Source of the DNA: Naegleria gruberi
Lineage: Eukaryota
Length of the DNA stretch: 64,000 nt
Direction: 5' to 3' (one strand)
NCBI GenBank assembly: GCA_000004985.1
Contig: GG738857.1
Numbering within the stretch: the stretch's first letter is position 1; every line of letters begins with the position of its first letter. Below are positions 1 to 64,000 of the stretch, one piece after another. Made by a program: the position numbers and the translations under genes. The notes beneath the pieces are model-generated. The model was not told the DNA's origin. It saw nothing but the letters and a program-made list of their open reading frames with translations, and ran no database searches.

Positions 1-1009
1 ACATTCATAGTACATGTTGATTTTTCTTTCTTATTTGTGGTTGACATGAATGTTGGTGAAGATGTGATGATTGTGGAATAATGTTGTTGATTCTTTGAAC
101 TAATTGAATTGTTTTGATAGTAATAATAATTGTTAACCATGGTCATTTCTTAGAAAAAGGATAGTGGTGGTAGAAGTTATTAGAAAGTGTTGAGAGTGTT
201 GATTCTTTTTTTAATGTATTCGAAACGTTTAAATGAGATGATGAACATTATAGACTGAAAATATGAAGGCTTGAGAATATGAAACAGTTGATGTATTCAA
301 TTATTCAAATAAGAACGTTCTCCTCCAAAGCGATCGAACATTTTCCATTCATTTCCATTTAAAATATTTAAATTCTTCACATTAGCCTTAAATTTTGTAT
401 ATTTTGTAGAGGAATTCAAGCACCGTTGCTTTTCAAGTAAAATTAAACGAAATACAAACTTGTCAATTTAGTAAAAAGGAAAATTCGGATTGGGGTTTTT
501 AGTGGTGGACTTTTGGCTGTTGTGTCAATGTCATGTGAGAATTCTTCTAAAACTAGATGAATTAATCTAATATCAACTCGTTTAATATGAATACTGAAAT
601 AGATTTTATGATGTTGATGTTTTGGCATTCATTTGTAAATTACCATTAATATTGGATTGGGAATTATTTGGAGTTTGCTTTAAATGATTGGTGAAGAGAA
701 GTTTTTGTAAATATTTCATATGATGTTCTTAAAAGTTATATTGAAATAATAATTTATACTTTGTATTTCATTGTTAGTTCATTCATTTGAAGTAAACGTG
801 TTGTATTATTTCAAAATGTTTAGAAACCATGTTGTTGAAAAGGGTATACTAATAGTCATAATGTTAATAACTTTGACAAGAGAGTTCTTTCTAATTGTGT
901 AGAGATGGATGCTGTGCTATGGACCAAATTAATAACATATTAATTGCACGATATAATGAGAATCTATAGTAATAATTAGTCCCATAAATGGAAGGAACCA
1001 CAAACACTG

Positions 1010-2035
1010 TTATTGATTCGAATGGTTTCTAAAATAAAAATCAATGTAATGCATTCGTAAATCTGTGGTGGGATGTTTCTTCTTGAATTGCTTGGCAAAT
1101 GATATTGCTTCACTCTCTGAATAATAGCAACAATAAAGTTCCAAATATTCTAAATTTTTGAGGTATGGACAATTGAGAATGCAATCTAACCCATTACCTT
1201 TCAATCCATTTCCACTCAGTTTTAATTGTTTCAAATTTCGAATATTTGTATTGGACATTGGCTTGGTCAAATCACTAATGACATTTTCACACATATCCAA
1301 ATCAGTAATATTTGAAAAGTGTGTGGAATTAACCATTGAATCAAAACCATTACTCCAAATAAAGTTACGTTTAAGATATAGAGTATCAAGTTTACAATAT
1401 TTCGAGTTCAATACTTGTTCTATTCCTATTTTAATAGTATTTAAAGAAGCATCTAAATATCTTAATTTTGTTAAATATTGACTATCTAAATAAGAAATAT
1501 TTCCAATATAATTATGTGAAATTGTTAACTCTTGCAAATTAGACATGTATTCACTCTTTCCTAATTGTTCCACAAACTCTGATTGTAAATAATTCCATCC
1601 CAATTTTAATACTTGCAAATAACTCATCAATTCACTCTTTACAATAATAATTGCTCCTCTATTTCCAATTTTCTGTCCATTCAAATTCAAACATGTAATA
1701 AATTTAAAACTCTGACATTTAACCAATAATTTACATCCTCTTCTTCTAATTGGTTTTTCATAATTATGCACATCTAATAAACTAATATTTAAATGTTGAT
1801 CTTTAAATAATAAATCACTTTTACCCCAAGTTTTTAGAAAATCAATTTTCAATGCATGTAAAGAAACTGCTTTATAAAAGCCTTTGGAAATTAATCGACA
1901 ATTTTGAACAATACTTCGATCGGGAAGAAATTGTAATATTATCATACAAATATCAAAATACCAATGATGATGATTATTTGATGATGAGGATTTCCTTTCG
2001 GAGGATGTTTCAGTAACTAATTGACTATTCATCAT
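1010..2035 (-). CDS. F-box-like / leucine-rich-repeat (RNI-like) protein
   Basis: 341-aa ORF starting at ATG 2035..2033 (MMNSQLV). N-terminal F-box-like motif (IILQFLPDRSIVQNCRLISKGFY) is followed by repeated LxxLxLxxN LRR units. Codon usage is AT-rich. Confidence 0.55.
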   Translation of the reverse strand: MMNSQLVTETSSERKSSSSNNHHHWYFDICMIILQFLPDRSIVQNCRLISKGFYKAVSLHALKIDFLKTWGKSDLLFKDQHLNISLLDVHNYEKPIRRRGCKLLVKCQSFKFITCLNLNGQKIGNRGAIIIVKSELMSYLQVLKLGWNYLQSEFVEQLGKSEYMSNLQELTISHNYIGNISYLDSQYLTKLRYLDASLNTIKIGIEQVLNSKYCKLDTLYLKRNFIWSNGFDSMVNSTHFSNITDLDMCENVISDLTKPMSNTNIRNLKQLKLSGNGLKGNGLDCILNCPYLKNLEYLELYCCYYSESEAISFAKQFKKKHPTTDLRMHYIDFYFRNHSNQ

Positions 2036-2311
2036 GTTGTGTATTTTATTTATTTTAATGAAAAATTAAAGTTAAAAATTAAATACTTTGCAATAATCAG
2101 AATAAGTATTTAAATCATTGAAATAATTGAAAAACAAATTGCATCTTATCATCCTTTATCATTCAACAATGGTTCAATTCCAAAGACTTCGCACCTCAAA
2201 TTGAATCCTTTGGAAACTACAAGTCAAAGTCGGACATGTCCTACGACGATTCTCTTCCAACATAATTAAAAACATGCAACAAGTATTATTATCTTAAACC
2301 AAAAATACAAA

Positions 2312-4156
2312 ATGCAACAACAACAACTCAACAGTTACTCATTCCTTGAAGAGGAAGAAGAAGAGGAGAGAATGCAATCCATGCCATCTCTACCAGTATC
2401 ATCTTCATCAGATATCATACTCACTTCGTCAACAATAATTGACAATGAAAATAGTGATGATAATGAAATGATTGATAATGATGATAGAAAGCAAGCAAAG
2501 ATTGGATGGAAAGATTGGATTCTTAATGGTTTTAAAGGTAAACAAGTACAGAATAATGAACAGCAACCAAAATTATATAAGATGAGATGGGTCATGCTGA
2601 TGATATTTACTCTTTCAATGTTTAGTTCAGTTTTGGCTCAATCAACATTTTCATCAGTTGGGTAAGTTGAGAATATTATCAATTCTTTTGAATTCTAATG
2701 CCATTCAATTACATTTATAAATGAAATGCATTCATTTTCATTGTATATTATTTAATAATAATATTTATTACAAAAAAATAGAACAATAATGATGAAATAT
2801 TATAATGTTCCAAATGAGAATTGGAAAATCAACATGATGGGTATGATATTTCTCATTGTATCCCTTCCTTCATCATGGACAGTTAGTTTTGTCATGAAGA
2901 AATATGGTTTAAGATCATGTGTATTAATATTTGGAATTTTGACATGCATTGGAATGTGGATTCGTTGTTTAGGTTATGGAAAGGGAAATGAAACTAATTT
3001 ATGGATTGCATTCATTGGACAGTTTTTAATTGCCTTTGCTCAACATTTTGTGAGTAGTGTTTCAAGTTTGTTGAGTGTGAATTGGTTTGGAGATCGAGAG
3101 AGAACTCTTGTTTTGGTTTCAACTTTATTGATGGGTGTTATTGGAGGTGGAGTTTCATTTGCTATTGGACCTACTTTGATTACAATGGGTAAATCTGAAA
3201 TGGATGGATCTGAAATGGGAATGTTAATTTATTTAATTGGTCAATCGGTGATTGCATCTATTTGTTTAGTGTTAATTGTATTGTTTGTTAAGGATAAACC
3301 ACCAACACCTCCAGTAATTATGAAGAAGAAGGAAAGTGAAGAAGAAATGAATCAAGAAAATTTAGAAATTGAAGAGAAATCAAACGAAACAAATGAAACA
3401 AATGAAATGCAAGAAGAATCAAATATTAACAATGATATTGAGAATGGTAATTCACCAACACATTCTAATAATGAAGAAGAAATACAAGAAGAATCCAATA
3501 AGAAAGATATTTATCCAAAACAAACATTTATTGAAGGAATGAAAAAGTTAGTGACCTCTCCACATTTCATCATGTTAACCGTTGCATCATCCTGTCTCAC
3601 TTCTGTATTACAAACTCTTCAAATTTTAGATCAAATCATAACTCCAAAAGGTTATTCCACATTTGATGGCGCCAATTTTAGCATGGTCAACTTGGTTTTT
3701 GTATTAATTGGTTGTTTCGCATTAAGTATATTATTTGACAAGACAAAAAAGTTTAAATTGATAACATGCATTAGTAGTTTCATGTCTGTCATTGGATTTG
3801 GAATGTTTGCAATTATCATGCAATGGGAAAAGTCAGATTTCACATTAATATTTATTTACCTTTCATTTATCATTATTGGATGTTCTGCAATTCCAAGTTT
3901 GCCTTTAATCTCTCAAATGGTAGTTTATTCAACTTATCCTATTCATCCAGCAACTAGTTTAGTAATTTCAAGCGTATTTGGAACTGTGTGGAGTGTTGTC
4001 TTTTTATTTGTAATTAATATTTTACAAAGTCAATTAAGAGAAAAGGCATCTAGTATTATTTTATGGATGGATTTGGTATTATTAATTGTTGGTTTCTTAA
4101 TGATTTTACTTTTTAGAGGAAATTTCAATAATATTTTGGTCAACCAGAAAAAATAA
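2312..4156 (+). CDS. major facilitator superfamily transporter (FLVCR/MFSD7-like), 2 exons
   Basis: Exon 1 is 2312..2661 and ends at a GTAAGT donor at 2662. A 120-nt AT-rich intron ends ...aaaaaatAG at 2781. Exon 2 is 2782..4156 and joins in phase (..SSVG|TIMMKYY..). About 12 hydrophobic helices, an MFS-like motif GQFLIAFAQHFVSSVSSLLSVNWFGDRER, and an acidic central loop. Confidence 0.65.
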
Positions 4157-4175
4157 AAATATGGTTTCTGTAAGG

Positions 4176-4179
4176 AAAA
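4176..4179 (-). terminator. Pol III oligo-T terminator of tRNA-Ile
   Basis: TTTT on the minus strand immediately 3' of the tRNA discriminator (..GTCAGCA gataaTTTTcc). Confidence 0.4.
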
Positions 4180-4184
4180 TTATC

Positions 4185-4257
4185 TGCTGACGGACGGGAT
4201 CGAACCGGCGACCAATGGCTTATTAGACCAACGCTCTACCGACTGAGCTACGCCAGC
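4185..4257 (-). tRNA. tRNA-Ile (anticodon AAU)
   Basis: The reverse complement folds as a 73-nt cloverleaf: acceptor GCTGGCG/CGTCAGC, D arm GCTC-AGTCGGTA-GAGC, anticodon stem-loop TTGGT-CTAATAA-GCCAT, T arm GCCGG-TTCGATC-CCGTC, discriminator A. It is near-identical in arm sequence to eukaryotic tRNA-Ile(AAU). It lies 29 bp past the MFS stop codon. Confidence 0.85.
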
Positions 4258-4721
4258 TTCATATTCACTTGCTTTGTGTTCTTTGTGTATTCATAAATCC
4301 ATATTTTCAAGGTATTTCTCTATCTAATTAAACTGTTTAAGGATGTTCAGGATGTGGTTAACATGTTTCAAATCTGTAATGATTGTAAAATTTTGGGCAA
4401 CTAGAAAAATATATTATGAACCTATCTACATTAGAAGAGTAAGGATTTTGAAGATGGTCGGGGTAGAAATTTGATTCGGATATTGAGCACAATAAAATAA
4501 TGTTAATGGTCATTACCACCCATCATCAATCAAAACACACATCAAAAAATTAACCACACAAATAACACTACAATATTAATACCCTATTATTAAAAACAAA
4601 CATTCAAACATTTCTATTAGAAAATATCTTTCCATTACATAAATATTTTACCATCATCAAATATTTATTCAAACATTTCAATTAAATATTATTACACCAA
4701 CATTCACCAACATTCAACAAA

Positions 4722-7199
4722 ATGAAAATAATTCCTCACCATCATCATTATAAGAAGAATATAATAACACATCTATTCAGTGTAACAAAAATATTCATCA
4801 TATTCATAATATTCACACAAATGTTATTATTAAATCATCTTTTAGTTCATTGTAAAGTAACACTTCAATCATCTGGATCAACATTTTCATCAATGGCTCA
4901 ATTAAATATTAAATCAATGTATACACTTGATATTTCACATTCAAATTCATTAGATTACACAGAGGAAGATTCCATAAGTGGAATTCGTAGAATGTTACTC
5001 ATTGAAGAACAACATCAAAATGATCTAGTTCATGTTGATTTTAATAGTGTTAAAACATTTCCATTCAATCAATTGAAAAGTATTCAAGAAGATTCAGTTT
5101 TTAAAGAGAAATCATATAATAATACAATGTGTATTGATAGTATGTTTGGAGTTTTGGTGTTTGCTATGAATGGTAATTTTGAAAATAACAAAATTTCTCA
5201 ATTATCTCTATCTTTGGAAAGTATTATTGATATTTATTTGGGAAATATTAAATATTGGGATGATTCTAGAATTGTAAATGAAAATCCAAACATAATTTTA
5301 CCATCAAATCAATTAATTTCTGTACTTTCAAGATCTTCAACAAGTGGAACAAGTTTAAATTTGTTAAATTATTTGGCAACACTTTCATCAGATTTTAATC
5401 AAAAGTTTAATTTTCTACTTTCAAATCCAACTTCCAAAATTAGAAATCTCAATTTAACTTCATTAACAACCAATTCAAATTTACTCATTCCAACAAATAA
5501 GGACATGTTAGAATACTTGAAAAATATGAAAGGTTCATTTGGATATACAAGTTTAAATGTTTATTCAAGTTTAACAAGTGAACAAAAAAGTAATGTCATT
5601 CTCATTAATTTAATTATTAATGGAAAGTCAATTGTACCATCTTTGGATAATGCAAAGAATACTATTTCTAAATTTGCTTCTTCTACTTTTAAATCAAGTG
5701 ATATTTATTCACAATCATTGTCAATTTCAAAATCTAATGAAAATCACTATCCACTCATTACATGTATATTTTGGTGTTTTAGACAATATCAATCATTGAG
5801 TGAAGATGGTGTTGCATTACTTCAATTCTTTACAAATTCATACAAGTATTTACAGAGCTCCACTCCAGTTACTACTACTACTACTACTACTTTAGAAACA
5901 ACCAGTACTGCTACGACAACTGATATGATCATGACAACTAGTTCATCAGTTAAGAATGCACTCAGAATGTATTTCAAGAGACAACAATCAACTTCAGAGG
6001 GAAGTTTGAGTGGTGTTATTGCACTTCCATCATGGCTCTCATCCAACAATTTGAAAATTATTGAACAAACTTTAATGTGTGAAAAAAAGTTGTGTTCCAC
6101 CATTCCAAAACCAACCAATGAGTATGTTACTCTATTCCTCCAAATTGCTCTCCCACTCTTAATTGTAATGGGATGTTGTGTTATGATTTTATTGATTGGT
6201 ATTGCAATTTATTGTATTAGAAAGAGAAGATTTAAATCACCTTCTCAACTCAATCAACAATTACTTCAAGATCAAGAAATTGAATATATGGAAGATAGTA
6301 CAACAGTTGCATCTACCTATACATTTACACCAAAACTCTTTGAAAAGGAACAATTGAAGAGTACAATTAGAACTGAAGAATTATCGCTTGATGAACAAAT
6401 TGGAAGTGGTTCATTCTCTGAAGTTTATAGAGGAAGATGGTTAGGAGCAACAGTTGCTGTCAAACGTTTCCTTGTCAATCATATTGAAAGTGATGAAATA
6501 GTTCAAGATTTTATTAAGGAATCTAAACTAATGTCTAAATTAAGACATCCAAATGTTGTTCAATTTATGGGAGTTTGTATTCAAATGCCACATTTATATA
6601 TGGTAACTGAATATTGTGAGAGAGGAAATTTACAACACATTCTCAAAGATAAGAAGATTAAAATTTCACTCAGAAAAACAATTTCAATGGCATTGGATGC
6701 TGCACGTGGAATGTACTATCTTCATACATGTGAAACTCCAATTATTCATAGAGATTTTAAGAGTGCCAATTTACTTGTTGATAAAAATTGGAGTGTTAAA
6801 GTTGGAGATTTTGGAATGTCAAGAATGATTGATTCTCAACAACAAATGACAGTTTGTGGAACAGCTGAAACATGTGCACCTGAAGTTTTAAAAAGAAGTA
6901 TGTATACAGAAAAGGCAGATGTCTATTCATTTGGTATTGTACTTTGGGAAATGTTTACAAGAAGTCAATTATATCCAGGAATGAATTTTTATGAGCTAAG
7001 TTCAAGAGTTGTAAATGAAGGTTTAAGACCAGATACAACAAGTACAAGATTTACTGAAGATCACATTCCAAAAACTATTCAAAATTTAATGACTGATTGT
7101 TGGGATGATGATCCAGATCATAGACCTGATTTTTCAATCATTGTTAAAAAATTAGAAAAGGAATTGGAAATTGAAAATCAAAAGAAGAATAAGGATTAA
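4722..7199 (+). CDS. receptor-like Ser/Thr (TKL-group) protein kinase with PstS-like phosphate-binding ectodomain
   Basis: 825 aa. Hydrophobic N-terminus, then an ectodomain carrying the PstS/phosphate-binding-protein motif IKYWDDSRIVNENPNIILPSNQLISVLSRSSTSGTSLNLLNYLA (compare bacterial PstS ..RxDGSGTTFxFTxYL..). A poly-Thr stalk (VTTTTTTTLETTSTATTT) precedes the TM helix IALPLLIVMGCCVMILLIGIAIYCI-RKRR. The kinase domain has GSGSFSEVY..VAVK, HRDFKSANLL, VGDFGMSR and CAPEV. Confidence 0.7.
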   Translation: MKIIPHHHHYKKNIITHLFSVTKIFIIFIIFTQMLLLNHLLVHCKVTLQSSGSTFSSMAQLNIKSMYTLDISHSNSLDYTEEDSISGIRRMLLIEEQHQNDLVHVDFNSVKTFPFNQLKSIQEDSVFKEKSYNNTMCIDSMFGVLVFAMNGNFENNKISQLSLSLESIIDIYLGNIKYWDDSRIVNENPNIILPSNQLISVLSRSSTSGTSLNLLNYLATLSSDFNQKFNFLLSNPTSKIRNLNLTSLTTNSNLLIPTNKDMLEYLKNMKGSFGYTSLNVYSSLTSEQKSNVILINLIINGKSIVPSLDNAKNTISKFASSTFKSSDIYSQSLSISKSNENHYPLITCIFWCFRQYQSLSEDGVALLQFFTNSYKYLQSSTPVTTTTTTTLETTSTATTTDMIMTTSSSVKNALRMYFKRQQSTSEGSLSGVIALPSWLSSNNLKIIEQTLMCEKKLCSTIPKPTNEYVTLFLQIALPLLIVMGCCVMILLIGIAIYCIRKRRFKSPSQLNQQLLQDQEIEYMEDSTTVASTYTFTPKLFEKEQLKSTIRTEELSLDEQIGSGSFSEVYRGRWLGATVAVKRFLVNHIESDEIVQDFIKESKLMSKLRHPNVVQFMGVCIQMPHLYMVTEYCERGNLQHILKDKKIKISLRKTISMALDAARGMYYLHTCETPIIHRDFKSANLLVDKNWSVKVGDFGMSRMIDSQQQMTVCGTAETCAPEVLKRSMYTEKADVYSFGIVLWEMFTRSQLYPGMNFYELSSRVVNEGLRPDTTSTRFTEDHIPKTIQNLMTDCWDDDPDHRPDFSIIVKKLEKELEIENQKKNKD

Positions 7200-7273
7200 A
7201 ATAATATTCAATATTAATTTAACAATTCTCAATTTTTTAATGAATATTAAGATTTTTAATAAATTTAAAAAAA

Positions 7274-8491
7274 ATGAAAAGAAAGGAAAGACCTGAAAAT
7301 GAAGTGGTGGAAATAATTTCAAGTGATGATGACGATGATGAACAAGATGATGAACAAGATGATGATGGTAATGATAGTGATGAATCTATTGAAGTGATTG
7401 ATTCAAAGAAATCAAAGAAGAATAATTTATCACCATCATCGGAATCAACAAGTGAAAGAACATTATCATCCCAACAGAGAGAATGTATTCATCAGGCAGT
7501 TAAATATTGTTCGGAACAATTTAATTTATTTAAAAAGGATGATTTTTCAGCATCATATGGTTTATTTCTTAATTCGTTATTGGAGGAAATTGTAAAGACT
7601 AGAGAATATAGAATGGTTCGTCCAGTTGATGGATTTTCTCATCGATTGTCTAAATTAATTGGTGGTGAACGTTTTACCTTACTACCAACAAATGTTATTA
7701 CTAGAATATTTGCATTCCTTCATCCTATTGATATTCTTACTAAGAGACCTGACACTGTTTGTGCAATTTGGTATAACGAAATGAATACTTTTATTTGGAA
7801 GAGGATTACAAAATTCTTGGCCCCTGCTATTGCAGTTGATAAATATGACACAGAGACTCTTAAAGAATATTGTCTAGCAAAGGGAAGAGCATTCTACGGC
7901 CAAAAGAAGGCAACTCTCTCCTATATTCATCTTGAATTGCAGAAGGAAGAATATCCACCAAGTTATGAATATGATCCAATTACAACATGTGAAAATATTT
8001 CATTTTCAGAAAACAGTGAGTGGAAAGGAACAACCTATTTATTGAGTGGATCAGGTAGATATTATGATTCATTCCGTTCGTGTGAACCGTTGACATATAC
8101 TTTAGTGGAATTTCAAGATGTAAATGGTTATTATTTCAATTATCATGCACCTTATTATATTTACTTTACATATGATTGTAAATATGAAGATGAAGAGGAA
8201 CAGTCTACTTCATTCACTTGTGTTTTGAATGTTTTTGCTAATGATGACGATGAGGATGATGACGACTTTATTTCACCAATTGAAGGTAATGAAATTGACT
8301 TTAAACAAGTTCTACGTATTTGTGAACAGCTTGGCATGAAGAAAGAAATTAAGAATTGGAACTTTGATGATCTGAGCAGTTGGTTCTTTGATTTTATTGA
8401 GGAGATTTTCAAACCTTTTTCTGAGACTGAAATTGAGACTGATTGGAATGATTTATTAATTTCTAAAACCCTAAAAACCAAAAAGCATTAA
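7274..8491 (+). CDS. hypothetical protein with poly-acidic N-terminus and F-box-like motif
   Basis: 405-aa ORF with start context aaaaaaaATG. D/E run at residues 17-35. F-box-like stretch LLPTNVITRIFAFLHPIDILTKRPDTVCAIWYNEM. Confidence 0.45.
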   Translation: MKRKERPENEVVEIISSDDDDDEQDDEQDDDGNDSDESIEVIDSKKSKKNNLSPSSESTSERTLSSQQRECIHQAVKYCSEQFNLFKKDDFSASYGLFLNSLLEEIVKTREYRMVRPVDGFSHRLSKLIGGERFTLLPTNVITRIFAFLHPIDILTKRPDTVCAIWYNEMNTFIWKRITKFLAPAIAVDKYDTETLKEYCLAKGRAFYGQKKATLSYIHLELQKEEYPPSYEYDPITTCENISFSENSEWKGTTYLLSGSGRYYDSFRSCEPLTYTLVEFQDVNGYYFNYHAPYYIYFTYDCKYEDEEEQSTSFTCVLNVFANDDDEDDDDFISPIEGNEIDFKQVLRICEQLGMKKEIKNWNFDDLSSWFFDFIEEIFKPFSETEIETDWNDLLISKTLKTKKH

Positions 8492-8849
8492 TCAGCAAAG
8501 AGACATGTGTTGAAATAGGATTCAATGTACCACTACTATCATTTGTCAAATATATTCAGAGCATTTCGTAAGGATTAACTCAATTCTTGAATTAAGATAA
8601 AGACTGTTTTAATGAAAAAGCTCAAGGCTAAAAAAATAAGCAAATGCTTTACGAATATCTTTATTATATAATATTATAAATTATCAAGTAAACAATGAAT
8701 ACAAATGAAGTAAATCAAAGACAAGTTCATTAAAGATTCTCAAAACTATGAACTACTTTAAAAAATGGAACCACAACAAGATGTTGCACCAACTTTTCAA
8801 AGCCTTCCAACAGAATTATTGATGGAAGTATTTTGCTATTGTTCATTTG

Positions 8850-9776
8850 ATGATATCTATTCAATTTCTAGGGTATCTAGGAATTTTAGCTCAATTGTTG
8901 GCACAGAAAGATTCCGAACTTGATCCGAATGCAGAAATCTTCTCTTCAAAATATTATTTAGAAACGAGGAAGAGAATGGAAAAGTTACTTTCACCTGAAG
9001 TGATCTATGATGACGATTCGGAAGAGGTTATTCATTCCAAAATTTATTCATTATTGTTTGATTGGGTCGATTTAGTTGTAGGCTCAATGGAAAAACATTC
9101 CTTTTTGCAGGGATTTGAAGAATTGAGAAAGGATTTAAGATTCATATCAAGGGATGAATTAGATTGGAATTATTTTGAAGAGTTGACTGAGAAATTCAAT
9201 TGTATTAATATTTGTGGAGAAAAGACATGGTTTGGGTTTACTCTTTTAGATAAAAGAGGAGAAAGAATTCCAATATTCTGTAGATTGAGTAGGCAGTATG
9301 AAAGTGCAAGTAGAGAAATGAGTGTCATCATTCTTGGGTTCTTTGATTCCAATGACAATTTGACAGGAAATCTTCAGGAAGCAATCAGAATTCAAGAAGC
9401 ACAATTTTACTTTGAATATGCAGGATTTGATAGTATGTCCAGTTTCACTGGATTTGATTGGATCAATGACAACTTTTCCAGATATATCAAAGCAAAGGAT
9501 GAATTGGCTCTTTTTGGATCTGCTTTGGAATTTTATATTACAATGCTAAAGCAAAGAAAATTCTCAAAAACAAAATGTTTTCCTCGTATTAAGGAGGATC
9601 GAACAGAATATTACTTTAACAGTACTATTGGAATGATGCTTTGTTTCAATTCACTTCACAGAGGAGTGAGCGAATGGTATTCACCATCAAGATTTGATAC
9701 CCACCTTCCAGGGTTAATTTATCACGTTCAATCGTTCTATTCGAAACATAAGAAATTATTAGAGAGCAATAAATAA
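8850..9776 (+). CDS. hypothetical protein (possibly the 3' part of a frameshifted F-box gene)
   Basis: 308 codons from the first ATG at 8850; the tracked ORF start at 8847 is TTG. A 52-codon F-box-like ORF (8765..8923, MEPQQDVAPTFQSLPTELLMEVFCYCSFDDIYSISRVSRNF..) lies just upstream in another frame. Confidence 0.4.
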   Translation: MISIQFLGYLGILAQLLAQKDSELDPNAEIFSSKYYLETRKRMEKLLSPEVIYDDDSEEVIHSKIYSLLFDWVDLVVGSMEKHSFLQGFEELRKDLRFISRDELDWNYFEELTEKFNCINICGEKTWFGFTLLDKRGERIPIFCRLSRQYESASREMSVIILGFFDSNDNLTGNLQEAIRIQEAQFYFEYAGFDSMSSFTGFDWINDNFSRYIKAKDELALFGSALEFYITMLKQRKFSKTKCFPRIKEDRTEYYFNSTIGMMLCFNSLHRGVSEWYSPSRFDTHLPGLIYHVQSFYSKHKKLLESNK

Positions 9777-9910
9777 TTGCTCTTCAACATTAGCCGGCAG
9801 ATATTCATATTTTCACAGCAATAGAACAACATGAACACCTCTTCTCAACTAGAAATAAGTCCTGATTTATTAGATGGGTTGACCAAATCATCAATCATCA
9901 CTCAAAAAAA

Positions 9911-10689
9911 ATGTCAACACAACCACCACCAACACAAACAAAGGTAAAGGAAGAAACCATTGAAGTCAAAGGTACTCCAACAGGAGGAGCAGACAACAAA
10001 TCATCATCAGCCAATAAGAAAGTCACAAAATACAAACCACCAGAAAGTGTTAACAAGGCACTTTCTAAAGGTTTACAATTTGCTCCGTATGCTCGTAATA
10101 TGGTCAATGGTGATATTTATATATTATTCATATTTGGAATTGTTGCTATTGCAATGGCTCAAGATCGTACAACAAGTTTACCTTGGGCAACTGTGCCAGG
10201 AATTTATTGTGTTGTTCTTTCTATATTTTTATATATTTGGCACTTTATTAGTGAATTTACAAAAACAGATAAGAGTGTTGATTCTGTTTTAGCTCCAAAA
10301 GGTTGGCCAAAGATTATTTGTATGATTTTATCGGCTTTTAATTATAATCCTGTTCAATGTGTTTTCTGTGCAATGTATGTTCTAATATTTAATTGTTATT
10401 TGGTTCTATTATTTACTATAATATTTAATTGTTATTTAATTGTTATTGTTATATTATTTAATTATTTAATTATTTAATTATTATCACAAAATATTATTAT
10501 TTGAATATATTATGTGATGATTTTAAATGTTGGAAAATTTGTATTGTTGTGGAAATTAGTGCCTCTGTCTATTGTTTCTTTTGTGTTCAGACTGCAATTT
10601 GTGGAGTTCCACTTGTTATGGCCTCAATTTTATATTTGATTGCTTCAATTAGACGTGAAGCATCAGCTAAAATCACTGGTTTAATTTAA
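9911..10689 (+). CDS. small 4-TM membrane protein, 2 exons (model)
   Basis: Exon 1 is 9911..10374 with a GTATGT donor at 10375. A 185-nt extremely AT-rich intron ends aaaTTAG at 10559. Exon 2 is 10560..10689 and joins in the frame of ORF 10501..10689 (..VQCVFCA|I|ASVYCFFCVQTAICGVPLVMASILYL..). Without splicing, the tail (LIFNCYLVLLFTIIFNCYL..) is just translated AT-rich intron. Confidence 0.45.
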
Positions 10690-10783
10690 AATCCATTTAA
10701 CTATATTGCATTGTAAAATATTTCTAAAAAAGAACAACAAATAATAAAAAAATTTAATTATTTTAATATTTAATTTTACAAAT

Positions 10784-11574
10784 TTAGAAACCATTTGGAG
10801 TGACATGAGCAGAAGTAGTACCAGAAATACCAACATTAGATGCAGATGGATATTGAACAGCATCCAATTGTTGTTTCTTCACTTGAACTAACTGAAGAAC
10901 TTTCAAATACATATGCCCAACAATTGATCCAATAATTCCAACTGGAATATCGATCATGTAAAATAAAAGTGAAATAATTCCATCGTAATATAATTGAGAG
11001 GAAGCAGAACCTGCAAAGAAACTTGGTAAGGAAAAGATAAAGAATGTGAAAAAGACAAAAATTGATCCAAATGTAACTCCAAATGCATGAAATTTAGCAG
11101 CAGTTTCGTTTTGTTTAAAAACTCCAATAATTCCACAAACTCCAATTAAGAGAATACAAATATCCATTGGAATTAAGAATAAATTAGATGTACCAAATAA
11201 TGGTACTTGTTTAGCATACCAAACAATCATGGCAATAAAGTGATGAACAGACAACAATCCACCTAATTTAGTTTAATTTCCAATAAATATTAACATGTTA
11301 AAAACATACCCATTACTGTAATGATAATAGAAGTAATACCACATGCAAGTTTCCAATTCTTGAAATTTGTAACACTTGGGTTGAAAGGAGTTGAATTAGT
11401 TTGTTGAGGATTAGGATAATGGTTTGGAGGAGGAAGTGAATTAAATGATGAATGATTTCCTGCATTATTTGAATAATAAACAGGTTGTGGTTGAAAAACA
11501 GAGGCAGATGATGGTCGGACAGTTGGTTCATCACCAAGTTGGTCGCTGTGAATAAGATATTCAGTGTTCGACAT
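10784..11574 (-). CDS. PY-motif (PPPNHY) N-terminal / 4-TM membrane protein, 2 exons
   Basis: Exon 1 is 11574..11310 (MSNTEYLIHSDQ..ITVM) with a GTATGT donor at 11309. A 47-nt intron ends with its TTAG acceptor at 11266..11263. Exon 2 is 11262..10784 and joins in phase 1 into the frame of ORF 10784..11257 (LSVHHFIAMIVWYAKQ..). The Pro/Asn/Gln-rich cytoplasmic N-terminus contains PPPNHYP. Confidence 0.5.
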
Positions 11575-11786
11575 TTTTTTTTAAATGTGAAGGGAAATTG
11601 ATTCGAATAATTATAATAATCAGTAATTGATGGTTGACTTTTTCACATTGTCCATCAATAGAAGAGGAATTCAAAGTGGAAACATGTCGTTCTTCTAAAA
11701 TATATTGTAAAGATTTTAGGTGAATGTTTGGAATTCCAGTTATTTAATGAACAATCTACTCAAACATTTATATTACAATGACAAGT

Positions 11787-12860
11787 TTATTTCAAATGAA
11801 TAGTGACATAAATATTTCCCTTTCTATGTTTAACAGTATTTTTCTTTCCCTTATTCTTTCTCTTTCCAATAACACTTCTTGCCTTTCTCTTAATAGTTTC
11901 CATTGTTGCAGGTTTAACACCAACTCTTTCGTCTCTTTCTTCTTCTCTTTTCAATCTATTTTCCTCACGAGCCAATCTGTGCTTTTCTCTTCTCAATTGA
12001 CTTGGAGTAATTTCTTCCTTAGAACCCTTCTTTCTTCTCAATTGTCTATCGAATCTTTTAATTAATCTGACCTTTCTTCTTTCGTCTCTCAATAGTCCAA
12101 TTTCTTCTTGAGGAGAATTGAGAACATTACCTGGCTCTGAAGCATCTGAAGTTGCAGATGGGACAATTCCTGGCTCAGTTCCTCTTCCTTCTCTACGTTC
12201 AGCTCTGACAGCCATTCTCATTGCACCTCTGATTTTAATTGCTGCTTGTCTTTTAGCTTTGGTATTATTTGGAGCCGATGATTCACTACCTGTTGCTGAT
12301 CCACCTTGTTCAGATTGACTAGCAGAAGAGGAAGGTGAAGAAGAACTTCTACCAATTTTTTGAGGTCCTTGTTGTTGAATCATTTCACTTGGACGATTTC
12401 CTGCATTGGAATTAGCATTACCTCCAGATTGTCTTGAACTACTTCCACTGCTACTTCCAGAACTACTACTACTACTACTAGAAGAACTTGAAGTAGATGA
12501 AGGAGCAGATCCTTGATCATCCTCCTCATTACTATTGGCACGACTTGAACCTCTTTGATTTGATTTACCACCACCAGCACTTTTAGCTGATGCACTTTTT
12601 GGTCTTTGTTTCTTAGTTGATTCAGATTCTTGTTGAGGTGGAAGACCAATAGCTTCCTTGGCTACTCTTGGAACAACATTTCTTGAACTTCCATTAGCAC
12701 TACCATTACCATTTCCAGAATTTGAGGAACTAGAAGCACCAGCAGAAGAAGGACGACGACCAGCAGTTGCTTTTTGGTTGGAAGCAGTTGGACGACCAGC
12801 TGAGGCCATTGAAATGACCAATGCTAATACAAAGAGTGTTAGAATGAGATTTCTAAACAT
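11787..12860 (-). CDS. secreted Ser/Gly-rich protein with highly charged (K/R/E) C-terminal half
   Basis: 357 aa. Signal-peptide-like start MFRNLILTLFVLALVISMASA. Long poly-Ser/Gly/Asn tracts, then an RREKHRLAREENRLKREEERDER-type charged region. Codon usage is markedly GC3-rich (gct/ggt/cca/aag/ttc), like highly expressed dictyostelid genes. Confidence 0.55.
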   Translation of the reverse strand: MFRNLILTLFVLALVISMASAGRPTASNQKATAGRRPSSAGASSSSNSGNGNGSANGSSRNVVPRVAKEAIGLPPQQESESTKKQRPKSASAKSAGGGKSNQRGSSRANSNEEDDQGSAPSSTSSSSSSSSSSSGSSSGSSSRQSGGNANSNAGNRPSEMIQQQGPQKIGRSSSSPSSSASQSEQGGSATGSESSAPNNTKAKRQAAIKIRGAMRMAVRAERREGRGTEPGIVPSATSDASEPGNVLNSPQEEIGLLRDERRKVRLIKRFDRQLRRKKGSKEEITPSQLRREKHRLAREENRLKREEERDERVGVKPATMETIKRKARSVIGKRKNKGKKNTVKHRKGNIYVTIHLK

Positions 12861-13297
12861 TTTTTTTAAGAGTGATATCTTTTGAAAGAATGTATTGTAG
12901 TTTAGTTTTATGATTGACCTTCAGTTTAGTTCAGTATGAAGTGTAGGAAACATACAAAATATATGCAAAATATTCATGTCTCATGGAGCGCGTGGAATTT
13001 GAAATACAAAGAAAGATTAAGAAGTTTAGTTTGGGATGATTGCTGACATTTGATCCACATCACCCATTGGCCTTAGAGAATTTATTGCATAATGTGTAAT
13101 TTATTATTTACTATTCGAAAGCATAAATATGTGATGGGAATTGAAAGTTAGAAATAAAAATAAGAAAACTAAATTAAAATCAATCTTTTATTTTAATTGC
13201 ATTCATTGTAAGCTTAATTTCAAACAGTCAACTTGATAGGATTGTAATATTCTACTAATAATTGACCAAATTTGAACAAATTTCAAAACAAAAAAAA

Positions 13298-13861
13298 ATG
13301 CAATCATCATCAACTGACAGTTTTCAATCATTTCCAATCGAAGGAGAAGCAAAAATTAATTTTGCCGAATGGCTTGTTGAAAATCAAAGTAAATTAACAC
13401 CACCAGTTTCGAATAAAATGTTATTTAACAAGGGACAATTAAAAATTATGATTGTCGGAGGACCAAATGAAAGAACAGATTATCACGTTAATCAAACAGA
13501 AGAATTTTTCTATCAAATGAAGGGTGACATGATATTAAAAATTGTTGACAAGAATGAACACAAAGATGTTCACATCAAGGAAGGTGAAATGTTTGTTTTA
13601 CCTGGAAATGTACCACACAGTCCTCAACGTTTTAAAGATACAATTGGAATGGTTATTGAATTAGAAAGACCACAAGGAAGTTTAGATTATTTGAGATGGT
13701 ACTGTGAAAAATGTGATGAAATTGTTTATCAAGATTCTTTTTATTGTTATGATTTGGGAGTTCAATTAGTTCCAGTTATTGAAAAGTATAATAGTGATGA
13801 AAGTGTTAGAACTTGTAAGGCATGTGGTCATGTTAATTGTAAATCAAATAAGAAACCTTAA
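13298..13861 (+). CDS. HAAO: 3-hydroxyanthranilate 3,4-dioxygenase
   Basis: Strong family match across the cupin core: QLKIMIVGGPNERTDYHVNQTEEFFYQMKGDMILKIV..HKDVHIKEGEMFVLPGNVPHSPQRF..TIGMVIELERP. The C-terminal Cys4 rubredoxin-like tail (CEKCDEI..CKACGH) resembles yeast Bna1. The first ATG is at 13298 in an aaaaaaaaATG context; the tracked ORF start at 13262 is TTG. Confidence 0.85.
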   Translation: MQSSSTDSFQSFPIEGEAKINFAEWLVENQSKLTPPVSNKMLFNKGQLKIMIVGGPNERTDYHVNQTEEFFYQMKGDMILKIVDKNEHKDVHIKEGEMFVLPGNVPHSPQRFKDTIGMVIELERPQGSLDYLRWYCEKCDEIVYQDSFYCYDLGVQLVPVIEKYNSDESVRTCKACGHVNCKSNKKP

Positions 13862-14034
13862 ATATATTGACTGTAAATAATTATGGAAGTATTACTTTAG
13901 ATCAATGAGGTGATGACCTATTTTCAATCAAATTCTTCATTATCAAATTACTTATATTTATCTTCATAGTACTGACCTTGCATTTTGATAAATTTTCTCT
14001 ATTTTTGATTTGATCGCAAAATCAAAATTGAAAA

Positions 14035-15018
14035 ATGCAAAGAAAAATAACAAAACAAATTCACAAAGGATTTACATCACAATTATTCAATCATCACCAT
14101 CATAAGAATCTAAGAAACATGTCATTGACAACCAATTCGCAACAGGAAAATGTTACAAAATTATTTACTGGATCAAGTCATACAGAAATGTATGCCAAAT
14201 ACAGACCAACCTATCCCGATGAATTATTTGAACAAATTGTTGCATTAAATTGTTCAAAAGATCAAAAGAAGTTAAATATCTTGGATGTTGGCTGTGGTTC
14301 TGGACAAGCCTCGTTTTCTCTGGCCAAATATGCTAAATTACTTGTCGGAGTTGATCCAAGTGAAAATCAAATCAAACAAGCAAAACAAAAAGAATCTCAA
14401 TCCAATATTCAAGGATGCAAGTTTGATTTTATTGTTGGAACTGATGTGAATTTGTTAGAATGTGTAAATCAATTAGAATCATTCCATCAATCCACTACTT
14501 GTGAAAATCAATTTGATTTAATTGTTGTTGCTCAAAGTCTTCATTGGTTTAATTTTGAAACATTCTTCAATAATGTTTCTAAAATGTTGGCTCCAAATGG
14601 TGTTTTTGCTGCTTGGACCTACACTTTGAATTCATTTGAGGGAGAACATGGTGAAACTGCCACTAACACTCTTAATAATTTCTACAATGAAGAAATGTGG
14701 AAACCTGGATATTGGGCAAAGGAGAGAAAATATGTCGATGATGAATATAGATCTATTGAGCAATATATGCCTTATCCTTCCAATCATAAGAGATTAGTTT
14801 TAGATTATAGAAAATCAATGCCTCTTGCTGCCTATATTTCTTACATTTCTACTTGGTCTTCTATTGAATCATTCGGAAAGAAGAATGGAGAAGAAAAGAA
14901 GAAGCAACTCCTCGAGAAATTGAAAACTGACTTGATGAATGATTTAAAGTTAGAATCCGACTCTGATGAAGTTCAAGTTTTGTGGAAAATTCATACCATC
15001 ACAACCACAAGAAAATAA
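14035..15018 (+). CDS. class I SAM-dependent methyltransferase
   Basis: 327 aa. Motif I is LDVGCGSGQASFSLAKYAKLLVGVDPSENQI, followed by motif II/III-like stretches. Start context is ttgaaaaATGcaa. Confidence 0.7.
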   Translation: MQRKITKQIHKGFTSQLFNHHHHKNLRNMSLTTNSQQENVTKLFTGSSHTEMYAKYRPTYPDELFEQIVALNCSKDQKKLNILDVGCGSGQASFSLAKYAKLLVGVDPSENQIKQAKQKESQSNIQGCKFDFIVGTDVNLLECVNQLESFHQSTTCENQFDLIVVAQSLHWFNFETFFNNVSKMLAPNGVFAAWTYTLNSFEGEHGETATNTLNNFYNEEMWKPGYWAKERKYVDDEYRSIEQYMPYPSNHKRLVLDYRKSMPLAAYISYISTWSSIESFGKKNGEEKKKQLLEKLKTDLMNDLKLESDSDEVQVLWKIHTITTTRK

Positions 15019-15063
15019 ATTTTTCAATTCTTTTCATCACAAAATTAAATAATTTGTAAATAA

Positions 15064-15396
15064 TTATTCGGACGGTTTTTGTTGCTGTTGTTGTAGTTGA
15101 ATCATCTTTTTAGCTTGTTGTTCAAGGAAAGGAGCATTCATAATTGGAATATTTGGCTGAGCAAATCTATAGGGAGTAACAATCTTTGCAATTTCTACTC
15201 GTTCCTTCATTAATTGTTCTTCTTCGGAAAACATTGATGAAAGTTTATAATAAACATTCCTGCCACCAACAAAAATTACAAATCCAACAAAGGTAGCTGA
15301 TAATCCAAGAACCATACTTCCGTACACTGTAGGTGAGCCCGAACTGTACAAGCCACCAAGTCCATTGAGTACATGGCGAAAATAAGTGAATGGCAT
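15064..15396 (-). CDS. small single-TM protein (possible mitochondrial inner-membrane protein)
   Basis: 110 codons from ATG 15396 in an aaaaaaATG context; the tracked start at 15405 is TTG. Gly-rich hydrophobic helix GSMVLGLSATFVGFVIFVGG, then a charged, poly-Q tail. Confidence 0.4.
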   Translation of the reverse strand: MPFTYFRHVLNGLGGLYSSGSPTVYGSMVLGLSATFVGFVIFVGGRNVYYKLSSMFSEEEQLMKERVEIAKIVTPYRFAQPNIPIMNAPFLEQQAKKMIQLQQQQQKPSE

Positions 15397-16187
15397 TTTT
15401 TTCAATTAATTTTTAATAAGGAAGGCAATCAATTTTAAAATTCCGCCTAAATTTTGTAAGCCGAATATTCATTCCGCATCGATGCGGTAAGGATGACCCA
15501 CTCACCTCACCAAACTTTGCTACAGCCTTAATTGTTCTTTACGAGACCACATAAAGACTTGACCTCACTACCAAATAAATTTTCATGAACTCTCAGTAAG
15601 TAAGAAAATTGTAAAGTAATTTTGTATTCTGCTAGAGAATAAAGGATATTGAAATGAAAATCTTTGAAGGTAGTACATAAGGTGATGGGTAATGATGTCG
15701 TTGATAACATGTACTGACCTCAATAACAAAGATCTTCAAGTGTTTGATTTGACAACTTGACTATTTGTAAGAATTTTCTTTAATTAATCATTTGATCAAA
15801 ATATCCAAATTTCAACCAGATCAATGACGAGTAGAGATGAGTGTTTAGGTTGGTACTAAGATGATGATCAAAGTACCAGCCACATTCGAATTGAATAAAA
15901 CAAGTTGCGGCTTTCATGTTGGTAGGTACCGAAGCTATTTTTTCTTGCAAGACACACCAGTTGGTGCCACCAGCAGACTATTGAAGAAGGTGGTAATGCA
16001 ATGAGTTTTTAGGGGCAATTAAAAAAAATACCAACGAACCTCACCAATTTTTTGCAACCAACTGTCTTGACAAAGTACTCACCTCCTTTTTGAATTTTGT
16101 CTTGTTGCAGTGTTGGTGCGCATTTAAAGAGAAGAACGTTAGAACATATCAATTTGACCCCAATATACATATTAATTCATCATCATC

Positions 16188-18800
16188 ATGAAACGTAGTT
16201 TTGAACATTTTTCTTCAGACTCTCTGACTAGTACTTCAAGTGGTCATTCCCAAGCCTCTGCCGTTGTTCCTTCATCAGCAACAACTTCAGTTGTTAGTAA
16301 TGGTACCAATAGTAGTAGTACAAGTTCTTTTGAGAGTATTGTTGTTGGAGAACATTCTCCCACATCCATTTCCTCTAAAAATCCATCCAATGGTCTCTTT
16401 TTGATTCCTCCAACAATATCCACGTCGTCGAGTCTCTCAAGCCAAAGCTCAAGTACTGCTTCCGCCTCCTCTTCTCCACTCAGCCCACCCAAACTAACCC
16501 AACAATTGTTTAGTAATGCTATTTGTCAATTACAATCTGTCATTGCCAATAGTACCACTCCAAGTCTGTTCTATCAAAATGCAATTAGACAAATCCTTGC
16601 CTCAACCTTCCCTCAAGTGTACTCTAGTAATAATAATATTAGTCGTTTGCCTCCAACTACTGTTCCTTATCACCACCAAGTGACTGTATCCGTAATACCC
16701 TCTACAAATACCACTACGACCAACAATGGTAGTAGTAATACTAATAACCTTGTAAGAAAAGACACAAACAACTCATCCAATTTTGGAGTTTCTCCAACAC
16801 CTTCTAGACTTTCCCTCTCATCCCAAAACAGAAAATCCTTTCAACAATCATCATCCCATTCCCATAATACAGAAGTTCAACCAGCCAAGAGGGTAAAACT
16901 GACAACTCTAACACATCATATTAGACCTTTACCTTACTGTATAAAACTTCTTATATTGAGTTATATTGAATTACCAATCTTACAATATGTAGAGTTTAGA
17001 GAACTGCCTCACCCATTCAACATTTCCCAAATGGATCATACTATCAAATTAAGAAGGCAAATGACCAAACTAATCTATGGCTATTTTAGTACAGATGTAA
17101 CAAGGAGCATCCACTTACTGTTTTCATGCATCGACTATACAACACATTGCCAAGATTCAACTCACAACCACCACAATTTGAATGATGCACTTTCTGAAGG
17201 TAGTACTAACAGTGGTAATTCCAACAGTATACGGTCTCCACCTCAATCAAGCTTTTCACATTGTCCTCTAGAGACGATCAAACTTTCAGACAAACTTGAT
17301 ATGATAATGTTTAGAAGTAAAAAGTTTGTATCGTTGAGGTTTTCAGATTGTAACCTCAGAGGTGAAGAGATGAAATGTTTGTCCAAGCAAGGTGATTGCA
17401 CAAGAATAACCCATCTCAAGACTATTGATCTGAGTAAGAACCACAACTTTTCCACAAACTCCTTTAAACATTTCCTCTCTTTCCCAGATAATAACGATAT
17501 TCCAGCCACTTATCCTAATCTAACTTATTTAAATTTACTAGAAACATCTACAGACGCTTCCTGTATTTCATTGGCTTGTAAAGCTTTCCCAAAGCTTCAA
17601 ATTCTTAAACACTCTTTCTCAAGTGAACATGTTGTAGAATACAATAGTTGTGTGAAAGCACTGGCTTCTCTCACCCACCTACAACAACTCCACTTGGAAT
17701 GTACCTCTGGCTATTATGAAATGAATATGAAAGAGTTGTTACAAAGCAAGTCTTTAAAGAAGATTGCCCTCTTTGGTTTCCAATTCTCTGATAACAATGT
17801 TAATATTAATGCCTTCAGATACAATGAGTCACTAAAGAAGCTTTCCTTGACCAATTGTTTCATTGCCACCAATAGAGAAAAAGTTGCAGAGTCTATCTCA
17901 AGCAGTACCTCCATTAGAGAATTGATCTTCTCTGAGATTAATCTTGAGAACTCTGATATTCAACTCTTCTCTGAGAGAATGGACAAACTCCAAACACTTA
18001 TCATTGGTGGTTCTGATGCTTTCCACATGAATACAACTGGATTCACAAACTTCCATATGTTGAAAGGGTTGCAAAAGTTCGTCATTGATGGCTTTAGTGA
18101 CTATTGTACACTTAACTTTGAGACTTGTAAGGCATTCTGCCTTTCCAATCTCACTTTCCTTGAATTAGATGGATTCCAAGAGGCTGATGACTCATACCTT
18201 GCTCTCATGCTTAGACAAGGTGTCAACTTGAAGGCTTTAAAGGTCAAGCAAACAAAGATTAATTGTAGAGACAATGCTCTGGCTGACGCTCTCAGAAACC
18301 ACAAATGTTTAAGACATTTGAAGCTTGATGAAAATGAAGCTATTGGTGATGCTGGTGTCTTATTTTTGAATAATAATCTTCCATCTTCACTGGTCAAACT
18401 TGGTTTAACAATGTGTAATATTAGTGATATTGGAGCTAAAGCTCTCCTTGCTAACAAGCAAATTAGAAAATTGAAAGTCAAAATGAATAATATCACTGAT
18501 GAATCTCTCAAGTTGTTAAAGTTTAACACAAGTTTGATTTACATTAGTATTGATGCCCTAAGAAGTGAAGAAATGGTTAGAATTATTGGAGAAGACAACA
18601 AGACACTGAAGCAACTCAGTGTTATCAGCATTCCAGTAACTGAGACAACAATTGAAAGCCTTACAAAGAACACCTCTTTACACTATTTAAAGATTAAGAA
18701 CTGTGACCACTTGAACAGAGATTTGAAACAAAGATTGATTGATCGTGCCTCTTTTGGAGTAATCTTTAGAGGTATATTCTCAGAAGAAGCATTCCTATAG
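16188..18800 (+). CDS. Ser/Thr-rich N-terminal + leucine-rich-repeat (RNI-like) protein
   Basis: 870-aa single ORF with ATG at 16188. The first ~300 aa are low-complexity S/T/N. The C-terminal half is made of LRR units (LxxLxLxxCxI.., for example LKHLKLDENEAIGDAGVLFL). Confidence 0.6.
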   Translation: MKRSFEHFSSDSLTSTSSGHSQASAVVPSSATTSVVSNGTNSSSTSSFESIVVGEHSPTSISSKNPSNGLFLIPPTISTSSSLSSQSSSTASASSSPLSPPKLTQQLFSNAICQLQSVIANSTTPSLFYQNAIRQILASTFPQVYSSNNNISRLPPTTVPYHHQVTVSVIPSTNTTTTNNGSSNTNNLVRKDTNNSSNFGVSPTPSRLSLSSQNRKSFQQSSSHSHNTEVQPAKRVKLTTLTHHIRPLPYCIKLLILSYIELPILQYVEFRELPHPFNISQMDHTIKLRRQMTKLIYGYFSTDVTRSIHLLFSCIDYTTHCQDSTHNHHNLNDALSEGSTNSGNSNSIRSPPQSSFSHCPLETIKLSDKLDMIMFRSKKFVSLRFSDCNLRGEEMKCLSKQGDCTRITHLKTIDLSKNHNFSTNSFKHFLSFPDNNDIPATYPNLTYLNLLETSTDASCISLACKAFPKLQILKHSFSSEHVVEYNSCVKALASLTHLQQLHLECTSGYYEMNMKELLQSKSLKKIALFGFQFSDNNVNINAFRYNESLKKLSLTNCFIATNREKVAESISSSTSIRELIFSEINLENSDIQLFSERMDKLQTLIIGGSDAFHMNTTGFTNFHMLKGLQKFVIDGFSDYCTLNFETCKAFCLSNLTFLELDGFQEADDSYLALMLRQGVNLKALKVKQTKINCRDNALADALRNHKCLRHLKLDENEAIGDAGVLFLNNNLPSSLVKLGLTMCNISDIGAKALLANKQIRKLKVKMNNITDESLKLLKFNTSLIYISIDALRSEEMVRIIGEDNKTLKQLSVISIPVTETTIESLTKNTSLHYLKIKNCDHLNRDLKQRLIDRASFGVIFRGIFSEEAFL

Positions 18801-18874
18801 ATTATCCCCCACAATAAACATAAAAAAACAACACGCGATGGTACAAAACACCATTGAGAAAAACACAATTGAGT

Positions 18875-19330
18875 TTAATCTTCTTCCTTATCAAATAGCA
18901 TTTCGTTAACAATTTCTAATGGTAAATCTCTTACGATTGGTACAACTGGATCAGTTTTTTTGGGATTCTTGTTTTCCCACGAACCCAGTACAATATTCTC
19001 TCGTTTCAGATATTTGGTTCTATTGTCTTCTATGCATCTCAAATCATCTAAAGGATAGGAATTGTAATGATAATAAAAGTAATTCCACAAGAAGAATGTA
19101 ATCCACACTACACATAAAAAACAAGGAATAGCCATGGCCCAATATTTGTCAGGGTAATACGTCACTCCAATAATATGAAGCCATTCATCGGGAATATATG
19201 CATAGGAAAGATATAAAAACAGAATTACAAATGTTACAATCCAACCAACAAATCCATATATTTCCACATTACTTGAACTTTTAATGACAGGCAAGTCTCT
19301 TTTTTCCTTTAATTGTTGATGATCATTCAT
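18875..19330 (-). CDS. PIGP: GPI-GlcNAc transferase subunit P (PIG-P)
   Basis: 151 aa. Two TM helices and the conserved stretch EIYGFVGWIVTFVILFLYLSYAYIPDEWLHIIGVTYYPDKYWAMAIP match the PIG-P family (..[30 protein letters not shown]..). Confidence 0.8.
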   Translation of the reverse strand: MNDHQQLKEKRDLPVIKSSSNVEIYGFVGWIVTFVILFLYLSYAYIPDEWLHIIGVTYYPDKYWAMAIPCFLCVVWITFFLWNYFYYHYNSYPLDDLRCIEDNRTKYLKRENIVLGSWENKNPKKTDPVVPIVRDLPLEIVNEMLFDKEED

Positions 19331-19700
19331 TCCGATAGAATTTTACTATCATCTGCTTTTTGATATTTTTTTAAAATTAATTTTTAATTGATTTAATTTT
19401 GTTTTGTAAATCAACTAATAAAGAAAACAGATAGAATAAGGTAAAACCAATCGTTTGGATTTTATAAGCAATATTTGATCCTTCAGTCCAAGAATTGAGT
19501 TTTCATTTAATTTTTTAATAAAAATTTTGAAATTTAATTTAATTAATTTTGTATGGCGATTTGATCAAAACTATATCGATTAATGATAATTATTATTAAT
19601 AAGCAATATGTTATAATAGCAATGAATCCTTTGAAAAGAAATACTCTTTACAATTAAAAGCACTTTTTGTATTTTTAGAAAAAAAATAAAATTAAAAAAA

Positions 19701-20641
19701 ATGCAACAATTGCCATCATCAATGCACTCTTTTGGAATGGGAGGCTTTCCTCCTCAAACACAAATGGGATCATCAGAGACTGAACTATTACAAATGATAT
19801 TGGATTTATTAAATCATAATACAAGAGAAAGCGCTTTAATGGATCTTTCGAAAAGAAGAGATTCTTTCCCCAATTTAGCTACAGTTTTGTGGTTTTCTAC
19901 AGGGGTAATGTCTGTTTTATTGCAGGAAATTGTGTCGGTGTATGATCTTCTTGATCCTCCACACTTGACATCAGCAGCATCAAATAGAGTTTGTAACGCT
20001 TTGGCTTTACTTCAATGTGTTGCTTCTCATCCAGAAACCCGTCCACATTTCCTCAATGGTATGTGTTTCCGAAAATTATAATTTTAACATCATCATCATC
20101 AGCCCACATTCCTTTGTTTATGTATCCTTTCCTAAATACCGTTACTAAGAGTAAATCATTTGAATATTTAAGATTAACATCATTAGGTGTTATTGGAGCT
20201 TTAGTGAAATCAGACGAGGATGAAGTTATTAATTTTTTACTTCCTACAGAAATAATTCCATTATGTTTACGTATTATGGAGAGTGGAACAGAACTTTCAC
20301 AGACAGTGGCTACATTTATAATACAAAAGATTTTAACTTTCGACAAGGGATTACATTACATTTGTGCCACACCTGATCGTTTTTATGCTGTTTGCTCAGT
20401 TTTTGGAACAATGGTAAATGATAATCCTTCTTTCAGACTTTTAAAACACATTATAAGATGTTATTTACGTTTATCTGAACATGCTAAAGCTAGAGATGCT
20501 CTCAGTCAATGTTTACCACCATCTTTGAGAGACAAGACTTTCCAAAAGTTTTATGATAGTGATACTAATTTAAAACAAGTCATTTTGAATTTACTAACAA
20601 GAATTGGTGACTTGGAAGCTTATCAAAGACTGTGTAATTAG
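19701..20641 (+). CDS. CNOT9: CCR4-NOT subunit 9 (CNOT9/Rcd1), 2 exons
   Basis: Exon 1 is 19701..20058 with a GTATGT donor at 20059. A 44-nt intron ends catcatcAG at 20102. Exon 2 is 20103..20641. The spliced product ..[65 protein letters not shown].. is near-identical to animal CNOT9. Confidence 0.85.
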
Positions 20642-20979
20642 GAAATGTGTACAAATATTGTTTTACTAAACAAAGTAGAACAGAGAAATTAATTTTTAAA
20701 TTACTAAATTTTAATCTAAATCTAAATTTCAATCTAAATTTCTTTTAAATATTTTTCTAATATTATTATCAGTGGTTTAAACAGATATCCAATCTTATCC
20801 ATCATTCAGTTGGAATTAAAATTTGATTAATAATAATTTTATTATTAATATTTTTATTTTAATCATCTGCTTTGTCATAGCTGTGTTGGCAAATCATCAG
20901 AAAAAAATATTGTTGTTTTTGTGGAGAAGAACAATTATTGCCGGCACAACACTTCATCATCAATTAAAATACACAAAGA

Positions 20980-22727
20980 ATGGTCATTATTTCTGTCAGT
21001 GTTATTTCAAAGGCTGGCAAGCCTCTCATCGCTAGACAATTCCGTGATATTAGCAGAGTTAGATTGGAGGGTTTGTTGAGTGCTTTCCCAAAATTGATGG
21101 ATCCAAAGTCCCAACACACCTTTGTTGAAACAGACTCTGTTAGATATGTATATCAATCATTGGATCAATTATTCCTCGTTTTGATCACTACAAAAACTAG
21201 TAATATTGTTGAAGATTTGGAAACTTTACAATTATTCTCTAGAATTGTATGTAAGATATTATTTATACAACAAACAACAACAACATTGATTAACTTTCAA
21301 TTTATTTGCGGAATTAGATTAAAGATATTTGTTTCTCCAATCAAAGAAACTCTGGAACAGGTATTGGTGAAGAAATTATTAGTGAAAATGCTTTCGATTT
21401 AATGTTTGCTTTTGATGAAATTGTATCATTAGGTTATAGAGAATCTGTATCATTGGGTCAAGTTAAAGATATTCTTAAAATGGATTCACAAGAAGAAAAT
21501 CTCCAAGAAGCTATCAAACAAAGACAAATCGAAAATGCCCAATCACATGCTACAATGAAGGCAACAGAAATTGCTATGCAAATTGCAAATAATGGAGGAA
21601 TTCGTACTGGTGGTATTTCAAGTGCAGATAGAGGTATCGGTTCAAGTGGAGGTTCAAGACCAACAGATGTTTATGTTCCACCATCAAATCAAGGAAAGTA
21701 TTCTGGTATTGGATCAGGATCTCGTGAAACATCCTCTAATGTTACTTCATCTTCGTCATCATCATCAGGAGGCTTACCAGCACAAAATACATCCGATAGA
21801 AAACTTAAGGAACAATCTAAACCAAGCAGTCTTAAACAAATGATTTTGAACAGACCAAATAGTAAGAAAGGTTCTCATTCTTTATTGAATGATCTTGTTT
21901 CTAAGGGAGATATTACTCCAACTATTGCTGAAAATACATCAGTACCAGTTTCAACAAAGATTGAATCTGTTGCTGAACAACAAAAGAAAGTTAAGGTTGA
22001 AGATATTCACTTACAAGTTAAGGAAACTTTACAAGTTGAAACAAATAGAGAAGGTGGATTAAATAGTTTGGATGTTAAGGGTGAAATGCACTTGGCAATT
22101 AACGAAACTGGAAACGGTTTTATCAAAGTTAGACTTGTAAATGATTTGAAGGATGGTTTTGTTTCTAAAATACATCCAAATATTGATAAGAAGGAATTTA
22201 GTGATCAACGTACTCTTGCTTTGAAGAGAACTGATAAACCATTCCCAACAGGTAATCCTCTCAAGATTTTAACATGGCGTTCACAAGGAAACTTTGATGA
22301 ATCTGTTTTACCTTTTACTGTAAATTGTTGGCCAAACCCTTCTGGTGGTGAAACTACAGTCAGTATCGAATATAATTTGCAAGACACCAGTGCAGAACTC
22401 CAAAATGTAACAATTTCTGTACCAATTCCAACAAAGGAAGTATCAGTTGAAAGTGCTGATGTTGGTACTTATAGAGTTGATCAAAAGAATGGAAAGTTCA
22501 TTTGGTCATTCGATTTAATTGATTCTTCATGTGCTAGTGGTAGCATTGAATTTGTAATTAATGAGAGAGCTGATGAATCAAGCTTCTTCCCTGTTGATGT
22601 TTCATTCACCTCTGAATACTCAATGTCAGGAACTGAAATTAGAGATGTTTTATCTGTAACTGATTCTTCTGAACAACGATATTCTGTAGAGAAATCTTTG
22701 ACTGTTGCTGAATATAAGATTGTTTAA
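20980..22727 (+). CDS. copD: coatomer subunit delta (COPI), 2 exons
   Basis: Exon 1 is 20980..21250 with a GTAAGA donor at 21251. A 110-nt intron ends acAG at 21360. Exon 2 is 21361..22727. The N-terminal longin domain ([65 protein letters not shown]) and the C-terminal mu-homology domain (..[20 protein letters not shown]..) match delta-COP/ARCN1. Confidence 0.85.
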
Positions 22728-22844
22728 ATGTTATGAAATTTTGAATAAATTAATGTAATCTCTGTAAAAATCTATTTCGCAGTTTTATCAATTCTCCTTT
22801 TTTATGCTCAACAATCACTCCTCAATACTCAAACAAGATAAAAA

Positions 22845-23318
22845 ATGACTCAAAACGATCATCTAGCAGCAACTTCACTCCAATCATTCAATGAAATTAT
22901 CGGAAATGATCAATTAGTAGTTGTGGACTATAAAGCAGTGTGGTGCCCTCCTTGTCAGGCTTCAAAACCACTCTTCCATAAACTTGCAGCTTCTAAACAA
23001 TATGAAAATGTAAAATTCCTAGTTGTGGATGTTGATGAACAAGGCGAAATAGCTCATCAAGAAGGAATTAGTGCCATGCCAACATTCAAAATATATAGAA
23101 ATGGTAAATTATTAGATACAATGGTTGGAGCCAATTTATATGGAGTAGAATCTTTAATAATCAAACATTTGGGACTTCCTCAAAACGTTGAAAGAGTTCT
23201 CACTGATGAAGATTTCAAACAAATGAGAGGATCTCCACTCAAAAATCCAATTGTTATTGTCATATTATTCATTGCTTGTTTTTACCTGATTAAATTCCTT
23301 GTTAGTAAATTACAATAA
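22845..23318 (+). CDS. thioredoxin-fold protein with WCPPC active site and C-terminal TM tail anchor
   Basis: 157 aa. Thioredoxin signature VVVDYKAVWCPPCQASKPLFHKL..FLVVDVDE..AMPTFKIY. C-terminal hydrophobic segment IVIVILFIACFYLIKFLV. Confidence 0.6.
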   Translation: MTQNDHLAATSLQSFNEIIGNDQLVVVDYKAVWCPPCQASKPLFHKLAASKQYENVKFLVVDVDEQGEIAHQEGISAMPTFKIYRNGKLLDTMVGANLYGVESLIIKHLGLPQNVERVLTDEDFKQMRGSPLKNPIVIVILFIACFYLIKFLVSKLQ

Positions 23319-23440
23319 AACAATTTTAAATATTGTTCATCATCATATTAAAAAATAGCTAATAGGAAGAAACAAAATCACGGATTGGTGAACATTGTGT
23401 ACATAATTATAAATAAGAATAGTTTAAGAGAGAAAGTAAA

Positions 23441-24250
23441 ATGTTCATAAAAAAAGGCTTTGTTAATCATAAGAGAATTAGCAAGTTTGGTGGCCAAACC
23501 AGAACATTGAACGGAAATATTAAAACAATAATAGGAATGTTAGGAAATAATAATCCATCATCAATTAATTATTTGGAAAATAATTTATCAGCAACAAGAC
23601 AATTTTCGAAAAGTAATAATTTAAAATCTACTACTTCTCCTTCCAGTGATGCTGCTGATGATTCATATTTCAATATTTCAGTTCAAATTAATCAGGATGG
23701 TATTCTGTTTAAGGAATATCCATTTGCACTGAGTAGTGTAGGAAGAGGAAATTCAATTGTTCCATTTCAAGCAATTCGTGAATTTATTCTTGATGATTCA
23801 AATCATGCAGAGATTAGAACACATAATAATGAAATTCTCTTTATGAGATGTGATTTTAATATTGAGGATTTGAAAAAAACAAACATTCCAATATATACAA
23901 GGCAGTCTATTGATCTGTGGTCAGATATTACTGAACCGTTCTTGGATTCGAGCGTTCCTCAGGTTGAAGAGAAAGTGGAACAATTAATTTCTAGATATTC
24001 AATTTCTAGAGAGGAATGTGAAAAATTATATTCAATTATTTCAGAGCCAGTGTTTGCCTACAATTTTGAAACCATGCTATGGGAATATGTTTCTTTGGAT
24101 TTGGTTGATGTATTGTCATCTTTGGATAAAAATTGTCCTCTCTCTCAAAAACCATTATCAGAAGAGAAATTTAAAGAGTTTTACAATTATGCCAATAATT
24201 TTACACTGAAATACGAAAATAGAAATGATTTTACAAAGTATACGGAATAA
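23441..24250 (+). CDS. hypothetical protein
   Basis: 269-aa ORF with ATG at 23441 (aaaATGttc). No family recognised. Its last ~33 codons plus 3' flank are duplicated at 25421..25582. Confidence 0.4.
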   Translation: MFIKKGFVNHKRISKFGGQTRTLNGNIKTIIGMLGNNNPSSINYLENNLSATRQFSKSNNLKSTTSPSSDAADDSYFNISVQINQDGILFKEYPFALSSVGRGNSIVPFQAIREFILDDSNHAEIRTHNNEILFMRCDFNIEDLKKTNIPIYTRQSIDLWSDITEPFLDSSVPQVEEKVEQLISRYSISREECEKLYSIISEPVFAYNFETMLWEYVSLDLVDVLSSLDKNCPLSQKPLSEEKFKEFYNYANNFTLKYENRNDFTKYTE

Positions 24251-24305
24251 TTTTGGATCAATGATAAAGGAATTTATGACCGAATTAGATGCTTATTTGT
24301 TTTTA
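24142..24305 (+). repeat. direct repeat copy 1 (~160 bp; second copy at 25421..25582)
   Basis: ctctcaaaaaccattatcagaagagaaatttaaagagttttacaattatgccaataatttta..ggaataattttggat.aatgataaaggaatttatga is present twice in direct orientation, 1.28 kb apart. Copy 2 carries small deletions. Confidence 0.6.
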
Positions 24306-24417
24306 TTATTATTTAATATATAAGTGAATGGAACCAATTAACAAATCTTAATATTAGTGGTAATTGGATTTGTATTATTTATGGTGAGGTTGGGTGTGTC
24401 TTGATAAGGGTCGTAAT

Positions 24418-25364
24418 TATGACAATCTTCCCTCAGGAATGTCATAACACCACCCAGTTCAGTTTTGAACCCAGTAAAGAACAGTGTAAAAAAATGGAAC
24501 AACATAATTCATCAATTATTTTGTCTGATGATATTGTTAATGAAATTCTATCTTTCTTTGATGATTTTAAATTTCTAATCATGAATTGTTCATTAATTTC
24601 TAAACAGTGGTATAATATTATATTATCAACATGTTATCATCTTTCGTGTAAATGTAATAACAAACTTGAATTGAATGGAGAATTTTTACAAAATATTTCA
24701 TCATTAGAAATTGTTAAAGTTACATTGTTTGGTGATTTAAAATTAATTTGTCAATTGAAACAATTAATAAGACTCAATATTTCTAATAATAACATTGATA
24801 GTGAAGACGCTAAATATCAGTGGTCAATTAAAACAATTAACTAGTCTTGATATTTCTAGCAATGCTATTGGTAATGAAGGTGCCCAATATATAAGTGAAT
24901 TGAAACAATTAACATATCTTAATATTAATTGTGCATGGATTGATATTGAAGGAGTTAAATATATTAGTAGTCAATTAAAACAATTAAACCATCTTGATAT
25001 CAGTTATAATAATATTGGTATTGAAGGAGCTAAATATATTAGTGAATTGAAACAATTAACAAATCTTAATATTTCTGATAATAGTATTGGTATTGATGGT
25101 GCTCAATACATTGGAGAATTGAAACAATTAACATATCTTAATATTGGTTCTAATAATATTAGTGATGAGGGTGTTAAATATTTTAAAGAATTAAAACAAT
25201 TAACTCATCTTAATATTTCTGACAATAATATTAGTGATGAGGGAGTAAAACATTTTAAGGAATTAAAACAATTGACACATCTTGATATTCGAAAAAATAA
25301 TATTGGTGATGAAGGCATTGAATATTTGTTTCAATTAAAACAATTGACCAAACTTGAAATTTAA
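24418..25364 (+). CDS. F-box-like + 24-aa-periodicity LRR protein, apparent 2-bp frameshift (possible pseudogene or sequence error)
   Basis: F-box-like N-terminus (ILSDDIVNEILSFFDDFKFLIMNCSLISKQWYNIIL). Tandem units LKQLTxLNISxNNIxxEGxKYIxE continue from ORF 24401..24844 into ORF 24795..25364 in another frame. At ~24818 the sequence reads gctaaatatcagtgg where the repeat consensus predicts gctaaatatATcagtgg. Confidence 0.45.
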
Positions 25365-25420
25365 TAAAATCTATTTTGAGAGTTTTGTAAGATCATTTTC
25401 ATTCTTGCAACACCAATGTT

Positions 25421-25582
25421 CTCTCAAAAACCATTATCAGAAGAGAAATTTAAAGAGTTTTACAATTATGCCAATAATTTTACCCTGAAATATGAAATGA
25501 TTTTATAAAGTATACGGAATAATTTTGGATTAATGATAAAGGAATTTATGAAATCTAATTAGATACTTATTTGTTTTATTAG
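25421..25582 (+). repeat. direct repeat copy 2 (degenerate copy of 24142..24305)
   Basis: See copy 1. It starts 57 bp after the LRR gene stop and abuts the 3' end of the minus-strand EF-hand/fascin-like gene. Confidence 0.6.
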
Positions 25583-25586
25583 AAAT

Positions 25587-26546
25587 CTATGGACTTGATC
25601 CAATAATTTGCATTGTCCAAGATTCGTTTGTTCCAATTGAGCTTGCAAATGAAACATTTCCAGAAGCATCAGCAGAAAGATACTGACCTGTCCATGATTT
25701 GAAAGCATAACCACCAACAGCAGGAACAGCTTCAAACTTTTCCCAAGGACCAATTGCAGTTCTATTATCAGCAATGGTATTATTCTGTTCGCAACACAAA
25801 TAAGTATTCCAATAGGTTTTAAAGGCACGAAGGAAACCATTTCCCCAATCGCTGTTATTGTAAAATGTGAAAGTTTCCCAAATACTTGCAACTGGACGAT
25901 TGGCAACAACTTTACCATTCTCAGAACACAAGTACATTCCATTCGATGCCTTCAAGTAGATGATTAACCAGACTTCAATACCACGTGGAACTCTTTGGAA
26001 AGCATTTTGAGTGATGAATGAGGAAGTGACCTTTGCAGATCTTTGATTATTAAAGAGAGTGTTAAAGTCAACTGTGATTAACTTGGATTGAATGTTGTGT
26101 AAATGATCTCTCTTGTCAACACCAGTTGTAATTGGACCTTGATAATCGATGTGAACATGATTCAAACCACCACTCTTGATAAAGAGATAAGCATTGACGT
26201 AGTTTTTAATACTGACAACCTTGAGACGTTCTTGGTCAACTAAGATTAACATATGCCTAAGATTTTGATTATTATAACAATATATGTGAAAACTTACTTT
26301 GCTTCGTACTTGTTAATACCCAATCTCTTCATTGCCTTCTTGAATTCTCTTCTTCTCAAGAACCCATTACGATCCAAGTCAACTTGATAATAGGCATTCT
26401 CTGCTTCTTGTGTTAATTGTTGAACTTGATTCATCATTTCAGATGGCTTTAATAATTAGAAAGCGAGACAACAACGGCTAATAACTTACAATTTGGAAAC
26501 CTTCAGGTAACCACTTTGGTTGAGCGTCTTGAACCCAGAATTGCAT
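25587..26546 (-). CDS. EF-hand + fascin-like (beta-trefoil) domain protein, 3 exons
   Basis: Exon 1 is 26546..26490 (MQFWVQDAQPKWLPEGFQI) with a GTAAGT donor. A 43-nt intron follows. Exon 2 is 26446..26298 and carries the EF-hand loop DLDRNGFLRRREF, with a GTAAGT donor. A 41-nt intron follows. Exon 3 is 26256..25587 (..ASNGMYLCSENGKVVANRPVASIWETFTF..GQYLSADASGNVSFAS..WTMQI). Phases are checked through both junctions. Confidence 0.55.
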
Positions 26547-27359
26547 GTTTAGTTTTGTTTGTTTTTTTATTGTGTGAGAAAGTGCACCGATTTATTTTGT
26601 CAGCTCGAAACATTACAACAAGGAAAATGTGACTCTTGGAGGGTTTCTCTCATCAATTTCCATTTCTTGTTGAGGAAAAGAAACGAAAGGTTCGTGAAAT
26701 TGGCAGTTTTCTGTTTTTGATTGTTGCCATAAAATTATTTTTCTCACAATTTTAGAATTTAATGAGACTTTACAGTAAATGACAAGCATTAGACAAGTAA
26801 ACGAACTGTTTGGCTTACTCAATCAAAAATCTCACTACTACGAATTTATCAGTACTTCTCTGAATTGTTTGCATGATCATCTTCCTCACATCATCGCTCA
26901 GAATTGTGAATGTTTCAAATTGTGATGATCTGAAGAAAAACCAGGAATAAAGTCAGTGTCAAGATATTTCCATGATTGAGATTTGAACGGATAAGCCATA
27001 CTACGAGACATGTCATCCTCTGGTAAGGAAACCTTAATATTGAGTTTTTTCAAACTGGAAAAGAGTTGATTCTTGCACAATTTGAATGCCGTAAAAATTG
27101 TCATTCCACAAGTTTCTTCCAAATGTTTTTTCACTATTCAAAAAAACAAATTAACTCTTAATGATAACCTGTAGAAAGAATTGAACAAGGATCAACTAAT
27201 CATGGTCAATGAAACCAATAATCAGTATGCAGTTAAATTATATGATGAAACTGATCAATTTATGATTTGATATCTAAAGAAGAGAAATCATTACATTTGA
27301 GTTTCGAACCATTATTCGAAACCGATTCTTGATTCGAATAGAAAACATCATTAAAAAAA

Positions 27360-29279
27360 ATGGATTCACCCAACCATCCACTCAACAGAAGAGAAACCAT
27401 CCTTCAAAAATTAAATCAATCTTTCCATCGTCAATCCAACGACAATAACTCTCAAGTCATTACACTAAATGTTGGAGGTTTCTTATATACAACATTTAAG
27501 GAAACACTATCAAGGAAAATCAATGGAAAAGATCACTTGTTATCCATCATGTTTTCCGAAACTTGTTTAAATTTTGATTTTTCCAAAGATGAACGTGGAA
27601 ATATTTTCATTGATCGGAATGGAAAAGTATTTTCATATGTTTTGGATTATTTGAGAGCAGAGGGAAATATTGACAAATTTTCACTTCCTTTTAATGATGT
27701 TTGTTTGATGGAACAATTGGAGATGGAAGTTGAGTATTTTAGTTTAATTGATTTGTCAATCTTGTTGAGAGGAAGAAGAAAGTGTTTTAAAATTGAGAAG
27801 AAAAAGTATACGAAAAGTAAAACACCCACCAATGCTACTATTACTCCTTTTGATAATATTATCGGAGGAGGAAGTAGTAGTAGTGGTGTTGGAAGTGGTG
27901 GTGTTGGAGCTATCGGAAGTGTTATTGATAATGATAATGATGATGATGATAAGGAATTGGATGAAGATGATGCCGATGAATACTCATCAAGTGTTTTATT
28001 GGATGATGAAAGTGAAATTGATTTGGATTTTGAATCAAATAATGAAACAGTTGGTAGCACTATTATAACGACAAGATTTATTGAAAGAGGATTATCAGTT
28101 ATTGATCATTCAAGTGATGACGATGATGAATTTGAGAGGAAGAGAGCTCCACATAGTGCCACTACTCCAATTATAGGCAATGATGGGAATGATTGTGATG
28201 ATGAAGAAAATGATGAAGTGAATGAGGATGAAGATTCAGTTTCAACATTTGATGCTGCTATTAAAAGTGTTAATACTCAGGCAATTCCAACATTGGTCAT
28301 TAATCAAACATTGAAACCTCCTTCTCCTTCAATTGCTAAACAAAAAAGTCATAAGAGAACTAAGTCAACCTCACTTTTTCATTCCTATCATAATATCAAA
28401 CATAGAATTTGTAATGAGAAGGGAGAACCTGTGATTGGTTATTCAGAAGATGCTAGTGTTTGTTATATTTTCCCTAATTTATCTAGATATTATTATCCAA
28501 TTATTTGTAAACAACCTATTCAATTGAGAGGAATTGATAGAAGATTTGCTAAGAGTCATAATTATTTTGAGATTACAATTAGAAGTGATTTGGAAGACAG
28601 AATTGACTATGTTAATTATAATATTCCAGGTATTGTTGTTGCAATAATGACAAATAATCAAATCAAGACAATTAAGCAGCACCACAAAAAGGATTTACCA
28701 ATAGATCTTAAAAAAGAAACAGTGGTATGTAATTTTTGGAATCATTTCAATTGAAATTTACCTTAATTTAGACTAATTTCAATCTAAAGAATGGAAGTTA
28801 TTATAGCAATGAAGATGGAAAACAAATAATTGGTAAGTATTATAATCATTTAATGATGTTTATAATTTTTTAAAGCTATTCGAAGATATCTAGTAAGTAA
28901 ATGATATTGAAGTTAATATTAATTTTGACAATAATAGTGTGGAGATAGAGTTGGAGTTCACGTTGATACCACTACCAAGCTCATTACGTTTTATTACAAT
29001 GATAATGTCCTTTTCACATCTCAATTTCAATATGATGATCTAGTGTTGAGTGGTTCTAGGTTATATTTTGTGGTATTGGTCAAATCCATGTATGGAGTTG
29101 TGCCATCTTTCATTCATTTAAGAAGTCATGCTCAACATCCATTCAAATACACTTCACAACTCGAAGACAATGATTCAAAAAAGTTCAAATTACTGACGAA
29201 ACGTTTAGGAGACATTCTCTCAGTCATGAATCCAGAAACTGAACCAGCAGTCACAGCAAGCACAAGGAAAATCAAATAA
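27360..29279 (+). CDS. KCTD-type BTB (T1) domain + acidic linker + SPRY domain protein, 4 exons
   Basis: Exon 1 is 27360..28724 with the BTB/T1 domain (ITLNVGGFLYTTFKETLSRK..IFIDRNGKVFSYVLDYLRAEG). GTATGT 47-nt intron. Exon 2 is 28772..28832. GTAAGT 43-nt intron. A 17-nt micro-exon is at 28876..28892. GTAAGT 45-nt intron. Exon 4 is 28938..29279 with the SPRY C-terminal motif CGDRVGVHVDTTTKLITFYYNDNVLF..LYFVVLV. Only this path keeps the frame into the last exon. Confidence 0.55.
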
Positions 29280-29424
29280 AAAAGTTAATTCCAACTAGTC
29301 CATTTAAATAAATTACTTTACAATCATGAAACTCTTGTAAAATTTAGATTTACATTTCCAAGTTCTTTACTGCTGGTGAACCTTTAAGAAAAAGGAAAAG
29401 TTCATCTTTAAAAAAAAGAAAAAA

Positions 29425-31981
29425 ATGGGCAACAAGCAAACAGCAGGAAGTAATTCGCTTTCTGGTTCGATCGGAAGTAGTAGAATAGCTGTTGATGTTG
29501 ATCAACATCATTTGGAAGAATCAATAACATCATTTGTTGCTGATAATTACGATCCGAATGCTGAGGAAGAATATGGCATGGAGGATGTACAAGTCGAAGA
29601 GATGAGATTGGCTGTAGAGGGGAAGATTGCAACAGCTCCATTTGAAATTGGGCAATGGGTTAAAGAAGTTTTAGAATATTCATCACAATATTCGCCAAGT
29701 TGGACTGCTACCAATATTATTGGTGAGTCTAATTCTTTTCCAAAAGTAAGTATTTGCTAGAAGCTAGGGAGATCAACACAAATAGTATGGAGATATGACC
29801 ACGTGTTGGGCTCCACAATCTGCAAGTGGTTCTCATGAACATTTAATTGTTGAATTTGATAATTATGCTCTGATTGGAGGTTTACATATTTATGAAACAT
29901 ATAATTGTGGTGCTATTGTTAAGATTTCATGTCTTCCAGCAGGTAAATCGTATAGTATTGAAGAAGTTGACTCTGGTCAGGTTGATAATGATGGAAATTC
30001 TATTAGAAAGAATCAAGTAACTTCCAAACCTGAAGATTGGATTGTATTATATCAAGGTAATCCACAACAGTCAAGTCTTGCTAAGGAATCAAGAATTTTC
30101 GTTCCTCCAATTAAGAAATATTGTTGTGTTACAAAGATTATCAAAATTGAAATGGACACAACTGACAGTGAATCTTGGAGTGAAATTGATGCTATTAGAA
30201 TGTTTGGTATCATTTGTGATTCGGAAGTTGTTGATGCTATGGCACCAGTTTCAACAGCAGTTCATCATCAAAGTAAGGAATATGTTGAGGATTTAAAGAC
30301 ACTATTTATTAATGAACCATCAACTGATTGTGTCTCACTCAAGCTCCCAATCAAAAAGAAGATGCTTGCATCAACTCCAGAAAACCCATTGTATATTGTA
30401 TCACCAAAATTGTATTATGTTCATGAATTTTTATTGAGATATAGATTCCACAATTCTAGCATACTCGATAAGTACATTGTAAAGAGTGAGGATGAAATTA
30501 CGGACATGTCACCAAGTTCAAATTCATTCTCCATCACAGAGTCAGCAGCAAATAGCATTATTAATTATCTCTATTCTGGATCACTATTCCTTTCTCCATC
30601 CATGTTTAAAGAAAGTGAAGAAAATGATTATACTTCCTCTGAAGATTTCGTTAGAGAAATATTACAAATTTCAAATGCATTTGGAATTGAAACTTTGAAG
30701 GAAGCTTGTACTCAAACTATTGAAATTTCATCATTGATTGATGAAAAATTCAGACAACATGTAACAATATCCATTTTCAACCAACTTGCTTCCACCCTCT
30801 CTGTCAATGATTTATATGAGGATATGAGAGCTGTATTTGAAGAGGCTTGCACAAAAGGTGAAAATTATGATAGAAGAGCTGCTCCTGATATCAAGATCGT
30901 ATTTTCATTGTCAGGTGAGGATGATCCTTTGACTCCATCGAGTAGACCATGTATTTATACTCACTCTTCCATTCTTAAGGCAAGGTGTGCTTATTTTAAG
31001 GTAAGTTTTTGAAAATATGAAGATTAACAAATGTAAAAGACAATGTTCAATTGGGGAAATGTTACTGAGAACCCTTTCAGATTCTCTTCTGATAACATCA
31101 ATGAAATCGATATTCCAGATGTGAAATATGAAATTTTCTTAAAGATGATCAAGTTTATCTATTGTGGAATCCTTGAAAAGGGAGAAATTACACCAGAAGA
31201 AGCCATTCCACTCTACGTTGCACAAAATCAATATTTACTTGATTCTTCTGTGAGTGCATCAGTCATCAAGGAGAATTTATCTGAAACTAATGTAATGGAA
31301 ATCCTAGGATTGGCCGTTCAATTCTCATATCAAGAAATTTCTGAATTCTGTACCAACTATTTAATGAAGAATATTGAACGTGTTTATGTGGATGTTAGAA
31401 ACAGATTCAGAGAGGAGAGAGATAATGGAACATTGAATGATGATCCAATCTATCAACATTTGAAAGAAACTAGTTACATCTGGGATTTGATAATTAATAA
31501 TGATAATTTGCACTATACATCCCAGTGGGCTTATAGATTAATTGGTTTCTCATCAGAATATAACGGTTGGCCAGCAACTAATGTTATCGGCCCTTCGAAC
31601 ACCTACCCAGATTATGGCGATATTAAAACAGCTTGGGCTCCAAAACCATCAAAGAACTCTAAGGAATTTTTGGAATTGGAATTCTATAACCCAACATTCA
31701 TTACTGAAATTCGTGTTTATGAGACATATAACCCAGGTGCTCTTGTTATGGTAACTGCTGTCACAGAATCTCAAAAGGAACAAGATGTAATCTTTGAACA
31801 TGAACCAGTTGCTCACCTCCTTCCTGCACAATCAAGAATCAATGTCATTCCAATATCTGATCCAAAGAATGTCATGCAAAGAAAGTACAAATACTTACGT
31901 CTCGATATAGATACATCGAAGAATTATAGTTGGTATGAAATTGATGCCGTTTTGTTGTGTGGATTCATAGAAAAGAAATAA
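29425..31981 (+). CDS. N-myristoylation-motif protein with two BTB domains flanked by two discoidin/galactose-binding-like domains, 3 exons
   Basis: Exon 1 is 29425..29745 (MGNKQTAGS..), then a GTAAGT 40-nt intron. Exon 2 is 29786..31000, then a GTAAGT 39-nt intron. Exon 3 is 31040..31981. The second BTB spans the intron (..CIYTHSSILKARCAYFK|TMFNWG..IKFIYCG). A ~130-aa domain occurs twice, with the motif W(T/P)ATN(I/V)IG.SN..P.YGD...(C/A)WAP......E(H/F)L..EF.......I.(I/V)YETYN(C/P)GA(I/L)V. Confidence 0.6.
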
Positions 31982-32013
31982 CGATAAACACTAAATTTAT
32001 ATAATTTCTAAAT

Positions 32014-33555
32014 ATGAAAAATTACGAAAAGTTGATTCGATTCATATCTGAAAGAGAAAAAGAAGGAATCAAGTTTGAGTTTATTCAATCACAAGAATGG
32101 CACCATCATAGAATTGAATTATCAAAAGCAATTTTATCAATTCATGGACCAATACTTGGAATTTTCTACATATTTACCAACATTCTAATACGTGGATTGT
32201 TATTACATTCATTATGTGGATTGATAATTGTAAAAACAGTTGAACAGAAGAGAGAAATAATTGGATATACTCTCGGACATTCGTTTAAATATTTGGGTTG
32301 GAAATATCTTGTCTTTACATTAATAGGAATTCGAGATTCGTATAGGAAAAAGTAAGTTTGTTCAAATCCAACAGTTCACTTATTAAAACTGTTCAGATAT
32401 TACGCAACTCATATGGTTGATTATTTAATATATCAACACAGGAATCATCTACCATACAGTGAAGTAGATGTTTTCTTCTGTAGTGACGTAAATGCCTATA
32501 ATAGTCCAGTTTGGTTTCTGTGTGAGAGAGCTCAATTGCATATTTTCCAATTTTCAAAACAATTGTCTTGGTGGAGATGTTCATACTTGCTTTCTCTTGT
32601 GATGATTCCTCATTTGATTCCTGGATTCTTTTTGAGAGGACGATTCATGAACAAACCTAAACCTAAACTTGAGGAAAGTCCAGTAACAAGAAAGGATGTG
32701 AAATTTTACTTGAGGCTGGCTGTTAAGTATTTGAAAGATTTCTTGTTCCAATTGTTTGCACTTCCACATCTAGAGAGAAAAAAGGCGAGAATACTTTTCA
32801 ACGAATCAGAATCGTACGGTTTCTTCTCATTCATTTTGGCAACTCTCTTCTCAACTCTTTGTGTGTTCATTGGAAGATGCATTGTAAATGAAGCATACAG
32901 AAAGAGACCTATTCTTGTAAAGGAGAGAAATTATTTTCAATTGGTTCCTTATCAAATTGAAGAAATTGAAGAACACACCTTAATACTTTCCTTTCTATAT
33001 TTGGATATCATTGTTGCAGCAGTTTTTTCATTGATATTCCCAGTATCAAAGTTCGTTCTCCACAACATGACAAGTTTTCTTATTCGAAAGAAGTTTCTCA
33101 TTTTCAGAAAGTTTGAATTGGCCACTTTATACCTCTGTCCCGTTACGATCATTACAGGAACTCCAATAATGAGTCCATTCATTGGTAGTTTCTATGCAGC
33201 AGAATCCAAATATAATTATCAATATGAGAAAAATAAGAAAACTGCCGTATTAGTGAGATTACCATTTCTCCTTCTTTTATATTCAGTCATGATAATGAAT
33301 ATCATTCCACAATTATTAATCAGATACCAAGGAGTAGTTCTTTTGAGAGAAACCATTCAAGATGATTGGTTTATTTGGTTTTCCTATTTGGGTTATTATT
33401 GTGCTTTTTATACTTTCTTTGAGAGTGTTTGCTACATACCTGGAAGTTTCTGTTATCATGCTTTTAAAAAGAGTATTTGGTTGGGATGCTTTATTGTTAC
33501 AATTGGTGTAATATTGGAAGTTGCCTTCTTCTTTGGATTACAAAGATGGTTGTAA
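32014..33555 (+). CDS. multi-pass (8-9 TM) membrane protein of unknown family, 2 exons
   Basis: Exon 1 is 32014..32351 with a GTAAGT donor at 32352. A 45-nt intron ends gttcAG at 32396. Exon 2 is 32397..33555 and joins in the frame of ORF 32413 (..YRK|K|YYATHMVDY..). Multiple hydrophobic helices are present. Confidence 0.5.
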
Positions 33556-33939
33556 ATTTCTCCTCTGAATTTCCTTTTGAACTAGAATCTTTTTAAAAAC
33601 AATCTTACTAGTTATGTTATCAGCACAGGCGTGTAGGAGCATTTAACTGAACTTTGAAATAACACTGACTCTGAATAAGCAAATGAGCCAAATGATTCAA
33701 CTGACTCGATATTGAAGGTTACAATGTATCAAAACAATCTTGATTAAACTGTTTATTATTCTGATTACAACATGGAAGATGATAATTCATCTACTGGAAT
33801 TGATTTTTTGATCGTACAACTACTTGGTCCCCAGTAAACTAAATTAGTCGACCTTTAAACAAACAAACAATAACCCTTTAAAATCTTGGGCTCACAAAAT
33901 TCTGTAAACTTTCAATCCCAGATATTATAAAAAAATAGA

Positions 33940-36900
33940 ATGAAACACTTGTTGGATTTCGCGTATATGGGGAGGAAATTTTCACACGTTGATCACGATG
34001 GTCAATTAGTAACAAGGGAGTTTCGCAACTGTTTATTTATTCTAATGATTGCTGCTTGGATAACAATGTTGTGGTTGCCAGCACTTGCACATGGACAACA
34101 GTTAACAAAGACATTTTACATTGATTCGCTTCATGTTTCGAATACTAATTCATTCGAATGTGGAAATTCATCAAATCCATGCACTACAGTACAAGATGCT
34201 CTCAATTATTTTGCTTCGGATAGTTACATTCTAATTCAACACCAAATTTCCACCTCCAACACCTCCACACTCACCATTCAATTAACTTTCTTCATGTTAA
34301 ATGATGAACACAATTTTTGTGGTTACAATTTAAACACAACATTTAATGATAATATTGATTATGAATTGAGTTTTATTGGAAATGGGGTTTCTACATTGAC
34401 ATGTACGAAAGGGTATGGAGAGTTGAATTTCATTGAACCTCGTTTGGATATTTCAAAAGTGTTGTTTAGTCAACTTTCGTTGATTGGAGTGGTGTTTAAT
34501 TCATGTTCTTCTATTTCATTGACAGTTGTTAATTGTTTGATAACAGATGGTGGATTTATGACTTATTATCAACTCCAAGAATGTCCCAATTACGTTGCTT
34601 CGAACAGAACTATTCGAAACTTGTACCTTTCTAATATTTCCACATGGAATGGTGTTTTTTTAATTGGAAATGCAAAGAATGGGCTTATAGAGAATATTAG
34701 ATGTGATGGAGTTAGTGCCCTCTCATTCAATAATATGGAATCCATTCAACTTTCGAATGTTCAAATGCCTGGTGATGGATTATTCTCTTCTAACAATGTA
34801 AACTCTATCAGTTTCAAGAATTTCATTTCTACTGGACCTACATTCAACATCCACATTAGAGAATTTAAATCATTCACAATGGAAAGTAGTTCCTTTCAAA
34901 ACTATAAGTATTTTCAGTCAGCTGTCAACATTGACAGAGGAGAAAGTGCCAAAATTATTGATACAACAGTTCAATATTCCAGTCAATGGCTTTCTGCTAA
35001 AACTGTTAAGAAAATTGTCATTTCCAATTTAAGATTTTTGAATAATTATGTATTGGATGTTAGAACTTCCTTTTTAAGTCCAATTTTCATTTATAGTTGT
35101 GATAGTATTAAGATTGAGAATTCTTATTTTGATGGAAATTTTGGAACTAGATCTGGTCCAGTATTTATTGATGATTATTTGAATGTTGAAGTTTCGAATA
35201 ATACATTCATGAATGGTCGATCACTTGCTTCAGGTGGTGCCCTACATTTGGATAATTATCAAGCAGAATCATTATTAGAAAAGGCGACTGTTTTGATTAA
35301 GGATAATTTATTCCTTAATAACACATGTGAAAGAGTTGGTGGAGCTGTTTGCATTAATACTGTGGTCAATTGTGTTGTTACAGGAAACAAATTTATTAGA
35401 AATCAAGCAGTGGTCACTGGAGGTGCTCTTACTATTGCTGAGCATTGTAGAGATTGCCTTATTGAATCATACTTTGAAGAAAACAAGTCAATTGGAAATT
35501 ATTTAGAATTGGATTCGAATATTGTTTTTTCACAACAACTTTGGAATCGAATTATTGGAACTGGAGGTGCTCTTGCCATTTTCACAGAACCAAGATTTTC
35601 ATTTAGGATTTATGGATCTGTATTTGTGAGAAATTATGCAGGAAAAGGAGGAGCAATCCTAATGGGACTCAATTTACCAATTTCTCTCTCACAAAAAACT
35701 CCAACTTTTGTGCAAGATTGTAAATTTGAGGGAAATTTTGCAACCAAAACTGGAAATGATATTTATGCTGTGAATTTTCAAGCTCCTTTATCATATGTTA
35801 GAACTTTTATTAATCAAACAGAGGGAAATGAATATAGTTTCTCATCTAGTCCCGCCATTTTTAGAATTGTAAAGGTTAGCACTAACAAAGTTTATCCTGG
35901 TCAACCGATTGATATTGCATTCTATGTGGAGAATATATTTGGAAGGGAGATTGATATTGCATCTCAATATGTGGTTATTGATCAATTTCCTAACATGCTT
36001 CCTTTTTTGAATTATTCAAATGTTGACAGAAAGTCACTTGTCTTGACTCCTTATTCATTAACTACTGAAATGCCAATTGTTTCTCAATTTAATTTCTCAG
36101 TTTATTCAGAAGATCAAAAATTTTCAGCTAGTTTCCAATTCGAAATGTTTCCATGCCCAAAAAAGTTTATTCTACAAAAGAATGTTGCCTATTCTAATCT
36201 GGTCTATCAATGTGTGAGTGATAATAGTTTAGATCTTTCACTAGTTCTTGGACTGACTATTCCAATTGGAATTTTATTCTTAATTGTAGGAGCAATTTTG
36301 GGAGGATTGTCAGTTTATGCTATTCGATTCACACTTACACAAATTTCAATTCTCAAGACGAAACAAAGAGCTGAGAAGAGTCTTGAACAGAGAATTATAG
36401 ACAAGAAGATCATTTTCAATTCAGATCCTTCATCTGGTACCACTCACTATTCGAAATATAGTACAAATAGTGACCTTTCGGTTCCATTAATCGAAAATGG
36501 TAGCGCAGAAAAGAGTATGGCCACTCCATCCTTTGTCATTCCAATCGAAAGCATTGATATTATCAAAAAGTTAGCAGAAGGTGGATTAGGCATAATTTAT
36601 CTTGGTAAATTATGGAAGAAAATTGATGTTGCCATCAAATTACTGAAATCAAACGATCAAGATGAAGAATTTGAACAGGAAGTTTCCCTTCTAAGTTCAT
36701 TAAGACATGATAATATTGTTACATTTTATGGTATTTGTATGTCAGATGATGCCAAGTATATGATTACAGAGTTTGTTGAAAAGGGATCATTGGATAAAGC
36801 TCTGTACAAGTCAAGGATTGGAGAGGTGTCAATGTCAATTCAAAAGAAAATGTCAATATTGATAGCGACAGCAAGAGGAATTGAATATCTTCATGGATTA

Positions 36901-37557
36901 ACACCAACAGTTGTTCATCGTGATTTGGTATGTAATATTAGTTTCACAATTTCGCAATTAACATTGTTTTTTCTCTATTGGAAGAAACCTGGTAATATCC
37001 TATTGGAAGAAAAGAATCAAGCAAAGATTTGTGATTTTGGTATTTCAAGAACTGTGTCCAATGCAACTGTCCAACAAACAGCCATGACCACTAATTTAGG
37101 TACCTTAATCTATTGTCCAAATGAAGTAATTGAAGGACCTACTTTGACTAATAAGGCAAGCAAACAAACTGCCACCAAAATTGATATCTTTAGTTTCTCC
37201 GTAATTATGTGGGAAGTTTTCTTTGAAATTATTCCTTATTCACCATCGGTAGGAAAATTAACTCCACTATTTCAGTTATCAAAAGAGGAAAATGAAATGT
37301 TGAGTATGAATTCGTTTAATATTCCTTATTTTGTGGTGAAGGGAATGAGACCATTGATTCCATTCAGAACAGATGAGCAGATTAGAGAGTGGATTGAAAG
37401 ATACATGCCTGAACAGATTCACAATTCGAATATTGTTCAATTTGTAAATCGATTCTTTGCATTGGTTCAACAAGGTTGGTCAACTGATGCAACCAAGAGA
37501 CCAAATATTACAACTGTATTACAAGAACTTGAAGAACTGAATAATCTGATCAGATAG
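33940..37557 (+). CDS. receptor-like Ser/Thr (TKL) kinase with Pmp/parallel-beta-helix repeat ectodomain; in-frame 57-nt intron in catalytic loop
   Basis: Signal/TM N-terminus. The ectodomain carries repeated FxxN and GGA[ILV] motifs (NTFMNGRSLASGGALHL, NNTCERVGGAVCI, GNKFIRNQAVVTGGALTI, GTGGALAIF, GKGGAILM). TM helix LVLGLTIPIGILFLIVGAILGGLSVYAI. Kinase motifs VAIK and ICDFGISR are present. HRDL|KPGNILL is restored only after removing 36928..36984 (GTATGT..ttggaAG, 57 nt, no stop), so the ORF track reads through the intron. Confidence 0.7.
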   Translation: MKHLLDFAYMGRKFSHVDHDGQLVTREFRNCLFILMIAAWITMLWLPALAHGQQLTKTFYIDSLHVSNTNSFECGNSSNPCTTVQDALNYFASDSYILIQHQISTSNTSTLTIQLTFFMLNDEHNFCGYNLNTTFNDNIDYELSFIGNGVSTLTCTKGYGELNFIEPRLDISKVLFSQLSLIGVVFNSCSSISLTVVNCLITDGGFMTYYQLQECPNYVASNRTIRNLYLSNISTWNGVFLIGNAKNGLIENIRCDGVSALSFNNMESIQLSNVQMPGDGLFSSNNVNSISFKNFISTGPTFNIHIREFKSFTMESSSFQNYKYFQSAVNIDRGESAKIIDTTVQYSSQWLSAKTVKKIVISNLRFLNNYVLDVRTSFLSPIFIYSCDSIKIENSYFDGNFGTRSGPVFIDDYLNVEVSNNTFMNGRSLASGGALHLDNYQAESLLEKATVLIKDNLFLNNTCERVGGAVCINTVVNCVVTGNKFIRNQAVVTGGALTIAEHCRDCLIESYFEENKSIGNYLELDSNIVFSQQLWNRIIGTGGALAIFTEPRFSFRIYGSVFVRNYAGKGGAILMGLNLPISLSQKTPTFVQDCKFEGNFATKTGNDIYAVNFQAPLSYVRTFINQTEGNEYSFSSSPAIFRIVKVSTNKVYPGQPIDIAFYVENIFGREIDIASQYVVIDQFPNMLPFLNYSNVDRKSLVLTPYSLTTEMPIVSQFNFSVYSEDQKFSASFQFEMFPCPKKFILQKNVAYSNLVYQCVSDNSLDLSLVLGLTIPIGILFLIVGAILGGLSVYAIRFTLTQISILKTKQRAEKSLEQRIIDKKIIFNSDPSSGTTHYSKYSTNSDLSVPLIENGSAEKSMATPSFVIPIESIDIIKKLAEGGLGIIYLGKLWKKIDVAIKLLKSNDQDEEFEQEVSLLSSLRHDNIVTFYGICMSDDAKYMITEFVEKGSLDKALYKSRIGEVSMSIQKKMSILIATARGIEYLHGLTPTVVHRDLVCNISFTISQLTLFFLYWKKPGNILLEEKNQAKICDFGISRTVSNATVQQTAMTTNLGTLIYCPNEVIEGPTLTNKASKQTATKIDIFSFSVIMWEVFFEIIPYSPSVGKLTPLFQLSKEENEMLSMNSFNIPYFVVKGMRPLIPFRTDEQIREWIERYMPEQIHNSNIVQFVNRFFALVQQGWSTDATKRPNITTVLQELEELNNLIR

Positions 37558-37758
37558 TTTGCTTACAATGCTAAAATAGTCTAGTTTCCAAAAAAAAACT
37601 CATCTTTAAATCACCTTTTAAATAGAAAATCCATGAATGAAATCCAAATCAAGAGTTTATCCATTTAGAAAACAAGCTAATAGCACCTGCATTTCTATTC
37701 GAAATCATTTAAATACTCAACGAAATCTTTCCTATTCGAAACAACAACAAAAAACAAA

Positions 37759-38142
37759 ATGAACAAAATCGTTTCTGTCTGCATTCTTGCTCTCCTTGTC
37801 TTATCTGCTTGCTTGGTCAACTGTCAATACAGCAACAATTATGGTACCAATTATGGTTCATATGGAGGAGCTGGTTCTAACTATGGTGTCACTGGTGGAA
37901 ATTACAATCAATATGCTCAAAATACTCAATCCTATTTGAATCAAATTAATGCAGTCAACTCAAGTCCTTACTCAAGTTATGGATCTTCATATGTTGGCCC
38001 AACAAATTATGGTACTAACTATGGAAGTGCTTACTCAATGCCATTCTATGGTGGTTATGGAGGTTATGGTGTTCCTTATTATGGTGGTTATGGTGGTTAT
38101 GGTGGATATGGTGGTTGTGTTGGTGGTGTTAGATGGTGTTAA
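37759..38142 (+). CDS. small secreted Gly/Tyr/Asn-rich repeat protein
   Basis: 127 aa. Signal peptide MNKIVSVCILALLVLSACLVNC. Repeated NYG/YGGYGG units. Confidence 0.5.
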   Translation: MNKIVSVCILALLVLSACLVNCQYSNNYGTNYGSYGGAGSNYGVTGGNYNQYAQNTQSYLNQINAVNSSPYSSYGSSYVGPTNYGTNYGSAYSMPFYGGYGGYGVPYYGGYGGYGGYGGCVGGVRWC

Positions 38143-38263
38143 ATGATTGAAAGTAATATAGAGTTTGAGAATTTGTGAAGTTTTTGAGTTTTTCAAATAA
38201 AATCTTGAAACTATTTTAGTGAAATGTATCATTGTTTACTCTTAGTTGACTAGTTCTTAAAAA

Positions 38264-39249
38264 TTAAATCATGAATAGCATAAATAACATGCAGAAAATC
38301 AATCCAATTGATGAAATGGTGATAGAAACACTTCCAGAAATTGCAATTAAATTAGTAATAAATGATCCATAATTAAATCTATCCCCATATAATTTCACAG
38401 CACAAGAAGAGCAATTATTTCTATTTTTGGACAACCAGAAAAATAAATCAGAACCATCACCCAATAAGACGTGTATCTTCTTTGATAGAATCATTGCCCA
38501 TGCATCTTTATATTCATCCAAACGAATAATTGTTGCCTTTGGACAATTAGCTGTCACGTAGGCATCAAAAGTTGAAGTGTTGGCTACTGCAATAATTAAT
38601 CCAGCTTGATTTAAATCCTTTTCAGATGTTACAATATATGTGGTATTCTCCAATTCAGTTCTTAAAATTCCAGAATAACTATATCCATAAGCACCTTTCC
38701 AAAATTAGTAATTCCATAAATATTTTTAAAACAAAACCTACATTGAAAATGAGCATTGGCACCTCTTGAATCACTATAATGAGTTGATGCTACAGCAACA
38801 TCACAAACTCCCAAATTAACTGCATTTTGCAATGCTGGAAAATATCCCAACTGATTAATGTCAATCTCTGTAACATTAGCTGTCAATTTCAATGCTGGAT
38901 ATTGTGAAACAATTTCCTCCACAATCATTTGAGAGAATTTAGTGTAGATGACTGGCCAAGGATCCAGAGCTCCTTTATCATAACAAAATACCAAATAATT
39001 TCTTGAAATGTTAAATGATGAAGGATAGGAAAGAGATGACGAGGATGAACAAGTTGGCACACCGAGGAGGAAAGTAGTTTCGATTACATTGATCCACTCG
39101 GTTTTGGCAACGACTTTGGAAGCTGCTGTGTCTATAACTCGTTGGAAATTCTGTGTAATTTGATAGGGACTGCTTTGTCCACATAGAATGGTTAATAGAA
39201 GAAAGCAGACGAAAGTGATGGTCATGGATCCAATATTATTTCGATGCAT
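38264..39249 (-). CDS. bacterial-type solute-binding protein family 3 (SBP_bac_3 / PBP type II)-like protein with C-terminal hydrophobic GPI-signal-like tail, 2 exons
   Basis: Exon 1 is 39249..38742, from an ATGCAT start giving the signal peptide MHRNNIGSMTITFVCFLLLTILCG. GTAGGT donor and a 47-nt intron. Exon 2 is 38694..38264. SBP-like motifs include ..GVCDVAVASTHYSDSRGANAHF.. and ..TSEKDLNQAGLIIAVANTSTFDAYVTANCPKATIIRLDEYKDAWAMILSKKIHVLLGD... C-terminal tail ISGSVSITISSIGLIFCMLFMLFMI. Confidence 0.55.
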
Positions 39250-41079
39250 TTTGCAAGTGTTATTGGTGGTGGGTGGTCTTTTCGTTTTTTTTTGATTAAA
39301 CAATCGAATACTCGAGCGAAACCGCAACGTGTTGAAAAGGTGATTGGCCAAATACAGAAATTAACAGATGACAGAAAGTTGGTACCACCAAAATTTAATG
39401 AGCCTGAAACAGGAAATGAAGTTTGTTAATGGAAAGCAAAAATGACACATTTTGAAGTTTCGAATAGTTTACAGTTAATTCTGAAAAGATTTGGTTATGT
39501 AAGTTATTTGTGCGCCGTATTTAGTTTCAATTGTGGAAAGTGTAAGCAATTTGTATTAATAAGCATAATTCTGTAATTGAGGGAACTATTATTGTGAGTT
39601 GTTTGATCATTTCTAATAAAAAATTTCAGCAACAGGTTCTTTGAATAGTCTAATATTTCCAGGACAGCATTTCAAACTATGTTACAAGTTAGATCATAAG
39701 CATCTCTAATTGATTGTGAAGATTTAGAAGGTTGTTCAGAGTGTGAAGATAATGTGAAATCAATTAATCAAAATAAGGGTTGACTTTTCTATAGTGGAAG
39801 AGAGTTAACATTCGGTGAATATTCTTCAGATCATCATTTGAACATTCAAAAAATCAAAAACAGCAAATTCACAATACAGATCTGTTGAATAGGTACAAGA
39901 ATGGTTATCCCATCGTTATTAAACTCCTTTTTCATGTTTTACTTGAGCTACAATCTTTTGCAATATTTGGCTCATCATGAATTTTTCTGCTCATCACGAA
40001 TATTTTATTTATTTTTTGTGATGAGAGAAAATAAGGAAATTGCTTGCTCCGATGTTTTGCAATCTTGTGTTCTCCTCAGGTCCAGTTAAAGAAGTATCAT
40101 CTTTTGAGGAAAGATGTCTAATGAAGTTAATTTTTGTGTAAGCTTGTTGTTTGTTAAGAACATCATGCAGGCCTATTAGTGAAAGTGTTAAATTCATTCA
40201 CTTCACTGTTATCCACTTGTTTAATTCATAACAATATTCTTACAGTAGATAATGATTCCTAGACAGTTTTGTACTCATTACCCAATTTTTCCTTAATTCC
40301 ATACGTTTATCTGCGCGGCTATTAAATTGATTGAATGACAATGTAGTGAAACAATGATTCTGGTCAATGCAACCAGAGGAAAACACACACCCTTTAAAAC
40401 TTGTCAAATCAACTATTGCCTAGAGTTTACAACAAGTCAAAAACCGGAAATTTATAATATGGAAAGAGTCGCATGTTTGGCATAATCTCTCGTTTTGTTA
40501 CTGCTCCTTTGTAGCTGTAAATTATGATAATTGCTAAACCGCACAACAATTAGAGGTGAAATGCATGATGATGAAAATTTTCCATCGCACTCAATAACTA
40601 GGAGAGCACAACAAGAAAAAACATTTTCCTTCGGGAAGGACCATCACTCAGAATCTTAAAAAAAAATCCCTAAACCCATCCACATTCATCATTTTGTCTC
40701 TTTTGAGGGATATTGTATCAATAGTTCCATCATTCATTTATTTATTATCAACCCAACTCAACTATTAAAGTAATAGTATATTAAACTTGTAGAATAGATT
40801 GTACAAAAGGTATGTATTTGAGTGGTGGAGAGTGTATATTTAATGAGTCTATTCATGATTTGATCATTTTTGTAATGGTTGATGATTTGTTCGTTGTATG
40901 CACTTGTCGTAATACTTGTATGGAACCTATGGATTGATAATATTGTCATGTTTTGTATGTGAAATTGTATTCATATTGAATGTTGTCCATCCACAAACAC
41001 CACAATATTCACTGCATAACACAATATATTAATCTATAAATTGCAATACTATTAATAATAATAATTGCAATTTAAATAG

Positions 41080-43293
41080 ATGAGTCTCCCAAATAACAAC
41101 ACTATTAGTAGCAATTGGCAATTACCTCTTGCTTGGAAGCAACAATTTGCTCTTCCATTCGTTCAAGCTTTGGAAGCACAAGAAAAGGAAAGTCCAGACA
41201 GTGATATTTTGAATAATCCATCACTCACCGAACAACAAAAACAACAACAAATTTCTGCTCGTAACATTGATAGAAAGCAACAAAAGAGACTGAAAGCAAT
41301 CTTTAATAGATTTGCTTCATCGAAGGATACTTTTGGTGAACCAATAATGACACCAGAAGATTTTGTCAAATCAATCACACAAAGAAACATTCCTTTCACT
41401 CAAGAAGAAGTGCAACAACAACAAAAGCAAACAATGACCTCAAGTAACTTGGATTTATTGTTTAAAGCAGCAGATTCTGGTATGTCTGGTAAAATTACCT
41501 TCCCAGAATACTTGTTCCTCTTCAAAATGCTCACAACACCTGAAAGTGAATTCCATCTCTTATTTAAAATGTTTGATTTGAACAAGGATGGTGCTATCAG
41601 TAAGGATGAATTCAAGAAGGCAATGAAATTGAGTAATCAAAGAGGTATTGACTTTGATTTCGATTGTGACTTAATGCACAGATTCTTTGGTCGTGATGGT
41701 ACTGGTTCTCTGAGTTTTAATCAATTCTCACAATTCATGAAATTAATGAATGAAGAACTCAGAAGACAAGAATTCCAAAAACTTGATGCCACAGGAAAGG
41801 GTTTCATTTCCGGTTCTCAATTTGCCACTCTCATTACTCAATATTCAATTAATCTTCCACAAAGAGTTAAGGAAAATATTGGTAAAATCCCAGAATCAAC
41901 AAAGATTTCATATGCCGAATTTGATGCTTACAATAGAGTTATTAGTAATTTGAACTCTATTGCTCAATCCATTAGAGGTTTGGGTAACAGAGAAGGTGGT
42001 ATGATCACCAAGGAATCATTTTCCACTGCTGCTAGACGTGTGACAGGTATTGTCCTCAGCCCAATGGAAATTGATATTATTTTCAACATGTTTGCCACTA
42101 AGCCAGAAGAAGGAGTTTTATATAAGCAAGATTATGAAGAATTTATTCGTGTTATGGATGAAAACAATAATAGAAGACAACACATTTTGGATAGTTGGAG
42201 TAGAGATGAAGTGACACCAGATGGTATGACAGAAATGACTTTCGGAGAAAGATTTTTGAACGGAGTTGTTAAAATTGCCACAAAGACCTTGTATGGTGGT
42301 ATTTCAGGAGCTATTGGTGCTTTTGCTGTCTTCCCAATTGATATGGTCAAGACACGTATGCAAAATCAAAGAAAGCTTCTTGGTAATGCTGGAACTCCTG
42401 CTCCAAATCAAATCATTTATAAGAACAGTATTGATTGTTTTAGACAAATCTATCACTATGAAGGTATTAAGGGTTTCTATAGAGGTTTAATTCCACAATT
42501 GATTGGTGTCTCACCAGAAAAGGCCATCAAGTTGGCAACCAATGATACATTGCGTGATTTGTTCGGAAAGGAAGGTGATGAAATCTATTTCCCATTGGAA
42601 GTTTTGGCTGGTTGTGGTGCTGGTGCTTCTCAAGTTGTTTTCACTAACCCAATTGAAATTGTCAAGATTAGATTGCAAGTTCAAGGAGAATTGGCCAGAA
42701 CTGAAGGAATTGCTCCAAAAGGTGCCATTCAAATCTGTAAAGAATTAGGTTTAAAGGGTTTATATAAGGGTGCTTCTGCCTGTTTTGCTCGTGATATCCC
42801 ATTCTCTGGTATTTACTTCCCACTTTATGCCTTCTTGAAGGAAGAATTCAGAAAGGAAGGTGAAACTGCAACAAGTGGTGGCAATTTGTTTATTGCTGGT
42901 TCAATTGCTGGTGGTGTTTCTGCTGCTTCAGTAACTCCTTTCGATGTCATTAAGACCAGATTACAAGTTGAAGCTAGAGCTGGTCAAACTCAATATAGAG
43001 GTATTGCTCACTGTGCCAAGACAATCATGAAGGAAGAAGGTCCAACAGCTTTCTTCAAGGGTACTGTCCCAAGAGTTTTAAGAAGCAGTCCACAATTTGG
43101 TGTGACATTGCTTGCTTATGAAGCTCTCCATCGTTTTGTCAATGAAAAACATTCTAAACAAGAAGAAAAGGAACATCATAAGAGTTTGCCAGCTTCTGTT
43201 CCTGTTGACGAACAAGACTTGGAAAGTTTGAGACAACTCTTCTACATGAGAACACAAGGTATTTCTTCAATTCTTGGAAATGAAAAGAAGTAA
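41080..43293 (+). CDS. Ca2+-binding mitochondrial aspartate/glutamate carrier (Aralar/Citrin-type, SLC25A12/13 family)
   Basis: 737 aa. The N-terminal regulatory region has EF-hand loops (DLNKDGAISKDEF, DGTGSLSFNQF). Three mitochondrial-carrier repeats carry Px[DE]xx[KR] signatures PIDMVKTRMQ, PIEIVKIRLQ and PFDVIKTRLQ. Confidence 0.9.
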   Translation: MSLPNNNTISSNWQLPLAWKQQFALPFVQALEAQEKESPDSDILNNPSLTEQQKQQQISARNIDRKQQKRLKAIFNRFASSKDTFGEPIMTPEDFVKSITQRNIPFTQEEVQQQQKQTMTSSNLDLLFKAADSGMSGKITFPEYLFLFKMLTTPESEFHLLFKMFDLNKDGAISKDEFKKAMKLSNQRGIDFDFDCDLMHRFFGRDGTGSLSFNQFSQFMKLMNEELRRQEFQKLDATGKGFISGSQFATLITQYSINLPQRVKENIGKIPESTKISYAEFDAYNRVISNLNSIAQSIRGLGNREGGMITKESFSTAARRVTGIVLSPMEIDIIFNMFATKPEEGVLYKQDYEEFIRVMDENNNRRQHILDSWSRDEVTPDGMTEMTFGERFLNGVVKIATKTLYGGISGAIGAFAVFPIDMVKTRMQNQRKLLGNAGTPAPNQIIYKNSIDCFRQIYHYEGIKGFYRGLIPQLIGVSPEKAIKLATNDTLRDLFGKEGDEIYFPLEVLAGCGAGASQVVFTNPIEIVKIRLQVQGELARTEGIAPKGAIQICKELGLKGLYKGASACFARDIPFSGIYFPLYAFLKEEFRKEGETATSGGNLFIAGSIAGGVSAASVTPFDVIKTRLQVEARAGQTQYRGIAHCAKTIMKEEGPTAFFKGTVPRVLRSSPQFGVTLLAYEALHRFVNEKHSKQEEKEHHKSLPASVPVDEQDLESLRQLFYMRTQGISSILGNEKK

Positions 43294-43363
43294 ATATCTC
43301 AAAATGTACAGTAAAAACCCTAATTTATTTAAATTCGAATAAAAAATATTTTGAAATATTTAT

Positions 43364-44940
43364 TTACTTTTTTAAGAGAAATGCTGGTCTGGAAGGTTGT
43401 GAAAATCTTTCAAGACGATCCTTTAGTGAAGGTCTGGCATAATCTTGACATCTCTTCTTGAAGTCTTCCAATATCTTATTGGAAATCTCAATAACTTGAT
43501 TTCTATCACTCTCCTCAGTAATATCGTTTAAAATGCTGACTTGATTTTGTTGGAAATTCTCCACGAGTTGAGCAACAGCTTGATCGAAATCATCCATAGT
43601 TTTAAATTGCTTTGGACATGGATTTGATCTTCTGTGAATATCATAATAACTATTTTCCAAATTATAGTACAAACAAAGGACATTCTTATATGTTACAGAT
43701 ACTTGTTGATTATTAATTGGTCCATTCAATAATTCTTTTCCAATTGCAATTATCAATTCCTTCAAGGTTAATTGTTCAATCCAATTATGAGGAATTCCTT
43801 CAACTCCATAATAACATCCCATCAATTGACCAGCAATAGCTGCAACTGTATCAGAATCATCTCCCAAACGAGTTACCTTTTTAATTCCTTCACCAAACGA
43901 AGAAGTGTGGTAAAAATTCCACAATGCACTCTCTAAAGCTTTTGCAGAATATCCCGAGTTGGAAATTTCATCTTCATTCTTTGATTTAAAGTTGGTAATG
44001 ACATCAAGAACTTCAGCTCTCAATGGATACATTTCCCAATAATTAGAAGGCAATCCTTTTGGTACAAATGGAGTGGACGATAACAATTCTTCCTTTGATG
44101 CATTTTGTAAACAGCCAATCAACAAAGCAGCATAATATCTATTAGTATCAATTGCAATTGGTGAAGGATGTGTAGTCAAGGATGAAACACCACTCTCAGT
44201 AATTACTCTGTGAAGTAATCTTTCTTCAACAAATAGTTCAGATAATTCAATATTTGAAAATCTCTTCTTCCAATTCAAATATATACCATAAAAGTACAAT
44301 GGAATAGTTGCCAATCTCATTAAGGCACCATTTCCAGAAGCATTATCAGTCCATTCAGAAGCACTGCAAAAAGCAGCCTTATTCTTTTCATTTTTCAACA
44401 AGTGAACTATAGTTGTCTTTCCAATATCAAAACAATGTCCACTAGCTGACAAATGTCCATTATTATACCAATTCAAGAATTTGTCTTGCATATCTCTGCC
44501 ATCAATTGCACTATGAGGTATCATATCATTCACCCACATTGCATTATCCTTAGCATTATCCCACGGATAATTAACAATCAATTCATTTCCATTCGAAAGT
44601 ATTTCCTTGAATGTTCCCAATAAACTTTCGCCCTGAATAAGAGACATGGTTGTATCATCAGTAAACATGCCTTTCATTAATCTGAATTTTCCTTCTCCCA
44701 CCAAATCATCCCTTTTTTATTACAATTAAATATATTTAATATTTGATGATTTAAATATTATTTGATTGGAAGAATTTGATCGTCATGAATGAACAAATTT
44801 AATGTTCAGAATATTACAAAGGTACACACATACTTTAAATCGGAATCTTTAATTCCATGTCTAGGAATAAATTCAAATGTTGTTCCGTAAGCATCACCAG
44901 TGGCCATGCCTAATAAACATCCAAGAAATTTTGATTCCAT
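43364..44940 (-). CDS. ADP-ribosylglycohydrolase family protein, 2 exons
   Basis: Exon 1 is 44940..44834 (MESKFLGCLLGMATGDAYGTTFEFIPRHGIKDSDLK) with a GTATGT donor. A 122-nt intron. Exon 2 is 44711..43364 (DDLVGEG..FTDDTTMSL..GNGALMR..GDDSDTVAAIAGQLMGCYYG). A ~150-aa extension beyond the ARH fold follows. The tracked ORF start at 44704 is TTG. Confidence 0.7.
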
Positions 44941-44992
44941 TGTTGATCAATGATGATATTAGGGTGGATGTTGTTTGTTCAATTTTTTAATT

Positions 44993-45052
44993 ATGAATAA
45001 TGAACTTGTTGTGGACCAATCATGAACATGGAACTGAGAAATTTTGTTGAAC
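44993..45052 (+). repeat. short dispersed motif (copy 1; copy 2 at 51510..51572)
   Basis: ttatgaataa..tgaacttgttg..atcatgaacatggaactgagaaattt has a 26-nt identical core in both copies. Each copy lies just 5' of a minus-strand gene start. Confidence 0.5.
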
Positions 45053-45126
45053 TACAGTTTTTGATTCAATCAGTAGGGGGAAGACGTCCCTTATAATAAT
45101 ATTTAATTTTTCTTTGGTTCATATTA

Positions 45127-45976
45127 GACTTCCGGAAAAAGTTTTGCTAAAAGTCGACTTTTTTAAGGTACTTTCACGCTAATTTGCAAAAAGGCGCCTA
45201 AAAGGTGCCTAAAAGGTGCCTTTTTTACCTAAAAACTACTTGAAACACATCCAAAGTTTGTTCAAGAAAATCTTGAGCAACTTTCAAACTGTTTTCAAAC
45301 AATTCCTCAAGAATGATTAATTACTTCTCAACCAAATTCTCAAAACGTTCAAGTATTTGCTGAAAAAACCCCAAGGGCCTTCAAACTTCTGAACACTCTC
45401 TTTCTTAACTATATCCTTTTCCAAAAAATCCACCAATTCCTTAAGAGATCCAAGGTTTTTGAATGTCACCATCTCGGGTCACTGTAGTTTTGATGGATTT
45501 TTTTACATCAATCACGAAATCTTTCGAAAGCTCTGGTCTTTTGGGCTCCTCAACTTTTCTTGGCATGATGATTGTTTTCTTTTTGATAAGGTTCAGGTTT
45601 TTTCTCTTTCTGGGTGGAGTGATGTTCAAATCAGATCTCTTCCTCTTCTGGATTTTTTCTTGTTTCACACTTTTTTCTTGTTCCTGTTTCATGCTTAATT
45701 CAGAATATGGTGTTTCATTAAGATTTTCTTCCACTTCCTCAACATCTTCCGTTCCATCAACAATAGAATCAGCAAGATTAGGGAACCTTTCAACTTCAGC
45801 AAATGCAGTAAAGAAAAGGTTGACATCAGGAAAAAGAAAGCTTCAATAAATGTGCAGGAAAGGTTTAAACATTTCTTGAATTATGCTCAAACAAATTTCA
45901 AAAATTGCTCAAACATTTTTCAAACCACTTTTTTAAAAAGGCGCCTTTTTATTTCTTTTTGACTTTTCCGGAAGTC
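45127..45976. mobile_element. 850-bp non-autonomous DNA-transposon-like element with terminal inverted repeats and TA target-site duplication
   Basis: The left end (TA)GACTTCCGGAAAAAGT.. at 45125 and the right end ..ACTTTTCCGGAAGTC(TA) at 45977 are reverse complements, giving a 15-16-nt terminal inverted repeat. Further subterminal similarity follows (aaaaaggcgcc; gtttgagcaa..). The TIRs are flanked by TA on both sides, as for Tc1/mariner-like or Stowaway-like MITEs. The internal 97-aa basic ORF (45441..45734, minus) is too short for a transposase. Confidence 0.5.
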
Positions 45977-46074
45977 TATTGAAACTCTTGCTTTGTTTAG
46001 GTTTCCCATAATTTTATATTTTTATTTTTATTGGAAATAAATTTTTTAATATGGAAAATCAGGTCAAGTGTTTA

Positions 46075-47376
46075 TTAAGGATCACCACTTGTAACGGCAC
46101 ATCCAAAAAATTCATGTTTTCCAATCAATTGCTTTGGAATTCCCCATTCCCATAAATATTGATCTCCAGATCTTAATTCTTGCTCTCCAGAATAAATGAC
46201 AAGTAAATTTGATTGAGATGAATAGTCAACTGGATCATCATTTACATCCTCATCTATTATTTCTATATCAGAATCAAAATCCATAGAACTAAACAAGCTA
46301 AAAAAGGTAAACTTGTCATCGAATGGTGTTGAAAATTCTTCAATTTTCAAAGTATTTGGAACTTTTCCTCTTTCAGTCATTCTAGGTTGGTGAGGAACTG
46401 AATGGAATTTCATTTTGGCAGCATTGCAATAGGTACGATTTCCTTCTTGTCTCTCCAATCCACCCATTTCTTTAATTTGATTTTCTGTTATGTAAAGAAC
46501 TGGTTGTGAACTAGATCTCTTTGGTGCACAATAGGACCCATTACCTCCTCCATTAGGATCACAAAAGAAATAGAGCATTCCATTATCTTTAGGAAGAAGT
46601 GATCCAGTTCTATCATAATAAGACAAGTGTTTGATGTTGATTTGACAACCAAACATCCATTTCTTATCAAAAAGTGTTGGCCATTGATAGTTTTTTGGTA
46701 AATCAGGCCATCCACCAATTTTTGATTCTCCAACTGCAATTAAATCGTCTCCATTTCCAATAGAGTATCCAGAAGTTACTGATTCTAATGGAACTTTCCA
46801 ATAAAGTGATTCAGGTGTTACAACTTCCTTTTCTTCTTCGGTTTCTTCTTCTTCTTCTTCATACTCCTCATCTATATCATTTTTAATTATCTTAAACTTT
46901 GGATGTAACTTTTCACAATACCCTTGAGTAATTGACTCGACAGAAAAGGTCAAGTTTTGATAATCCTTAGCATTTTCACTAAATGCCTTTAAAATATTGA
47001 CATGTCCTTTTTGTCTGCATTCGTGAACTGTCGAATACTTTCCATAGGCAATTTTACAGATGAAATATTCTTTCCAGAATGCGTTTTCACTTGGAAAAGT
47101 TTCCAATAAACATTCTGGTACATCAATTGGCAGAAAGTTCAATCTATTCTTGACAACATCCTTCCAATTTACTTGATTATCAATCATAGACTTCCATCCC
47201 TTGCATACACGTCTCATCTTTATCAATTCACATCCCTCATTAAATATGAACAATTCACCAACCAATACTTCTGGTGGAATATCTTGGAGGAGTTGTCTTG
47301 TTGATTCTTTCATCTTTTTGTTTGGATTTTCAGTACTACCAACCAGTGTGCTGTTATTGACAGATCGTTTGGACAT
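46075..47376 (-). CDS. F-box-like + DUF1963(YwqG)-like domain protein
   Basis: 433 codons from ATG 47376 in an aaaaaaaATG context; the tracked start at 47415 is TTG. F-box-like LLQDIPPEVLVGELFIFNEGCELIKMRRVCKGWKSMIDNQVNW. C-terminal ..IGGWPDLPKNYQWPT..YFFCDPNGGG resembles the YwqG/DUF1963 fold. Confidence 0.55.
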   Translation of the reverse strand: MSKRSVNNSTLVGSTENPNKKMKESTRQLLQDIPPEVLVGELFIFNEGCELIKMRRVCKGWKSMIDNQVNWKDVVKNRLNFLPIDVPECLLETFPSENAFWKEYFICKIAYGKYSTVHECRQKGHVNILKAFSENAKDYQNLTFSVESITQGYCEKLHPKFKIIKNDIDEEYEEEEEETEEEKEVVTPESLYWKVPLESVTSGYSIGNGDDLIAVGESKIGGWPDLPKNYQWPTLFDKKWMFGCQINIKHLSYYDRTGSLLPKDNGMLYFFCDPNGGGNGSYCAPKRSSSQPVLYITENQIKEMGGLERQEGNRTYCNAAKMKFHSVPHQPRMTERGKVPNTLKIEEFSTPFDDKFTFFSLFSSMDFDSDIEIIDEDVNDDPVDYSSQSNLLVIYSGEQELRSGDQYLWEWGIPKQLIGKHEFFGCAVTSGDP

Positions 47377-48182
47377 TTTTTTTGTGGTGTTATCAGTTTT
47401 GGCGCAGAAAATCAAGTTACAACCGGATTAATTAAGTACTCACTTTTTACCGAGTCGATTTTCCATGAATTTCTTGAAAATTGAAAAATGTAACCACACA
47501 AATTTTCACTTTCTTTTCACTTTCTTGCTTTTCTTTTCTCAGTGTTTTATTCTCCATTTCTAATTAGAAGATAAGTATCTTGGAGCTTTGTCCTAATTCT
47601 AATTTTACTTGATTTATGTCTCTATGTAACTTTTCAACATCTGATTTGAGTTGTTTCTCATTATTTTTTTTTCAGTTAATTCAGATTTCAATTTGGTAAT
47701 TAAATCTTGTTTTTCGTTTGATTTCATTATTGCTTTGTTTGATTGTTGACTCCATAATAAGAATGAAAATAAATGAAATTCCTCTCTTTTCTTGCTTTTT
47801 CCAGTTGTTTGGATTCATTATGGCAGATTGACTATTTTGCAATTTTAACAAGCCTGCATATCAAGCACTTTGATTTTAACTATACAACCCGTACAAGCAT
47901 CTGTCTTGGCCATCTTCTGGATATTGAGAGAGTACACCAATCACAGAGTGCAAGGGAAGATCTTCAGCACCTGCGGTGCTGTCAACACTTCTTCTCTAAT
48001 TGTTTAATAAAATGGAAAGAACTGAATAGTTGGACAACTAAGTGAAAGACTGTAATTTGTTGCATTAAGTTTGGACAAACTTGCGTGAAATTTCCACAAA
48101 CTATGACCAGTTACATTCTTCTTGTCATACAAGTATTGAAAATAATTTTTCAACCAACCTCTAAAACATGAAGATTGAAAGC

Positions 48183-48188
48183 AAAAAA
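48183..48188 (-). terminator. Pol III T6 terminator of tRNA-Arg
   Basis: Minus strand ..GGTA atatcTTTTTTgc immediately 3' of the tRNA. Confidence 0.45.
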
Positions 48189-48193
48189 GATAT

Positions 48194-48267
48194 TACCGAC
48201 AATGGGGCTCGAACCCACGACCCCAGGATTAGAAGTCCTGTGCTCTATCCAACTGAGCTATGACGGC
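48194..48267 (-). tRNA. tRNA-Arg (anticodon UCU)
   Basis: The reverse complement GCCGTCA-TA-GCTC-AGTTGGATA-GAGC-A-CAGGA-CTTCTAA-TCCTG-GGGTC-GTGGG-TTCGAGC-CCCAT-TGTCGGT-A is a 74-nt cloverleaf with anticodon TCT. There is one U-U mismatch at acceptor pair 5-68. Confidence 0.8.
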
Positions 48268-48504
48268 TTACATTCATTGTAAAAATCAGCTTTAGATAGT
48301 GTATAATATAAACTTTATGACAAGCTGTACCGGTGATTGATGGTACTATATAATGAAATACCGAAACTAAACAGAACCTCTCTTTAACCAGTATTGTTTA
48401 AAAACTCGGAATTGAGGTTGCTTATATGGCTTAAGTATATAATCCATTTGTCTTAATTTATTATTTTATTATTTTGTGGATTTAAAAACATGAGCTTTTA
48501 CTTA

Positions 48505-51290
48505 TTAGTTTATCAATGATTGTTTCTTTTGGAGAAATGCAAGCTCAGAAATATTCAATAAATAACTCCTGTAAATAAATTTCCCATAATATTGCTCACA
48601 ACCACTCAGACCAAGGATGCCAAAATTTGGGGGGAACTTGTATTTACCATCCTTAAGATTTGCACTAAGAGGTTTGTTTGTAATAATTATAGCAAGAGAA
48701 GTATTTGGGGTTCCACCTATCAGTTCAAGTTTTGGTTCATTGAAATGATTTTGATAAATTTTCTTAACAGCAGTCATTGTTAAACTGTTTGAATCTGATG
48801 TGAAACTCTTGTCTTGCCATAAGATAGTCCAATTGTTATTATCAATATTGCAATCAGCAAATCTATGAAAAAATGAAGAGGTAAAATTATTTTGAACCAA
48901 AGTGTTCTGAGGAATCTCATATTTTGATCTAGTTACATCTGTTAAAATAGTAACAACTTTGTTTGGAAATGTGTTTAAATTAATAATCCTATACCCCATT
49001 TCTTTTTGAAACATAATTCCCTTAAATCTATCCTTGATATGCATTTGAGATACTCCTAAAATAATAAAGCAATAATTTTTTACAATTTCAAAATGTGCAT
49101 TGAAGATTTTAAAATCTCTGGAACAGGTGGTTTTTTTTTTAAATGCTGCTTTTTCAAGTGATTTAAATAATTTTTCAAAGGACGTCTTAATCTTAGGATC
49201 ATCAAATATGATAATATTTAAACAACTCAAGATCATTGGAAGAGACATTGTTATCAATCCATTAGCAATTCTTATATATCCATTATCTTCTAATTGTCTT
49301 AATTTCCTTGTATCAATTGTATCTATAATTTCAGAATTAACAGGTGTTTCTGTTAAAGTGTGGGCCAAAATTAATTTAGCTATTTCATTTTCAAAAACAA
49401 AGTTCACACCATAACTAGAAAAATTGTTCTTGGCAATGTTGTAGGCATTTTGTATTCTATCTTCAACGTTCAATGTTAATTTTGTGTCCTTCAAATTATC
49501 CAAAAACCATTCAATCATTCTAGGATGCTTGTTAATAAAAGTAAGAGCTTTCCATAACGGTGCTGCATATTTTAAAGAAGGAACATTTCTGCAAACAATT
49601 TCTAATTCGTCATCATCAGAAAATTGGTAAGGAGTAAAATAATTACTATGGAAACCTGATTCAAAAACTCTCCTTTCAAAGAAAGCCATATCTAATCCAG
49701 CAAATAATGGAAAAAGTTTAACAGAAGATGGTTTTTGGTTGTTGAGTATTACAAAATTACATATCATAGTGATAATTTCTGAAAAATTCATGTGTGGAAA
49801 CTCCTTAACTTTGGTATATTCATCAATAGCCAAATAAACAGCAACAGGTGAATCTTTTGGTTTGTTGTTAACTTCCTTCCAGTGCTGTACTATTGTCAAT
49901 ATTAACTCCTCAAAGGTAGGATTGATCTTGGCTAATTCAGATGCAATAGATGTAATGGTGTTTGTATCAAAACTTGGGAAATTTAAATATGAAAACAATA
50001 TTCTATATAAAAATCCCATTTTTAAATCATCACCAGCTCCTAAACTCATACCATTACCAAAGGAAATTCTTATTTCCAATGAATTATCTTTGTAATTTTT
50101 TTCTTGGGTGGTTAATTTGAAAATTTCTTGTAATGTCCTTGATTTTCCTAAAATATAATAAAATAATAAAATGATTATGCTAAAGTATAACACTACATAC
50201 CTGTTCCAGAAGCGTAGGCAAGGTAAGGAATAAAAATATTTTGTTTGTCTGTTTCGGTTTCTAATTTATGAAACGTTTCAGAAATTCCCTTGACAAGTTC
50301 ATCATTATATTTGAATGGCATGTCGATAATTGATCGAACTAATCTATAAGCATTTAGCCTGGCTCCATGTTTTGCAATAAAACTTGCCAATAAACTACGA
50401 TTTGAAAAATCAACATTGTCACAAGTAATTATGTACTGTTGTTTCCATCTTTCAATCACTTTCTCATTGTTGTCAGATATTTGAATGCCACTTAGTTTTA
50501 GGGATAACAAGTAGGAACTTTCGTTTTTAGTTAAATATTCTAAACTTTCGCTAATTGCTTGACTGATTTTCTCAGTTTGCCACAAATGAAAGAGTCTTGT
50601 TGTGAGTAGTTGGTATACCCAATTAACAACGGCCTCTAAAGTGGTTTGGGAAATGCTTTTGTAATCGTTGTTGTTTCTTACTTGTGTAATAGCATAATGC
50701 TTGTCCTTATCTTGGATATAAGTAACAATATTACTAAGAGCAATACCATCAAACCCAACATCATACAATTGCTTTACCTTTTCAACAATCAAACCAGCTC
50801 CACCTTTTCTTTCATCAGTGCACAACAAGGAGCAAACTTGTTCTTTTGTCCATTGTTTAAATTTTGTAGTATCCAATATTTGTTTGTTTTCAGTAGTAAC
50901 CAACGTTACTGGTTCAGAATAAATATTCTCGGAAAGAAAAGTGGTAGTAGAATAATTTTTGCAAGAATTTGTGACGGCAAAAACATGCTTCGTTCTATAA
51001 TGATTGTTTTTGTTTTTTGTTGGATGAATTTGATTTTGCATCTTTAATCTGGTTGAGGTTGAATAATTCTTTGTATTACTAGTATCATTATGCAAATAGA
51101 TGGTGCAACTAATACCGACAGAGGTTTGCCTCAACTTTTGTTGATTAATTGCGGTTTTGGGCAATAGTAAAAGCTTTCGAGGGAGACAGGAGGTGGATAT
51201 TTTTTTTTTGACTCGGAAAAAATTCAACAACTTAGGATGATTATTGTTGATTTTCAGAGTGGTTTCTCTTGGTGAGTACTTTTCCATCAT
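48505..51290 (-). CDS. SAM-domain + P-loop NTPase-like large protein, 2 exons
   Basis: Exon 1 is 51290..50201 with a GTATGT donor. A 53-nt intron ends ttttAG at 50148. Exon 2 is 50147..48505. The splice creates ..PYLAYASGTG|KSRTLQE.., a Walker-A-like GxGKS spanning the junction. A SAM-like segment is WTKEQVCSLLCTDERKGGAGLIVEKVKQLYDVGFDGIALSNI. The two tracked ORFs are contiguous in different frames. Confidence 0.5.
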
Positions 51291-51509
51291 GAAGTGTGTT
51301 ACTTGGAGTTTTATGGAACAGACGGATAATCCATTTGTTAGAAAGGTAGAACTGGAAGATCACAAGAGGCAAGATTGCCAACTTATCAGTTTTACCACAA
51401 GAATACCTATTATTAGTATTTTTACTTCATCAACTCGAATATTCTAGTACCACTGTTTAAATCACCACATCTGAAAAATCACAAAAAAGAACTATTTATT
51501 ATGAATAAT

Positions 51510-51572
51510 TGATGAACTTGTTGAGAAGAAAAGCTACTTCTCGATCATGAACATGGAACTGAGAAATTTATT
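51510..51572 (+). repeat. short dispersed motif (copy 2 of 44993..45052)
   Basis: See copy 1. Confidence 0.5.
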
Positions 51573-51799
51573 GAATGTTTACAATGATATTAAAATTGTC
51601 AAGCATATATTCAATAATATTGTAAATTAAATTTGTAATGTAATTTGAATTGGTTCACTTTTAATGTTTCGTTCAAAATTCTTGTTGAAAAATTCAAAAA
51701 CAATTCAAAAAAATTAAAACAATTTCAACTCCGAAAACTGTTGATAAACCATTTTGATAATAATCGTTTCCATCATCATCACATTATCATCGGAAGAAA

Positions 51800-53293
51800 A
51801 TGATTACACCAAAATTTGAATGCATTCAAAATGATGAATTTGTGATAGTGACTATTTACATTCCTCATGTAAAGATGACGGAAATGGAATATAGTATTGA
51901 TAATAATTCTATTGAAGATGAAGATTATGCTCATACTAAATCATTGTTTAGATTTTATGTTAAACCATACTTTTTAAGATTACATTTTGCACAAGCATTA
52001 CAAGATGAAGGAAGTAATGATTTTTCAAAGTATGATCCCGATAATGAAAAGTTAATTGTTCATTTACCTAAAAAGAATAGAGGAGAATATTTTGAAAATC
52101 TTAATATGATTACATGGTTATTAGGATCGAATAGAGAAACACAAGGAACTACTTCATTATTTAATAATTTGACAAGTAATAATATCATTGCTGAACCAAC
52201 TGCACGTGATGAGAAGAAAGCTCCACTGATTGAAGTTGTCGAAAGTAATAATGATGATGAAAATAATGAAATGGATGATGAAGAAGGTGGTGGAATGTAT
52301 GATGACAGTGGTGTTTCTGAATGGGAACAACAATTACCAGGTGATAAGAGTGCGTCTGAAGTGATGAAGGAAGAATTAGGTATTGCCAAAGTTTATTATG
52401 GATTCAATAAGCAATTTACTGATATTTTCACAAAATTCTCAGAGGAATATATTAAAGAAATTATTGATACACCTTATCCAGAAGTTTTACCACAAGAGGA
52501 AAGAAGAAAGATTAGAGAAATGGAAGAAGTTGATGCATTTGATCCTGAACATTATCTTCTCGATATGATGAATAAGGATAGAGATATCAAGATGATTTTT
52601 GATTATAAACCAGCTTGGACAGTTAATCCACAACCAGTTCAATGGACAGAGAAGGAGCAAAAGATGCTCTCTGAATTACCAAAGAAGGAATATTTAATTT
52701 CAAACGAGTTATCTGTCTATTGTGGTCTAGTTGATTTGCTCTGCACATTTGCTTACAATTATAGAAGTTTTATGGGAGAAAATAACGTTGAAAGCTCTTG
52801 GACTATTTGCAAGATGAGTTCACAATTATCCTGGTTGGAAGAATTGACCAATCTGAAAGATACTTTACAAATTTTCATCAGTCGTTCATGTTGCTTTGCA
52901 TTATACAGAAACTTTGATTTGGCCCTCCAATGTATCAAAGATGTTGTCGATTTACTCATTCTAGGAAAGGAATATGTATTGAGAGCTCTTTTAGAAATTA
53001 AGGATATTTTAGCTCACACTTTGGACAAGTATTTACTCAACAAGATTTATGTTGATAATTATTGTATATGGATCCAAGGTGTCTCCAACCAATCTCTTTC
53101 ACAATTAGGTCAAGCCATTCTCAAAGTTGTCAATGAAGATTTCCTTGGCCAAAGAAGTGAATTCCTAATTTCCAATGCAGTTTCACTCAAAAAACTCGAA
53201 GATTATGCTCAAGATTCTCTCGAAGAAGTTGGTGGAAATGTCGATGATCTCGTAATGACTGAACAAGATAAAGAAAGACCACTGGCTCTTTAA
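51800..53293 (+). CDS. shq1: SHQ1 H/ACA snoRNP assembly factor homolog
   Basis: 497 aa. The N-terminal CS domain (MITPKFECIQNDEFVIVTIYIPHV..FRFYVKPYFLRLHF..KLIVHLPKKNRGEYFENLNM) and the SHQ1-specific domain (..DPEHYLLDMM..YCGLVDLLCTFAYNYRSFMGENNVESSWTICKMS..DNYCIWIQ) align closely with animal and yeast SHQ1. Confidence 0.8.
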   Translation: MITPKFECIQNDEFVIVTIYIPHVKMTEMEYSIDNNSIEDEDYAHTKSLFRFYVKPYFLRLHFAQALQDEGSNDFSKYDPDNEKLIVHLPKKNRGEYFENLNMITWLLGSNRETQGTTSLFNNLTSNNIIAEPTARDEKKAPLIEVVESNNDDENNEMDDEEGGGMYDDSGVSEWEQQLPGDKSASEVMKEELGIAKVYYGFNKQFTDIFTKFSEEYIKEIIDTPYPEVLPQEERRKIREMEEVDAFDPEHYLLDMMNKDRDIKMIFDYKPAWTVNPQPVQWTEKEQKMLSELPKKEYLISNELSVYCGLVDLLCTFAYNYRSFMGENNVESSWTICKMSSQLSWLEELTNLKDTLQIFISRSCCFALYRNFDLALQCIKDVVDLLILGKEYVLRALLEIKDILAHTLDKYLLNKIYVDNYCIWIQGVSNQSLSQLGQAILKVVNEDFLGQRSEFLISNAVSLKKLEDYAQDSLEEVGGNVDDLVMTEQDKERPLAL

Positions 53294-53480
53294 AACTGTG
53301 AACTAACTAAAATACCAATTAATTTCGAATATTGTATGAGCAGCTAAAAAATTCCCGCCAAAAATTTCTACAACACAACCAATATCCTCAACTGTATTTA
53401 TCTCTCACTACAAATTCATGCTCAAACAAAATCACAATTAAAAAAAAAACAAAGAAACCCTTCTTTAACCGTTTTTCATA

Positions 53481-54317
53481 ATGAATCATAATAACACAAG
53501 ATTGTCGTCGTTATCTTCGGGGGTAGTGATACAAGCAACGAGGCAAGTGAGAGATTTGGCGGCTATGGAGACAGCCTCAACCTCATTGAAATCGACACCT
53601 TCCGAGCCAGTTTGTAAGATAGTCACATCGTTGAATGAGAATACTCAACAAGTGGATGACAAAAGTCTAAATTGTGTACAATCAGATTCGAGGAGTGATA
53701 CTGTTTCGTCTGTGAGGGATTTGTGTAGAGCTTTGAGTAAGAAATTATCCCTCACACAACAAGATAAACAGAAAGATAGATTCCAATGTTTATTAGATCA
53801 TGTGAGATATTCGAATAGTGGATATCATCTAGAGAACTATTGTACATATGACAAAATTGTTGATTGTAATATATTTTCAAAGAGAGTACCAGTTTCAAAT
53901 GTATTGATAGAAGAAGTGACGTTTAAGGATTTTGCCACTCTGTATATTTCCTCCAAATTGAAACAATCCAACTTGAGGTTAATAGAAAAGGAAGAGCTAG
54001 AAAGAAGGTATTGTCTTAAATTAATGGCAACATATAGTAATTTTAGACCAGCCAAGCAGTCGTTAGAGATTCAAAACTCAACTGGTAATGAAACTGTCAT
54101 TGGTGGTAATTATCATGATACCATTTACTGCTGCGAGTTTACTCTTCCAAAATCACAAACCAAATCATTCATTTTACTGGAAGGGAATTCAGTTGATTCC
54201 AATCACAAGTTCAAGCAATTTTTACATGTATTTCGTGTCTATGGAGAGGATTTATTTTCAAAGAAAACTTTTAGTCATTCCAAAAATTTATGTGATATTA
54301 CCATTCACACCAAGTAA
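53481..54317 (+). CDS. hypothetical protein
   Basis: 278-aa ORF with ATG at 53481. No family recognised. Confidence 0.4.
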   Translation: MNHNNTRLSSLSSGVVIQATRQVRDLAAMETASTSLKSTPSEPVCKIVTSLNENTQQVDDKSLNCVQSDSRSDTVSSVRDLCRALSKKLSLTQQDKQKDRFQCLLDHVRYSNSGYHLENYCTYDKIVDCNIFSKRVPVSNVLIEEVTFKDFATLYISSKLKQSNLRLIEKEELERRYCLKLMATYSNFRPAKQSLEIQNSTGNETVIGGNYHDTIYCCEFTLPKSQTKSFILLEGNSVDSNHKFKQFLHVFRVYGEDLFSKKTFSHSKNLCDITIHTK

Positions 54318-54507
54318 AACAAAGCACTTTTCAGTTATCATCTTCTGTTCCAGTCCATAAAAAATGTTATTCCAATGGAGAAGACAAATTAATGGTAACA
54401 CTCGATAGATCGCAGAGAAAATCTTTAATAATCATGGGGTAACCCAGTAAACAAGAGTTTTTAACAACCTTTGTTAAAACATCAAGTCAACGAATCCATC
54501 AAAAAAA

Positions 54508-55935
54508 ATGTCCCAACAATACTTTTCTCGTCAATTAGTAGTATTCTGTCTAGTGGCGGCTCTTGCAATGACCTCTATGGTTCAGGGTCATACTATGACA
54601 ATGCATGCAAAGCTCGTCAATGTCATTCATCAAGTAAAGAACAAGATGGCAACAACTGTTACAGATCCAATTCCAACACGTCCTCCACAACTTCCATCTG
54701 CATTCAATGCAACAGTAACTACTACAGTACCATTCATTGGACAAGTCACTGGTCCTTTCTATTTTGATTATGACAATTCAAGAATGAGAACTGATGTTTC
54801 AATGTTTGGACAATCTCAAGCATCCATTGCTTTTTACAATGAAATGGTTCAATATGATATCATGTTACCAAATGGTCCATGTCAAGTGAAAAAATTGACA
54901 GATCCTATTTATCCATTCATTATTCCACCATTTGCCACATTTGTTGGATTTGAAAATGTCAATTCTAAAAATTGTCAACATTGGAACCTCCATTTGAGTC
55001 CATATATTATGGATTTTTATGTTTCATCAGATTCTAATGAAGATAATGGAAAGGATACTTATTATGTGGTTAGATTTACACTTTCTACTGATCCTACCTA
55101 TCCTATTCCAATGAATGTTCAAATGGATTTTGAAAATGTTCAAGTAGGTCCACAACCTGATTCACTTTTCTCAATTTGGAAGAATGCTGGTTGTCCAGTT
55201 CCAAAACCACCAACCTATTATTCTGTCAGTGGATACACAAAGAATGCTTTGAATGGACAAGTTATTCCAAATATTCAAGTTTCTTTGAGTTATGGAAATC
55301 AATATTTCAAAACTGCCTCAGATAAGAATGGTCTTTTCACATTTGACAAGGCCTTGGCAGGTTCAAATATTATTTTGAGTACTGAAGGTTTCACTAATGC
55401 AGGTTATCTTCCAATCAAGCAAAATATTTCATCACTTTCTGGTAACATTAACGCAGGAACAATTGCTGATTTGTTCTTGAGTCCAGTAATTCCATCAGGT
55501 CAATGGAGAGCCATCTTGAGTTGGGCTAGCTCACCTCGTGATTTGGATCTTCACATGATGATGCCAAATGGATGTCATACTTACTTTTCTAATAAGCAAT
55601 GTTTCACTCCTCAAGGAAATGCCACTTTGGATCACGATGTTAGAAATGGATTTGGTCCAGAAACTCTAACTCTTTCACCAAGTTCCAATGCAGCCAATTC
55701 TGAATTCAACTATTTTGTTTATAATTATAGTAATGAAGCAAGTTATGTGAAATCTCAAGCCCTTGTAAAGATTTACAATAGTGCAGGATTTGTTAATCAA
55801 ATTCAAATTCCAACAAGTGGATATGATACAAGTGCTCGTTACTGGAAAGTTTTCAAGTTGGTTATTGATGGAAGTGGTCAACCTCAAGTCAAAATTATCA
55901 ACACAGTTTCTCAAACTAATTTAATAGTTTATTAA
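54508..55935 (+). CDS. secreted protein with carboxypeptidase-regulatory-like (transthyretin-fold) segment
   Basis: 475 aa. Signal peptide MSQQYFSRQLVVFCLVAALAMTSMVQG. A central segment (SVSGYTKNALNGQVIPNIQVSLSYGNQYFKTASDKNGLFTF) fits the CarboxypepD_reg pattern. The rest is unassigned. Confidence 0.5.
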   Translation: MSQQYFSRQLVVFCLVAALAMTSMVQGHTMTMHAKLVNVIHQVKNKMATTVTDPIPTRPPQLPSAFNATVTTTVPFIGQVTGPFYFDYDNSRMRTDVSMFGQSQASIAFYNEMVQYDIMLPNGPCQVKKLTDPIYPFIIPPFATFVGFENVNSKNCQHWNLHLSPYIMDFYVSSDSNEDNGKDTYYVVRFTLSTDPTYPIPMNVQMDFENVQVGPQPDSLFSIWKNAGCPVPKPPTYYSVSGYTKNALNGQVIPNIQVSLSYGNQYFKTASDKNGLFTFDKALAGSNIILSTEGFTNAGYLPIKQNISSLSGNINAGTIADLFLSPVIPSGQWRAILSWASSPRDLDLHMMMPNGCHTYFSNKQCFTPQGNATLDHDVRNGFGPETLTLSPSSNAANSEFNYFVYNYSNEASYVKSQALVKIYNSAGFVNQIQIPTSGYDTSARYWKVFKLVIDGSGQPQVKIINTVSQTNLIVY

Positions 55936-55998
55936 CAATTAATAAATTTTTTTCAGAAGTTAGATAATTACATTATGTACACATAGTTATTATTATAT

Positions 55999-56751
55999 TT
56001 ACAAATTCTGACCACCAATAATCTTTTGAATTATTTCCTTATCTTTAGTTTCCTTAGCATAATCCAAAATAGTCCTTCCTCTATTATCCTTAGCTTTCAA
56101 ATCAATTGAGTGAGTATCTATGAGAGCATTAATACTTTGTCTGAGTCCACTCTTTTGATCGAAAGGATTCTTCTGTTTACTCAATCTCTCCATTGCATAC
56201 ATTAGAACATTTCGACCTTTCTTATCCTTTGCATTAATGTTGAGTGAGTCCTTTTTCAAAATTGCAAGAACCAATGAAAAGTAATCAACACTGTACATTA
56301 AAATTGTTTTTCCCTCTACATCACAATCATTGACACTGTAATCTGATAATATTTTGAACATGATTGAGGAAAAACCCCGTTCAGTGGCAAACATTAGAGC
56401 TGATTGTTGAGTTTCAAATGTTTTGAGTGAATAGTCAATTCCTCCAATAGACATTAATCGAGTTACATATGAGAAATTTTCATTAATAATAGCATGCATC
56501 AAGAGAGTTTTTCCCAAATAATCTTGCTTATTGACCAGTCTTGGATTAATGAGCATTAATTTTTGAAGATGAATTGTAAATTTGTTATCGGAATTGGAAT
56601 CCTGAACACCTCCACTCATCATACACATAGAAAATAACATTTGCAAAATAATTTCATCCTCTCCAAGTCTGATTGTTGGTGAAATTATTTCTTGAATATT
56701 AACCTGTTCTGATGATTCATTCTCGAATTGATAAGCAACAATATGAGACAT
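55999..56751 (-). CDS. ankyrin-repeat protein
   Basis: 250 aa. At least four ANK units (GKTLLMHAIINENFSYVTRLMSIGG.., GKTILMYSVDYFSLVLAIL.., GRNVLMYAMER.., GRTILDYAKETKDKEIIQKI). Confidence 0.65.
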   Translation of the reverse strand: MSHIVAYQFENESSEQVNIQEIISPTIRLGEDEIILQMLFSMCMMSGGVQDSNSDNKFTIHLQKLMLINPRLVNKQDYLGKTLLMHAIINENFSYVTRLMSIGGIDYSLKTFETQQSALMFATERGFSSIMFKILSDYSVNDCDVEGKTILMYSVDYFSLVLAILKKDSLNINAKDKKGRNVLMYAMERLSKQKNPFDQKSGLRQSINALIDTHSIDLKAKDNRGRTILDYAKETKDKEIIQKIIGGQNL

Positions 56752-56835
56752 TTTTTAAATATGTAATAATATTAATATTAAAAAGAACGTGATTGTAATT
56801 TTAGAAATTTTAGTTGTATTTTATGTTTGAGAAAT

Positions 56836-57420
56836 TTAAGCTCTCTTCTTGTATTGTCTAGAAGCTCTTCTACCTCTGCCCAATTCACCGTATCTACCTT
56901 CTCTCTTAGTGCTACCGTGCTTGTATGGCTTGGCGTGAGAACCAGCTTGACCTGGAGCCAAACCGAAGTGCTTCTTGGCTTCAGTATTCTTGTTACCTCT
57001 CAAGAGAACGCAACCCTTACCGTCTGGTGAGATTTGGGCCAATTGATCGAAAGTCAAGACTTGACCACCGTTTTCAACAATTCTCTTTCTGGCAGTTTCA
57101 GTAACGTGCAAAGCACAGACCTTCAAACCCTTTGGAGCATCCAACAAACGAGCATCATTGGTGATGGTACCAACAACGACAGCAACTTCCTTCTTTTCAC
57201 CAACGAGCTTGGTCAATCTGGCGAGAGTGACTGGTCTTTGTTCTCTTCTAGTGTGCAACATTCTGGCCAAAACCTTCTTGTTGAATTCAGCACCAGTTCT
57301 TCTGGCCAAGAGCTTGTAGAGCTTGACCAAGATGGACAAGTAGACGTTTGGAGAAACCAAATTCTTTCTAACGGACTTCTTTTCGTGAGTCTTTGCCAAG
57401 TACTTCTTATCAATACCCAT
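56836..57420 (-). CDS. rpl18: 60S ribosomal protein eL18
   Basis: 194 aa from MGIDKKY..VYLSILVKLYKLLARRT..VVVGTITND..LKVCALHVTETARKRI..GGQVLTFDQLAQ..GRGRRASRQYK. This is collinear with eL18 from animals and fungi. Codon usage is GC3-rich. Confidence 0.9.
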   Translation of the reverse strand: MGIDKKYLAKTHEKKSVRKNLVSPNVYLSILVKLYKLLARRTGAEFNKKVLARMLHTRREQRPVTLARLTKLVGEKKEVAVVVGTITNDARLLDAPKGLKVCALHVTETARKRIVENGGQVLTFDQLAQISPDGKGCVLLRGNKNTEAKKHFGLAPGQAGSHAKPYKHGSTKREGRYGELGRGRRASRQYKKRA

Positions 57421-57768
57421 CTTTAACTTTTGATGATAAATAAAAGCGTAACAGTGATACCTACTTTTTCAGGATTTTTTTTTCAACAAACTTTTAAAAT
57501 TTTTGGTTGAGCATTCTCTGGTTATTTTACAATGAAAAATTTTACCTCCAAATCCATATTGTTGTTCTCTTTTGCGTGTTAAAAAAACAGGGACAATTTG
57601 TTACTTTCATCAACACCATGATGTTTTGAACAATACAATCCTACCCGAGCTAATAAAACATGCAAATTGGAGTAAATTATTTTGCTATTGGATTCATCTA
57701 CCTAGTACTAGGATTATAACACATCATCAAGATAAACATTCATAATGATACAACTCACCGAATACTAT

Positions 57769-58998
57769 TTATTTCTTTTGGCCTAATTGTTGAGCAAATT
57801 GTTGATAGAATTTTTGGTATTGTTCTTGTTGCTCTTTGGAAAGTTGAGAAAGTTGAGAGTCAGTATTAGGATAGGATGCAGCAACTTTAGAACTTAGGGA
57901 GGCAGAGACCTGTTGATGAATATTGGTCTTTTCATTCGATCCCTTAATATAATTAAAGTAATCTACCTTTTTTCTATCATCATTGGCCAATGCTCCTTGT
58001 TTTCTTAGATTGTCTCTATATGTTTGTTCACTCTTCTTTTCATCAGCTTGTTGAGGTAAATAGTGTTGATAGTATTGTTGTTCTACAGATTTTGTTCCTT
58101 TGATATTAGTGGCAGCACCAGCAGAAACTTGTTGTAATTTGGAATTCATTTGTAAATGTTCTGGAATAATTGGATTTTCTGGTGTGTAACCTTCTGGATA
58201 GTGGAAAGGAAGTGAGGTTGTTGAAATTTTCTTCTCTTCCAAAGATTCCTTGATTTTGTTTTTCATTTCCTGCTCGTGACGTTTGGTGGCCAATGGATTT
58301 GGATCATCAGCACTCCAACGAATATGAATAATATCATCATTATCCAATGATTGACCTAGCATGGCTTCCTTTGCAAATTCAGCACACAATCTATTCTTGT
58401 ATTTTACAAAAGCATAACATTTTTCTGGAAATGCTCTAATATATTCAACTTCTCCCCATTCTTTGAAATGTCTCAGTAAAACTTCCTCATAATCAACTCC
58501 TGAAACATATTTAAATCCACTCACATATAAAGTACGACAATCCCTATTGAAAGAACCAACACCTGACATGTCATCACGATCAGTTGCATGTTTAGGTCTT
58601 CCGAAACAGTCTTTGGTAATTGGTATTCTACTAGCATCAGATGTTGTTGGTATTCTGTGAAGATATTTACATTCTGCTCCTTCAGCACATCTTCCATGAG
58701 CAAAGAATAGACAAAATACCGAATCCTTCAATGTACATCCAACAGTCCATCCAGCATCTGTTTTTATATTACATCTACTTTCTGCAGGTTCAATTTCCTT
58801 CTTTTGATGTTGTTGTCCAATATATTTATGATACCAAATGTTGTATTCTCCTCCGGTTTCTTCTTTTTGTAAATTTTGTTCGGCTGTTTTTCTTTGTGCT
58901 TGTACGCGAGCCTTTCTTATCTTTTTTACTCCACCACTGCTCGGGGATGGCACATCACTAATTTTATCTGATGATGAAGAAGAAGTTTGATTGACCAT
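57769..58998 (-). CDS. cwc2: pre-mRNA splicing factor Cwc2 (torus-CCCH zinc finger-RRM)
   Basis: 409 aa. YNIWYHKYIGQ..VFCLFFAHGRCAEGAECKYLHRIP..DCFGRPKHATDRDDMSGVGSFNRDCRTLYVSGF..CYAFVKYKNRLCAEFAKEAMLGQSL is collinear with yeast Cwc2 ([45 protein letters not shown]..). Confidence 0.8.
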   Translation of the reverse strand: MVNQTSSSSSDKISDVPSPSSGGVKKIRKARVQAQRKTAEQNLQKEETGGEYNIWYHKYIGQQHQKKEIEPAESRCNIKTDAGWTVGCTLKDSVFCLFFAHGRCAEGAECKYLHRIPTTSDASRIPITKDCFGRPKHATDRDDMSGVGSFNRDCRTLYVSGFKYVSGVDYEEVLLRHFKEWGEVEYIRAFPEKCYAFVKYKNRLCAEFAKEAMLGQSLDNDDIIHIRWSADDPNPLATKRHEQEMKNKIKESLEEKKISTTSLPFHYPEGYTPENPIIPEHLQMNSKLQQVSAGAATNIKGTKSVEQQYYQHYLPQQADEKKSEQTYRDNLRKQGALANDDRKKVDYFNYIKGSNEKTNIHQQVSASLSSKVAASYPNTDSQLSQLSKEQQEQYQKFYQQFAQQLGQKK

Positions 58999-59163
58999 TT
59001 TTTTAATATTTTGTTTTTATTTTGATCTTTTGTTGTTAAAAGGCTAAATGTTTTTTTAGAAAATGTTCATACCAACATTTTGTAATCTTTAAATTAAATA
59101 AACAATGGAAACTGCTGGATCACACAACGAGACTATGATAAAATATGTTTTTATTAAGCTTTC

Positions 59164-59919
59164 TTATAAAACCATTTTCATGAGATTACAACAATCTCCA
59201 CAAGTGGCTGGAATTGTTTTGAAAGGCTTTCTAATTCTTTCAATCTTGGCACCGTTTTCACCTGGAATATAATCGACAACTTCATAGTTATCATAGTAAA
59301 GTCTGGCAACTTCCACAAATCCTACTTTGGCATAGAGTCTTTGAGAGGCAAATCCAGTACATTCAACCATAATTTGTTCATAGTTTAATTTTCTTGCCAA
59401 ATCCATTGATGCAGTGAACATTTTCTTGACAAGTCCAGATTGTCTGGCAAATCCATATGATCCAACAGAACAAATCTTTAAAGTTTTCTTTTCCAATTCA
59501 TGAGTATTGTTGGTTCGCTTCAATTGATTGTGATAGAGATCATGTAAATCATCCAACAATTTCAAATGAAGCAAAATACCTTCATCTGAAGAATGTGGTT
59601 CTTCCCAATCATTGTCATCACTACACAAGTGGAATGCAACAACCATGTTTGAATTCTTTTCAACAGCAATGTGTGAAACGCCACCTTGAGCACATCTCTT
59701 AACATATCCAACTGCGTACGGGAAATAAGCTGTTGGAGTAGTAGAAGTGCCAATAGCCAAAGGTTCTTCTTGAGCAAAAATCATGGCAAGAGCAAGGGCT
59801 GTCTGTTGGACGTATTCTTCTGTTAAAACACGAACTTCAAATTCTGATGGAAGAACATTTGGGTCAGATCCCATTCCATCAATTCTAATGACTTGAGTAA
59901 CATTATTTTGAGTATTCAT
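59164..59919 (-). CDS. GNAT-family N-acetyltransferase-like protein
   Basis: 251 aa. The acetyl-CoA-binding-like segment ICSVGSYGFARQSGLVKKMFTASMDLARKLNYEQIMVECTGFASQRLYAKVGFVEV fits the Q/RxxGxG/A pattern. Confidence 0.45.
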   Translation of the reverse strand: MNTQNNVTQVIRIDGMGSDPNVLPSEFEVRVLTEEYVQQTALALAMIFAQEEPLAIGTSTTPTAYFPYAVGYVKRCAQGGVSHIAVEKNSNMVVAFHLCSDDNDWEEPHSSDEGILLHLKLLDDLHDLYHNQLKRTNNTHELEKKTLKICSVGSYGFARQSGLVKKMFTASMDLARKLNYEQIMVECTGFASQRLYAKVGFVEVARLYYDNYEVVDYIPGENGAKIERIRKPFKTIPATCGDCCNLMKMVL

Positions 59920-60585
59920 TTTGGTTCAATTTGTTGATTGATAATTAATAAGGTTGATTTTCACGGTGTGATAAAGATAAGAGTTGCACCTCTAATTGAA
60001 TAATTGCAAGGTCTGTATAATGGTTTTCTTGTTGAATCAATGATGAAAGGTTCACCATATAGTATAATGTTATTGATTGTACTAAAAAGTTGTTGTGATA
60101 TTAATCGTAGAATTAATATACTAGCAATAGTATGTATCGGAGAAGAGTAAATGATGATACTAATTAATTTAGCTTGTTAAACAATCAGAGAGAGGAGTAT
60201 CTTAAGCAAAATGCAAGAAAACTTCGCGTTGTTGATTTGTTTGATTTTTTTCAAGTTGAGCGCGTCAAACTAATTTTGCACTCTCATAATCTTCTTATCT
60301 GTGCATTGATAGCAGCGGTTTTTTACATTATCGAAATGGTACCCACCAAAAATCTAGAAGGAGTTTTTTAAAGTGTTATGAAAGACAAGTAAGGTGAGGA
60401 CATTTATGGTTGCTACTGATAAGACGTTGGTCCAAAGGTTACAATGATAAAATATCAATGCACTACAGTTTTTTCTTGAATGGAATTAGGTTGCATTTGG
60501 AGATTTGGTTTAATGGAGATTAAGAAATGGAACAGGAATAATGTGAATATTTGGAGATGGAGAGTGATGCAGAATTGATATTATT

Positions 60586-62786
60586 TTATTGAGTAATGAC
60601 AACTGTTTGAGAAAGGGTATTGATAATTTCTTTGGAAATTTTACATTTTTCAATCTTTAACTGTTTCAATTTGCCCTTCTTGCAAAGTTTCAACAATTCA
60701 TCACCAGTGATGAGAGTATTTTCAGAAATGTCAAGAATTTCTAGAGATGGACAGTAAGCTAAATGTGCAAGTCCTTCATTGTTGACATGGATACATCTTT
60801 GAATGACAAATTCTTTGAGTGAGGTACAATTTTCCAAATACTTCAATCCACCATTGGTGAATCCTCTCACACCTGTCAAATTGAGATATTCAACCACGTT
60901 GCTCAAATGTTTAGAAATGCATTCTAATGACTTGTCAGTAATGTTGGAACACTTTTTTAGATTGAGATGAGATAAATTCTTAGAGTTGATAATAACTCTT
61001 TCAATACCGCCATCTGTAATCATATCAGAGAATGATAGGACAAGTTCTTTGAGATTGCAGGTCCAATCAGATATTACTCTTAAACAATTGTCTGAAGTAA
61101 GTTTACAGCCCATCATACTGAGCTTCTCTAATTTTGGAAGGGATCCAGATCTTACTCCAGAAATTTCCAACAAGTGACAACCAGTCAAATTAAGAACTCT
61201 AATATTTTGGCAACTATTCACAAGTTGAGTCAATCCCTTTGCTGTAATATGTCTGCAACATTGAAGAGTCAAGTCCTCCAATTCAGTCATTTCTGATAAA
61301 TACCTTACACCTTCATCTGTAACTTGGTGACAGAATGTCAAATCCAAATATTTCAATTTAGTTTTACATGCAGATTGAGACAAGTGCTTGACACCAAGAT
61401 CTGTTACATTTACACATCCTGTCATGTCCAAATAATTCAATTGAGAAAATTGGCTAATGTAAGACATGGCAGAATCATTAACTTTTGTACAACCTCTAAG
61501 ATTTAAATGGGTTAAATTTTGGCTGATATATGTCAAATACTTGACACCATTGTCAGTAATGTAATGGCATCCTTGAACATTGAGAGTGTGCAATGTTTGA
61601 AGACCATAATTTGGTTCTCTACTGTTTGGATTTCTCTTTGAAGTGAATCCAAAGTTTCTCTGATAATATAATACATTGAATGGTGTTGGAGCAATAGCTT
61701 TGCTAAACTTGGTATTTGTAAAACTGGAAATATCAGTTGATGCAGTTGAGGTTACATCATCATCTTCTTCACCAATGGCTTCAGTATTTTCATCATCCTC
61801 TCCATTGTATGATTGAGTATCAAATGCTGTACTACTGTATACACTTGCTGATTCATCAATTGAATCTAAATGTTGCTCATAATCAAAGTTGAGATCAAAA
61901 TTACCACTGATAGGATCAATGGCAGGTGGCATTGCCAAATAATCAGCATTTGAATAAATGTACTTGTGAGCCAATTGCAATAGACCCTTATCTGTGATTT
62001 GAAAATCTTCACTACTCCCTGAATTACACAAATCCAACACTTCCAAAAATGCAAACTTTCTTACAAACTTTACAAAGGTATCTTCATTCATCTTTCTCAA
62101 TGGTCCAAGAACTTGAACTGTGTGAACTCCTCTGATCCACATACATGCAACTATTTTTCATTTCGAATAACACGAAGATTCTTATACTTACACTTTTTAG
62201 AAACAACTGAAAAGTTCTTTGCCAAATAAACTACTGGAATATATTGAAATATTTGAACAATAATCTCATCAGGTAGATCAGAAAAACTAAATTCATAATC
62301 AGATCCATATCCAAAATCAATATCACTATATCTGATTAATTGACTTGTATCTTCTGGATAGTAAAACTTTTTTCTCAAATTTTTAATTCTCTTTTTATGT
62401 TTTCTTCGCTTTTGTTTGCTCTTACTTTTTAGGAAACTTGAATTTGATGTTGGACTTGCATTTACAATTAAACTTGATTTTTGATTATACGAATTGATAT
62501 TAGAATTTGTTTCCAAAGAAGATTCAACATTTATCTTTGGAATATGAGAGGAAGATGAAGATGTATTCTTTGCTGATTCGGCATGATTTACTACATTCGG
62601 GGATGGTTTTGAAAGGAACAATCGTGCAAGATTAGTACTTGTTAGAGAAAGTCTCTTGTCATTATTTGAAGATGATGTGACAGAAATAGTACTATTTGTA
62701 TGATGTGTTGTTGTTGATGGTGAAGATGCTCCTGTTGGTGTTGTATTGATAGGTGGTTTGTCTTTACTCTTTTTCAGGACAAACAT
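60586..62786 (-). CDS. F-box/LRR-repeat protein (FBXL2-type Cys-containing LRRs), 2 exons
   Basis: Exon 1 is 62786..62192, with the F-box LPDEIIVQIFQYIPVVYLAKNFSVVSKKC after an S/N-rich N-terminus. GTAAGT donor and a 41-nt intron ending aaaatAG at 62151. Exon 2 is 62150..60586 and joins in phase 1 (..KK|F|ACMWIRG..). It continues with ~13 CC-type LRRs (LDLTFCHQVTDEGVRYL.., LTLQCCRHITAKGL.., LNLTGCHLLE..). Confidence 0.7.
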
Positions 62787-63011
62787 TTTTTTCGAATGTC
62801 GATTTTCAGATTAGTTTAGTTGAGGAGGAAACATCTTCTTGGTGGTTCCTTGTTCTTATTGTTCAAAGTACCAATAAAGGTGATTGACTAGTTTTACAAA
62901 ATCTGATTGTTTGGGGACGCCAGGTCAATTTTAAAGAATTGCAAGTTTAATAGGAGTACAAAATATTTAAGGTGGATAATTTAAAACAAAATTGTTGGCA
63001 AATCAAGTTTC

Positions 63012-63987
<976 letters not shown>

Positions 63988-64000
63988 TTTTTCAAAGTAT

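What the first reader, a model, noticed from the sequence alone, without database searches (positions are those of the whole stretch)
4722..7199. Receptor-like TKL kinase whose ectodomain is a bacterial PstS-type phosphate-binding protein domain
The extracellular region carries the diagnostic PstS stretch (IKYWDDSRIVNENPNIILPSNQLISVLSRSSTSGTSLNLLNYLA, compare I.kWdD..I..lNP...LP...I.vV.R.DGSGTTf.FT.YL). It is joined through a poly-Thr stalk and a single TM helix to an intact Ser/Thr kinase domain (VAVK, HRDFKSANLL, DFG, APE). A periplasmic-binding-protein fold feeding a eukaryotic kinase suggests a phosphate or oxyanion-sensing receptor kinase, possibly built on a horizontally acquired module.
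Basis: partly seen in the sequence, partly recalled or inferred. Interest (0 to 1): 0.6.

Follow-up and report, generated by a model that had tools for sequence, protein, structure and literature searches.

The report
Amoeba receptor kinase with phosphate-binding ectodomain
This Naegleria gruberi gene encodes a single-pass membrane kinase whose outer part is a bacterial-type phosphate-binding (PstS) domain with its phosphate-contacting residues intact, making it a testable candidate for a direct extracellular phosphate receptor in a eukaryote.

Summary
Window 4722-7199 (+) is one intron-free 825-aa ORF of Naegleria gruberi. It reads: signal peptide, PstS-type domain, one TM helix, Raf/CTR1-like TKL kinase with all catalytic motifs.

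Four methods support PstS homology:
- Pfam PBP_like_2, above its gathering score.
- NCBIfam TIGR00975, E 1e-23 to 3e-26.
- Profile-profile comparison, 99.6% probability.
- AlphaFold model (pLDDT 81) matching E. coli PstS, TM 0.82-0.84.

The eight phosphate ligands of E. coli PstS have identical counterparts, conserved in N. lovaniensis; N. fowleri keeps the six that were aligned plus the same SGSTF motif. Only the Asp56 counterpart is placed ambiguously.

- The poly-Thr tract is a Naegleria-specific insert inside the PstS domain, partly a perfect (ACT)7 microsatellite. It is not a stalk.
- The nearest relatives of the ectodomain are other eukaryotic receptor ectodomains (Percolomonas and environmental kinases, mollusc guanylate-cyclase receptors). 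A recent bacterial transfer into Naegleria is therefore unlikely.

PstS ectodomains in eukaryotes also occur on class-C GPCRs, which is published; I found no paper on the kinase fusion. Ligand binding and signalling are untested. I rate it a new variant of a known kind, of moderate to good interest.

The parts
4722..7199 (+). Complete intron-free CDS, 825 aa plus stop: the PstS-ectodomain receptor-like TKL kinase of Naegleria gruberi.
   Evidence: ORF list. It is 100% identical to the NCBI N. gruberi protein P0001, whose 760-aa model starts only at M66. Orthologues exist in N. lovaniensis and N. fowleri.
4722..4853 (+). Signal peptide or signal anchor, aa 1-44: His/Lys-rich n-region, then hydrophobic IFIIFIIFTQMLLLNHLLV. 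It is missing from the deposited gene model.
   Evidence: Hydropathy peak at aa 13-44. An equivalent hydrophobic stretch sits directly before KVxLxSSGSTF in N. lovaniensis and in the extended N. fowleri ORF L001:3758-6328. No signal-peptide predictor was available.
4854..5858 (+). PstS-type (PBP_like_2) domain, main part, aa 45-379, covering both lobes.
   Evidence: TIGR00975 E 1e-23 over aa 49-375. Pfam PF12849 above its gathering score. hhalign 99.6%. AlphaFold pLDDT is mostly above 90. Foldseek TM 0.82-0.84 to E. coli PstS.
4881..4886 (+). T54-F55, counterparts of the E. coli PstS phosphate ligands Thr10 and Phe11 (motif SGSTF).
   Evidence: MAFFT alignment A3 and hhalign. Counting from K45 the residue numbers coincide with those of mature E. 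coli PstS. The same SGSTF motif is present in N. lovaniensis and in the extended N. fowleri ORF.
4971..4973 (+). S84, counterpart of PstS Ser38.
   Evidence: A3 columns and hhalign. Invariant in the three Naegleria species.
5037..5039 (+). D106, the most likely counterpart of PstS Asp56. The alternative is D101 at 5022-5024.
   Evidence: MAFFT A3 puts D106 opposite Asp56; hhalign puts D101 there. The AlphaFold secondary structure (strand at ectodomain residues 58-61, then D62 = D106) favours D106. Both Asp residues are invariant in the three species.
5331..5351 (+). R204-S-S-T-S208-G209-T210, counterparts of PstS Arg135, Ser139, Gly140 and Thr141. PstS Asp137 is replaced by S206.
   Evidence: HMMER alignment to E. 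coli PstS, A3 and hhalign. R, S, G and T are invariant in Naegleria.
5859..6002 (+). Thr/Ser-rich low-complexity insert, aa ~380-427, inside the PstS domain. It probably forms a mucin-like loop.
   Evidence: Deleting aa 380-424 extends the TIGR00975 match to profile positions 2-312 of 315 and raises the score from 86.6 to 92.1 bits. pLDDT is below 50 here, while the segment after it is above 90. The insert is absent from P0272, P0127, P0139 and all non-Naegleria homologues, and its length differs among the three Naegleria species.
5870..5891 (+). Perfect trinucleotide microsatellite (7.3 copies) encoding the Thr run.
   Evidence: Tandem Repeats Finder: period 3, 100% matches.
6003..6074 (+). 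Last strand and C-terminal helix of the PstS fold, aa ~428-451 (SLSGVIALPSWLSSNNLKIIEQTL). This corresponds to the bacterial 'Y.PLP..vv..v' C-terminus.
   Evidence: TIGR00975 match extension. AlphaFold strand at ectodomain residues 388-390 and helix at 393-406, with pLDDT 92-95. Alignment A4.
6075..6122 (+). Short extracellular linker MCEKKLCSTIPKPTNE, aa 452-467, with two invariant Cys (C453, C458).
   Evidence: The M-C-x(4-7)-C motif is shared with P0272, P0127 and P0139. A single 'TCxG' Cys occupies the same place in the mollusc, Chromosphaera and P0126 domains. The ectodomain Cys C137, C352, C453 and C458 are invariant in Naegleria. Disulfide pairing is inferred, not shown.
6123..6218 (+). 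Single transmembrane helix, aa ~468-499, followed by RKRR (positive-inside).
   Evidence: Hydropathy maximum 2.87 at aa 467-501. All homologues have one TM segment between the PstS and kinase domains.
6219..6383 (+). Cytoplasmic juxtamembrane segment, aa 500-554, with the invariant blocks PSQLNQQLL and ASTYT(F/Y)TPKLFE.
   Evidence: Invariant columns in alignment A1. A regulatory or phospho-site role is inferred only.
6384..7154 (+). TKL-type protein kinase domain, aa 555-811, with all catalytic motifs: GSGSFSEV, VAVK (K581), E600, HRD (D678), N683, DFG (696-698), APE (719-721).
   Evidence: Pfam PF07714 E 1.2e-66 and PF00069 E 9e-58. The best solved relatives are CTR1 (E 1e-56), MLK1/4, TNNI3K and B-Raf. 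The motifs are invariant in the three species.

Best explanation
The gene encodes a type-I single-pass receptor kinase of Naegleria gruberi.

Shown by sequence and structure prediction: the extracytoplasmic part is one complete PstS-type 'Venus-flytrap' domain, two lobes around a buried anion pocket. That pocket keeps the phosphate-coordinating residues of bacterial PstS. The last helix of the domain is joined by a linker of only about 16 residues, containing two Cys, to a single TM helix. A Raf/CTR1-like TKL kinase with all catalytic residues follows.

Inferred: orthophosphate (or the near-isosteric arsenate) binds between the lobes and closes them. Because the C-terminal helix is tethered so closely to the membrane, closure would change the position or the dimerisation of the TM helix and juxtamembrane segment. 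That in turn would switch the cytoplasmic kinase, as dimerisation does for Raf/CTR1-type kinases. The cell would thereby read phosphate concentration in the medium, or in a phagosome or other vesicle lumen, and turn it into Ser/Thr phosphorylation.

The Thr-rich loop is a dispensable, probably O-glycosylated, slippage-generated insert.

The protein belongs to a heterolobosean family of PstS-TM-TKL kinases. That family is part of a wider, patchily distributed set of eukaryotic receptors that use PstS ectodomains with kinase, guanylate-cyclase or class-C GPCR outputs.
For: Architecture: ORF and hydropathy; Pfam and NCBIfam domains.

Fold: AlphaFold on 55 sequences gave pLDDT 81.2 and pTM 0.82. 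The top 12 Foldseek PDB hits are all PstS, at E 2e-20 to 4e-16 with target-normalised TM 0.81-0.84.

Ligand site: T54, F55, S84, D106, R204, S208, G209 and T210 align with PstS T10, F11, S38, D56, R135, S139, G140 and T141. They are identical in N. lovaniensis, and the six that could be aligned are identical in N. fowleri, although the ectodomains are only about 45% identical overall. The extended N. fowleri ORF also carries SGSTF.

Tight coupling: the final PstS helix lies just before the linker and TM helix.

Extracytoplasmic location: four invariant ectodomain Cys and a conserved N-x-T sequon at N133.

Active kinase: all motifs are present and invariant; the closest solved kinases are CTR1, MLK and B-Raf.

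Purifying selection as one unit: the same architecture occurs in three Naegleria species, in Percolomonas, and in the environmental relatives P0272 and P0134. P0127 is a fragment that keeps the PstS domain, the TM helix and the start of the kinase domain. The family is monophyletic in 82-89% of NJ bootstraps.

Context: a review states that how eukaryotes sense external Pi locally is still unknown (PMC11528361).
Against: No binding, localisation, expression or kinase data exist. Everything after 'fold plus conserved residues' is inference.

The score against the PstS equivalog model is far below its trusted cut-off (84-92 bits against 205). This is a divergent PstS relative, not an orthologue.

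The counterpart of Asp56, which is the residue that selects protonated phosphate over sulfate, is placed differently by MAFFT (D106) and hhalign (D101). PstS Asp137 is replaced by Ser or Gly.

Relatives within the same clade have lost ligand residues: P0272 has Trp at the Arg135 position, P0127 has Cys at Ser139, and P0134 has Ser at Thr141. Phosphate binding is therefore not universal in the family.

I could not inspect model coordinates, so pocket geometry and disulfides are unverified. The AlphaFold alignment was built largely from bacterial PstS, which biases the model toward that fold.
Confidence: 0.55

Rival explanations
1. Same receptor-kinase architecture, but the pocket has been retuned to a different small ligand. 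Candidates are arsenate, sulfate, molybdate or tungstate, phosphite or phosphonate, pyrophosphate, or a phosphorylated compound released by bacterial prey. The receptor would then report prey or another nutrient rather than orthophosphate.
For: The match to the PstS equivalog model is well below its cut-off. Asp137 is replaced by Ser or Gly, and the Asp56 counterpart is ambiguous. Clade members vary at ligand positions. Lower Foldseek hits include ModA and other oxyanion binders of the same fold.
Against: All eight phosphate ligands have identical counterparts in N. gruberi and N. lovaniensis, and all six that could be aligned do in N. fowleri, at about 45% background identity. An invariant Asp is available for the proton-accepting role that excludes sulfate. 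Asp137-to-Gly/Ser/Ala also occurs in otherwise typical single-domain PstS homologues in the alignment. The E. coli D137G, D137T and D137N mutants were crystallised with bound phosphate (PDB 1qui, 1qul, 1quk titles). Every top structural hit is a phosphate binder.
Confidence: 0.2
2. The receptor sits on an internal membrane. The PstS domain faces the lumen of phagosomes, lysosomes or the contractile-vacuole system and reports lumenal phosphate released by digestion. The kinase would regulate vesicle maturation, as the lumen-facing receptor-like TKL VSK3 does in Dictyostelium. This is a variant of the best explanation that differs in location and output.
For: [quoted passage not shown] Naegleria is a bacterivorous phagotroph (general knowledge). 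The topology (signal peptide, one TM, cytoplasmic kinase) fits either location.
Against: No sorting signal was analysed. No homology between this ectodomain and those of VSK/DRK was found or reported; the DRK ectodomains are described as unique to Dictyostelium or as TIG domains (PMC1420674). No localisation data exist.
Confidence: 0.15
3. The PstS domain no longer binds any ligand. It would serve as a structural, adhesion or dimerisation module, or the kinase would be constitutively active and the ectodomain a relic.
For: The ectodomain evolves much faster than the kinase: about 45% against more than 85% identity among Naegleria species. It tolerates a microsatellite-driven insert. Some relatives have lost ligand residues.
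Against: Exactly the ligand residues are invariant while the surroundings diverge. The full two-lobe fold is retained with high confidence. The fusion is conserved across Heterolobosea.
Confidence: 0.08
4. The PstS module is a recent bacterial-to-Naegleria horizontal transfer fused to a resident kinase.
For: PstS is overwhelmingly a prokaryotic family. 1922 proteins matched at E<=0.001 in the exhaustive search, and the single-domain, roughly 340-aa proteins among the listed hits that carry a source name are named phosphate ABC-transporter substrate-binding proteins.
Against: No bacterial PstS is close. With the Naegleria-only profile the best single-domain score belongs to a kinase-linked relative (P0272, 83 bits), followed by P0127 (81 bits), which groups in the same heterolobosean-type clade. 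Typical PstS-like proteins score 65 bits or less. The ectodomain groups with Percolomonas and other kinase-linked ectodomains (82-89% bootstrap). The sister group is made of other eukaryotic or eukaryote-like receptor domains in the replicates examined. The eukaryotic domains share Cys positions absent from bacterial PstS. Composition of the gene is like the rest of the window, about 27-31% G+C.
Confidence: 0.05

Closest known systems
Bacterial periplasmic phosphate-binding protein PstS (E. coli; PDB 1IXH/2ABH/1A54; Pfam PBP_like_2 PF12849; NCBIfam TIGR00975)
   Same: Same two-lobe type-II binding-protein fold (TM 0.82-0.84). Same eight phosphate-ligand positions. The same N-terminal start of the mature domain and the same C-terminal helix.
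   Different: About 20% identity, and far below the equivalog cut-off. It is not a free or lipid-anchored protein serving a PstCAB transporter; it is covalently joined through a TM helix to a kinase. It has extra Cys residues, an N-glycosylation sequon and a Thr-rich insert. Asp137 is replaced.
Heterolobosean PstS-TM-TKL kinases (N. lovaniensis C9374_013999, N. fowleri FDP41_001085, Percolomonas cosmopolitus A0A7S1KQ72, environmental P0272/P0127/P0139/P0134)
   Same: Same order of parts in the full-length members (PstS, TM, TKL kinase). P0139 is a short fragment with no kinase sequence. The 'FWC' Cys and the M-C-x(4-7)-C pre-TM motif are shared by the Naegleria proteins, P0272, P0127 and P0139. 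The ectodomains form one clade.
   Different: Only Naegleria carries the Thr/Ser-rich insert. Percolomonas has large acidic inserts. Some members lack Arg135 or Ser139 counterparts. All are uncharacterised.
Eukaryotic PstS-ectodomain receptors with other outputs: mollusc receptor guanylate cyclases (Haliotis XP_067652446.1, annotated 'atrial natriuretic peptide receptor 1-like'), Endostelium PstS x2-EGF-kinase-cyclase, PBP_like_2-7tm_3 GPCRs (Polychytrium XP_052962774.1; Plasmodiophora, PMC4815078)
   Same: A PstS-type domain is used as the extracellular sensor of a eukaryotic transmembrane receptor. The mollusc-type ectodomains are the most frequent sister group of the Naegleria clade (35-46% of bootstraps).
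   Different: The output is a kinase-homology domain plus cyclase, or a 7TM bundle, rather than an active TKL kinase. Only the 7tm_3 fusion has been noted in print among the papers I could search.
Natriuretic-peptide receptor / receptor guanylate cyclases and class-C GPCRs (Venus-flytrap receptors)
   Same: Same logic: a bacterial-type periplasmic-binding-protein module closes on a ligand and drives a membrane-tethered intracellular (pseudo)kinase, cyclase or 7TM domain. This rests on established knowledge.
   Different: Those use the type-I ANF_receptor/LIVBP-like fold (PF01094), not the type-II PstS fold. Their ligands are peptides, amino acids or Ca2+.
Bacterial Hanks-type Ser/Thr kinases with an extracytoplasmic PstS domain (e.g. 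metagenomic P0113, 670 aa)
   Same: Kinase, one TM helix and a PstS domain with all ligand residues in one polypeptide.
   Different: The order is opposite: kinase N-terminal, PstS C-terminal. The kinase is not TKL. The PstS domain groups with bacterial PstS, not with the eukaryotic clade. This is an independent fusion.
Dictyostelium receptor-like TKLs DRK/VSK (VSK3; PMC2064856, PMC1420674)
   Same: Protist single-pass receptor-like TKL kinases with a signal peptide, an extracytoplasmic N-terminal domain and a C-terminal kinase.
   Different: Their ectodomains are described as Dictyostelium-specific or TIG, not PstS. VSK3 phosphorylates Tyr in vitro.

Membership tests
PstS / PBP_like_2 (PF12849) phosphate-binding protein superfamily | Significant match to the family HMM above the curated gathering score | tested here: met
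   PF12849 scored 33.0 bits against a cut-off of 27, E 6.8e-8. hhalign against a bacterial PstS alignment gave 99.6%, E 3e-24.
PstS / PBP_like_2 (PF12849) phosphate-binding protein superfamily | Two-lobe type-II periplasmic-binding-protein fold superimposable on solved PstS | tested here: met
   AlphaFold model with pLDDT 81.2 and pTM 0.82. Foldseek against PDB: E. coli, Yersinia, Burkholderia and Xanthomonas PstS at E 2e-20 to 4e-16, target-normalised TM 0.81-0.84. Caveat: the model alignment was mostly PstS sequences.
PstS / PBP_like_2 (PF12849) phosphate-binding protein superfamily | Phosphate ligands Thr10, Phe11 (backbone), Ser38, Asp56, Arg135, Ser139, Gly140, Thr141 (E. coli numbering) | tested here: met
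   T54, F55, S84, D106 (or D101), R204, S208, G209 and T210. They are invariant across the Naegleria sequences aligned at each position. The Asp56 counterpart is ambiguous between two invariant Asp residues.
PstS equivalog (NCBIfam TIGR00975: substrate-binding subunit of the PstSCAB transporter) | Score at or above the curated equivalog cut-off (205 bits) | tested here: not met
   83.8 bits for the full protein and 92.1 bits with the insert removed. It is a homologue of PstS, not a PstS orthologue.
PstS equivalog (NCBIfam TIGR00975: substrate-binding subunit of the PstSCAB transporter) | Free or lipid-anchored soluble protein that delivers Pi to PstC/PstA permease | tested here: not met
   The domain is fused in one ORF to a TM helix and a kinase. 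No other PstS-like sequence is in the window. Presence of PstC/A elsewhere in the genome was not testable.
PstS equivalog (NCBIfam TIGR00975: substrate-binding subunit of the PstSCAB transporter) | Measured high-affinity orthophosphate binding | not testable with these tools
   This needs purified ectodomain and ITC, MST or radioligand assays.
TKL-group eukaryotic protein kinases | Protein-kinase fold with complete catalytic motifs (G-loop, VAIK Lys, alphaC Glu, HRD, Asn, DFG, APE) | tested here: met
   PF07714 E 1.2e-66. GSGSFSEV, VAVK, E600, HRDFKSAN, DFG and APE are read from the sequence and are invariant in three species.
TKL-group eukaryotic protein kinases | Closest similarity to recognised TKL families | tested here: met
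   Best PDB sequence hits are CTR1 (E 1.3e-56), MLK4/MLK1, TNNI3K and B-Raf, with Tyr kinases interleaved as is usual for TKLs. A formal kinome-group HMM or tree was not run.
Type-I single-pass receptor kinase | N-terminal signal sequence, one TM helix, extracytoplasmic N-terminal domain, cytoplasmic kinase | tested here: inconclusive
   Hydropathy shows an N-terminal hydrophobic segment and one TM segment followed by RKRR. There are conserved ectodomain Cys and an N-x-T sequon. No signal-peptide or topology predictor, and no experiment, was available.
Dictyostelium DRK/VSK receptor-like TKL family | Shared DRK-type (or TIG) ectodomain and DRK-family kinase | tested here: inconclusive
   Papers describe DRK ectodomains as Dictyostelium-specific or TIG (PMC1420674; PMC2064856). 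None of the named proteins among the 150 listed matches is from Dictyostelium. I had no DRK sequences to compare directly.
Receptor guanylate cyclases with PstS ectodomain (mollusc / Endostelium type) | C-terminal Guanylate_cyc (PF00211) catalytic domain after a kinase-homology domain | tested here: not met
   No cyclase domain: the ORF ends 14 aa after the kinase domain. Haliotis, Endostelium and the environmental relatives do have it.

The most novel reading that the evidence does not exclude
PstS-type Venus-flytrap ectodomains form an old, so far undescribed class of eukaryotic cell-surface phosphate receptors. One ligand-binding module would be wired to at least three outputs: TKL kinase in Heterolobosea, kinase-homology domain plus guanylate cyclase in molluscs and Amoebozoa, and class-C 7TM in chytrids and Plasmodiophora. 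The Naegleria protein would be the simplest member, a direct receptor kinase for extracellular orthophosphate. That would answer, for these lineages, how eukaryotes sense external phosphate.
Probability: 0.3. Interest if true: 0.8.

Novelty: new variant of a known kind. Interest (0 to 1): 0.58.

Why it matters
How eukaryotic cells perceive external, as opposed to intracellular, phosphate is still largely open. [quoted passage not shown]

This gene offers a concrete candidate that can be tested biochemically. A PstS pocket with its ligand residues intact is hard-wired through one TM helix to an apparently active Raf/CTR1-like kinase, and the arrangement is conserved in three Naegleria species, including the pathogen N. 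fowleri.

It also points to a wider set of eukaryotic receptors built on the same module, with kinase, guanylate-cyclase and GPCR outputs. Some are currently mis-named: the Haliotis protein is annotated 'atrial natriuretic peptide receptor 1-like'.

In practical terms, the deposited gene models for N. gruberi and N. fowleri are N-terminally truncated and should be corrected. The ectodomain could also serve as a eukaryote-derived phosphate biosensor scaffold.

Tried and rejected
1. AlphaFold on the three Naegleria ectodomains alone failed (pLDDT 27.5). It was repeated with 55 sequences.

2. The word-indexed homology search with the ectodomain alone gave only two weak bacterial hits. With a 14-sequence eukaryotic alignment it returned only 29 proteins, all PBP_like_2-only and about 290-480 aa, several of them named phosphate ABC-transporter substrate-binding protein. 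It was therefore useless for a census of eukaryotic fusions. The exhaustive representative search was used instead.

3. The afdb50 fold library was not installed. UniProt-level annotation of relatives, including Dictyostelium DrkA-D, could not be checked.

4. My first by-eye alignment put Lys or Gln opposite PstS Asp56, which would have argued for altered specificity. MAFFT, hhalign and the predicted secondary structure all place an invariant Asp there instead, so I rejected that reading.

5. The 'poly-Thr stalk' reading was rejected.

6. Deep branching of the eukaryotic PstS domains is unresolved. The clade 'heterolobosean plus mollusc-type' appears in the best NJ tree but had 0% bootstrap as an exact set. 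I make no claim of a single ancestral PstS-kinase fusion.

7. Synteny is uninformative. N. fowleri and N. lovaniensis share Sec5 and RhoGEF neighbours, while N. gruberi has an MFS transporter, a tRNA-Ile and unknown ORFs.

8. There is no second PstS-like sequence in the window.

9. Equal-length ORF pairs elsewhere in the window (446 aa and 405 aa) are not duplicates.

10. Literature searches for PstS or PBP_like_2 with receptor kinase, guanylate cyclase or Naegleria found no description of this protein or of PstS-kinase fusions in eukaryotes. The library is open-access only, so absence of a paper is not proof.

Full report
**1. What is in the sequence**

Window 4722..7199 (+) is a single uninterrupted ORF of 825 codons plus stop, in AT-rich DNA of about 27-31% G+C like the rest of the window. 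The protein is 100% identical to an NCBI protein of Naegleria gruberi named 'serine/threonine protein kinase' (P0001).

That deposited model has only 760 aa because it starts at Met66 of the ORF. Orthologues exist in N. lovaniensis (848 aa, 55% identity) and N. fowleri (775-aa model, 53%).

In N. fowleri the reading frame continues upstream of the annotated start. The resulting 856-aa ORF begins with a hydrophobic leader followed by KVVLRSSGSTFS. N. lovaniensis and N. gruberi have the same arrangement. The long ORF is therefore the correct model. The deposited N. gruberi and N. fowleri models lack both the signal sequence and the first strand of the ectodomain.

**2. Topology**

Hydropathy gives two hydrophobic segments. 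One is N-terminal (aa ~13-44). The other is a TM segment (aa 467-501) followed by RKRR.

The region between them contains four Cys invariant in the three species (C137, C352, C453, C458) and a conserved N-x-T sequon at N133. This fits a type-I membrane protein with an extracytoplasmic N-terminal domain. No signal-peptide predictor was available, so the topology is inferred.

**3. The ectodomain is a PstS-type domain**

- Pfam PBP_like_2 is above its gathering score: 33 bits against 27, E 6.8e-8.
- NCBIfam TIGR00975 (PstS) matches aa 49-375 to profile positions 2-285 of 315 at E 1.1e-23.
- A profile of the three Naegleria ectodomains finds E. coli PstS in the PDB at E 7e-16.
- hhalign against 14 bacterial PstS sequences gives 99.6% probability, E 3e-24.
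- AlphaFold with only three sequences failed (pLDDT 27.5). With a 55-sequence alignment it gave pLDDT 81.2 and pTM 0.82.
- Foldseek placed that model on E. coli, Yersinia, Burkholderia and Xanthomonas PstS at E 2e-20 to 4e-16, with target-normalised TM 0.81-0.84. Other PstS and DING proteins followed, and only then ModA-type binders.

The score remains far below the TIGR00975 equivalog cut-off of 205 bits. This is a divergent homologue, not an orthologue of the transporter subunit.

**4. The phosphate pocket**

In alignment A3 the Naegleria residues T54, F55, S84, D106, R204, S208, G209 and T210 fall in the columns of E. coli PstS Thr10, Phe11, Ser38, Asp56, Arg135, Ser139, Gly140 and Thr141. 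The ligand list comes from the established PstS crystallography literature.

Counting from K45, the likely first mature residue, the N-terminal numbering even coincides with mature E. coli PstS. All eight positions are identical in N. lovaniensis. N. fowleri matches at the six positions its truncated model allowed me to align, and its extended ORF carries the same SGSTF motif. The ectodomains are only 45-47% identical overall.

There is one uncertainty. hhalign puts D101, rather than D106, opposite Asp56. Both Asp residues are invariant. The predicted strand at ectodomain residues 58-61, followed by D62 (= D106), favours the MAFFT solution. My first by-eye alignment, which put Lys or Gln at this position, was wrong.

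PstS Asp137 is Ser in N. gruberi and Gly in the other two species. The same replacements occur in otherwise typical PstS homologues in the alignment. E. coli D137G, D137T and D137N mutants were crystallised with bound phosphate (entry titles).

**5. The poly-Thr tract is an insert, not a stalk**

- Removing aa 380-424 extends the TIGR00975 match to profile positions 2-312 of 315 and raises the score from 86.6 to 92.1 bits.
- In the model the tract has pLDDT below 50. The following segment (VIALPSWLSSNNLKIIEQTL) forms the last strand and helix of the fold at pLDDT 92-95.
- Homologues outside Naegleria lack the tract, and its length differs among the three Naegleria species.
- Part of it is a perfect trinucleotide microsatellite (7.3 copies, 5870-5891), so replication slippage explains it.

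The true connection to the membrane is a linker of only about 16 residues with two invariant Cys (MCEKKLCSTIPKPTNE). The flytrap is therefore tethered closely to the TM helix.

**6. The kinase**

Pfam PK_Tyr_Ser-Thr scores E 1.2e-66 over aa 555-811. G-loop, VAVK, alphaC Glu, HRD, Asn, DFG and APE are all present and invariant among species.

The closest solved kinases are Arabidopsis CTR1 (E 1.3e-56), MLK1/4, TNNI3K and B-Raf, which is the Raf/MLK-like part of the TKL group. These kinases are regulated by dimerisation (established knowledge). That makes a ligand-controlled dimer or TM rearrangement a reasonable transduction mechanism, but it is inferred.

The juxtamembrane blocks PSQLNQQLL and ASTYT(F/Y)TPKLFE are invariant. 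Their role is unknown.

**7. Relatives**

An exhaustive HMM search of 1.84 billion representative proteins with the Naegleria ectodomain profile found 1922 matches at E<=0.001, but only 35 at E<=1e-10. Eleven of the 150 listed matches contain a kinase domain. Pfam scans and source names show the following.

- **PstS-TM-TKL kinases.** These occur in Percolomonas cosmopolitus (another heterolobosean) and in the environmental proteins P0272/P0187 and P0134. P0127 is a fragment that breaks off at the start of the kinase domain, and P0139 is a fragment with PstS and TM only. P0272, P0127 and P0139 share the 'FWC' Cys and the M-C-x(4-7)-C pre-TM motif with Naegleria.
- **PstS, kinase-homology domain and guanylate cyclase.** These occur in the abalone Haliotis asinina (annotated 'atrial natriuretic peptide receptor 1-like'), in environmental sequences and in the amoebozoan Endostelium. 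Aplysia has a related PstS protein whose other domains I did not scan.
- **PstS-7tm_3 class-C GPCRs.** These occur in the chytrid Polychytrium and in environmental sequences. A PstS-RGS protein was also found.
- **Multi-PstS proteins.** These occur in Chromosphaera, Entosiphon and Volvox.

With the Naegleria-only profile the best single-domain scores are P0272 (83 bits) and P0127 (81 bits). Typical PstS-like proteins score 65 bits or less.

In neighbour-joining trees of 160 domains, the heterolobosean-type ectodomains are monophyletic in 82-89% of bootstraps. Their sister is most often the mollusc-type cyclase receptors (35-46%) and otherwise other eukaryotic PstS domains. The deeper node is unresolved.

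A probably bacterial metagenomic protein (P0113) also joins a Hanks kinase, a TM helix and a PstS domain, but in the opposite order. Its PstS domain groups with bacterial sequences, so it is an independent fusion.

Taken together, the module has been resident in eukaryotic receptors for a long time. A recent bacterial transfer into Naegleria is unlikely, although an ancient bacterial origin is probable.

**8. What is known**

PBP_like_2 fused to 7tm_3 has been noted in Plasmodiophora (PMC4815078). The domain is also listed among those of amoebozoan GPCRs (PMC10445921).

In bacteria free PstS can signal to a chemoreceptor, and solute-binding proteins stimulate sensor kinases and one Ser/Thr kinase system (PMC8050422).

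Dictyostelium has receptor-like TKLs (DRK/VSK). Their ectodomains are described as Dictyostelium-specific or TIG, and VSK3 faces the lysosome lumen (PMC1420674; PMC2064856).

I found no paper describing a PstS-kinase receptor in any eukaryote or mentioning this Naegleria gene. The database record already lists both Pfam domains for the protein, so the architecture is catalogued but not discussed.

**9. Most likely mechanism and rivals**

The best explanation (confidence about 0.55) is a receptor kinase in which orthophosphate closes the PstS flytrap. The movement would be passed through the short Cys-linker and TM helix to a dimerisation-regulated TKL kinase.

- Shown: architecture, fold, conserved ligand residues, intact catalytic motifs and conservation of the fusion.
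- Inferred: ligand identity, location, direction of regulation and downstream effects.

The rivals are:
- a retuned pocket for another oxyanion or a phosphorylated prey compound (0.2);
- a lumen-facing phagosomal or lysosomal sensor like VSK3 (0.15; a variant of the main model);
- a ligand-dead structural module (0.08);
- recent horizontal transfer as the origin of the module (0.05).

Loss of Arg135 or Ser139 counterparts in some clade members shows that not all relatives can bind phosphate in the same way.

**10. Verdict**

This is a new variant of a known kind: a Venus-flytrap receptor with a kinase output that uses the type-II PstS module instead of the type-I ANF_receptor module.

Interest is moderate to good (0.58). 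The architecture is clear-cut, conserved in N. fowleri, undescribed in the searchable literature, and makes the question of extracellular phosphate sensing in a eukaryote directly testable. Against that, the protein and its domains are already in the databases, related PstS-GPCR fusions are published, and function is entirely inferred.

Noticed in passing
window 4722-4916; L001:3758-4000: The deposited gene models for N. gruberi (760 aa, starting at M66) and N. fowleri (775 aa) are N-terminally truncated. The in-frame upstream ORF adds a signal sequence and the first PstS strand, which carries two phosphate ligands (SGSTF). It is conserved in all three Naegleria species.
   Followed up: yes
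P0143 (Haliotis asinina XP_067652446.1), P0137 (Aplysia XP_012946989.1), P0246/P0249/P0206/P0129 (environmental): The Haliotis protein and environmental relatives (P0246, P0249, P0206) have a PstS-type (PBP_like_2) ectodomain, not an ANF_receptor domain, in front of a kinase-homology domain and guanylate cyclase. Haliotis keeps all the PstS phosphate ligands. It is annotated 'atrial natriuretic peptide receptor 1-like', which looks like a misnomer. P0129 shows only PstS plus a kinase-like domain, and the related Aplysia PstS protein was not scanned for other domains.
   Followed up: partly
P0157 (Polychytrium aggregatum XP_052962774.1), P0152, P0156, P0149, P0160, P0154, P0173: PstS ectodomains are also fused to 7tm_3 class-C GPCR bundles (one chytrid and several environmental proteins). 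One protein carries an RGS domain, and one combines PstS with an ANF_receptor domain.
   Followed up: partly
P0123 (Chromosphaera perkinsii), P0124/P0125 (Entosiphon sulcatum), P0128 (Volvox africanus): Large eukaryotic proteins carry three or four tandem PstS domains. Function is unknown, and their other domains were not examined except for Volvox, which has PBP_like_2 only.
   Followed up: no
P0272/P0187, P0127, P0134 (environmental heterolobosean-type PstS kinases): Close relatives of the Naegleria receptor have substitutions at ligand positions: Trp for Arg135, Cys for Ser139, Ser for Thr141. This suggests paralogues with changed or lost ligand binding.
   Followed up: partly
window 5870-5891: A perfect trinucleotide microsatellite (7.3 copies) encodes the Thr run inside the coding sequence. 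The surrounding Thr/Ser-rich insert differs in length in the three Naegleria species.
   Followed up: yes
window 4185-4257 (-) and 48194-48267 (-): tRNA-Ile(AAT) lies about 460 bp upstream of the receptor gene, between it and an MFS transporter gene. tRNA-Arg(TCT) lies further along the window.
   Followed up: no
window 2789-4156 (+): The upstream neighbour is an MFS_1 transporter (E 1e-25) with an acidic, Asn-rich central loop. Its substrate is unknown, and any functional link to the receptor is unsupported. The neighbourhood is not conserved in N. fowleri or N. lovaniensis, which have Sec5 and RhoGEF neighbours instead.
   Followed up: partly
window 33940-37557 (+): A second TKL-type kinase ORF of 1205 aa has its kinase domain near the C-terminus, 27% identical to the receptor's kinase, and no PstS domain. 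Its long N-terminal region has no Pfam match.
   Followed up: no
window 29795-31012 and 31043-31981 (+): Two adjacent ORFs (405 and 312 aa) are distant paralogues: 30% identity over 148 aa, E 4e-14. They were not characterised further.
   Followed up: no
P0113 (metagenome), P0131/P0276 cluster (JGI metagenomes): Probably bacterial Ser/Thr kinases carry a C-terminal extracytoplasmic PstS domain, the opposite order to the Naegleria protein. There is also a ~2200-aa protein family labelled both kinase and phosphate-binding protein. These look like independent fusions of the same two modules.
   Followed up: partly

What the first reader, a model, noticed from the sequence alone, without database searches (positions are those of the whole stretch)
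33940..37557. Receptor kinase with chlamydial-Pmp-like repeat ectodomain; catalytic loop interrupted by an in-frame 57-nt intron; degenerate APE motif
The ectodomain has at least six FxxN ... GGA[ILV] repeat pairs, typical of polymorphic-membrane-protein/parallel-beta-helix adhesin-like domains. The kinase reads HRDL-[VCNISFTISQLTLFFLYWK]-KPGNILL. The bracketed 19 codons are a GTATGT..AG intron with no stop, so naive ORF calling inserts them into the catalytic loop. The activation segment ends ..GTLIYCPNEV rather than ..APE. It may be an atypical or weakly active kinase.
Basis: partly seen in the sequence, partly recalled or inferred. Interest (0 to 1): 0.55.

Follow-up and report, generated by a model that had tools for sequence, protein, structure and literature searches.

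The report
Naegleria beta-helix receptor kinase gene
This is an ordinary but previously uncatalogued gene of the amoeba Naegleria gruberi for a cell-surface receptor kinase with a beta-helix sensor outside the cell, and the odd 19-codon insert in its active site is a normal short intron that happens to stay in frame.

Summary
The ORF 33940..37557 (+) is real. The window is Naegleria gruberi DNA.

- **Gene product.** With 36928..36984 removed, the gene encodes a 1186-aa type-I membrane protein. It has a signal/anchor segment, a right-handed parallel beta-helix ectodomain with Pmp-type FxxN/GGA[ILV] repeats, an Ig-like stalk, one TM helix and a TKL-group Ser/Thr kinase.
- **Intron.** The 57-nt GTATGT..AG segment is almost certainly an intron. 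Removing it restores HRDLKPGN and raises the kinase Pfam score by 18-25 bits. The closest homologue (N. lovaniensis C9374_000528) has a 64-nt GTAAGT..AG intron at the identical HRDL|KPGN position. There is no cDNA evidence.
- **Not a chlamydial Pmp.** No autotransporter or Pmp middle-domain family appeared among the Pfam hits.
- **APE motif.** It reads PNE, but the Glu and all catalytic residues are intact, so "weakly active" is not supported.
- **Family.** Homologues exist only as uncharacterised proteins in Naegleria species. This gene itself has no public protein model in the collections searched.

It is a new member of a known kind and of modest interest.

The parts
33940..37557 (+). Whole gene: two exons and one intron. 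The spliced product is 1186 aa; the stop is TAG at 37555..37557.
   Evidence: Uninterrupted 1205-codon ORF. Spliced translation.
33940..36927 (+). Exon 1, from ATG to ...CAT CGT GAT TTG (HRDL).
   Evidence: The exon end coincides with the exon end in N. lovaniensis L002 at 6361.
36928..36984 (+). Phase-0 spliceosomal intron of 57 nt: GTATGT...TTAAC...T-rich tract...AAG. It is in frame and has no stop.
36985..37557 (+). Exon 2: AAA CCT GGT AAT (KPGN...) to the stop.
34027..34092 (+). N-terminal hydrophobic segment (aa 30-51, ...LFILMIAAWITMLWLPALA|HGQQ). It is a signal peptide or signal anchor. The true start could be M36 or M43.
   Evidence: Kyte-Doolittle scan. Met positions.
34267..35769 (+). 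Right-handed parallel beta-helix body of the ectodomain (approximately aa 110-610).
35110..35796 (+). Seven Pmp-type repeat units (aa 391-619), with five GGA[ILV] motifs and FxxN motifs.
   Evidence: PF02415 scores 29 bits on this region alone. The F/N/GGA columns are invariant in the Naegleria family alignment A1.
35839..36219 (+). Membrane-proximal Ig-like beta-sandwich (aa 634-760).
   Evidence: Strands at model residues 583-709. Local Foldseek matches to SbsC domains, CopC, Rib, invasin and the NF-kB p65 Ig-like (IPT-type) domain.
36235..36327 (+). Single transmembrane helix (aa 766-796).
   Evidence: Hydropathy maximum of 2.68.
36355..36417 (+). Juxtamembrane motif KTKQRAEKSLEQRIIDKKIIF. 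The KxRAEK core is shared with the N. lovaniensis and N. gruberi homologues and the I(I/L)DK(K/R)(I/V)IF part also with N. fowleri.
   Evidence: Alignment. Coordinates.
36556..37524 (+). Protein kinase domain (aa 873-1176 of the spliced protein), TKL group. The span includes the intron.
   Evidence: PF07714 scores 148 bits and PF00069 147.7 bits as a single stretch when spliced. The best solved relatives are CTR1, TNNI3K, Pto, TAK1, RIPK2 and BRI1.
36916..36996 (+). Catalytic loop HRDL|KPGN (aa 993-1000), split by the intron.
   Evidence: The loop is contiguous in P0052, P0075, P0199 and CTR1.
37099..37125 (+). End of the activation segment, GTLIYCPNE. The APE position reads PNE with the Glu retained.

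Best explanation
This is a two-exon Naegleria gruberi gene for a single-pass (type I) receptor Ser/Thr kinase of the TKL group.

The extracellular part is a long right-handed parallel beta-helix. Its C-terminal rungs carry Pmp-type FxxN/GGA[ILV] repeats. An Ig-like stalk follows, then one TM helix, a family-specific juxtamembrane motif and a complete RD-type kinase domain.

The 57 nt at 36928..36984 are an ordinary short phase-0 spliceosomal intron. It happens to be a multiple of three and stop-free. Splicing joins HRDL to KPGN and makes the catalytic loop.

Inferred mechanism: the beta-helix binds an extracellular ligand, most plausibly a glycan or surface polymer of prey or substrate, as such folds usually do. 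Ligand-driven clustering then activates the kinase through activation-loop phosphorylation.

- Shown: gene structure, domain architecture, fold class, family relationships and intact catalytic residues.
- Inferred: splicing (comparative evidence only), surface localisation, ligand type and activity.
For: Organism:
- A neighbouring ORF is 100% identical to an N. gruberi protein.

Architecture:
-.

Intron:
- It has GTATGT..AG ends, a TTAAC branch-like site, a T-rich 3' tract and low GC.
- Other introns in the window have the same 5' sites and are 39-122 nt long.
- Removing it raises PF07714 from 129.5 to 148 bits and PF00069 from 123 to 147.7 bits, and merges two stretches into one.
- Homologues and CTR1 align straight across HRDLKxxN.
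- N. lovaniensis C9374_000528 is 50% identical in the cytoplasmic part. It has a 64-nt GTAAGT..AG phase-0 intron at exactly HRDL|KPGN.
- That genome was annotated with BRAKER1 using RNA-seq, and its median intron length is 80 bp (PMC6125883).

Ectodomain:
- Colinear homology over about 700 aa to N. lovaniensis (E 2e-40 and 8e-38), N. fowleri and N. gruberi proteins.
- Those homologues reach PF02415 scores of 19-48 bits. The window's own repeat region scores 29 bits.

Kinase:
- All catalytic residues are present.
Against: - No transcript evidence was obtainable for splicing or expression. The spliced-junction and genomic-junction scans of the metagenome collection were both empty and so uninformative.
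- No identical or >=50%-identical protein exists in the collections searched. The gene has therefore not been validated by any annotation.
- The structure model rests on a 5-sequence alignment. It has low-confidence loops at model residues 469-489 and 562-587.
- The ligand and the activation mechanism are pure inference.
- The first Gly of the glycine-rich loop is Ala (AEGGLG) and APE is PNE. Reduced activity cannot be excluded.
Confidence: 0.8

Rival explanations
1. The 57 nt are retained, always or in a regulated fraction of transcripts. That would give a receptor with 19 hydrophobic residues inside the catalytic loop: a kinase-dead decoy or pseudokinase isoform.
For: The segment is in frame and stop-free, so a retained message would escape premature termination. 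APE is degenerate and the first G-loop Gly is Ala.
Against: About 4% of introns of this size and composition are in frame and stop-free by chance. The intron position is shared with N. lovaniensis, where the intron does carry in-frame stops, so coding potential is not conserved. The insert has no counterpart in any homologue. All catalytic residues are kept, which argues for selection on an active spliced form.
Confidence: 0.07
2. The beta-helix ectodomain is an enzyme (a polysaccharide hydrolase, lyase or epimerase tethered to the membrane) rather than a ligand-sensing domain.
Against: Identity to these is 8-16%, with no Pfam glycosidase or lyase hit. The sequence-level relatives are Pmp-type repeat proteins, which are adhesin-like passenger domains. 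Fusion to a TM helix and a kinase is the signature of a receptor. No catalytic residues were examined.
Confidence: 0.1
3. The locus is a decaying or unexpressed paralogue (pseudogene), not a working receptor.
For: There is no public protein model. The ectodomain is only 20-27% identical to relatives. The APE motif is divergent.
Against: A 3.6-kb frame stays open in a 32%-GC genome where stops are frequent. The repeat columns and ectodomain cysteines invariant in the family, the kinase catalytic residues, and the splice sites are all kept.
Confidence: 0.05
4. The Pmp-like region was acquired recently by horizontal transfer from a chlamydial or other bacterial symbiont of amoebae.
For: The repeat type is named after Chlamydia. 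Several of the best repeat-only hits are metagenomic 'predicted outer membrane repeat proteins'.
Against: The repeat hits are only 28-31% identical and of mixed origin, including a green alga. The gene has host-like GC and a spliceosomal intron. The whole ectodomain is colinear in three Naegleria species, so any transfer would predate the genus. No autotransporter domain is present.
Confidence: 0.05

Closest known systems
Uncharacterised Naegleria beta-helix receptor kinases: N. lovaniensis C9374_000528 (XP_044552356.1), N. fowleri FDP41_008148 (XP_044558157.1) and N. gruberi NAEGRDRAFT_74710 (XP_002670288.1). N. lovaniensis C9374_013524 covers the ectodomain only.
   Same: The ectodomain is colinear, with the same Pmp-type repeat columns. 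All have a single TM helix, a shared juxtamembrane motif and a TKL kinase with HRDLKPGN. The intron at HRDL|KPGN is shared with C9374_000528.
   Different: Identity is only 20-27% in the ectodomain and 39-50% in the cytoplasmic part. The relatives read APE or SPE where this protein reads PNE. The N. fowleri gene lacks the HRDL|K intron and has one after KPGNILL. Synteny with the N. lovaniensis locus is not kept.
Chlamydial polymorphic membrane proteins (Pmp; Pfam PF02415 repeat)
   Same: Both have repeated GGA[ILV] and FxxN motifs on a predicted parallel beta-helix at the cell surface.
   Different: Pmps are bacterial type V autotransporters with a C-terminal beta-barrel. This is a eukaryotic type-I membrane protein with a cytoplasmic kinase. 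It has few repeats and is sub-threshold for PF02415 when scanned whole.
Dictyostelium TKL-group receptor kinases (GDT and DRK families; Goldberg et al. 2006, PMC1420674)
   Same: The architecture matches: signal peptide, lineage-specific ectodomain, one TM helix and a TKL kinase in an amoeboid protist. rk3 has a TIG (Ig-like) domain.
   Different: They come from a different eukaryotic supergroup. Homology of the ectodomains was not tested here. No Dictyostelium protein appeared among the ectodomain hits whose source was looked up.
Plant RLK/Pelle receptor kinases and other TKL kinases (CTR1, BRI1, FERONIA, TAK1, RIPK2)
   Same: They are the closest solved kinase domains, at E of 1e-25 to 5e-30. 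The general logic of a single-pass receptor Ser/Thr kinase is the same.
   Different: Kinase identity is about 25-34%. The ectodomains are unrelated (LRR, malectin, WAK). No evidence of orthology was found.
Protostelium nocturnum EP01117_P005145 (Pmp/Beta_helix + TM + kinase)
   Same: It has the same three-part architecture and clear PF02415/PF13229 hits.
   Different: Its kinase has a tyrosine-kinase-like catalytic loop (HRDLSARN) and is only 28% identical. This is probably an independent fusion.

Membership tests
Eukaryotic protein kinase superfamily, TKL group | Pfam kinase models above their gathering score over one continuous domain | tested here: met
   PF07714 scores 148 bits and PF00069 147.7 bits as a single stretch after intron removal.
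Eukaryotic protein kinase superfamily, TKL group | Catalytic residues: beta3 Lys, alphaC Glu, HRD Asp, catalytic-loop Asn, DFG Asp, APE Glu and subdomain-XI Arg | tested here: met
   VAIK at 897-900, EFEQEV, HRDLKPGN at 993-1000, DFG at 1013-1015, PNE with the Glu at 1043, and KRPN. The first G-loop Gly is Ala.
Eukaryotic protein kinase superfamily, TKL group | Closest relatives are TKL-group kinases | tested here: met
   The best solved relatives are CTR1, TNNI3K, Pto, TAK1, RIPK2, BRI1, SYMRK and FERONIA. Formal group HMMs (kinase.com) are not available here.
Eukaryotic protein kinase superfamily, TKL group | Phosphotransfer activity | not testable with these tools
   This needs an in-vitro kinase assay.
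Chlamydial Pmp family (type V autotransporter adhesins) | Multiple GGA[ILV] and FxxN motifs | tested here: met
   Five GGA[ILV] motifs against 0.02 expected, and four strict FxxN...GGA pairs.
Chlamydial Pmp family (type V autotransporter adhesins) | PF02415 Chlam_PMP above the gathering score (20.6 bits) | tested here: inconclusive
   No hit on the full protein at E<=1. The whole ectodomain scores 16.9 bits and the 226-aa repeat region alone scores 29 bits, E 9e-7.
Chlamydial Pmp family (type V autotransporter adhesins) | C-terminal autotransporter beta-barrel and Pmp middle domain | tested here: not met
   Pfam returns only kinase-type families downstream of the repeats. A TM helix and a kinase take that place.
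Right-handed parallel beta-helix (pectin-lyase-like) fold | Three-dimensional similarity to solved beta-helix proteins | tested here: met
Naegleria beta-helix receptor kinase family (uncharacterised) | Colinear ectodomain homology plus TM plus a related TKL kinase | tested here: met
   phmmer gives E 8e-38 over query residues 15-710 to P0052. The window kinase domain against P0052 gives E 4e-103.
Naegleria beta-helix receptor kinase family (uncharacterised) | Shared intron position in the catalytic loop | tested here: met
   It is identical to N. lovaniensis (L002 6362..6425). It is not shared by the N. fowleri paralogue. The N. gruberi paralogue could not be examined.
Dictyostelium GDT/DRK receptor kinases | Homologous 'gdt' or 'drk' extracellular domain | not tested
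   Only the architectural parallel is taken from PMC1420674.

The most novel reading that the evidence does not exclude
Naegleria carries its own family of beta-helix (Pmp-repeat) receptor Ser/Thr kinases. The family was assembled independently of plant, animal and amoebozoan receptor kinases, and it senses prey or substrate glycans.

In this member, the stop-free in-frame intron in the catalytic loop would allow regulated intron retention. That would produce a kinase-dead decoy receptor.
Probability: 0.05. Interest if true: 0.6.

Novelty: new member of a known kind. Interest (0 to 1): 0.3.

Why it matters
- **Annotation.** An in-frame, stop-free intron makes a naive ORF call insert 19 residues into a kinase active site. 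The gene appears to be missing from the public N. gruberi protein set, so kinome and receptor counts for this model amoeba are slightly incomplete.
- **Biology.** The gene adds a member to a small, unstudied, apparently Naegleria-restricted family of beta-helix receptor kinases. That family could be an entry point to how a bacterivorous (and, in N. fowleri, pathogenic) amoeba senses surfaces.
- **Limits.** Nothing here overturns current understanding. Protist receptor kinases with lineage-specific ectodomains are well documented (PMC10463195, PMC1420674).

Tried and rejected
- **Exact-protein look-ups.** The unspliced ORF is not on record.
- **Word-index homology searches.** The full protein and the ectodomain returned only generic kinases and one weak Pmp protein. 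They missed the Naegleria homologues that the exhaustive phmmer search found.
- **cDNA-like evidence.** I scanned the JGI metagenome collection for the spliced junction and, as a control, the genomic junction. Both gave 0 hits, so the result is uninformative.
- **Public N. gruberi annotation of this locus.** I tried to reach it through the neighbouring Aralar model and through the paralogue. Neither is in the gene-position index.
- **AFDB fold search.** The library was unavailable.
- **GTATGT as a diagnostic.** It is not one. Seven other sense-strand GTA[AT]GT hexamers lie in long ORFs or at their ends (three of those at ORF ends are intron starts), including one in a conserved codon run of this gene at 36737, although the hexamer is about 2-fold depleted.
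- **Further hidden in-frame introns.** The only window-specific insert (aa about 525-540) has no GT..AG ends.
- **HGT from Chlamydiae.** I found no support.
- **Literature.** I found no paper on Pmp-repeat or beta-helix receptor kinases in Naegleria. The N. gruberi genome paper is not held.
Full report
**What is there**

Window 33940..37557 (+) is one uninterrupted frame of 1205 codons. The window is 32% GC and gene-dense, with long ORFs and short introns.

A neighbouring ORF (41080..43293, an Aralar-type carrier) is 100% identical to an NCBI 'predicted protein, partial [Naegleria gruberi]'. The same ORF is 83% identical to N. fowleri, 72% to Willaertia magna and 57% to Acrasis kona. The DNA is therefore N. 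gruberi.

The naive translation does read HRDL-VCNISFTISQLTLFFLYWK-KPGNILL. The 19 codons are 36928..36984. They are 57 nt, begin GTATGT, end AAG and carry no in-frame stop. Their GC is 26%, against 35.5% in the 200 nt on either side.

The activation segment ends GTLIYCPNEV.

The repeat count was somewhat optimistic.
- There are five GGA[ILV] motifs (aa 432, 467, 494, 542, 570).
- Four have a strict FxxN upstream and one has FMNG.
- Two flanking units are degenerate, giving seven units between aa 391 and 619.
- Shuffled ectodomains give 0.02 GGA[ILV] on average and never more than two in 20,000 trials, so the repeat is real.

**Is the 57-nt segment an intron?**

No transcript data could be reached. 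Five independent lines agree that it is.

1. Precise removal recreates the universal catalytic loop HRDLKPGN. It raises the Pfam scores from 129.5 to 148 bits (PF07714) and from 123 to 147.7 bits (PF00069), and turns two matched stretches into one.
2. Solved TKL kinases such as CTR1, and all family members, align straight across this point with no gap.
3. The ends and interior look like the other introns visible in the window. Those start with GTAAGT or GTATGT, are 39-122 nt long and are A/T-rich. The candidate also has a TTAAC branch-like site about 27 nt from the AG, followed by a T-rich tract.
4. The closest homologue is N. lovaniensis C9374_000528, which is 50% identical over the cytoplasmic part. 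Mapping its protein onto its genomic locus shows a 64-nt GTAAGT...CATAG intron in phase 0 between the same L and K codons (L002 6362..6425). That intron contains in-frame stops. The genome was annotated with BRAKER1 using RNA-seq and has a median intron length of 80 bp (PMC6125883).
5. The 19 inserted residues have no counterpart in any relative.

An N. fowleri paralogue lacks this intron and has one seven codons later. The N. lovaniensis gene has both.

Being in frame and stop-free is not special. Simulation with the local intron composition gives about 13% stop-free for 57 nt, or about 4% once the length constraint is included. GTATGT alone is not diagnostic either, because seven other sense-strand GTA[AT]GT hexamers (besides the candidate and the one at 36737) occur in long ORFs here or at their ends.

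**The protein**

The spliced product is 1186 aa.
- A hydrophobic segment at aa 30-51 is followed by a 711-aa ectodomain with eleven N-x-S/T sequons.
- A strong TM helix lies at aa 766-796.
- The kinase domain spans aa 873-1176.

An exhaustive phmmer search of the ectodomain against 1.84 billion representatives found four colinear relatives. All are from Naegleria.
- N. lovaniensis C9374_013524, E 2e-40.
- N. lovaniensis C9374_000528, E 8e-38.
- An N. fowleri protein (FDP41_008148).
- N. gruberi NAEGRDRAFT_74710.

The search also found about 280 repeat-only matches confined to aa about 380-580 of the protein. Those repeat-only partners that I scanned are strong PF02415 (Chlam_PMP) proteins at 98-133 bits. 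The Naegleria relatives score 19-48 bits.

The window protein itself gives no PF02415 hit when scanned whole. The full ectodomain scores 16.9 bits, below the 20.6 cutoff. The 226-aa repeat region alone scores 29 bits, E 9e-7.

In the family alignment the F, N, A and GGA columns of the repeats are invariant.

An AlphaFold model built on that alignment has mean pLDDT 76.8 and pTM 0.72 and is all-beta.
- The last about 125 ectodomain residues match Ig-like sandwiches locally.

The 'Pmp-like / parallel beta-helix' reading holds as a description of fold and repeat type. Membership of the chlamydial Pmp family does not hold, because the autotransporter barrel is replaced by a TM helix and a kinase.

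**The kinase**

The best solved relatives are TKL-group kinases: CTR1, TNNI3K, Pto, TAK1, RIPK2, BRI1, SYMRK and FERONIA, at E of 5e-30 to 1e-25.

VAIK, the alphaC Glu, HRD, the catalytic Asn, DFG, the subdomain-IX Asp and the subdomain-XI Arg are all present.
- The first glycine of the G-loop is Ala.
- The APE position reads PNE, so the Glu is kept. By established kinase structure, that Glu pairs with the subdomain-XI Arg.
- Relatives read APE (N. lovaniensis, N. fowleri) or SPE (the N. gruberi paralogue).
- HRDLKPGN and the GT of the P+1 loop indicate Ser/Thr specificity.

I see no sequence basis for calling it inactive. Reduced activity cannot be excluded without an assay.

**Context**

- The flanking genes are unrelated (an unannotated multi-pass membrane protein upstream and a small Gly/Tyr-rich secreted protein downstream), and nothing suggests an operon-like unit.
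- A second, unrelated receptor kinase with a PBP-like ectodomain lies at 4722..7199.
- Among the top 150 ectodomain relatives (154 sequences scanned in all), only the Naegleria proteins carry a clear kinase domain (one further hit, P0159, is marginal). It has a tyrosine-kinase-like loop (HRDLSARN) and 28% kinase identity, so it is probably an independent fusion.
- The best repeat-only hits are of mixed origin: metagenomic 'outer membrane repeat proteins' and a green alga. This gives no case for recent transfer from Chlamydiae.

**Public record**

Neither the unspliced ORF nor anything at least 50% identical to the ectodomain is present in the collections searched. Those collections do hold N. 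gruberi proteins. The gene seems to lack a public protein model, but I could not inspect the N. gruberi annotation directly.

Literature searches found no description of this family. Receptor kinases with lineage-specific ectodomains are well known in protists. About 40% of protist TMK non-kinase domains lack a Pfam annotation (PMC10463195). Dictyostelium has nine TKL receptor kinases (PMC1420674).

**Verdict**

The intron call is very probably right, and the 'weak kinase' suggestion is not supported.

It is a new, divergent member of a small, uncharacterised, Naegleria-restricted family of beta-helix receptor Ser/Thr kinases. Mechanistically, I commit to a surface sensor whose beta-helix binds an extracellular, probably glycan, ligand and signals through an active RD-type TKL kinase. 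The architecture is shown; the ligand and the activation mechanism are inferred.

Interest is modest. The finding has value for annotation and as a lead into amoebal surface sensing, but it is not surprising to a specialist.

Noticed in passing
window 4722..7199 (+): A second single-pass receptor kinase. Its ectodomain hits PF12849 PBP_like_2 (phosphate-binding-protein-like, 33 bits). It has one TM segment and a canonical TKL kinase (PF07714 225 bits; HRDFKSAN, DFG, APE). It is only 28% identical to the finding's kinase, and no exact protein is on record.
   Followed up: partly
window 41080..43293 (+); L001: This Aralar-type EF-hand mitochondrial carrier ORF is 737 aa here, but the public N. 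gruberi model is a 628-aa 'partial' protein that is 100% identical. The full 737-aa ORF occurs on an ENA metagenome contig (ERZ929261, PRJEB11402), so that sample contains N. gruberi DNA.
   Followed up: partly
window 33940..37557: No identical or >=50%-identical protein to this gene exists in the 15-billion-protein collection, although other N. gruberi proteins are there. The gene appears to be unannotated in the public N. gruberi protein set.
   Followed up: partly
window 31001..31039 (+); 50200..50148 (-); 44833..44712 (-): Three further short introns (39, 53 and 122 nt; GTAAGT or GTATGT ... AG) join adjacent ORFs. One pair is 29795..31012 and 31043..31981, of which the second hits Pfam BTB. 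The others are the pair 50193..51290/48505..50193 and the gene ending at 43364.
   Followed up: partly
window, all ORFs >=250 aa: Sense-strand GTA[AT]GT hexamers are about 2-fold depleted in long ORFs (10 observed against 20 +/- 4.4 in codon shuffles). This is consistent with selection against cryptic 5' splice sites.
   Followed up: partly
window 37759..38142 (+): Immediately downstream is a small (127 aa) secreted-looking protein rich in Gly, Tyr and Asn repeats. It has no Pfam hit.
   Followed up: no
L002 6426..6447: In N. lovaniensis C9374_000528 the seven codons KPGNILL form a 22-nt micro-exon between two introns: one at HRDL|K and one after KPGNILL. The window gene keeps only the first intron and the N. 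fowleri paralogue keeps only the second.
   Followed up: partly
P0007 (Protostelium nocturnum transcriptome): An amoebozoan protein has Pmp/Beta_helix repeats, a TM helix and a tyrosine-kinase-like domain (HRDLSARN). The same architecture appears to have been assembled independently.
   Followed up: partly

What the first reader, a model, noticed from the sequence alone, without database searches (positions are those of the whole stretch)
38264..39249. Third bacterial-type surface module in the window: SBP_bac_3-like solute-binding protein with GPI-signal-like tail
A signal peptide, a type-II periplasmic-binding (amino-acid-ABC SBP-like) fold and a C-terminal hydrophobic tail suggest a GPI-anchored ligand-binding protein. 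Together with the PstS-kinase (4722) and the Pmp-repeat kinase (33940), three cell-surface genes in 35 kb use domains best known from bacteria. That fits surface sensing of bacterial prey or nutrients, or old horizontal acquisitions.
Basis: partly seen in the sequence, partly recalled or inferred. Interest (0 to 1): 0.5.

Follow-up and report, generated by a model that had tools for sequence, protein, structure and literature searches.

The report
Permuted, lipid-tethered solute-binding surface protein
This amoeba gene (from a relative of Naegleria) encodes a cell-surface protein built from a bacterial-type amino-acid-binding "Venus flytrap" domain whose end helices have moved to the front and whose tail looks like a signal for a lipid (GPI) anchor; its architecture is unusual, but it belongs to a family that databases already label automatically, and its function is untested.

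Summary
Window 39249-38264 (minus strand) is a real two-exon gene with a 47-nt intron, encoding 312 aa: signal peptide, solute-binding fold, and a hydrophobic tail that ends at the C-terminus.

Pfam does not detect the protein itself. It belongs to a family of about 70 representative sequences; every named member is heterolobosean (Naegleria gruberi, N. fowleri, N. lovaniensis, Willaertia magna). 21 of 39 aligned members hit SBP_bac_3.

The ligand-anchoring Arg162 (38/39) and Asp249 (30/39) are conserved, while neighbouring pocket positions vary.

New here: the family is circularly permuted. The helices that end canonical binding proteins sit at its N-terminus, and the fold stops about six residues before a GPI-type attachment site (S289-G290-S291).

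Best reading: a GPI-tethered receptor for an amino-acid-like ligand that acts through an unknown partner. Anchor, ligand and partner are inferred. Functional linkage with the two receptor kinases in the window is untested. Interest is moderate.

The parts
38264..39249 (-). Whole gene: ATG to stop, two exons, 312-aa product
   Evidence: An independent 98%-identical contig, L001, covers it.
38742..39249 (-). Exon 1 (aa 1-169 plus the first base of the Cys170 codon)
38695..38741 (-). 47-nt GT..AG intron
   Evidence: Removing it restores the frame and the conserved FxCxYG motif. L001 has a 7-nt deletion and 2 substitutions inside it.
38264..38694 (-). Exon 2 (rest of the Cys170 codon to aa 312, plus the TAA stop at 38264-38266)
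39172..39249 (-). Predicted signal peptide (aa 1-26; cleavage probably after G-Q-S)
   Evidence: Read directly from the sequence: charged n-region, hydrophobic MTITFVCFLLLTILC, small residues at -3 and -1. The same feature occurs across the family. No predictor was run.
39064..39168 (-). N-terminal helical hairpin (aa 28-62), the counterpart of the C-terminal helices of canonical SBP_bac_3 proteins (the permuted segment)
   Evidence: The AF2 model has helices 33-48 and 50-59. hhalign gives an alternative alignment of query 23-64 to bacterial template 184-225, P 0.027. The N-terminal sub-profile hits the C-terminal helices of SBPs in the PDB. Family members hit positions 188-226 of a bacterial-only HMM, with no shuffled segment scoring as high. 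Artificial re-permutation restores a collinear Pfam match.
38354..39000 (-). Two-lobed binding core (aa 84-283; the span includes the intron), collinear with positions 3-194 of canonical bacterial binding domains
38764..38766 (-). Arg162 codon, the counterpart of GlnBP Arg75 (binds the ligand alpha-carboxylate)
   Evidence: Aligned. Conserved in 38/39 family members. The role of the residue in GlnBP is recalled from the literature.
38456..38458 (-). Asp249 codon, the counterpart of GlnBP Asp157 (binds the ligand alpha-ammonium)
   Evidence: Aligned. Asp in 30/39 members and Glu in 4/39.
38267..38338 (-). GPI-attachment-signal-like C-terminus (aa 289-312): candidate omega site S289-G290-S291, spacer VSITISS, hydrophobic IGLIFCMLFMLFMI ending at the stop codon
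   Evidence: pLDDT drops to 56 at residues 291-300, consistent with a flexible linker. The same layout, with unrelated tail sequences, is found in nearly all full-length family members.

Best explanation
The gene encodes a secreted, probably N-glycosylated and disulfide-bonded Venus-flytrap protein of the bacterial polar-amino-acid solute-binding type (SBP_bac_3, a class-II periplasmic-binding fold). It belongs to a multigene family in which every member with a source name is from Heterolobosea (Naegleria, Willaertia).

The family is a circular permutant of the canonical fold. The two helices that end canonical binding proteins come first (aa 28-62). A ~20-residue Cys-containing linker follows, then the core that corresponds to canonical positions 3-194 (aa 84-283). 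The fold stops at the last lobe-1 strand.

About six residues later lies a GPI-type attachment signal (omega site around S289-S291, then a 14-residue hydrophobic tail with no cytoplasmic residues). The mature protein would therefore sit on the outer leaflet of the plasma membrane, held close by lobe 1, with lobe 2 free to close.

The cleft keeps the Arg (R162) and Asp (D249) that grip the carboxylate and ammonium groups of an alpha-amino acid in bacterial homologues. Neighbouring pocket positions differ among paralogues. The family therefore most likely binds a range of amino acids or amino-acid-like small molecules.

With no transmembrane or cytoplasmic part, the protein must pass its information or cargo to another membrane protein, or be internalised by endocytosis.

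Shown here: gene structure, family membership, fold, permuted order in family members, conservation of the anchoring residues, and tail layout. Inferred: GPI addition, ligand class, and the downstream partner.
For: Gene model and purifying selection.

Family: 104 hits among 1.84 billion representatives, of which about 70 share the same layout. All 19 members with a source name are from Naegleria gruberi, N. lovaniensis, N. fowleri or Willaertia magna. Several are auto-named 'Solute-binding protein family 3/N-terminal domain-containing protein'.

Homology to bacterial SBPs:
- 21/39 family members hit PF00497, best E 3.6e-17.
- The family profile against the PDB gives 5e-25 to AncCDT-1, then Glu/Gln/Arg binding proteins.
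- hhalign gives probability 99.4%.
- An HMM built only from bacterial domains scores the query at 62.7 bits.

Permutation: and the shuffle control (0 of 2250 shuffles reach 10 bits; 6 of 45 real N-termini do, all at HMM positions 186-226).

Ligand anchors: R162 38/39, D249 30/39 plus 4 Glu, S/T210 37/39, with variable positions 155, 157, 211 and 248.

Extracellular character: six conserved Cys and five N-x-S/T sequons.

Tail.

Eukaryotic setting: an intron, GC 0.33 as in the flanks, and neighbours such as coatomer delta, SHQ1 and a mitochondrial carrier.
Against: - The protein itself gives no Pfam hit, in native or re-permuted order.
- The bacterial-only HMM does not detect its N-terminal helix (-3.3 bits). 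For this particular member the permutation therefore rests on its alignment with relatives, a P=0.027 hhalign alternative alignment, and the AF2 secondary structure.
- I could not obtain the model coordinates, so I could not check that helices 33-59 occupy the spatial site of the canonical C-terminal helices.
- No GPI predictor was available, and the GPI machinery of this organism was not examined. Only a passing statement about GPI-anchored proteins in Naegleria was found (PMC9928731).
- The tail could instead be an uncleaved membrane anchor.
- The position equivalent to GlnBP Thr70 is His in this protein. No ligand was docked or tested.
- No partner is identified.
Confidence: 0.6

Rival explanations
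1. Same binding domain, but anchored by an uncleaved C-terminal transmembrane helix (a type-I protein with no cytoplasmic tail) rather than by GPI.
For: The last 21 residues (VSITISSIGLIFCMLFMLFMI) are long enough to span a bilayer. The permuted, prokaryote-looking relatives P0096 and P0104 end in a hydrophobic helix followed by RRKK, which is a transmembrane or sorting-signal anchor. No GPI predictor or experiment was available.
Against: Most family members that reach the C-terminus have 0-5 residues after the hydrophobic run, usually without a basic stop-transfer cluster. An S/G/N/A-rich stretch with small residues lies 7-10 residues upstream. The tail sequences are unconserved while the layout is conserved, which is the usual signature of a cleaved GPI signal.
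Confidence: 0.2
2. A variable surface-coat or adhesion protein that has kept the flytrap scaffold but no longer binds a small ligand. The multigene family would serve surface diversity or attachment.
For: The family is large and fast-diverging, down to 18-25% identity among paralogues. Members are predicted to be lipid-tethered. Some carry EGF-like additions (P0064, P0102). The fold-level comparator PfVFT1, a eukaryotic flytrap protein, is studied as a surface antigen with no defined ligand (PMC13199436).
Against: The ligand-anchoring Arg is kept in 38/39 members and the Asp in 30/39 (plus 4 Glu), despite about 25% mean column identity. That is hard to explain without selection for binding.
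Confidence: 0.12
3. An extracellular enzyme or enzyme-regulatory module derived from a solute-binding protein, such as a cyclohexadienyl-dehydratase-like protein or an MltF-like regulatory domain.
Against: The best hits (AncCDT-1, AncQR) are reconstructed binding proteins, not enzymes. Their consensus-like sequences naturally score high against a profile. Glu/Gln/Arg binding proteins follow closely. The Asp that binds the alpha-ammonium group is retained. No catalytic domain is attached.
Confidence: 0.04
4. A detached or decayed ligand-binding domain of a eukaryotic ionotropic glutamate receptor or class-C receptor (the outcome that would refute the first reader).
Against: The domain is continuous, with no channel segment. 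The family profile scores a recalled GluA2 S1S2 construct at 11 bits (E 1.6) against 40 bits for GlnBP. No eukaryotic iGluR is among the best 60 PDB profile hits. No class-I (ANF_receptor) fold is among the top matches. The family is conserved, and this gene appears to be under purifying selection (small numbers).
Confidence: 0.03

Closest known systems
Bacterial polar-amino-acid solute-binding proteins (Pfam SBP_bac_3, PF00497; e.g. E. coli GlnBP, ArtJ, LAO-binding protein; class F / type II periplasmic-binding fold)
   Different: This protein is circularly permuted, with the terminal helices at the N-terminus. It has six conserved cysteines and N-glycosylation sequons. It has a eukaryotic signal peptide, an intron, and a GPI-type C-terminal signal. 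No ABC importer partner is known. The protein itself falls below Pfam detection.
Membrane-tethered binding domains of Gram-positive bacteria and archaea: lipoprotein SBPs, and the tandem SBD1-SBD2 domains fused to the GlnPQ permease
   Same: Both hold a binding domain at the membrane surface by a short tether (lipid or linker). The nearest non-family sequence hits are tandem multi-SBD proteins (P0073, P0084, P0091, P0098, P0103). GlnPQ SBDs appear in the PDB hit lists.
   Different: Those domains are tethered at the N-terminus or fused to a permease, and they keep the canonical order. Here the tether is C-terminal and of a eukaryotic type. An out-of-register unit cut from such a tandem array would give exactly the permuted order seen here; this is an inference and was not tested.
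Permuted prokaryote-looking relatives P0096 and P0104 (unnamed proteins from public sequencing-run assemblies)
   Same: They have the same permuted order: a signal, then the terminal helices (which match positions 186-225 of the bacterial HMM at about 18-21 bits), then a linker, then a core ending at position ~194, then a C-terminal membrane anchor.
   Different: They remain strongly SBP_bac_3-like (103-108 bits), are acidic, and have Thr-rich linkers. They lack the Cys pattern. Their anchor is a hydrophobic helix plus RRKK rather than a GPI-like tail. Their organism is unknown; the contig L002 has GC 0.35.
PfVFT1 (Plasmodium falciparum PF3D7_0606800, PDB 5jkq), a stand-alone eukaryotic Venus-flytrap protein
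   Same: It is a small secreted protist protein with a signal peptide and an SBP-like two-lobed fold. It is found in membrane fractions (PMC13199436). Foldseek aligns 291 columns, almost the whole query (E 6e-10).
Ligand-binding domains of ionotropic glutamate receptors (including bacterial GluR0)
   Different: The iGluR domain is split by the channel segment and is part of a channel subunit. Sequence similarity to eukaryotic iGluRs is insignificant.
GPI-anchored nutrient-binding proteins of animals (folate receptor; melanotransferrin, which also has a type-II binding-protein fold). This comparison comes from my own knowledge.
   Same: A small-ligand-binding ectodomain is held on the outer leaflet by GPI and acts through endocytosis or a partner.
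   Different: The families and ligands are unrelated. This is an analogy of architecture only and was not tested here.

Membership tests
SBP_bac_3 (PF00497) solute-binding proteins | The protein itself reaches the curated Pfam score | tested here: not met
   No Pfam family at E<=10, for the native sequence or for the artificially re-permuted sequence. NCBIfam gives only weak hits (GrrP-type orphan SBP, E 5.5e-4, far below its cut-off).
SBP_bac_3 (PF00497) solute-binding proteins | Homology to the family shown by profile methods or through relatives | tested here: met
   21/39 aligned relatives hit PF00497, best E 3.6e-17. The family profile against the PDB reaches 5e-25 on amino-acid SBPs. hhalign probability is 99.4%, E 1.3e-21. 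The bacterial-only HMM scores the query at 62.7 bits. phmmer finds the bacterial protein P0073 at E 2.4e-9 in 1.84 billion proteins.
SBP_bac_3 (PF00497) solute-binding proteins | Two-lobed alpha/beta type-II periplasmic-binding fold | tested here: met
SBP_bac_3 (PF00497) solute-binding proteins | Canonical order of elements, with the helical hairpin at the C-terminus | tested here: not met
   The core matches template positions 3-194 and then stops. The N-terminal segment matches positions 184-226. Re-permuting three relatives turns a two-piece Pfam match into one collinear match that runs to profile position 130-131 of 132.
SBP_bac_3 (PF00497) solute-binding proteins | Arg and Asp that bind the alpha-carboxylate and alpha-ammonium groups of an amino-acid ligand | tested here: met
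   R162 aligns with GlnBP R75 and D249 with D157. Conservation is 38/39 and 30/39 (plus 4 Glu). The roles of these residues in GlnBP are recalled from the literature.
SBP_bac_3 (PF00497) solute-binding proteins | Delivers its ligand to an ABC importer or another membrane partner | not testable with these tools
   No ABC permease or ATPase gene lies next to it in the window. Eukaryotic gene order says little about partnership.
Heterolobosean permuted SBP family (unnamed) | Signal peptide, N-terminal 'AIDAA' helix, the six conserved Cys of the family, near-invariant Y117/R162/A223, and a hydrophobic C-terminal tail | tested here: met
   Alignment A1. The best relatives are 39-42% identical (N. 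gruberi P0002, N. lovaniensis P0004).
GPI-anchored proteins | N-terminal ER signal peptide | tested here: met
   Read from the sequence and seen across the family. No predictor was run.
GPI-anchored proteins | C-terminal hydrophobic stretch ending at or near the last residue, preceded by a short polar spacer and small residues at omega and omega+2 | tested here: met
   S289-G290-S291, spacer VSITISS, then 14 hydrophobic residues to the stop codon. The same layout occurs in nearly all full-length relatives.
GPI-anchored proteins | Actual cleavage and GPI attachment, and the presence of the transamidase in the organism | not testable with these tools
   No predictor or proteome was available. 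The literature searches found only a passing remark on GPI-anchored proteins in Naegleria (PMC9928731).
Ionotropic glutamate receptor ligand-binding domain | Binding domain split by a pore-forming transmembrane segment (Lig_chan), with sequence affinity to PF10613/PF00060 | tested here: not met
   The domain is continuous and there is no channel segment. The recalled GluA2 S1S2 construct scores 11 bits, E 1.6. Only 2/39 relatives hit PF10613.
Class-C GPCR / ANF_receptor (type-I binding fold, GABA-B-like) | Type-I periplasmic-binding fold and an ANF_receptor profile match | tested here: not met
   There is no such Pfam hit in the query or in 39 relatives. None appears among the top 50-60 fold matches.
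Cyclohexadienyl dehydratase | Catalytic residues of the dehydratase active site | not tested
   Only overall similarity to the lineage and its reconstructed, non-enzymatic ancestors was seen.

The most novel reading that the evidence does not exclude
Heterolobosean amoebae carry a diversified set of circularly permuted, GPI-tethered amino-acid receptors. These arose from an out-of-register unit of a prokaryotic tandem binding-domain array. They work as detachable ligand-sensing subunits for membrane signalling proteins such as the many receptor kinases of these amoebae. This would be a eukaryotic counterpart of binding-protein-dependent chemoreception in bacteria, used to find bacterial prey or nutrients.
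Probability: 0.12. Interest if true: 0.7.

Novelty: new variant of a known kind. Interest (0 to 1): 0.4.

Why it matters
Solute-binding domains are the ancestors of the ligand-binding parts of glutamate receptors and other eukaryotic receptors. Free-standing, membrane-tethered copies in eukaryotes are barely studied.

This family offers three things. First, it is a natural circular permutation of a very well-characterised fold, which appears to go together with a switch to C-terminal membrane tethering; that is useful for protein-evolution and biosensor work. Second, it asks what a eukaryote does with amino-acid binding proteins when no ABC importer is known to receive the ligand. Third, it is a candidate class of surface ligand receptors in Naegleria, a genus that includes the brain-infecting N. 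fowleri, which has at least two members of the family.

The finding rests on prediction only. The domain type was already flagged by automatic annotation of Naegleria homologues.

Tried and rejected
- Pfam on the protein itself gave nothing, even at E<=10, and again nothing after artificial re-permutation.
- Single-sequence AlphaFold was useless (pLDDT 34). It was replaced by the run with the family alignment.
- The word-indexed protein search found only two fragments of the same gene. With the family alignment it found almost nothing new. The exhaustive HMMER search was what revealed the family.
- The afdb50 fold library was not available, so the taxonomic spread of the fold among UniProt eukaryotes could not be surveyed.
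- tblastn of the protein against the window found no paralogue in these 64 kb.
- The literature searches found no description of this family, of a GPI-anchored SBP_bac_3 protein, or of a natural circular permutation of family-3 binding proteins. The terms were Naegleria + solute-binding protein, Naegleria + GPI, SBP_bac_3 + GPI, and circular permutation + solute-binding protein. The library is incomplete, so this is not proof of absence.
- The PfVFT1 structure paper (PMC5563136) is not held, so I could not check whether PfVFT1 has the same permuted order.
- NCBIfam did not name the C-terminal sorting signal of P0096 or P0104.
- Considered and rejected: bacterial contamination (there is an intron, the composition is native, and the neighbours are eukaryotic), an iGluR fragment, and a class-C receptor ectodomain (see the rival explanations).
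- The idea that the three 'bacterial-type' surface genes form a functional cluster was not pursued. Nothing in the window allows it to be tested.

Full report
1. WHAT IS IN THE SEQUENCE

The window is AT-rich (GC about 0.32 throughout). It carries ordinary eukaryotic genes: coatomer delta, SHQ1, an EF-hand mitochondrial carrier, F-box/LRR proteins and receptor kinases.

On the minus strand an ATG at 39249 opens a reading frame that stops prematurely. A second frame continues to the stop codon at 38266-38264. Removing a 47-nt GT..AG intron (38741-38695) joins them into a 939-nt CDS of 312 aa.

Two results support the splice. First, it recreates the motif F-Q-C-A-Y-G, with the Cys170 codon split by the intron; that Cys is present in 37 of 39 relatives. 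Second, an independent 1.3-kb contig from a public sequencing run (L001, ERR1078381) is 98% identical. It carries a 7-nt deletion and two substitutions inside the intron, whereas the mature domain has three synonymous and no non-synonymous differences. The two amino-acid changes fall in the signal peptide and in the hydrophobic tail. The numbers are small, but they fit an expressed gene under purifying selection.

2. WHOSE GENOME

The coatomer delta subunit encoded at 21402-22727 is 69% identical to that of Naegleria fowleri and 57% identical to that of Willaertia magna. The target protein has no exact match in the public protein sets: the word-indexed search returned only fragments of the gene itself from a public sequencing-run assembly. 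The source is therefore a heterolobosean amoeba close to Naegleria. Beyond that, I could not identify the species.

3. THE FAMILY

The word-indexed search found only fragments of the gene itself. The exhaustive HMMER search of 1.84 billion representatives found 104 proteins (66 with E<=1e-10). About 70 of these are roughly 300-aa proteins with the same layout.

All 19 members that carry a source name are from N. gruberi, N. lovaniensis, N. fowleri or W. magna, with several paralogues per species. UniProt auto-names several of them 'Solute-binding protein family 3/N-terminal domain-containing protein'. The remainder come from unnamed metagenomes and sequencing-run assemblies. The best relatives are only 39-42% identical, and many are 20-30% identical. 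The family is therefore old and diverse within the lineage.

4. WHAT FOLD, AND WHICH RELATIVES

The protein itself escapes Pfam even at E<=10. It has only a marginal PDB hit, 1xt8 at E 0.0045.

Through the family, the assignment is firm:
- 21 of 39 aligned members hit SBP_bac_3 (best E 3.6e-17). Only 2 hit the iGluR model Lig_chan-Glu_bd.
- The family profile searched against all PDB sequences is led by bacterial polar-amino-acid binding proteins: AncCDT-1 at 5e-25, then glutamate, glutamine and arginine binding proteins. No eukaryotic iGluR chain is among the best 60.
- Profile-profile comparison with 16 canonical bacterial domains gives probability 99.4%, E 1.3e-21.
- The family HMM scores E. 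coli GlnBP at 40.4 bits. 

The fold alone cannot separate bacterial binding proteins from iGluR domains, because they are homologous. Sequence profiles and the uninterrupted domain do separate them.

5. A CIRCULAR PERMUTATION (NEW IN THIS ANALYSIS)

The AF2 model has two helices (residues 33-48 and 50-59) before the first strand and none after the last strand. The main hhalign alignment covers query 84-287 against template positions 3-194 of 226 and stops there. An alternative alignment pairs query 23-64 with template 184-225 (P 0.027). Four further tests followed.

(a) An HMM built only from canonical bacterial domains matches the core of family members at positions ~2-195. It also matches the N-terminal 20-86 residues of six of them (P0096, P0104, P0058, P0079, P0078, P0095) at positions 186-226.

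(b) As a control, I searched 2250 shuffled N-terminal segments. None reached 10 bits, and none reached 5 bits within HMM positions 180-227. Six of 45 real N-termini reach 10 bits or more, all in that region.

(c) I built a 75-position profile of the family's N-terminal region and searched it against the whole PDB. The best hit is the C-terminal helix of a bacterial glutamate-binding protein (5eyf, residues 209-235 of 245, E 0.034). Nineteen of the 23 hits below E 10 are amino-acid binding proteins: 18 are matched at their last helix, and the GlnPQ tandem chain 6h30 is matched at the last helix of its first domain. Each hit is weak on its own, but they all fall in the same place.

(d) I moved the N-terminal helices of three relatives to the C-terminus by hand. 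In each case this converted a two-piece partial Pfam SBP_bac_3 match into a single collinear match running to profile position 130-131 of 132, with a gain of 4-5 bits.

For the window's own protein, the bacterial HMM does not see the N-terminal helix. For this member the permutation therefore rests on its alignment with those relatives, on the hhalign alternative alignment, and on the model's secondary structure. I could not superpose coordinates.

Two permuted relatives, P0096 and P0104, look prokaryotic. They are acidic, have Thr-rich linkers and lack the Cys pattern. They end in a hydrophobic helix plus RRKK, and P0096 sits among closely spaced genes on a contig of GC 0.35. The permutation may therefore predate the eukaryotic family.

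The nearest canonical hits are tandem multi-domain binding proteins. A unit cut out of register from such an array has exactly the permuted order. That origin is an inference.

6. THE TAIL

After the last strand (ending I282/T283) come N-L-I-A-I. These are followed by S289-G290-S291, the spacer VSITISS, and 14 hydrophobic residues up to the stop codon. Model confidence falls to 56 at residues 291-300.

Most family members whose gene models reach the C-terminus show a 14-23 residue hydrophobic run ending 0-5 residues from the end. It is preceded by an S/G/N/A-rich stretch. The tail sequences themselves are unrelated. This is the classical layout of a cleaved GPI-attachment signal, and it is unlike a type-I anchor with a basic cytoplasmic stop-transfer. 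No predictor or experiment was available, and I found only a passing literature remark on GPI-anchored proteins in Naegleria (PMC9928731). I put GPI anchoring at about 0.7.

Five N-x-S/T sequons and six cysteines conserved across the family, including C89, C149 and C170 at 34-37 of 39 members, fit an extracellular protein.

7. THE POCKET

In the HMM alignment to GlnBP, R162 pairs with R75 and D249 with D157. S210 pairs with T118, and S155 and H157 pair with G68 and T70. In GlnBP these residues hold the carboxylate and ammonium groups of the bound amino acid; this is my recollection of the 1WDN literature.

Across 39 relatives the Arg is present in 38 and the Asp in 30 (plus 4 Glu). Position 210 is Ser or Thr in 37. 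Positions 155, 157, 211 and 248 vary widely. Conserved anchors next to variable neighbours suggest a panel of receptors for different amino acids or related compounds. This is an inference, and I rate it at roughly 0.5.

8. MECHANISM AND RIVALS

The most likely picture is a flytrap domain held close to the outer leaflet by a very short tether on lobe 1. It closes on an amino-acid-like ligand and then either presents it to, or signals through, another membrane protein, or is taken up by endocytosis. The partner is unknown.

The rivals are:
- an uncleaved transmembrane tail (about 0.2);
- a coat or adhesion protein with a vestigial pocket (about 0.12), which the conserved Arg and Asp argue against;
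- an enzyme derived from a binding protein (about 0.04);
- a detached iGluR or class-C receptor domain (about 0.03).

9. THE 'THREE BACTERIAL-TYPE SURFACE MODULES' IDEA

The protein encoded at 4722-7199 does combine a PstS-type PBP_like_2 domain (E 7e-8) with a kinase domain.

The protein at 33940-37557 is a kinase with a large ectodomain. Its only Pfam signal is a sub-threshold Chlam_PMP repeat (16.9 bits against a 20.6 cut-off). It also has five GGA[ILV] and several FxxN motifs.

The description is therefore largely right. However, the genes are not adjacent in any operon-like sense, no paralogue of the binding protein lies in the window, and nothing tested here links them functionally.

10. 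NOVELTY AND VERDICT

The domain type is known, and homologues are already labelled automatically. What I did not find described in the searchable literature is the family itself, its GPI-type tether, or the natural circular permutation. I rate this a new variant of a known kind, of moderate interest. It is a tidy case for protein evolution and a testable candidate receptor class in Naegleria, but it rests entirely on prediction so far.

Noticed in passing
window 4722-7199 (+): An 825-aa ORF combines a PstS-type phosphate-binding-protein-like domain (PBP_like_2, residues 122-283, E 7e-8 for the whole ORF) with a C-terminal protein kinase domain (E 1e-66). This is a binding-protein ectodomain wired directly to a kinase.
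   Followed up: partly
window 33940-37557 (+): A 1205-aa receptor-kinase ORF whose ectodomain has five GGA[ILV] motifs and several FxxN motifs. Its Chlam_PMP repeat hit is sub-threshold (16.9 bits against a cut-off of 20.6). The kinase domain is matched in two pieces around 'VCNISFTISQLTLFFLYWK', which looks like an unspliced in-frame intron.
   Followed up: partly
window 37759-38142 (+): A small 127-aa ORF lies between the kinase and the binding-protein gene. It has a signal-peptide-like start and is rich in Gly, Tyr, Asn and Ser, ending in GYGGYGGYGG repeats. It has no Pfam hit.
   Followed up: no
L002 1470-2480 (P0096); also P0104: These prokaryote-looking relatives have the same circularly permuted order, but with acidic and Thr-rich linkers and a C-terminal hydrophobic helix plus RRKK (a sorting-signal-like anchor). 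The contig has GC 0.35, and its neighbour is a BNR/PSII_BNR-type protein. The organism is unknown.
   Followed up: partly
P0002 (N. gruberi NAEGRDRAFT_68554); P0006 and P0021 (N. lovaniensis C9374_002538 and C9374_002535): The N. gruberi gene model holds two tandem copies of the domain. Two N. lovaniensis paralogues have locus tags three apart on one contig. The family therefore expands by local duplication.
   Followed up: no
P0064, P0102, P0099 (relatives from metagenomes and sequencing-run assemblies): Some family members carry EGF-like or Cys-rich modules after the binding domain, so the domain is also used in larger surface proteins.
   Followed up: no
window 21402-22727 (+): The coatomer delta ORF is 441 aa, against 554 aa for the N. 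fowleri orthologue. The Pfam scan of this ORF reports only the adaptor mu-homology domain, whereas more distant delta-COP homologues in the hit table also carry an N-terminal Clat_adaptor_s (PF01217) domain. An upstream exon probably lies beyond an intron.
   Followed up: no
window 54508-55935 (+): A 475-aa ORF has a weak, sub-threshold Ependymin match (24.5 bits against a cut-off of 32.3).
   Followed up: no

What the first reader, a model, noticed from the sequence alone, without database searches (positions are those of the whole stretch)
45125..45978. 850-bp TIR element flanked by TA duplications (Tc1/mariner- or Stowaway-like non-autonomous transposon)
Terminal inverted repeats GACTTCCGGAAAA(A)GT at 45127 and 45976 (reverse complement) with extended subterminal similarity. 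Each is bordered by TA. There is no transposase-sized ORF, only a 97-aa basic ORF. The element sits in the intergenic space beside the dispersed 26-nt motif. It is a candidate MITE-like element of a DDT/Tc1-type family and would be mobilisable in trans.
Basis: seen in the sequence. Interest (0 to 1): 0.55.

Follow-up and report, generated by a model that had tools for sequence, protein, structure and literature searches.

The report
Small non-coding DNA transposon in Naegleria
An 850-base stretch between two Naegleria gruberi genes is a real mobile DNA element with no transposase gene: a nearly identical copy with the same ends sits next to a different gene in a related strain. It is an ordinary kind of element, and its family cannot yet be named.

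Summary
A perfect 13-nt inverted repeat, GACTTCCGGAAAA, lies at 45127-45139 and 45964-45976, and each arm is bordered by TA. There is no transposase-sized ORF. By itself the repeat is not above chance in this AT-rich window.

A second copy settles the question. Logan contig ERR1078381_1357955 (L002) comes from a sample holding a strain about 99.7% identical to the window. It carries the same 854 bp, differing by 1 substitution and one 2-nt indel. It starts exactly at TAGACTTCC and ends at GGAAGTCTA, then runs into unrelated DNA, the 3' end of an eIF2D gene.

This is therefore a dispersed, recently moved TIR element in Naegleria gruberi. It has subterminal AAAGGYGCC repeats, three of them at 11-bp spacing. 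Its 97-aa ORF has no homologue, is no longer than chance allows, and is probably not a gene.

Assignment to Tc1/mariner rests only on the TA flanks. No empty site and no autonomous partner could be reached, because the host genome is not searchable with these tools. The Dictyostelium "DDT" label does not apply.

Verdict: a new member of a known kind. Interest is modest, because Naegleria genomes are poor in transposons and this element looks young.

The parts
45125..45126 (.). TA bordering the left end. It is either a candidate target-site duplication or the terminal dinucleotide of the element.
   Evidence: Sequence. The same TA borders both ends of the L002 copy.
45127..45139 (+). Left terminal inverted repeat GACTTCCGGAAAA. 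With one gap it extends to 45142.
   Evidence: (pair I9). The copy boundary in L002 falls here.
45149..45162 (.). Subterminal palindrome AAAAGTCGACTTTT.
   Evidence: Sequence. Self-match (element positions 25-38 against 45162-45149).
45189..45221 (+). Three tandem 11-bp units AAAAGGYGCCT. These are subterminal repeats and candidate transposase-binding sites.
   Evidence: TRF gives period 11, 3.0 copies, 95% matches. Five of the six AAAGGYGCC matches in the window lie in the element, against 0.36 expected for the whole window.
45441..45734 (-). 97-aa basic ORF with a GTG start (83 aa from the first ATG). Probably not a gene.
   Evidence: No Pfam family. The only match in two very large protein libraries is the copy in L002. 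The 133-codon open frame is equalled or exceeded in 95 of 1000 shuffles. The AF2 model is one helix with pTM 0.22.
45887..45925 (+). Degenerate 11-bp-period repeat (TCAAACATTTT, 3.5 copies) near the right end.
   Evidence: TRF, 71% matches, score 43. Weak.
45934..45949 (.). Palindrome AAAAAGGCGCCTTTTT. It carries the AAAGGYGCC motif on both strands.
   Evidence: (pair I14).
45964..45976 (-). Right terminal inverted repeat (GACTTCCGGAAAA on the minus strand).
   Evidence: Contig L002 begins exactly at the TA next to this end.
45977..45978 (.). TA bordering the right end.
   Evidence: Sequence.
45127..45976 (.). The whole element: 850 bp, or 854 bp with both TAs.
   Evidence: It is 99.65% identical (1 mismatch, 1 gap) to L002:1-856. 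Identity is lost within 3 nt outside the TA.

Best explanation
Window 45127-45976 is a non-autonomous cut-and-paste DNA transposon of Naegleria gruberi. It is about 850 bp long, has 13-bp terminal inverted repeats GACTTCCGGAAAA, has subterminal AAAGGYGCC repeats, and encodes no transposase.

The likely mechanism is inferred, not shown. A transposase encoded elsewhere in the genome binds the TIRs, probably together with the 11-bp-spaced subterminal repeats. It excises the element and inserts it at a TA dinucleotide, which is duplicated. This is the behaviour of the IS630/Tc1/mariner group.

The element moved recently. Two copies at different loci differ by one substitution and one 2-nt indel, no more than the two strains differ in unique DNA.

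Shown: the ends, the TA borders, the second locus, the near-identity of the copies, and the lack of coding capacity. Inferred: duplication of TA, the superfamily, and mobilisation in trans.
For: Host identity: window ORFs are N. gruberi proteins EFC46727.1, EFC46835.1 and EFC46836.1.

Second copy:
- L002:1-856 is 99.65% identical to window 45125-45978.
- The contig starts at TAGACTTCC.
- After GGAAGTCTA it continues into DNA absent from the window. That DNA encodes an eIF2D C-terminus (WH_eIF2D and SUI1 domains) whose stop codon is 32 bp from the element.
- The same sample yields L001 and L073, which are 99.69% and 99.79% identical to unique window DNA. The host of L002 is therefore most simply a sister strain.

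Target-site checks: TA is present at all four observed termini. Longer duplications are excluded. The 3-nt flanks are TTA and TAT, there is no TTAA, and the 8-nt flanks differ.

Subterminal repeats: the AAAGGYGCC motif is enriched in the element, 5 matches against 0.36 expected for the whole window, with 11-bp periodicity.

Coding capacity.
Against: - No empty site was obtained. TA could be part of the element rather than a duplication.
- Only two loci are known, and none of the family's other members could be reached.
- No transposase carrying these TIRs was found.
- The TIR does not begin with the CAG/CAGT seen in many Tc1/pogo elements (my own knowledge).
- L002 is a de Bruijn-graph contig from a run labelled 'metagenome'. 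Its eIF2D flank found no close N. gruberi protein at E<=1e-20 and has a somewhat higher GC3 (0.34, against 0.24-0.28 for window genes). That the flank belongs to N. gruberi is likely but not proven.
Confidence: 0.8

Rival explanations
1. It is a TIR transposon of another superfamily, or an undescribed one. In that case TA is the terminal dinucleotide of the element, or a 2-bp duplication of an ISL2EU/PIF-related kind, rather than a Tc1/mariner-type TA duplication.
For: No empty site and no transposase were obtained. The TIR sequence is unlike the Tc1, mariner, pogo or Stowaway consensus termini that I know. The families reported from Naegleria in the papers I could read are Kolobok (PMC9587614) and MuDRF (PMC3164196), not Tc1/mariner.
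Against: The flanks are incompatible with TTAA (Kolobok, piggyBac), with a 3-bp TWA (PIF/Harbinger), and with 8-9-bp duplications (hAT, Mutator). A strict TA at four of four termini is the hallmark of the IS630/Tc1/mariner group (established knowledge).
Confidence: 0.15
2. It is a chance inverted repeat in ordinary intergenic DNA, not an element.
For: A 15-nt perfect inverted repeat within 3 kb is expected about once per random 64 kb of this composition. The extended end similarity is not significant. There is no other copy in the window.
Against: A second, nearly identical copy is bounded exactly by the same inverted repeats and has a different flank.
Confidence: 0.02
3. It is a small mobile or duplicated gene cassette whose 97-aa lysine-rich product is functional, for example a nuclear DNA-binding protein.
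For: The ORF is identical in both copies. It is basic and has KRKR/RKRK runs resembling nuclear localisation signals.
Against: - It has no homologue among 5.8 billion clustered proteins or 1.84 billion representatives, apart from its own copy.
- It matches no Pfam family.
- Its open frame is no longer than chance for this composition (95 of 1000 shuffles).
- It starts with GTG.
- No protein recorded for the reference genome matches it.
- The model has no fold (pTM 0.22).
- The identity of the two copies reflects their youth, not selection.
Confidence: 0.03

Closest known systems
Non-autonomous Tc1/mariner-type elements (TA-flanked MITEs such as plant Stowaway or human MADE1)
   Same: Short perfect TIRs, TA at both borders, no transposase, insertion in gene-proximal AT-rich DNA, and nearly identical dispersed copies.
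   Different: At 850 bp it is at or above the usual MITE size. The copy number is unknown, with only 2 loci seen. The TIR GACTTCCGGAAAA resembles none of the consensus termini I know. No parent element is known, and the internal sequence has no detectable transposase remnant.
Dictyostelium DDT elements
   Same: Tc1-like TA-flanked DNA transposons of an AT-rich amoeboid protist (my own knowledge).
   Different: The host is Naegleria gruberi (Heterolobosea), not Dictyostelium. No sequence relationship was tested or found.
Kolobok and MuDRF transposons reported in Naegleria
   Same: Same host genus. Both are TIR cut-and-paste elements (PMC9587614, PMC3164196).
   Different: Kolobok makes TTAA duplications and MuDRF makes 9-bp duplications. 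Neither fits these flanks.

Membership tests
IS630/Tc1/mariner group, non-autonomous member | Terminal inverted repeats that delimit the mobile unit | tested here: met
   13-nt perfect TIR. The boundary of the second copy coincides with it.
IS630/Tc1/mariner group, non-autonomous member | Duplication of a TA target dinucleotide | tested here: inconclusive
   TA is present at all four observed termini. No empty site could be recovered, so duplication is not shown.
IS630/Tc1/mariner group, non-autonomous member | An autonomous relative with the same TIRs that encodes a DD(E/D) transposase | not testable with these tools
   No transposase among the window ORFs. TIR scans of metagenome, viral and prokaryote collections gave only chance matches. 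The N. gruberi genome outside the window cannot be searched here.
MITE (operational class) | Small size, no coding capacity, many homogeneous copies | tested here: inconclusive
   850 bp is borderline. Lack of coding capacity is supported. Two near-identical loci are known, but the genome-wide copy number is unknown.
Stowaway (plant Tc1/mariner MITEs) | Conserved terminus CTCCCTCCGT... (my own knowledge) | tested here: not met
   The terminus reads GACTTCCGGAAAA.
PIF/Harbinger (Tourist-like) | 3-bp TWA target duplication | tested here: not met
   The 3-nt flanks are TTA on the left and TAT on the right.
piggyBac / Kolobok | TTAA target duplication | tested here: not met
   The flanks read ...ATATTA|GAC and GTC|TATTGA. 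There is no TTAA.
hAT / Mutator | 8-bp or 9-10-bp target duplication | tested here: not met
   The 8-nt flanks TCATATTA and TATTGAAA differ.
Dictyostelium DDT | Dictyostelid host and DDT-type sequence | tested here: not met
   The host is Naegleria gruberi.

The most novel reading that the evidence does not exclude
The element belongs to an undescribed heterolobosean DNA-transposon lineage that is still active in N. gruberi. Its insertions differ between closely related strains, and its transposase has yet to be found. It may fall outside the named Tc1/mariner/pogo families.
Probability: 0.25. Interest if true: 0.45.

Novelty: new member of a known kind. Interest (0 to 1): 0.3.

Why it matters
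Naegleria genomes are reported as poor in transposons. One paper gives N. gruberi 5.1% repeats (PMC6125883), and a recent preprint gives 0.28% recognised TEs (10.64898/2026.06.24.734286). I found no description of TA-flanked TIR elements in the genus.

A young family that may still be mobile would serve three purposes:
- It would give a marker of strain history.
- It would show that a working transposase exists in this genome.
- It would be a starting point for a transposon tool in an organism with few genetic tools.

Otherwise it is an ordinary small DNA transposon. Its main practical consequence is annotation: the 97-aa ORF should not be called a gene.

Tried and rejected
Other copies
- In the window: none.

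Homologues of the ORF
- Word-indexed search of 5.8 billion proteins and full HMMER against 1.84 billion representatives found only the copy in L002.

Empty-site test
- The F-box gene contig of the sister strain (L073) stops 85 bp short of the element, and L001 stops 868 bp short.
- Exact look-ups of the ARH exon ORFs, of element ORFs and of neighbouring small ORFs found nothing.
- The NCBI N. gruberi scaffold is not in the contig index.

Locating the L002 locus in the reference
- I searched with the eIF2D fragment and found nothing at E<=1e-20. The threshold I set was too strict to show distant homologues, but a near-identical reference protein would have passed it.

TIR scans of public collections
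- Metagenome contigs: 0 hits for a 39-mer. An 18-mer gave 70 single hits, none with a second arm or any further similarity.
- Viral contigs: 2 chance hits.
- Prokaryote genomes: 4 chance hits.

Other checks on the element
- Rfam: nothing in the element.
- Folding of the ends as single strands: not different from shuffles.
- AF2 model of the ORF: no fold.

Literature
- Nothing on Tc1/mariner or MITEs in Naegleria.

Gene models in the reference
- The flanking genes have consecutive accessions, EFC46835 and EFC46836. I considered this as evidence that no gene model lies between them.
- It is weak evidence, because the adjacent carrier gene is EFC46727. The numbering is therefore not strictly positional.

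Full report
**What is there**

The window is AT-rich (about 32% G+C) and comes from a eukaryote. It carries long ORFs for ordinary eukaryotic proteins:
- an EF-hand mitochondrial carrier, an ADP-ribosylglycohydrolase (ARH) and an F-box/DUF1963 protein;
- kinases, LRR proteins, SHQ1 and an AP-complex medium subunit.

Three of its proteins are Naegleria gruberi entries: EFC46727.1, EFC46835.1 and EFC46836.1, on a 573-kb scaffold. The host is therefore N. gruberi.

The finding lies in the 1.1-kb space between two minus-strand genes. On one side is the start of the ARH gene (ATG at 44940, with an apparent GT...AG intron just downstream). On the other is the stop codon of the F-box/DUF1963 gene (46075). 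Without the 854 bp, that spacer would be about 280 bp.

**Check of the observation**

The two arms, TAGACTTCCGGAAAA (45125-45139) and TTTTCCGGAAGTCTA (45964-45978), are 100% complementary over 15 nt (pair I9). That is a 13-nt repeat plus TA on each side. One gap extends it to GACTTCCGGAAAA(A)GT, as described.

The inside holds no ORF longer than 128 aa. The 97-aa basic ORF is at 45441-45734, minus strand. The neighbouring 26-nt motif is real and recurs exactly at 51544-51569.

Two points in the description are weaker than stated.
- A perfect 15-nt inverted repeat within 3 kb is expected about once per random 64 kb of this composition, or 0.23 times if at least 5 G/C are required. The window has two others, both AT-only.
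- The extended subterminal similarity reduces to one short motif, and 38 of 500 shuffles score as well.

**The decisive evidence: a second copy elsewhere**

I searched the element's open frame against 5.8 billion proteins. The single hit was an 83-aa product of Logan contig ERR1078381_1357955. That 1701-bp contig (L002) has these properties:
- It begins exactly at TAGACTTCCGGAAAAGTC.
- It runs through the whole element with 1 substitution and one 2-nt indel (99.65% identity).
- It ends the match at ...TTTTTCCGGAAGTCTA.
- It then continues into DNA that is not in the window.

That flank encodes the C-terminus of an eIF2D protein (WH_eIF2D and SUI1 domains). Its stop codon is 32 bp from the element.

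The same sequencing run yields contigs L001 and L073. These are 99.69% and 99.79% identical to unique window DNA on either side of the element. The sample therefore contains a sister strain of the window's organism.

The two alignments lose identity three bases beyond the TA, which is within what AT-rich flanks give by chance. The unit that is shared between the two loci is thus bounded by the inverted repeats and their TA borders. That is the signature of transposition, not of a segmental duplication or a chance palindrome.

The contig's abrupt start at the TA is what a de Bruijn-graph assembler does where several flanks branch. This would fit more than one copy in that strain, but I treat it only as consistent.

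**Anatomy**

- The element spans 45127-45976.
- The motif AAAGGYGCC occurs six times in the 64-kb window, against 0.36 expected by chance. Five of the six lie in the element.
- Three of those form a tandem array with an 11-bp period at 45189-45221, 63-95 bp from the left end.
- Two form the palindrome AAAAAGGCGCCTTTTT at 45934-45949, 28-43 bp from the right end.
- A further palindrome, AAAAGTCGACTTTT, lies at 45149-45162.
- A weak 11-bp-period repeat lies at 45887-45925.

Subterminal repeats spaced by one helical turn are typical transposase-binding arrays in cut-and-paste elements (established knowledge). That role is inferred here.

**Coding capacity**

The 97-aa ORF starts with GTG. The evidence against it being a gene is:
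- It matches no Pfam family.
- It has no homologue in either protein library other than its own copy.
- Its 133-codon open frame is equalled or exceeded in 95 of 1000 dinucleotide shuffles of the element.
- A single-sequence AF2 model is one helix with pTM 0.22.
- The other frames are broken by stops in both copies.

I conclude that the element is non-coding. No transposase domain was found in 24 window ORFs scanned against Pfam: 23 of the 35 ORFs of at least 180 aa, plus the 97-aa ORF.

**Mechanism and family**

The flanks rule out several target duplications:
- TTAA, as made by piggyBac and by Kolobok, which is reported in Naegleria (PMC9587614);
- a 3-bp TWA, as made by PIF/Harbinger;
- 8-10-bp duplications, as made by hAT and by Mutator. 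The MuDRF element reported in N. gruberi has 9-bp duplications (PMC3164196).

TA is present at all four observed termini. This is the hallmark of the IS630/Tc1/mariner group.

The best explanation is a non-autonomous element mobilised in trans by a Tc1/mariner-like transposase and inserted at TA. I put about 0.8 on 'non-autonomous cut-and-paste transposon'. Within that, I put roughly 0.6 on the Tc1/mariner group.

What is missing is an empty site, which would show that TA is duplicated rather than terminal, and the transposase itself. Neither could be reached:
- The sister-strain contigs stop short of the insertion site.
- Exact look-ups of neighbouring ORFs found nothing.
- The reference scaffold is not retrievable.
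- TIR scans of metagenome, viral and prokaryote collections returned only chance matches.

**Age**

The two copies differ by 1 substitution and 1 indel in 854 bp. The two strains differ by 0.21-0.31% in unique DNA. The copies therefore separated about as recently as the strains did, or more recently. Whether either insertion is polymorphic between the strains is unknown.

**Caveats**

- L002 is a short-read graph contig from a run labelled as a metagenome.
- Its eIF2D flank found no close N. gruberi protein at E<=1e-20.
- The flank's GC3 (0.34) is somewhat above that of the window genes (0.24-0.28).
- The simplest reading is a gene that is unannotated in the reference. Read-level confirmation of the junction is still the first thing to do.

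**Comparison with what is known, and novelty**

This is a new member of a known kind. It works like a TA-flanked non-autonomous Tc1/mariner element (Stowaway or MADE1 type), but it cannot yet be filed in any named family. The Dictyostelium DDT label is inapplicable.

Naegleria genomes are reported to be TE-poor (PMC6125883; bioRxiv 10.64898/2026.06.24.734286). I found no description of such elements in the genus. A young family is therefore mildly interesting, but it would not surprise a specialist.

Noticed in passing
window 45001-45044 and 51512-51569: An exact 26-nt repeat, ATCATGAACATGGAACTGAGAAATTT, is preceded in both places by ATGAACTTGTTG. Each copy lies about 80-280 bp upstream of a minus-strand gene start (ARH ATG at 44940; ORF 50193-51290). 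No such match is expected by chance. It may be a shared promoter or regulatory box. The transposon sits 80 bp beyond it and leaves it intact.
   Followed up: partly
window 44712-44833 (minus strand): An apparent 122-nt GTATGT...AG intron in the ARH gene. Exon 1 (44940-44834, 107 nt) joins in frame with the long ORF that begins at 44704 when spliced to 44711. This is read from the sequence only.
   Followed up: no
L002:889-1701 (minus strand): The eIF2D C-terminal fragment beside the second copy found no protein at E<=1e-20 among 5.8 billion sequences, although N. gruberi proteins are in that collection. Either the gene is unannotated in the reference, or the flank is from another organism in the sample.
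   Followed up: partly
window 24141-24279 and 25420-25551; array 24741-25361: A 72-nt-period leucine-rich-repeat array is bracketed by a 78-nt and a 65-nt segment that recur 1.27 kb apart at 97% and 92% identity. This looks like a recent local duplication within or between LRR genes.
   Followed up: no
window 4185-4257 and 48194-48267 (minus strand): tRNA-Ile(AAT) and tRNA-Arg(TCT) genes. The second lies in the spacer next to ORF 48505-50193, 2.2 kb from the element.
   Followed up: no
window 46075-47415 (minus strand): The gene next to the element combines an F-box with DUF1963. It has a 44%-identical N. gruberi paralogue, EFC35280.1, on a 1.4-kb contig.
   Followed up: no
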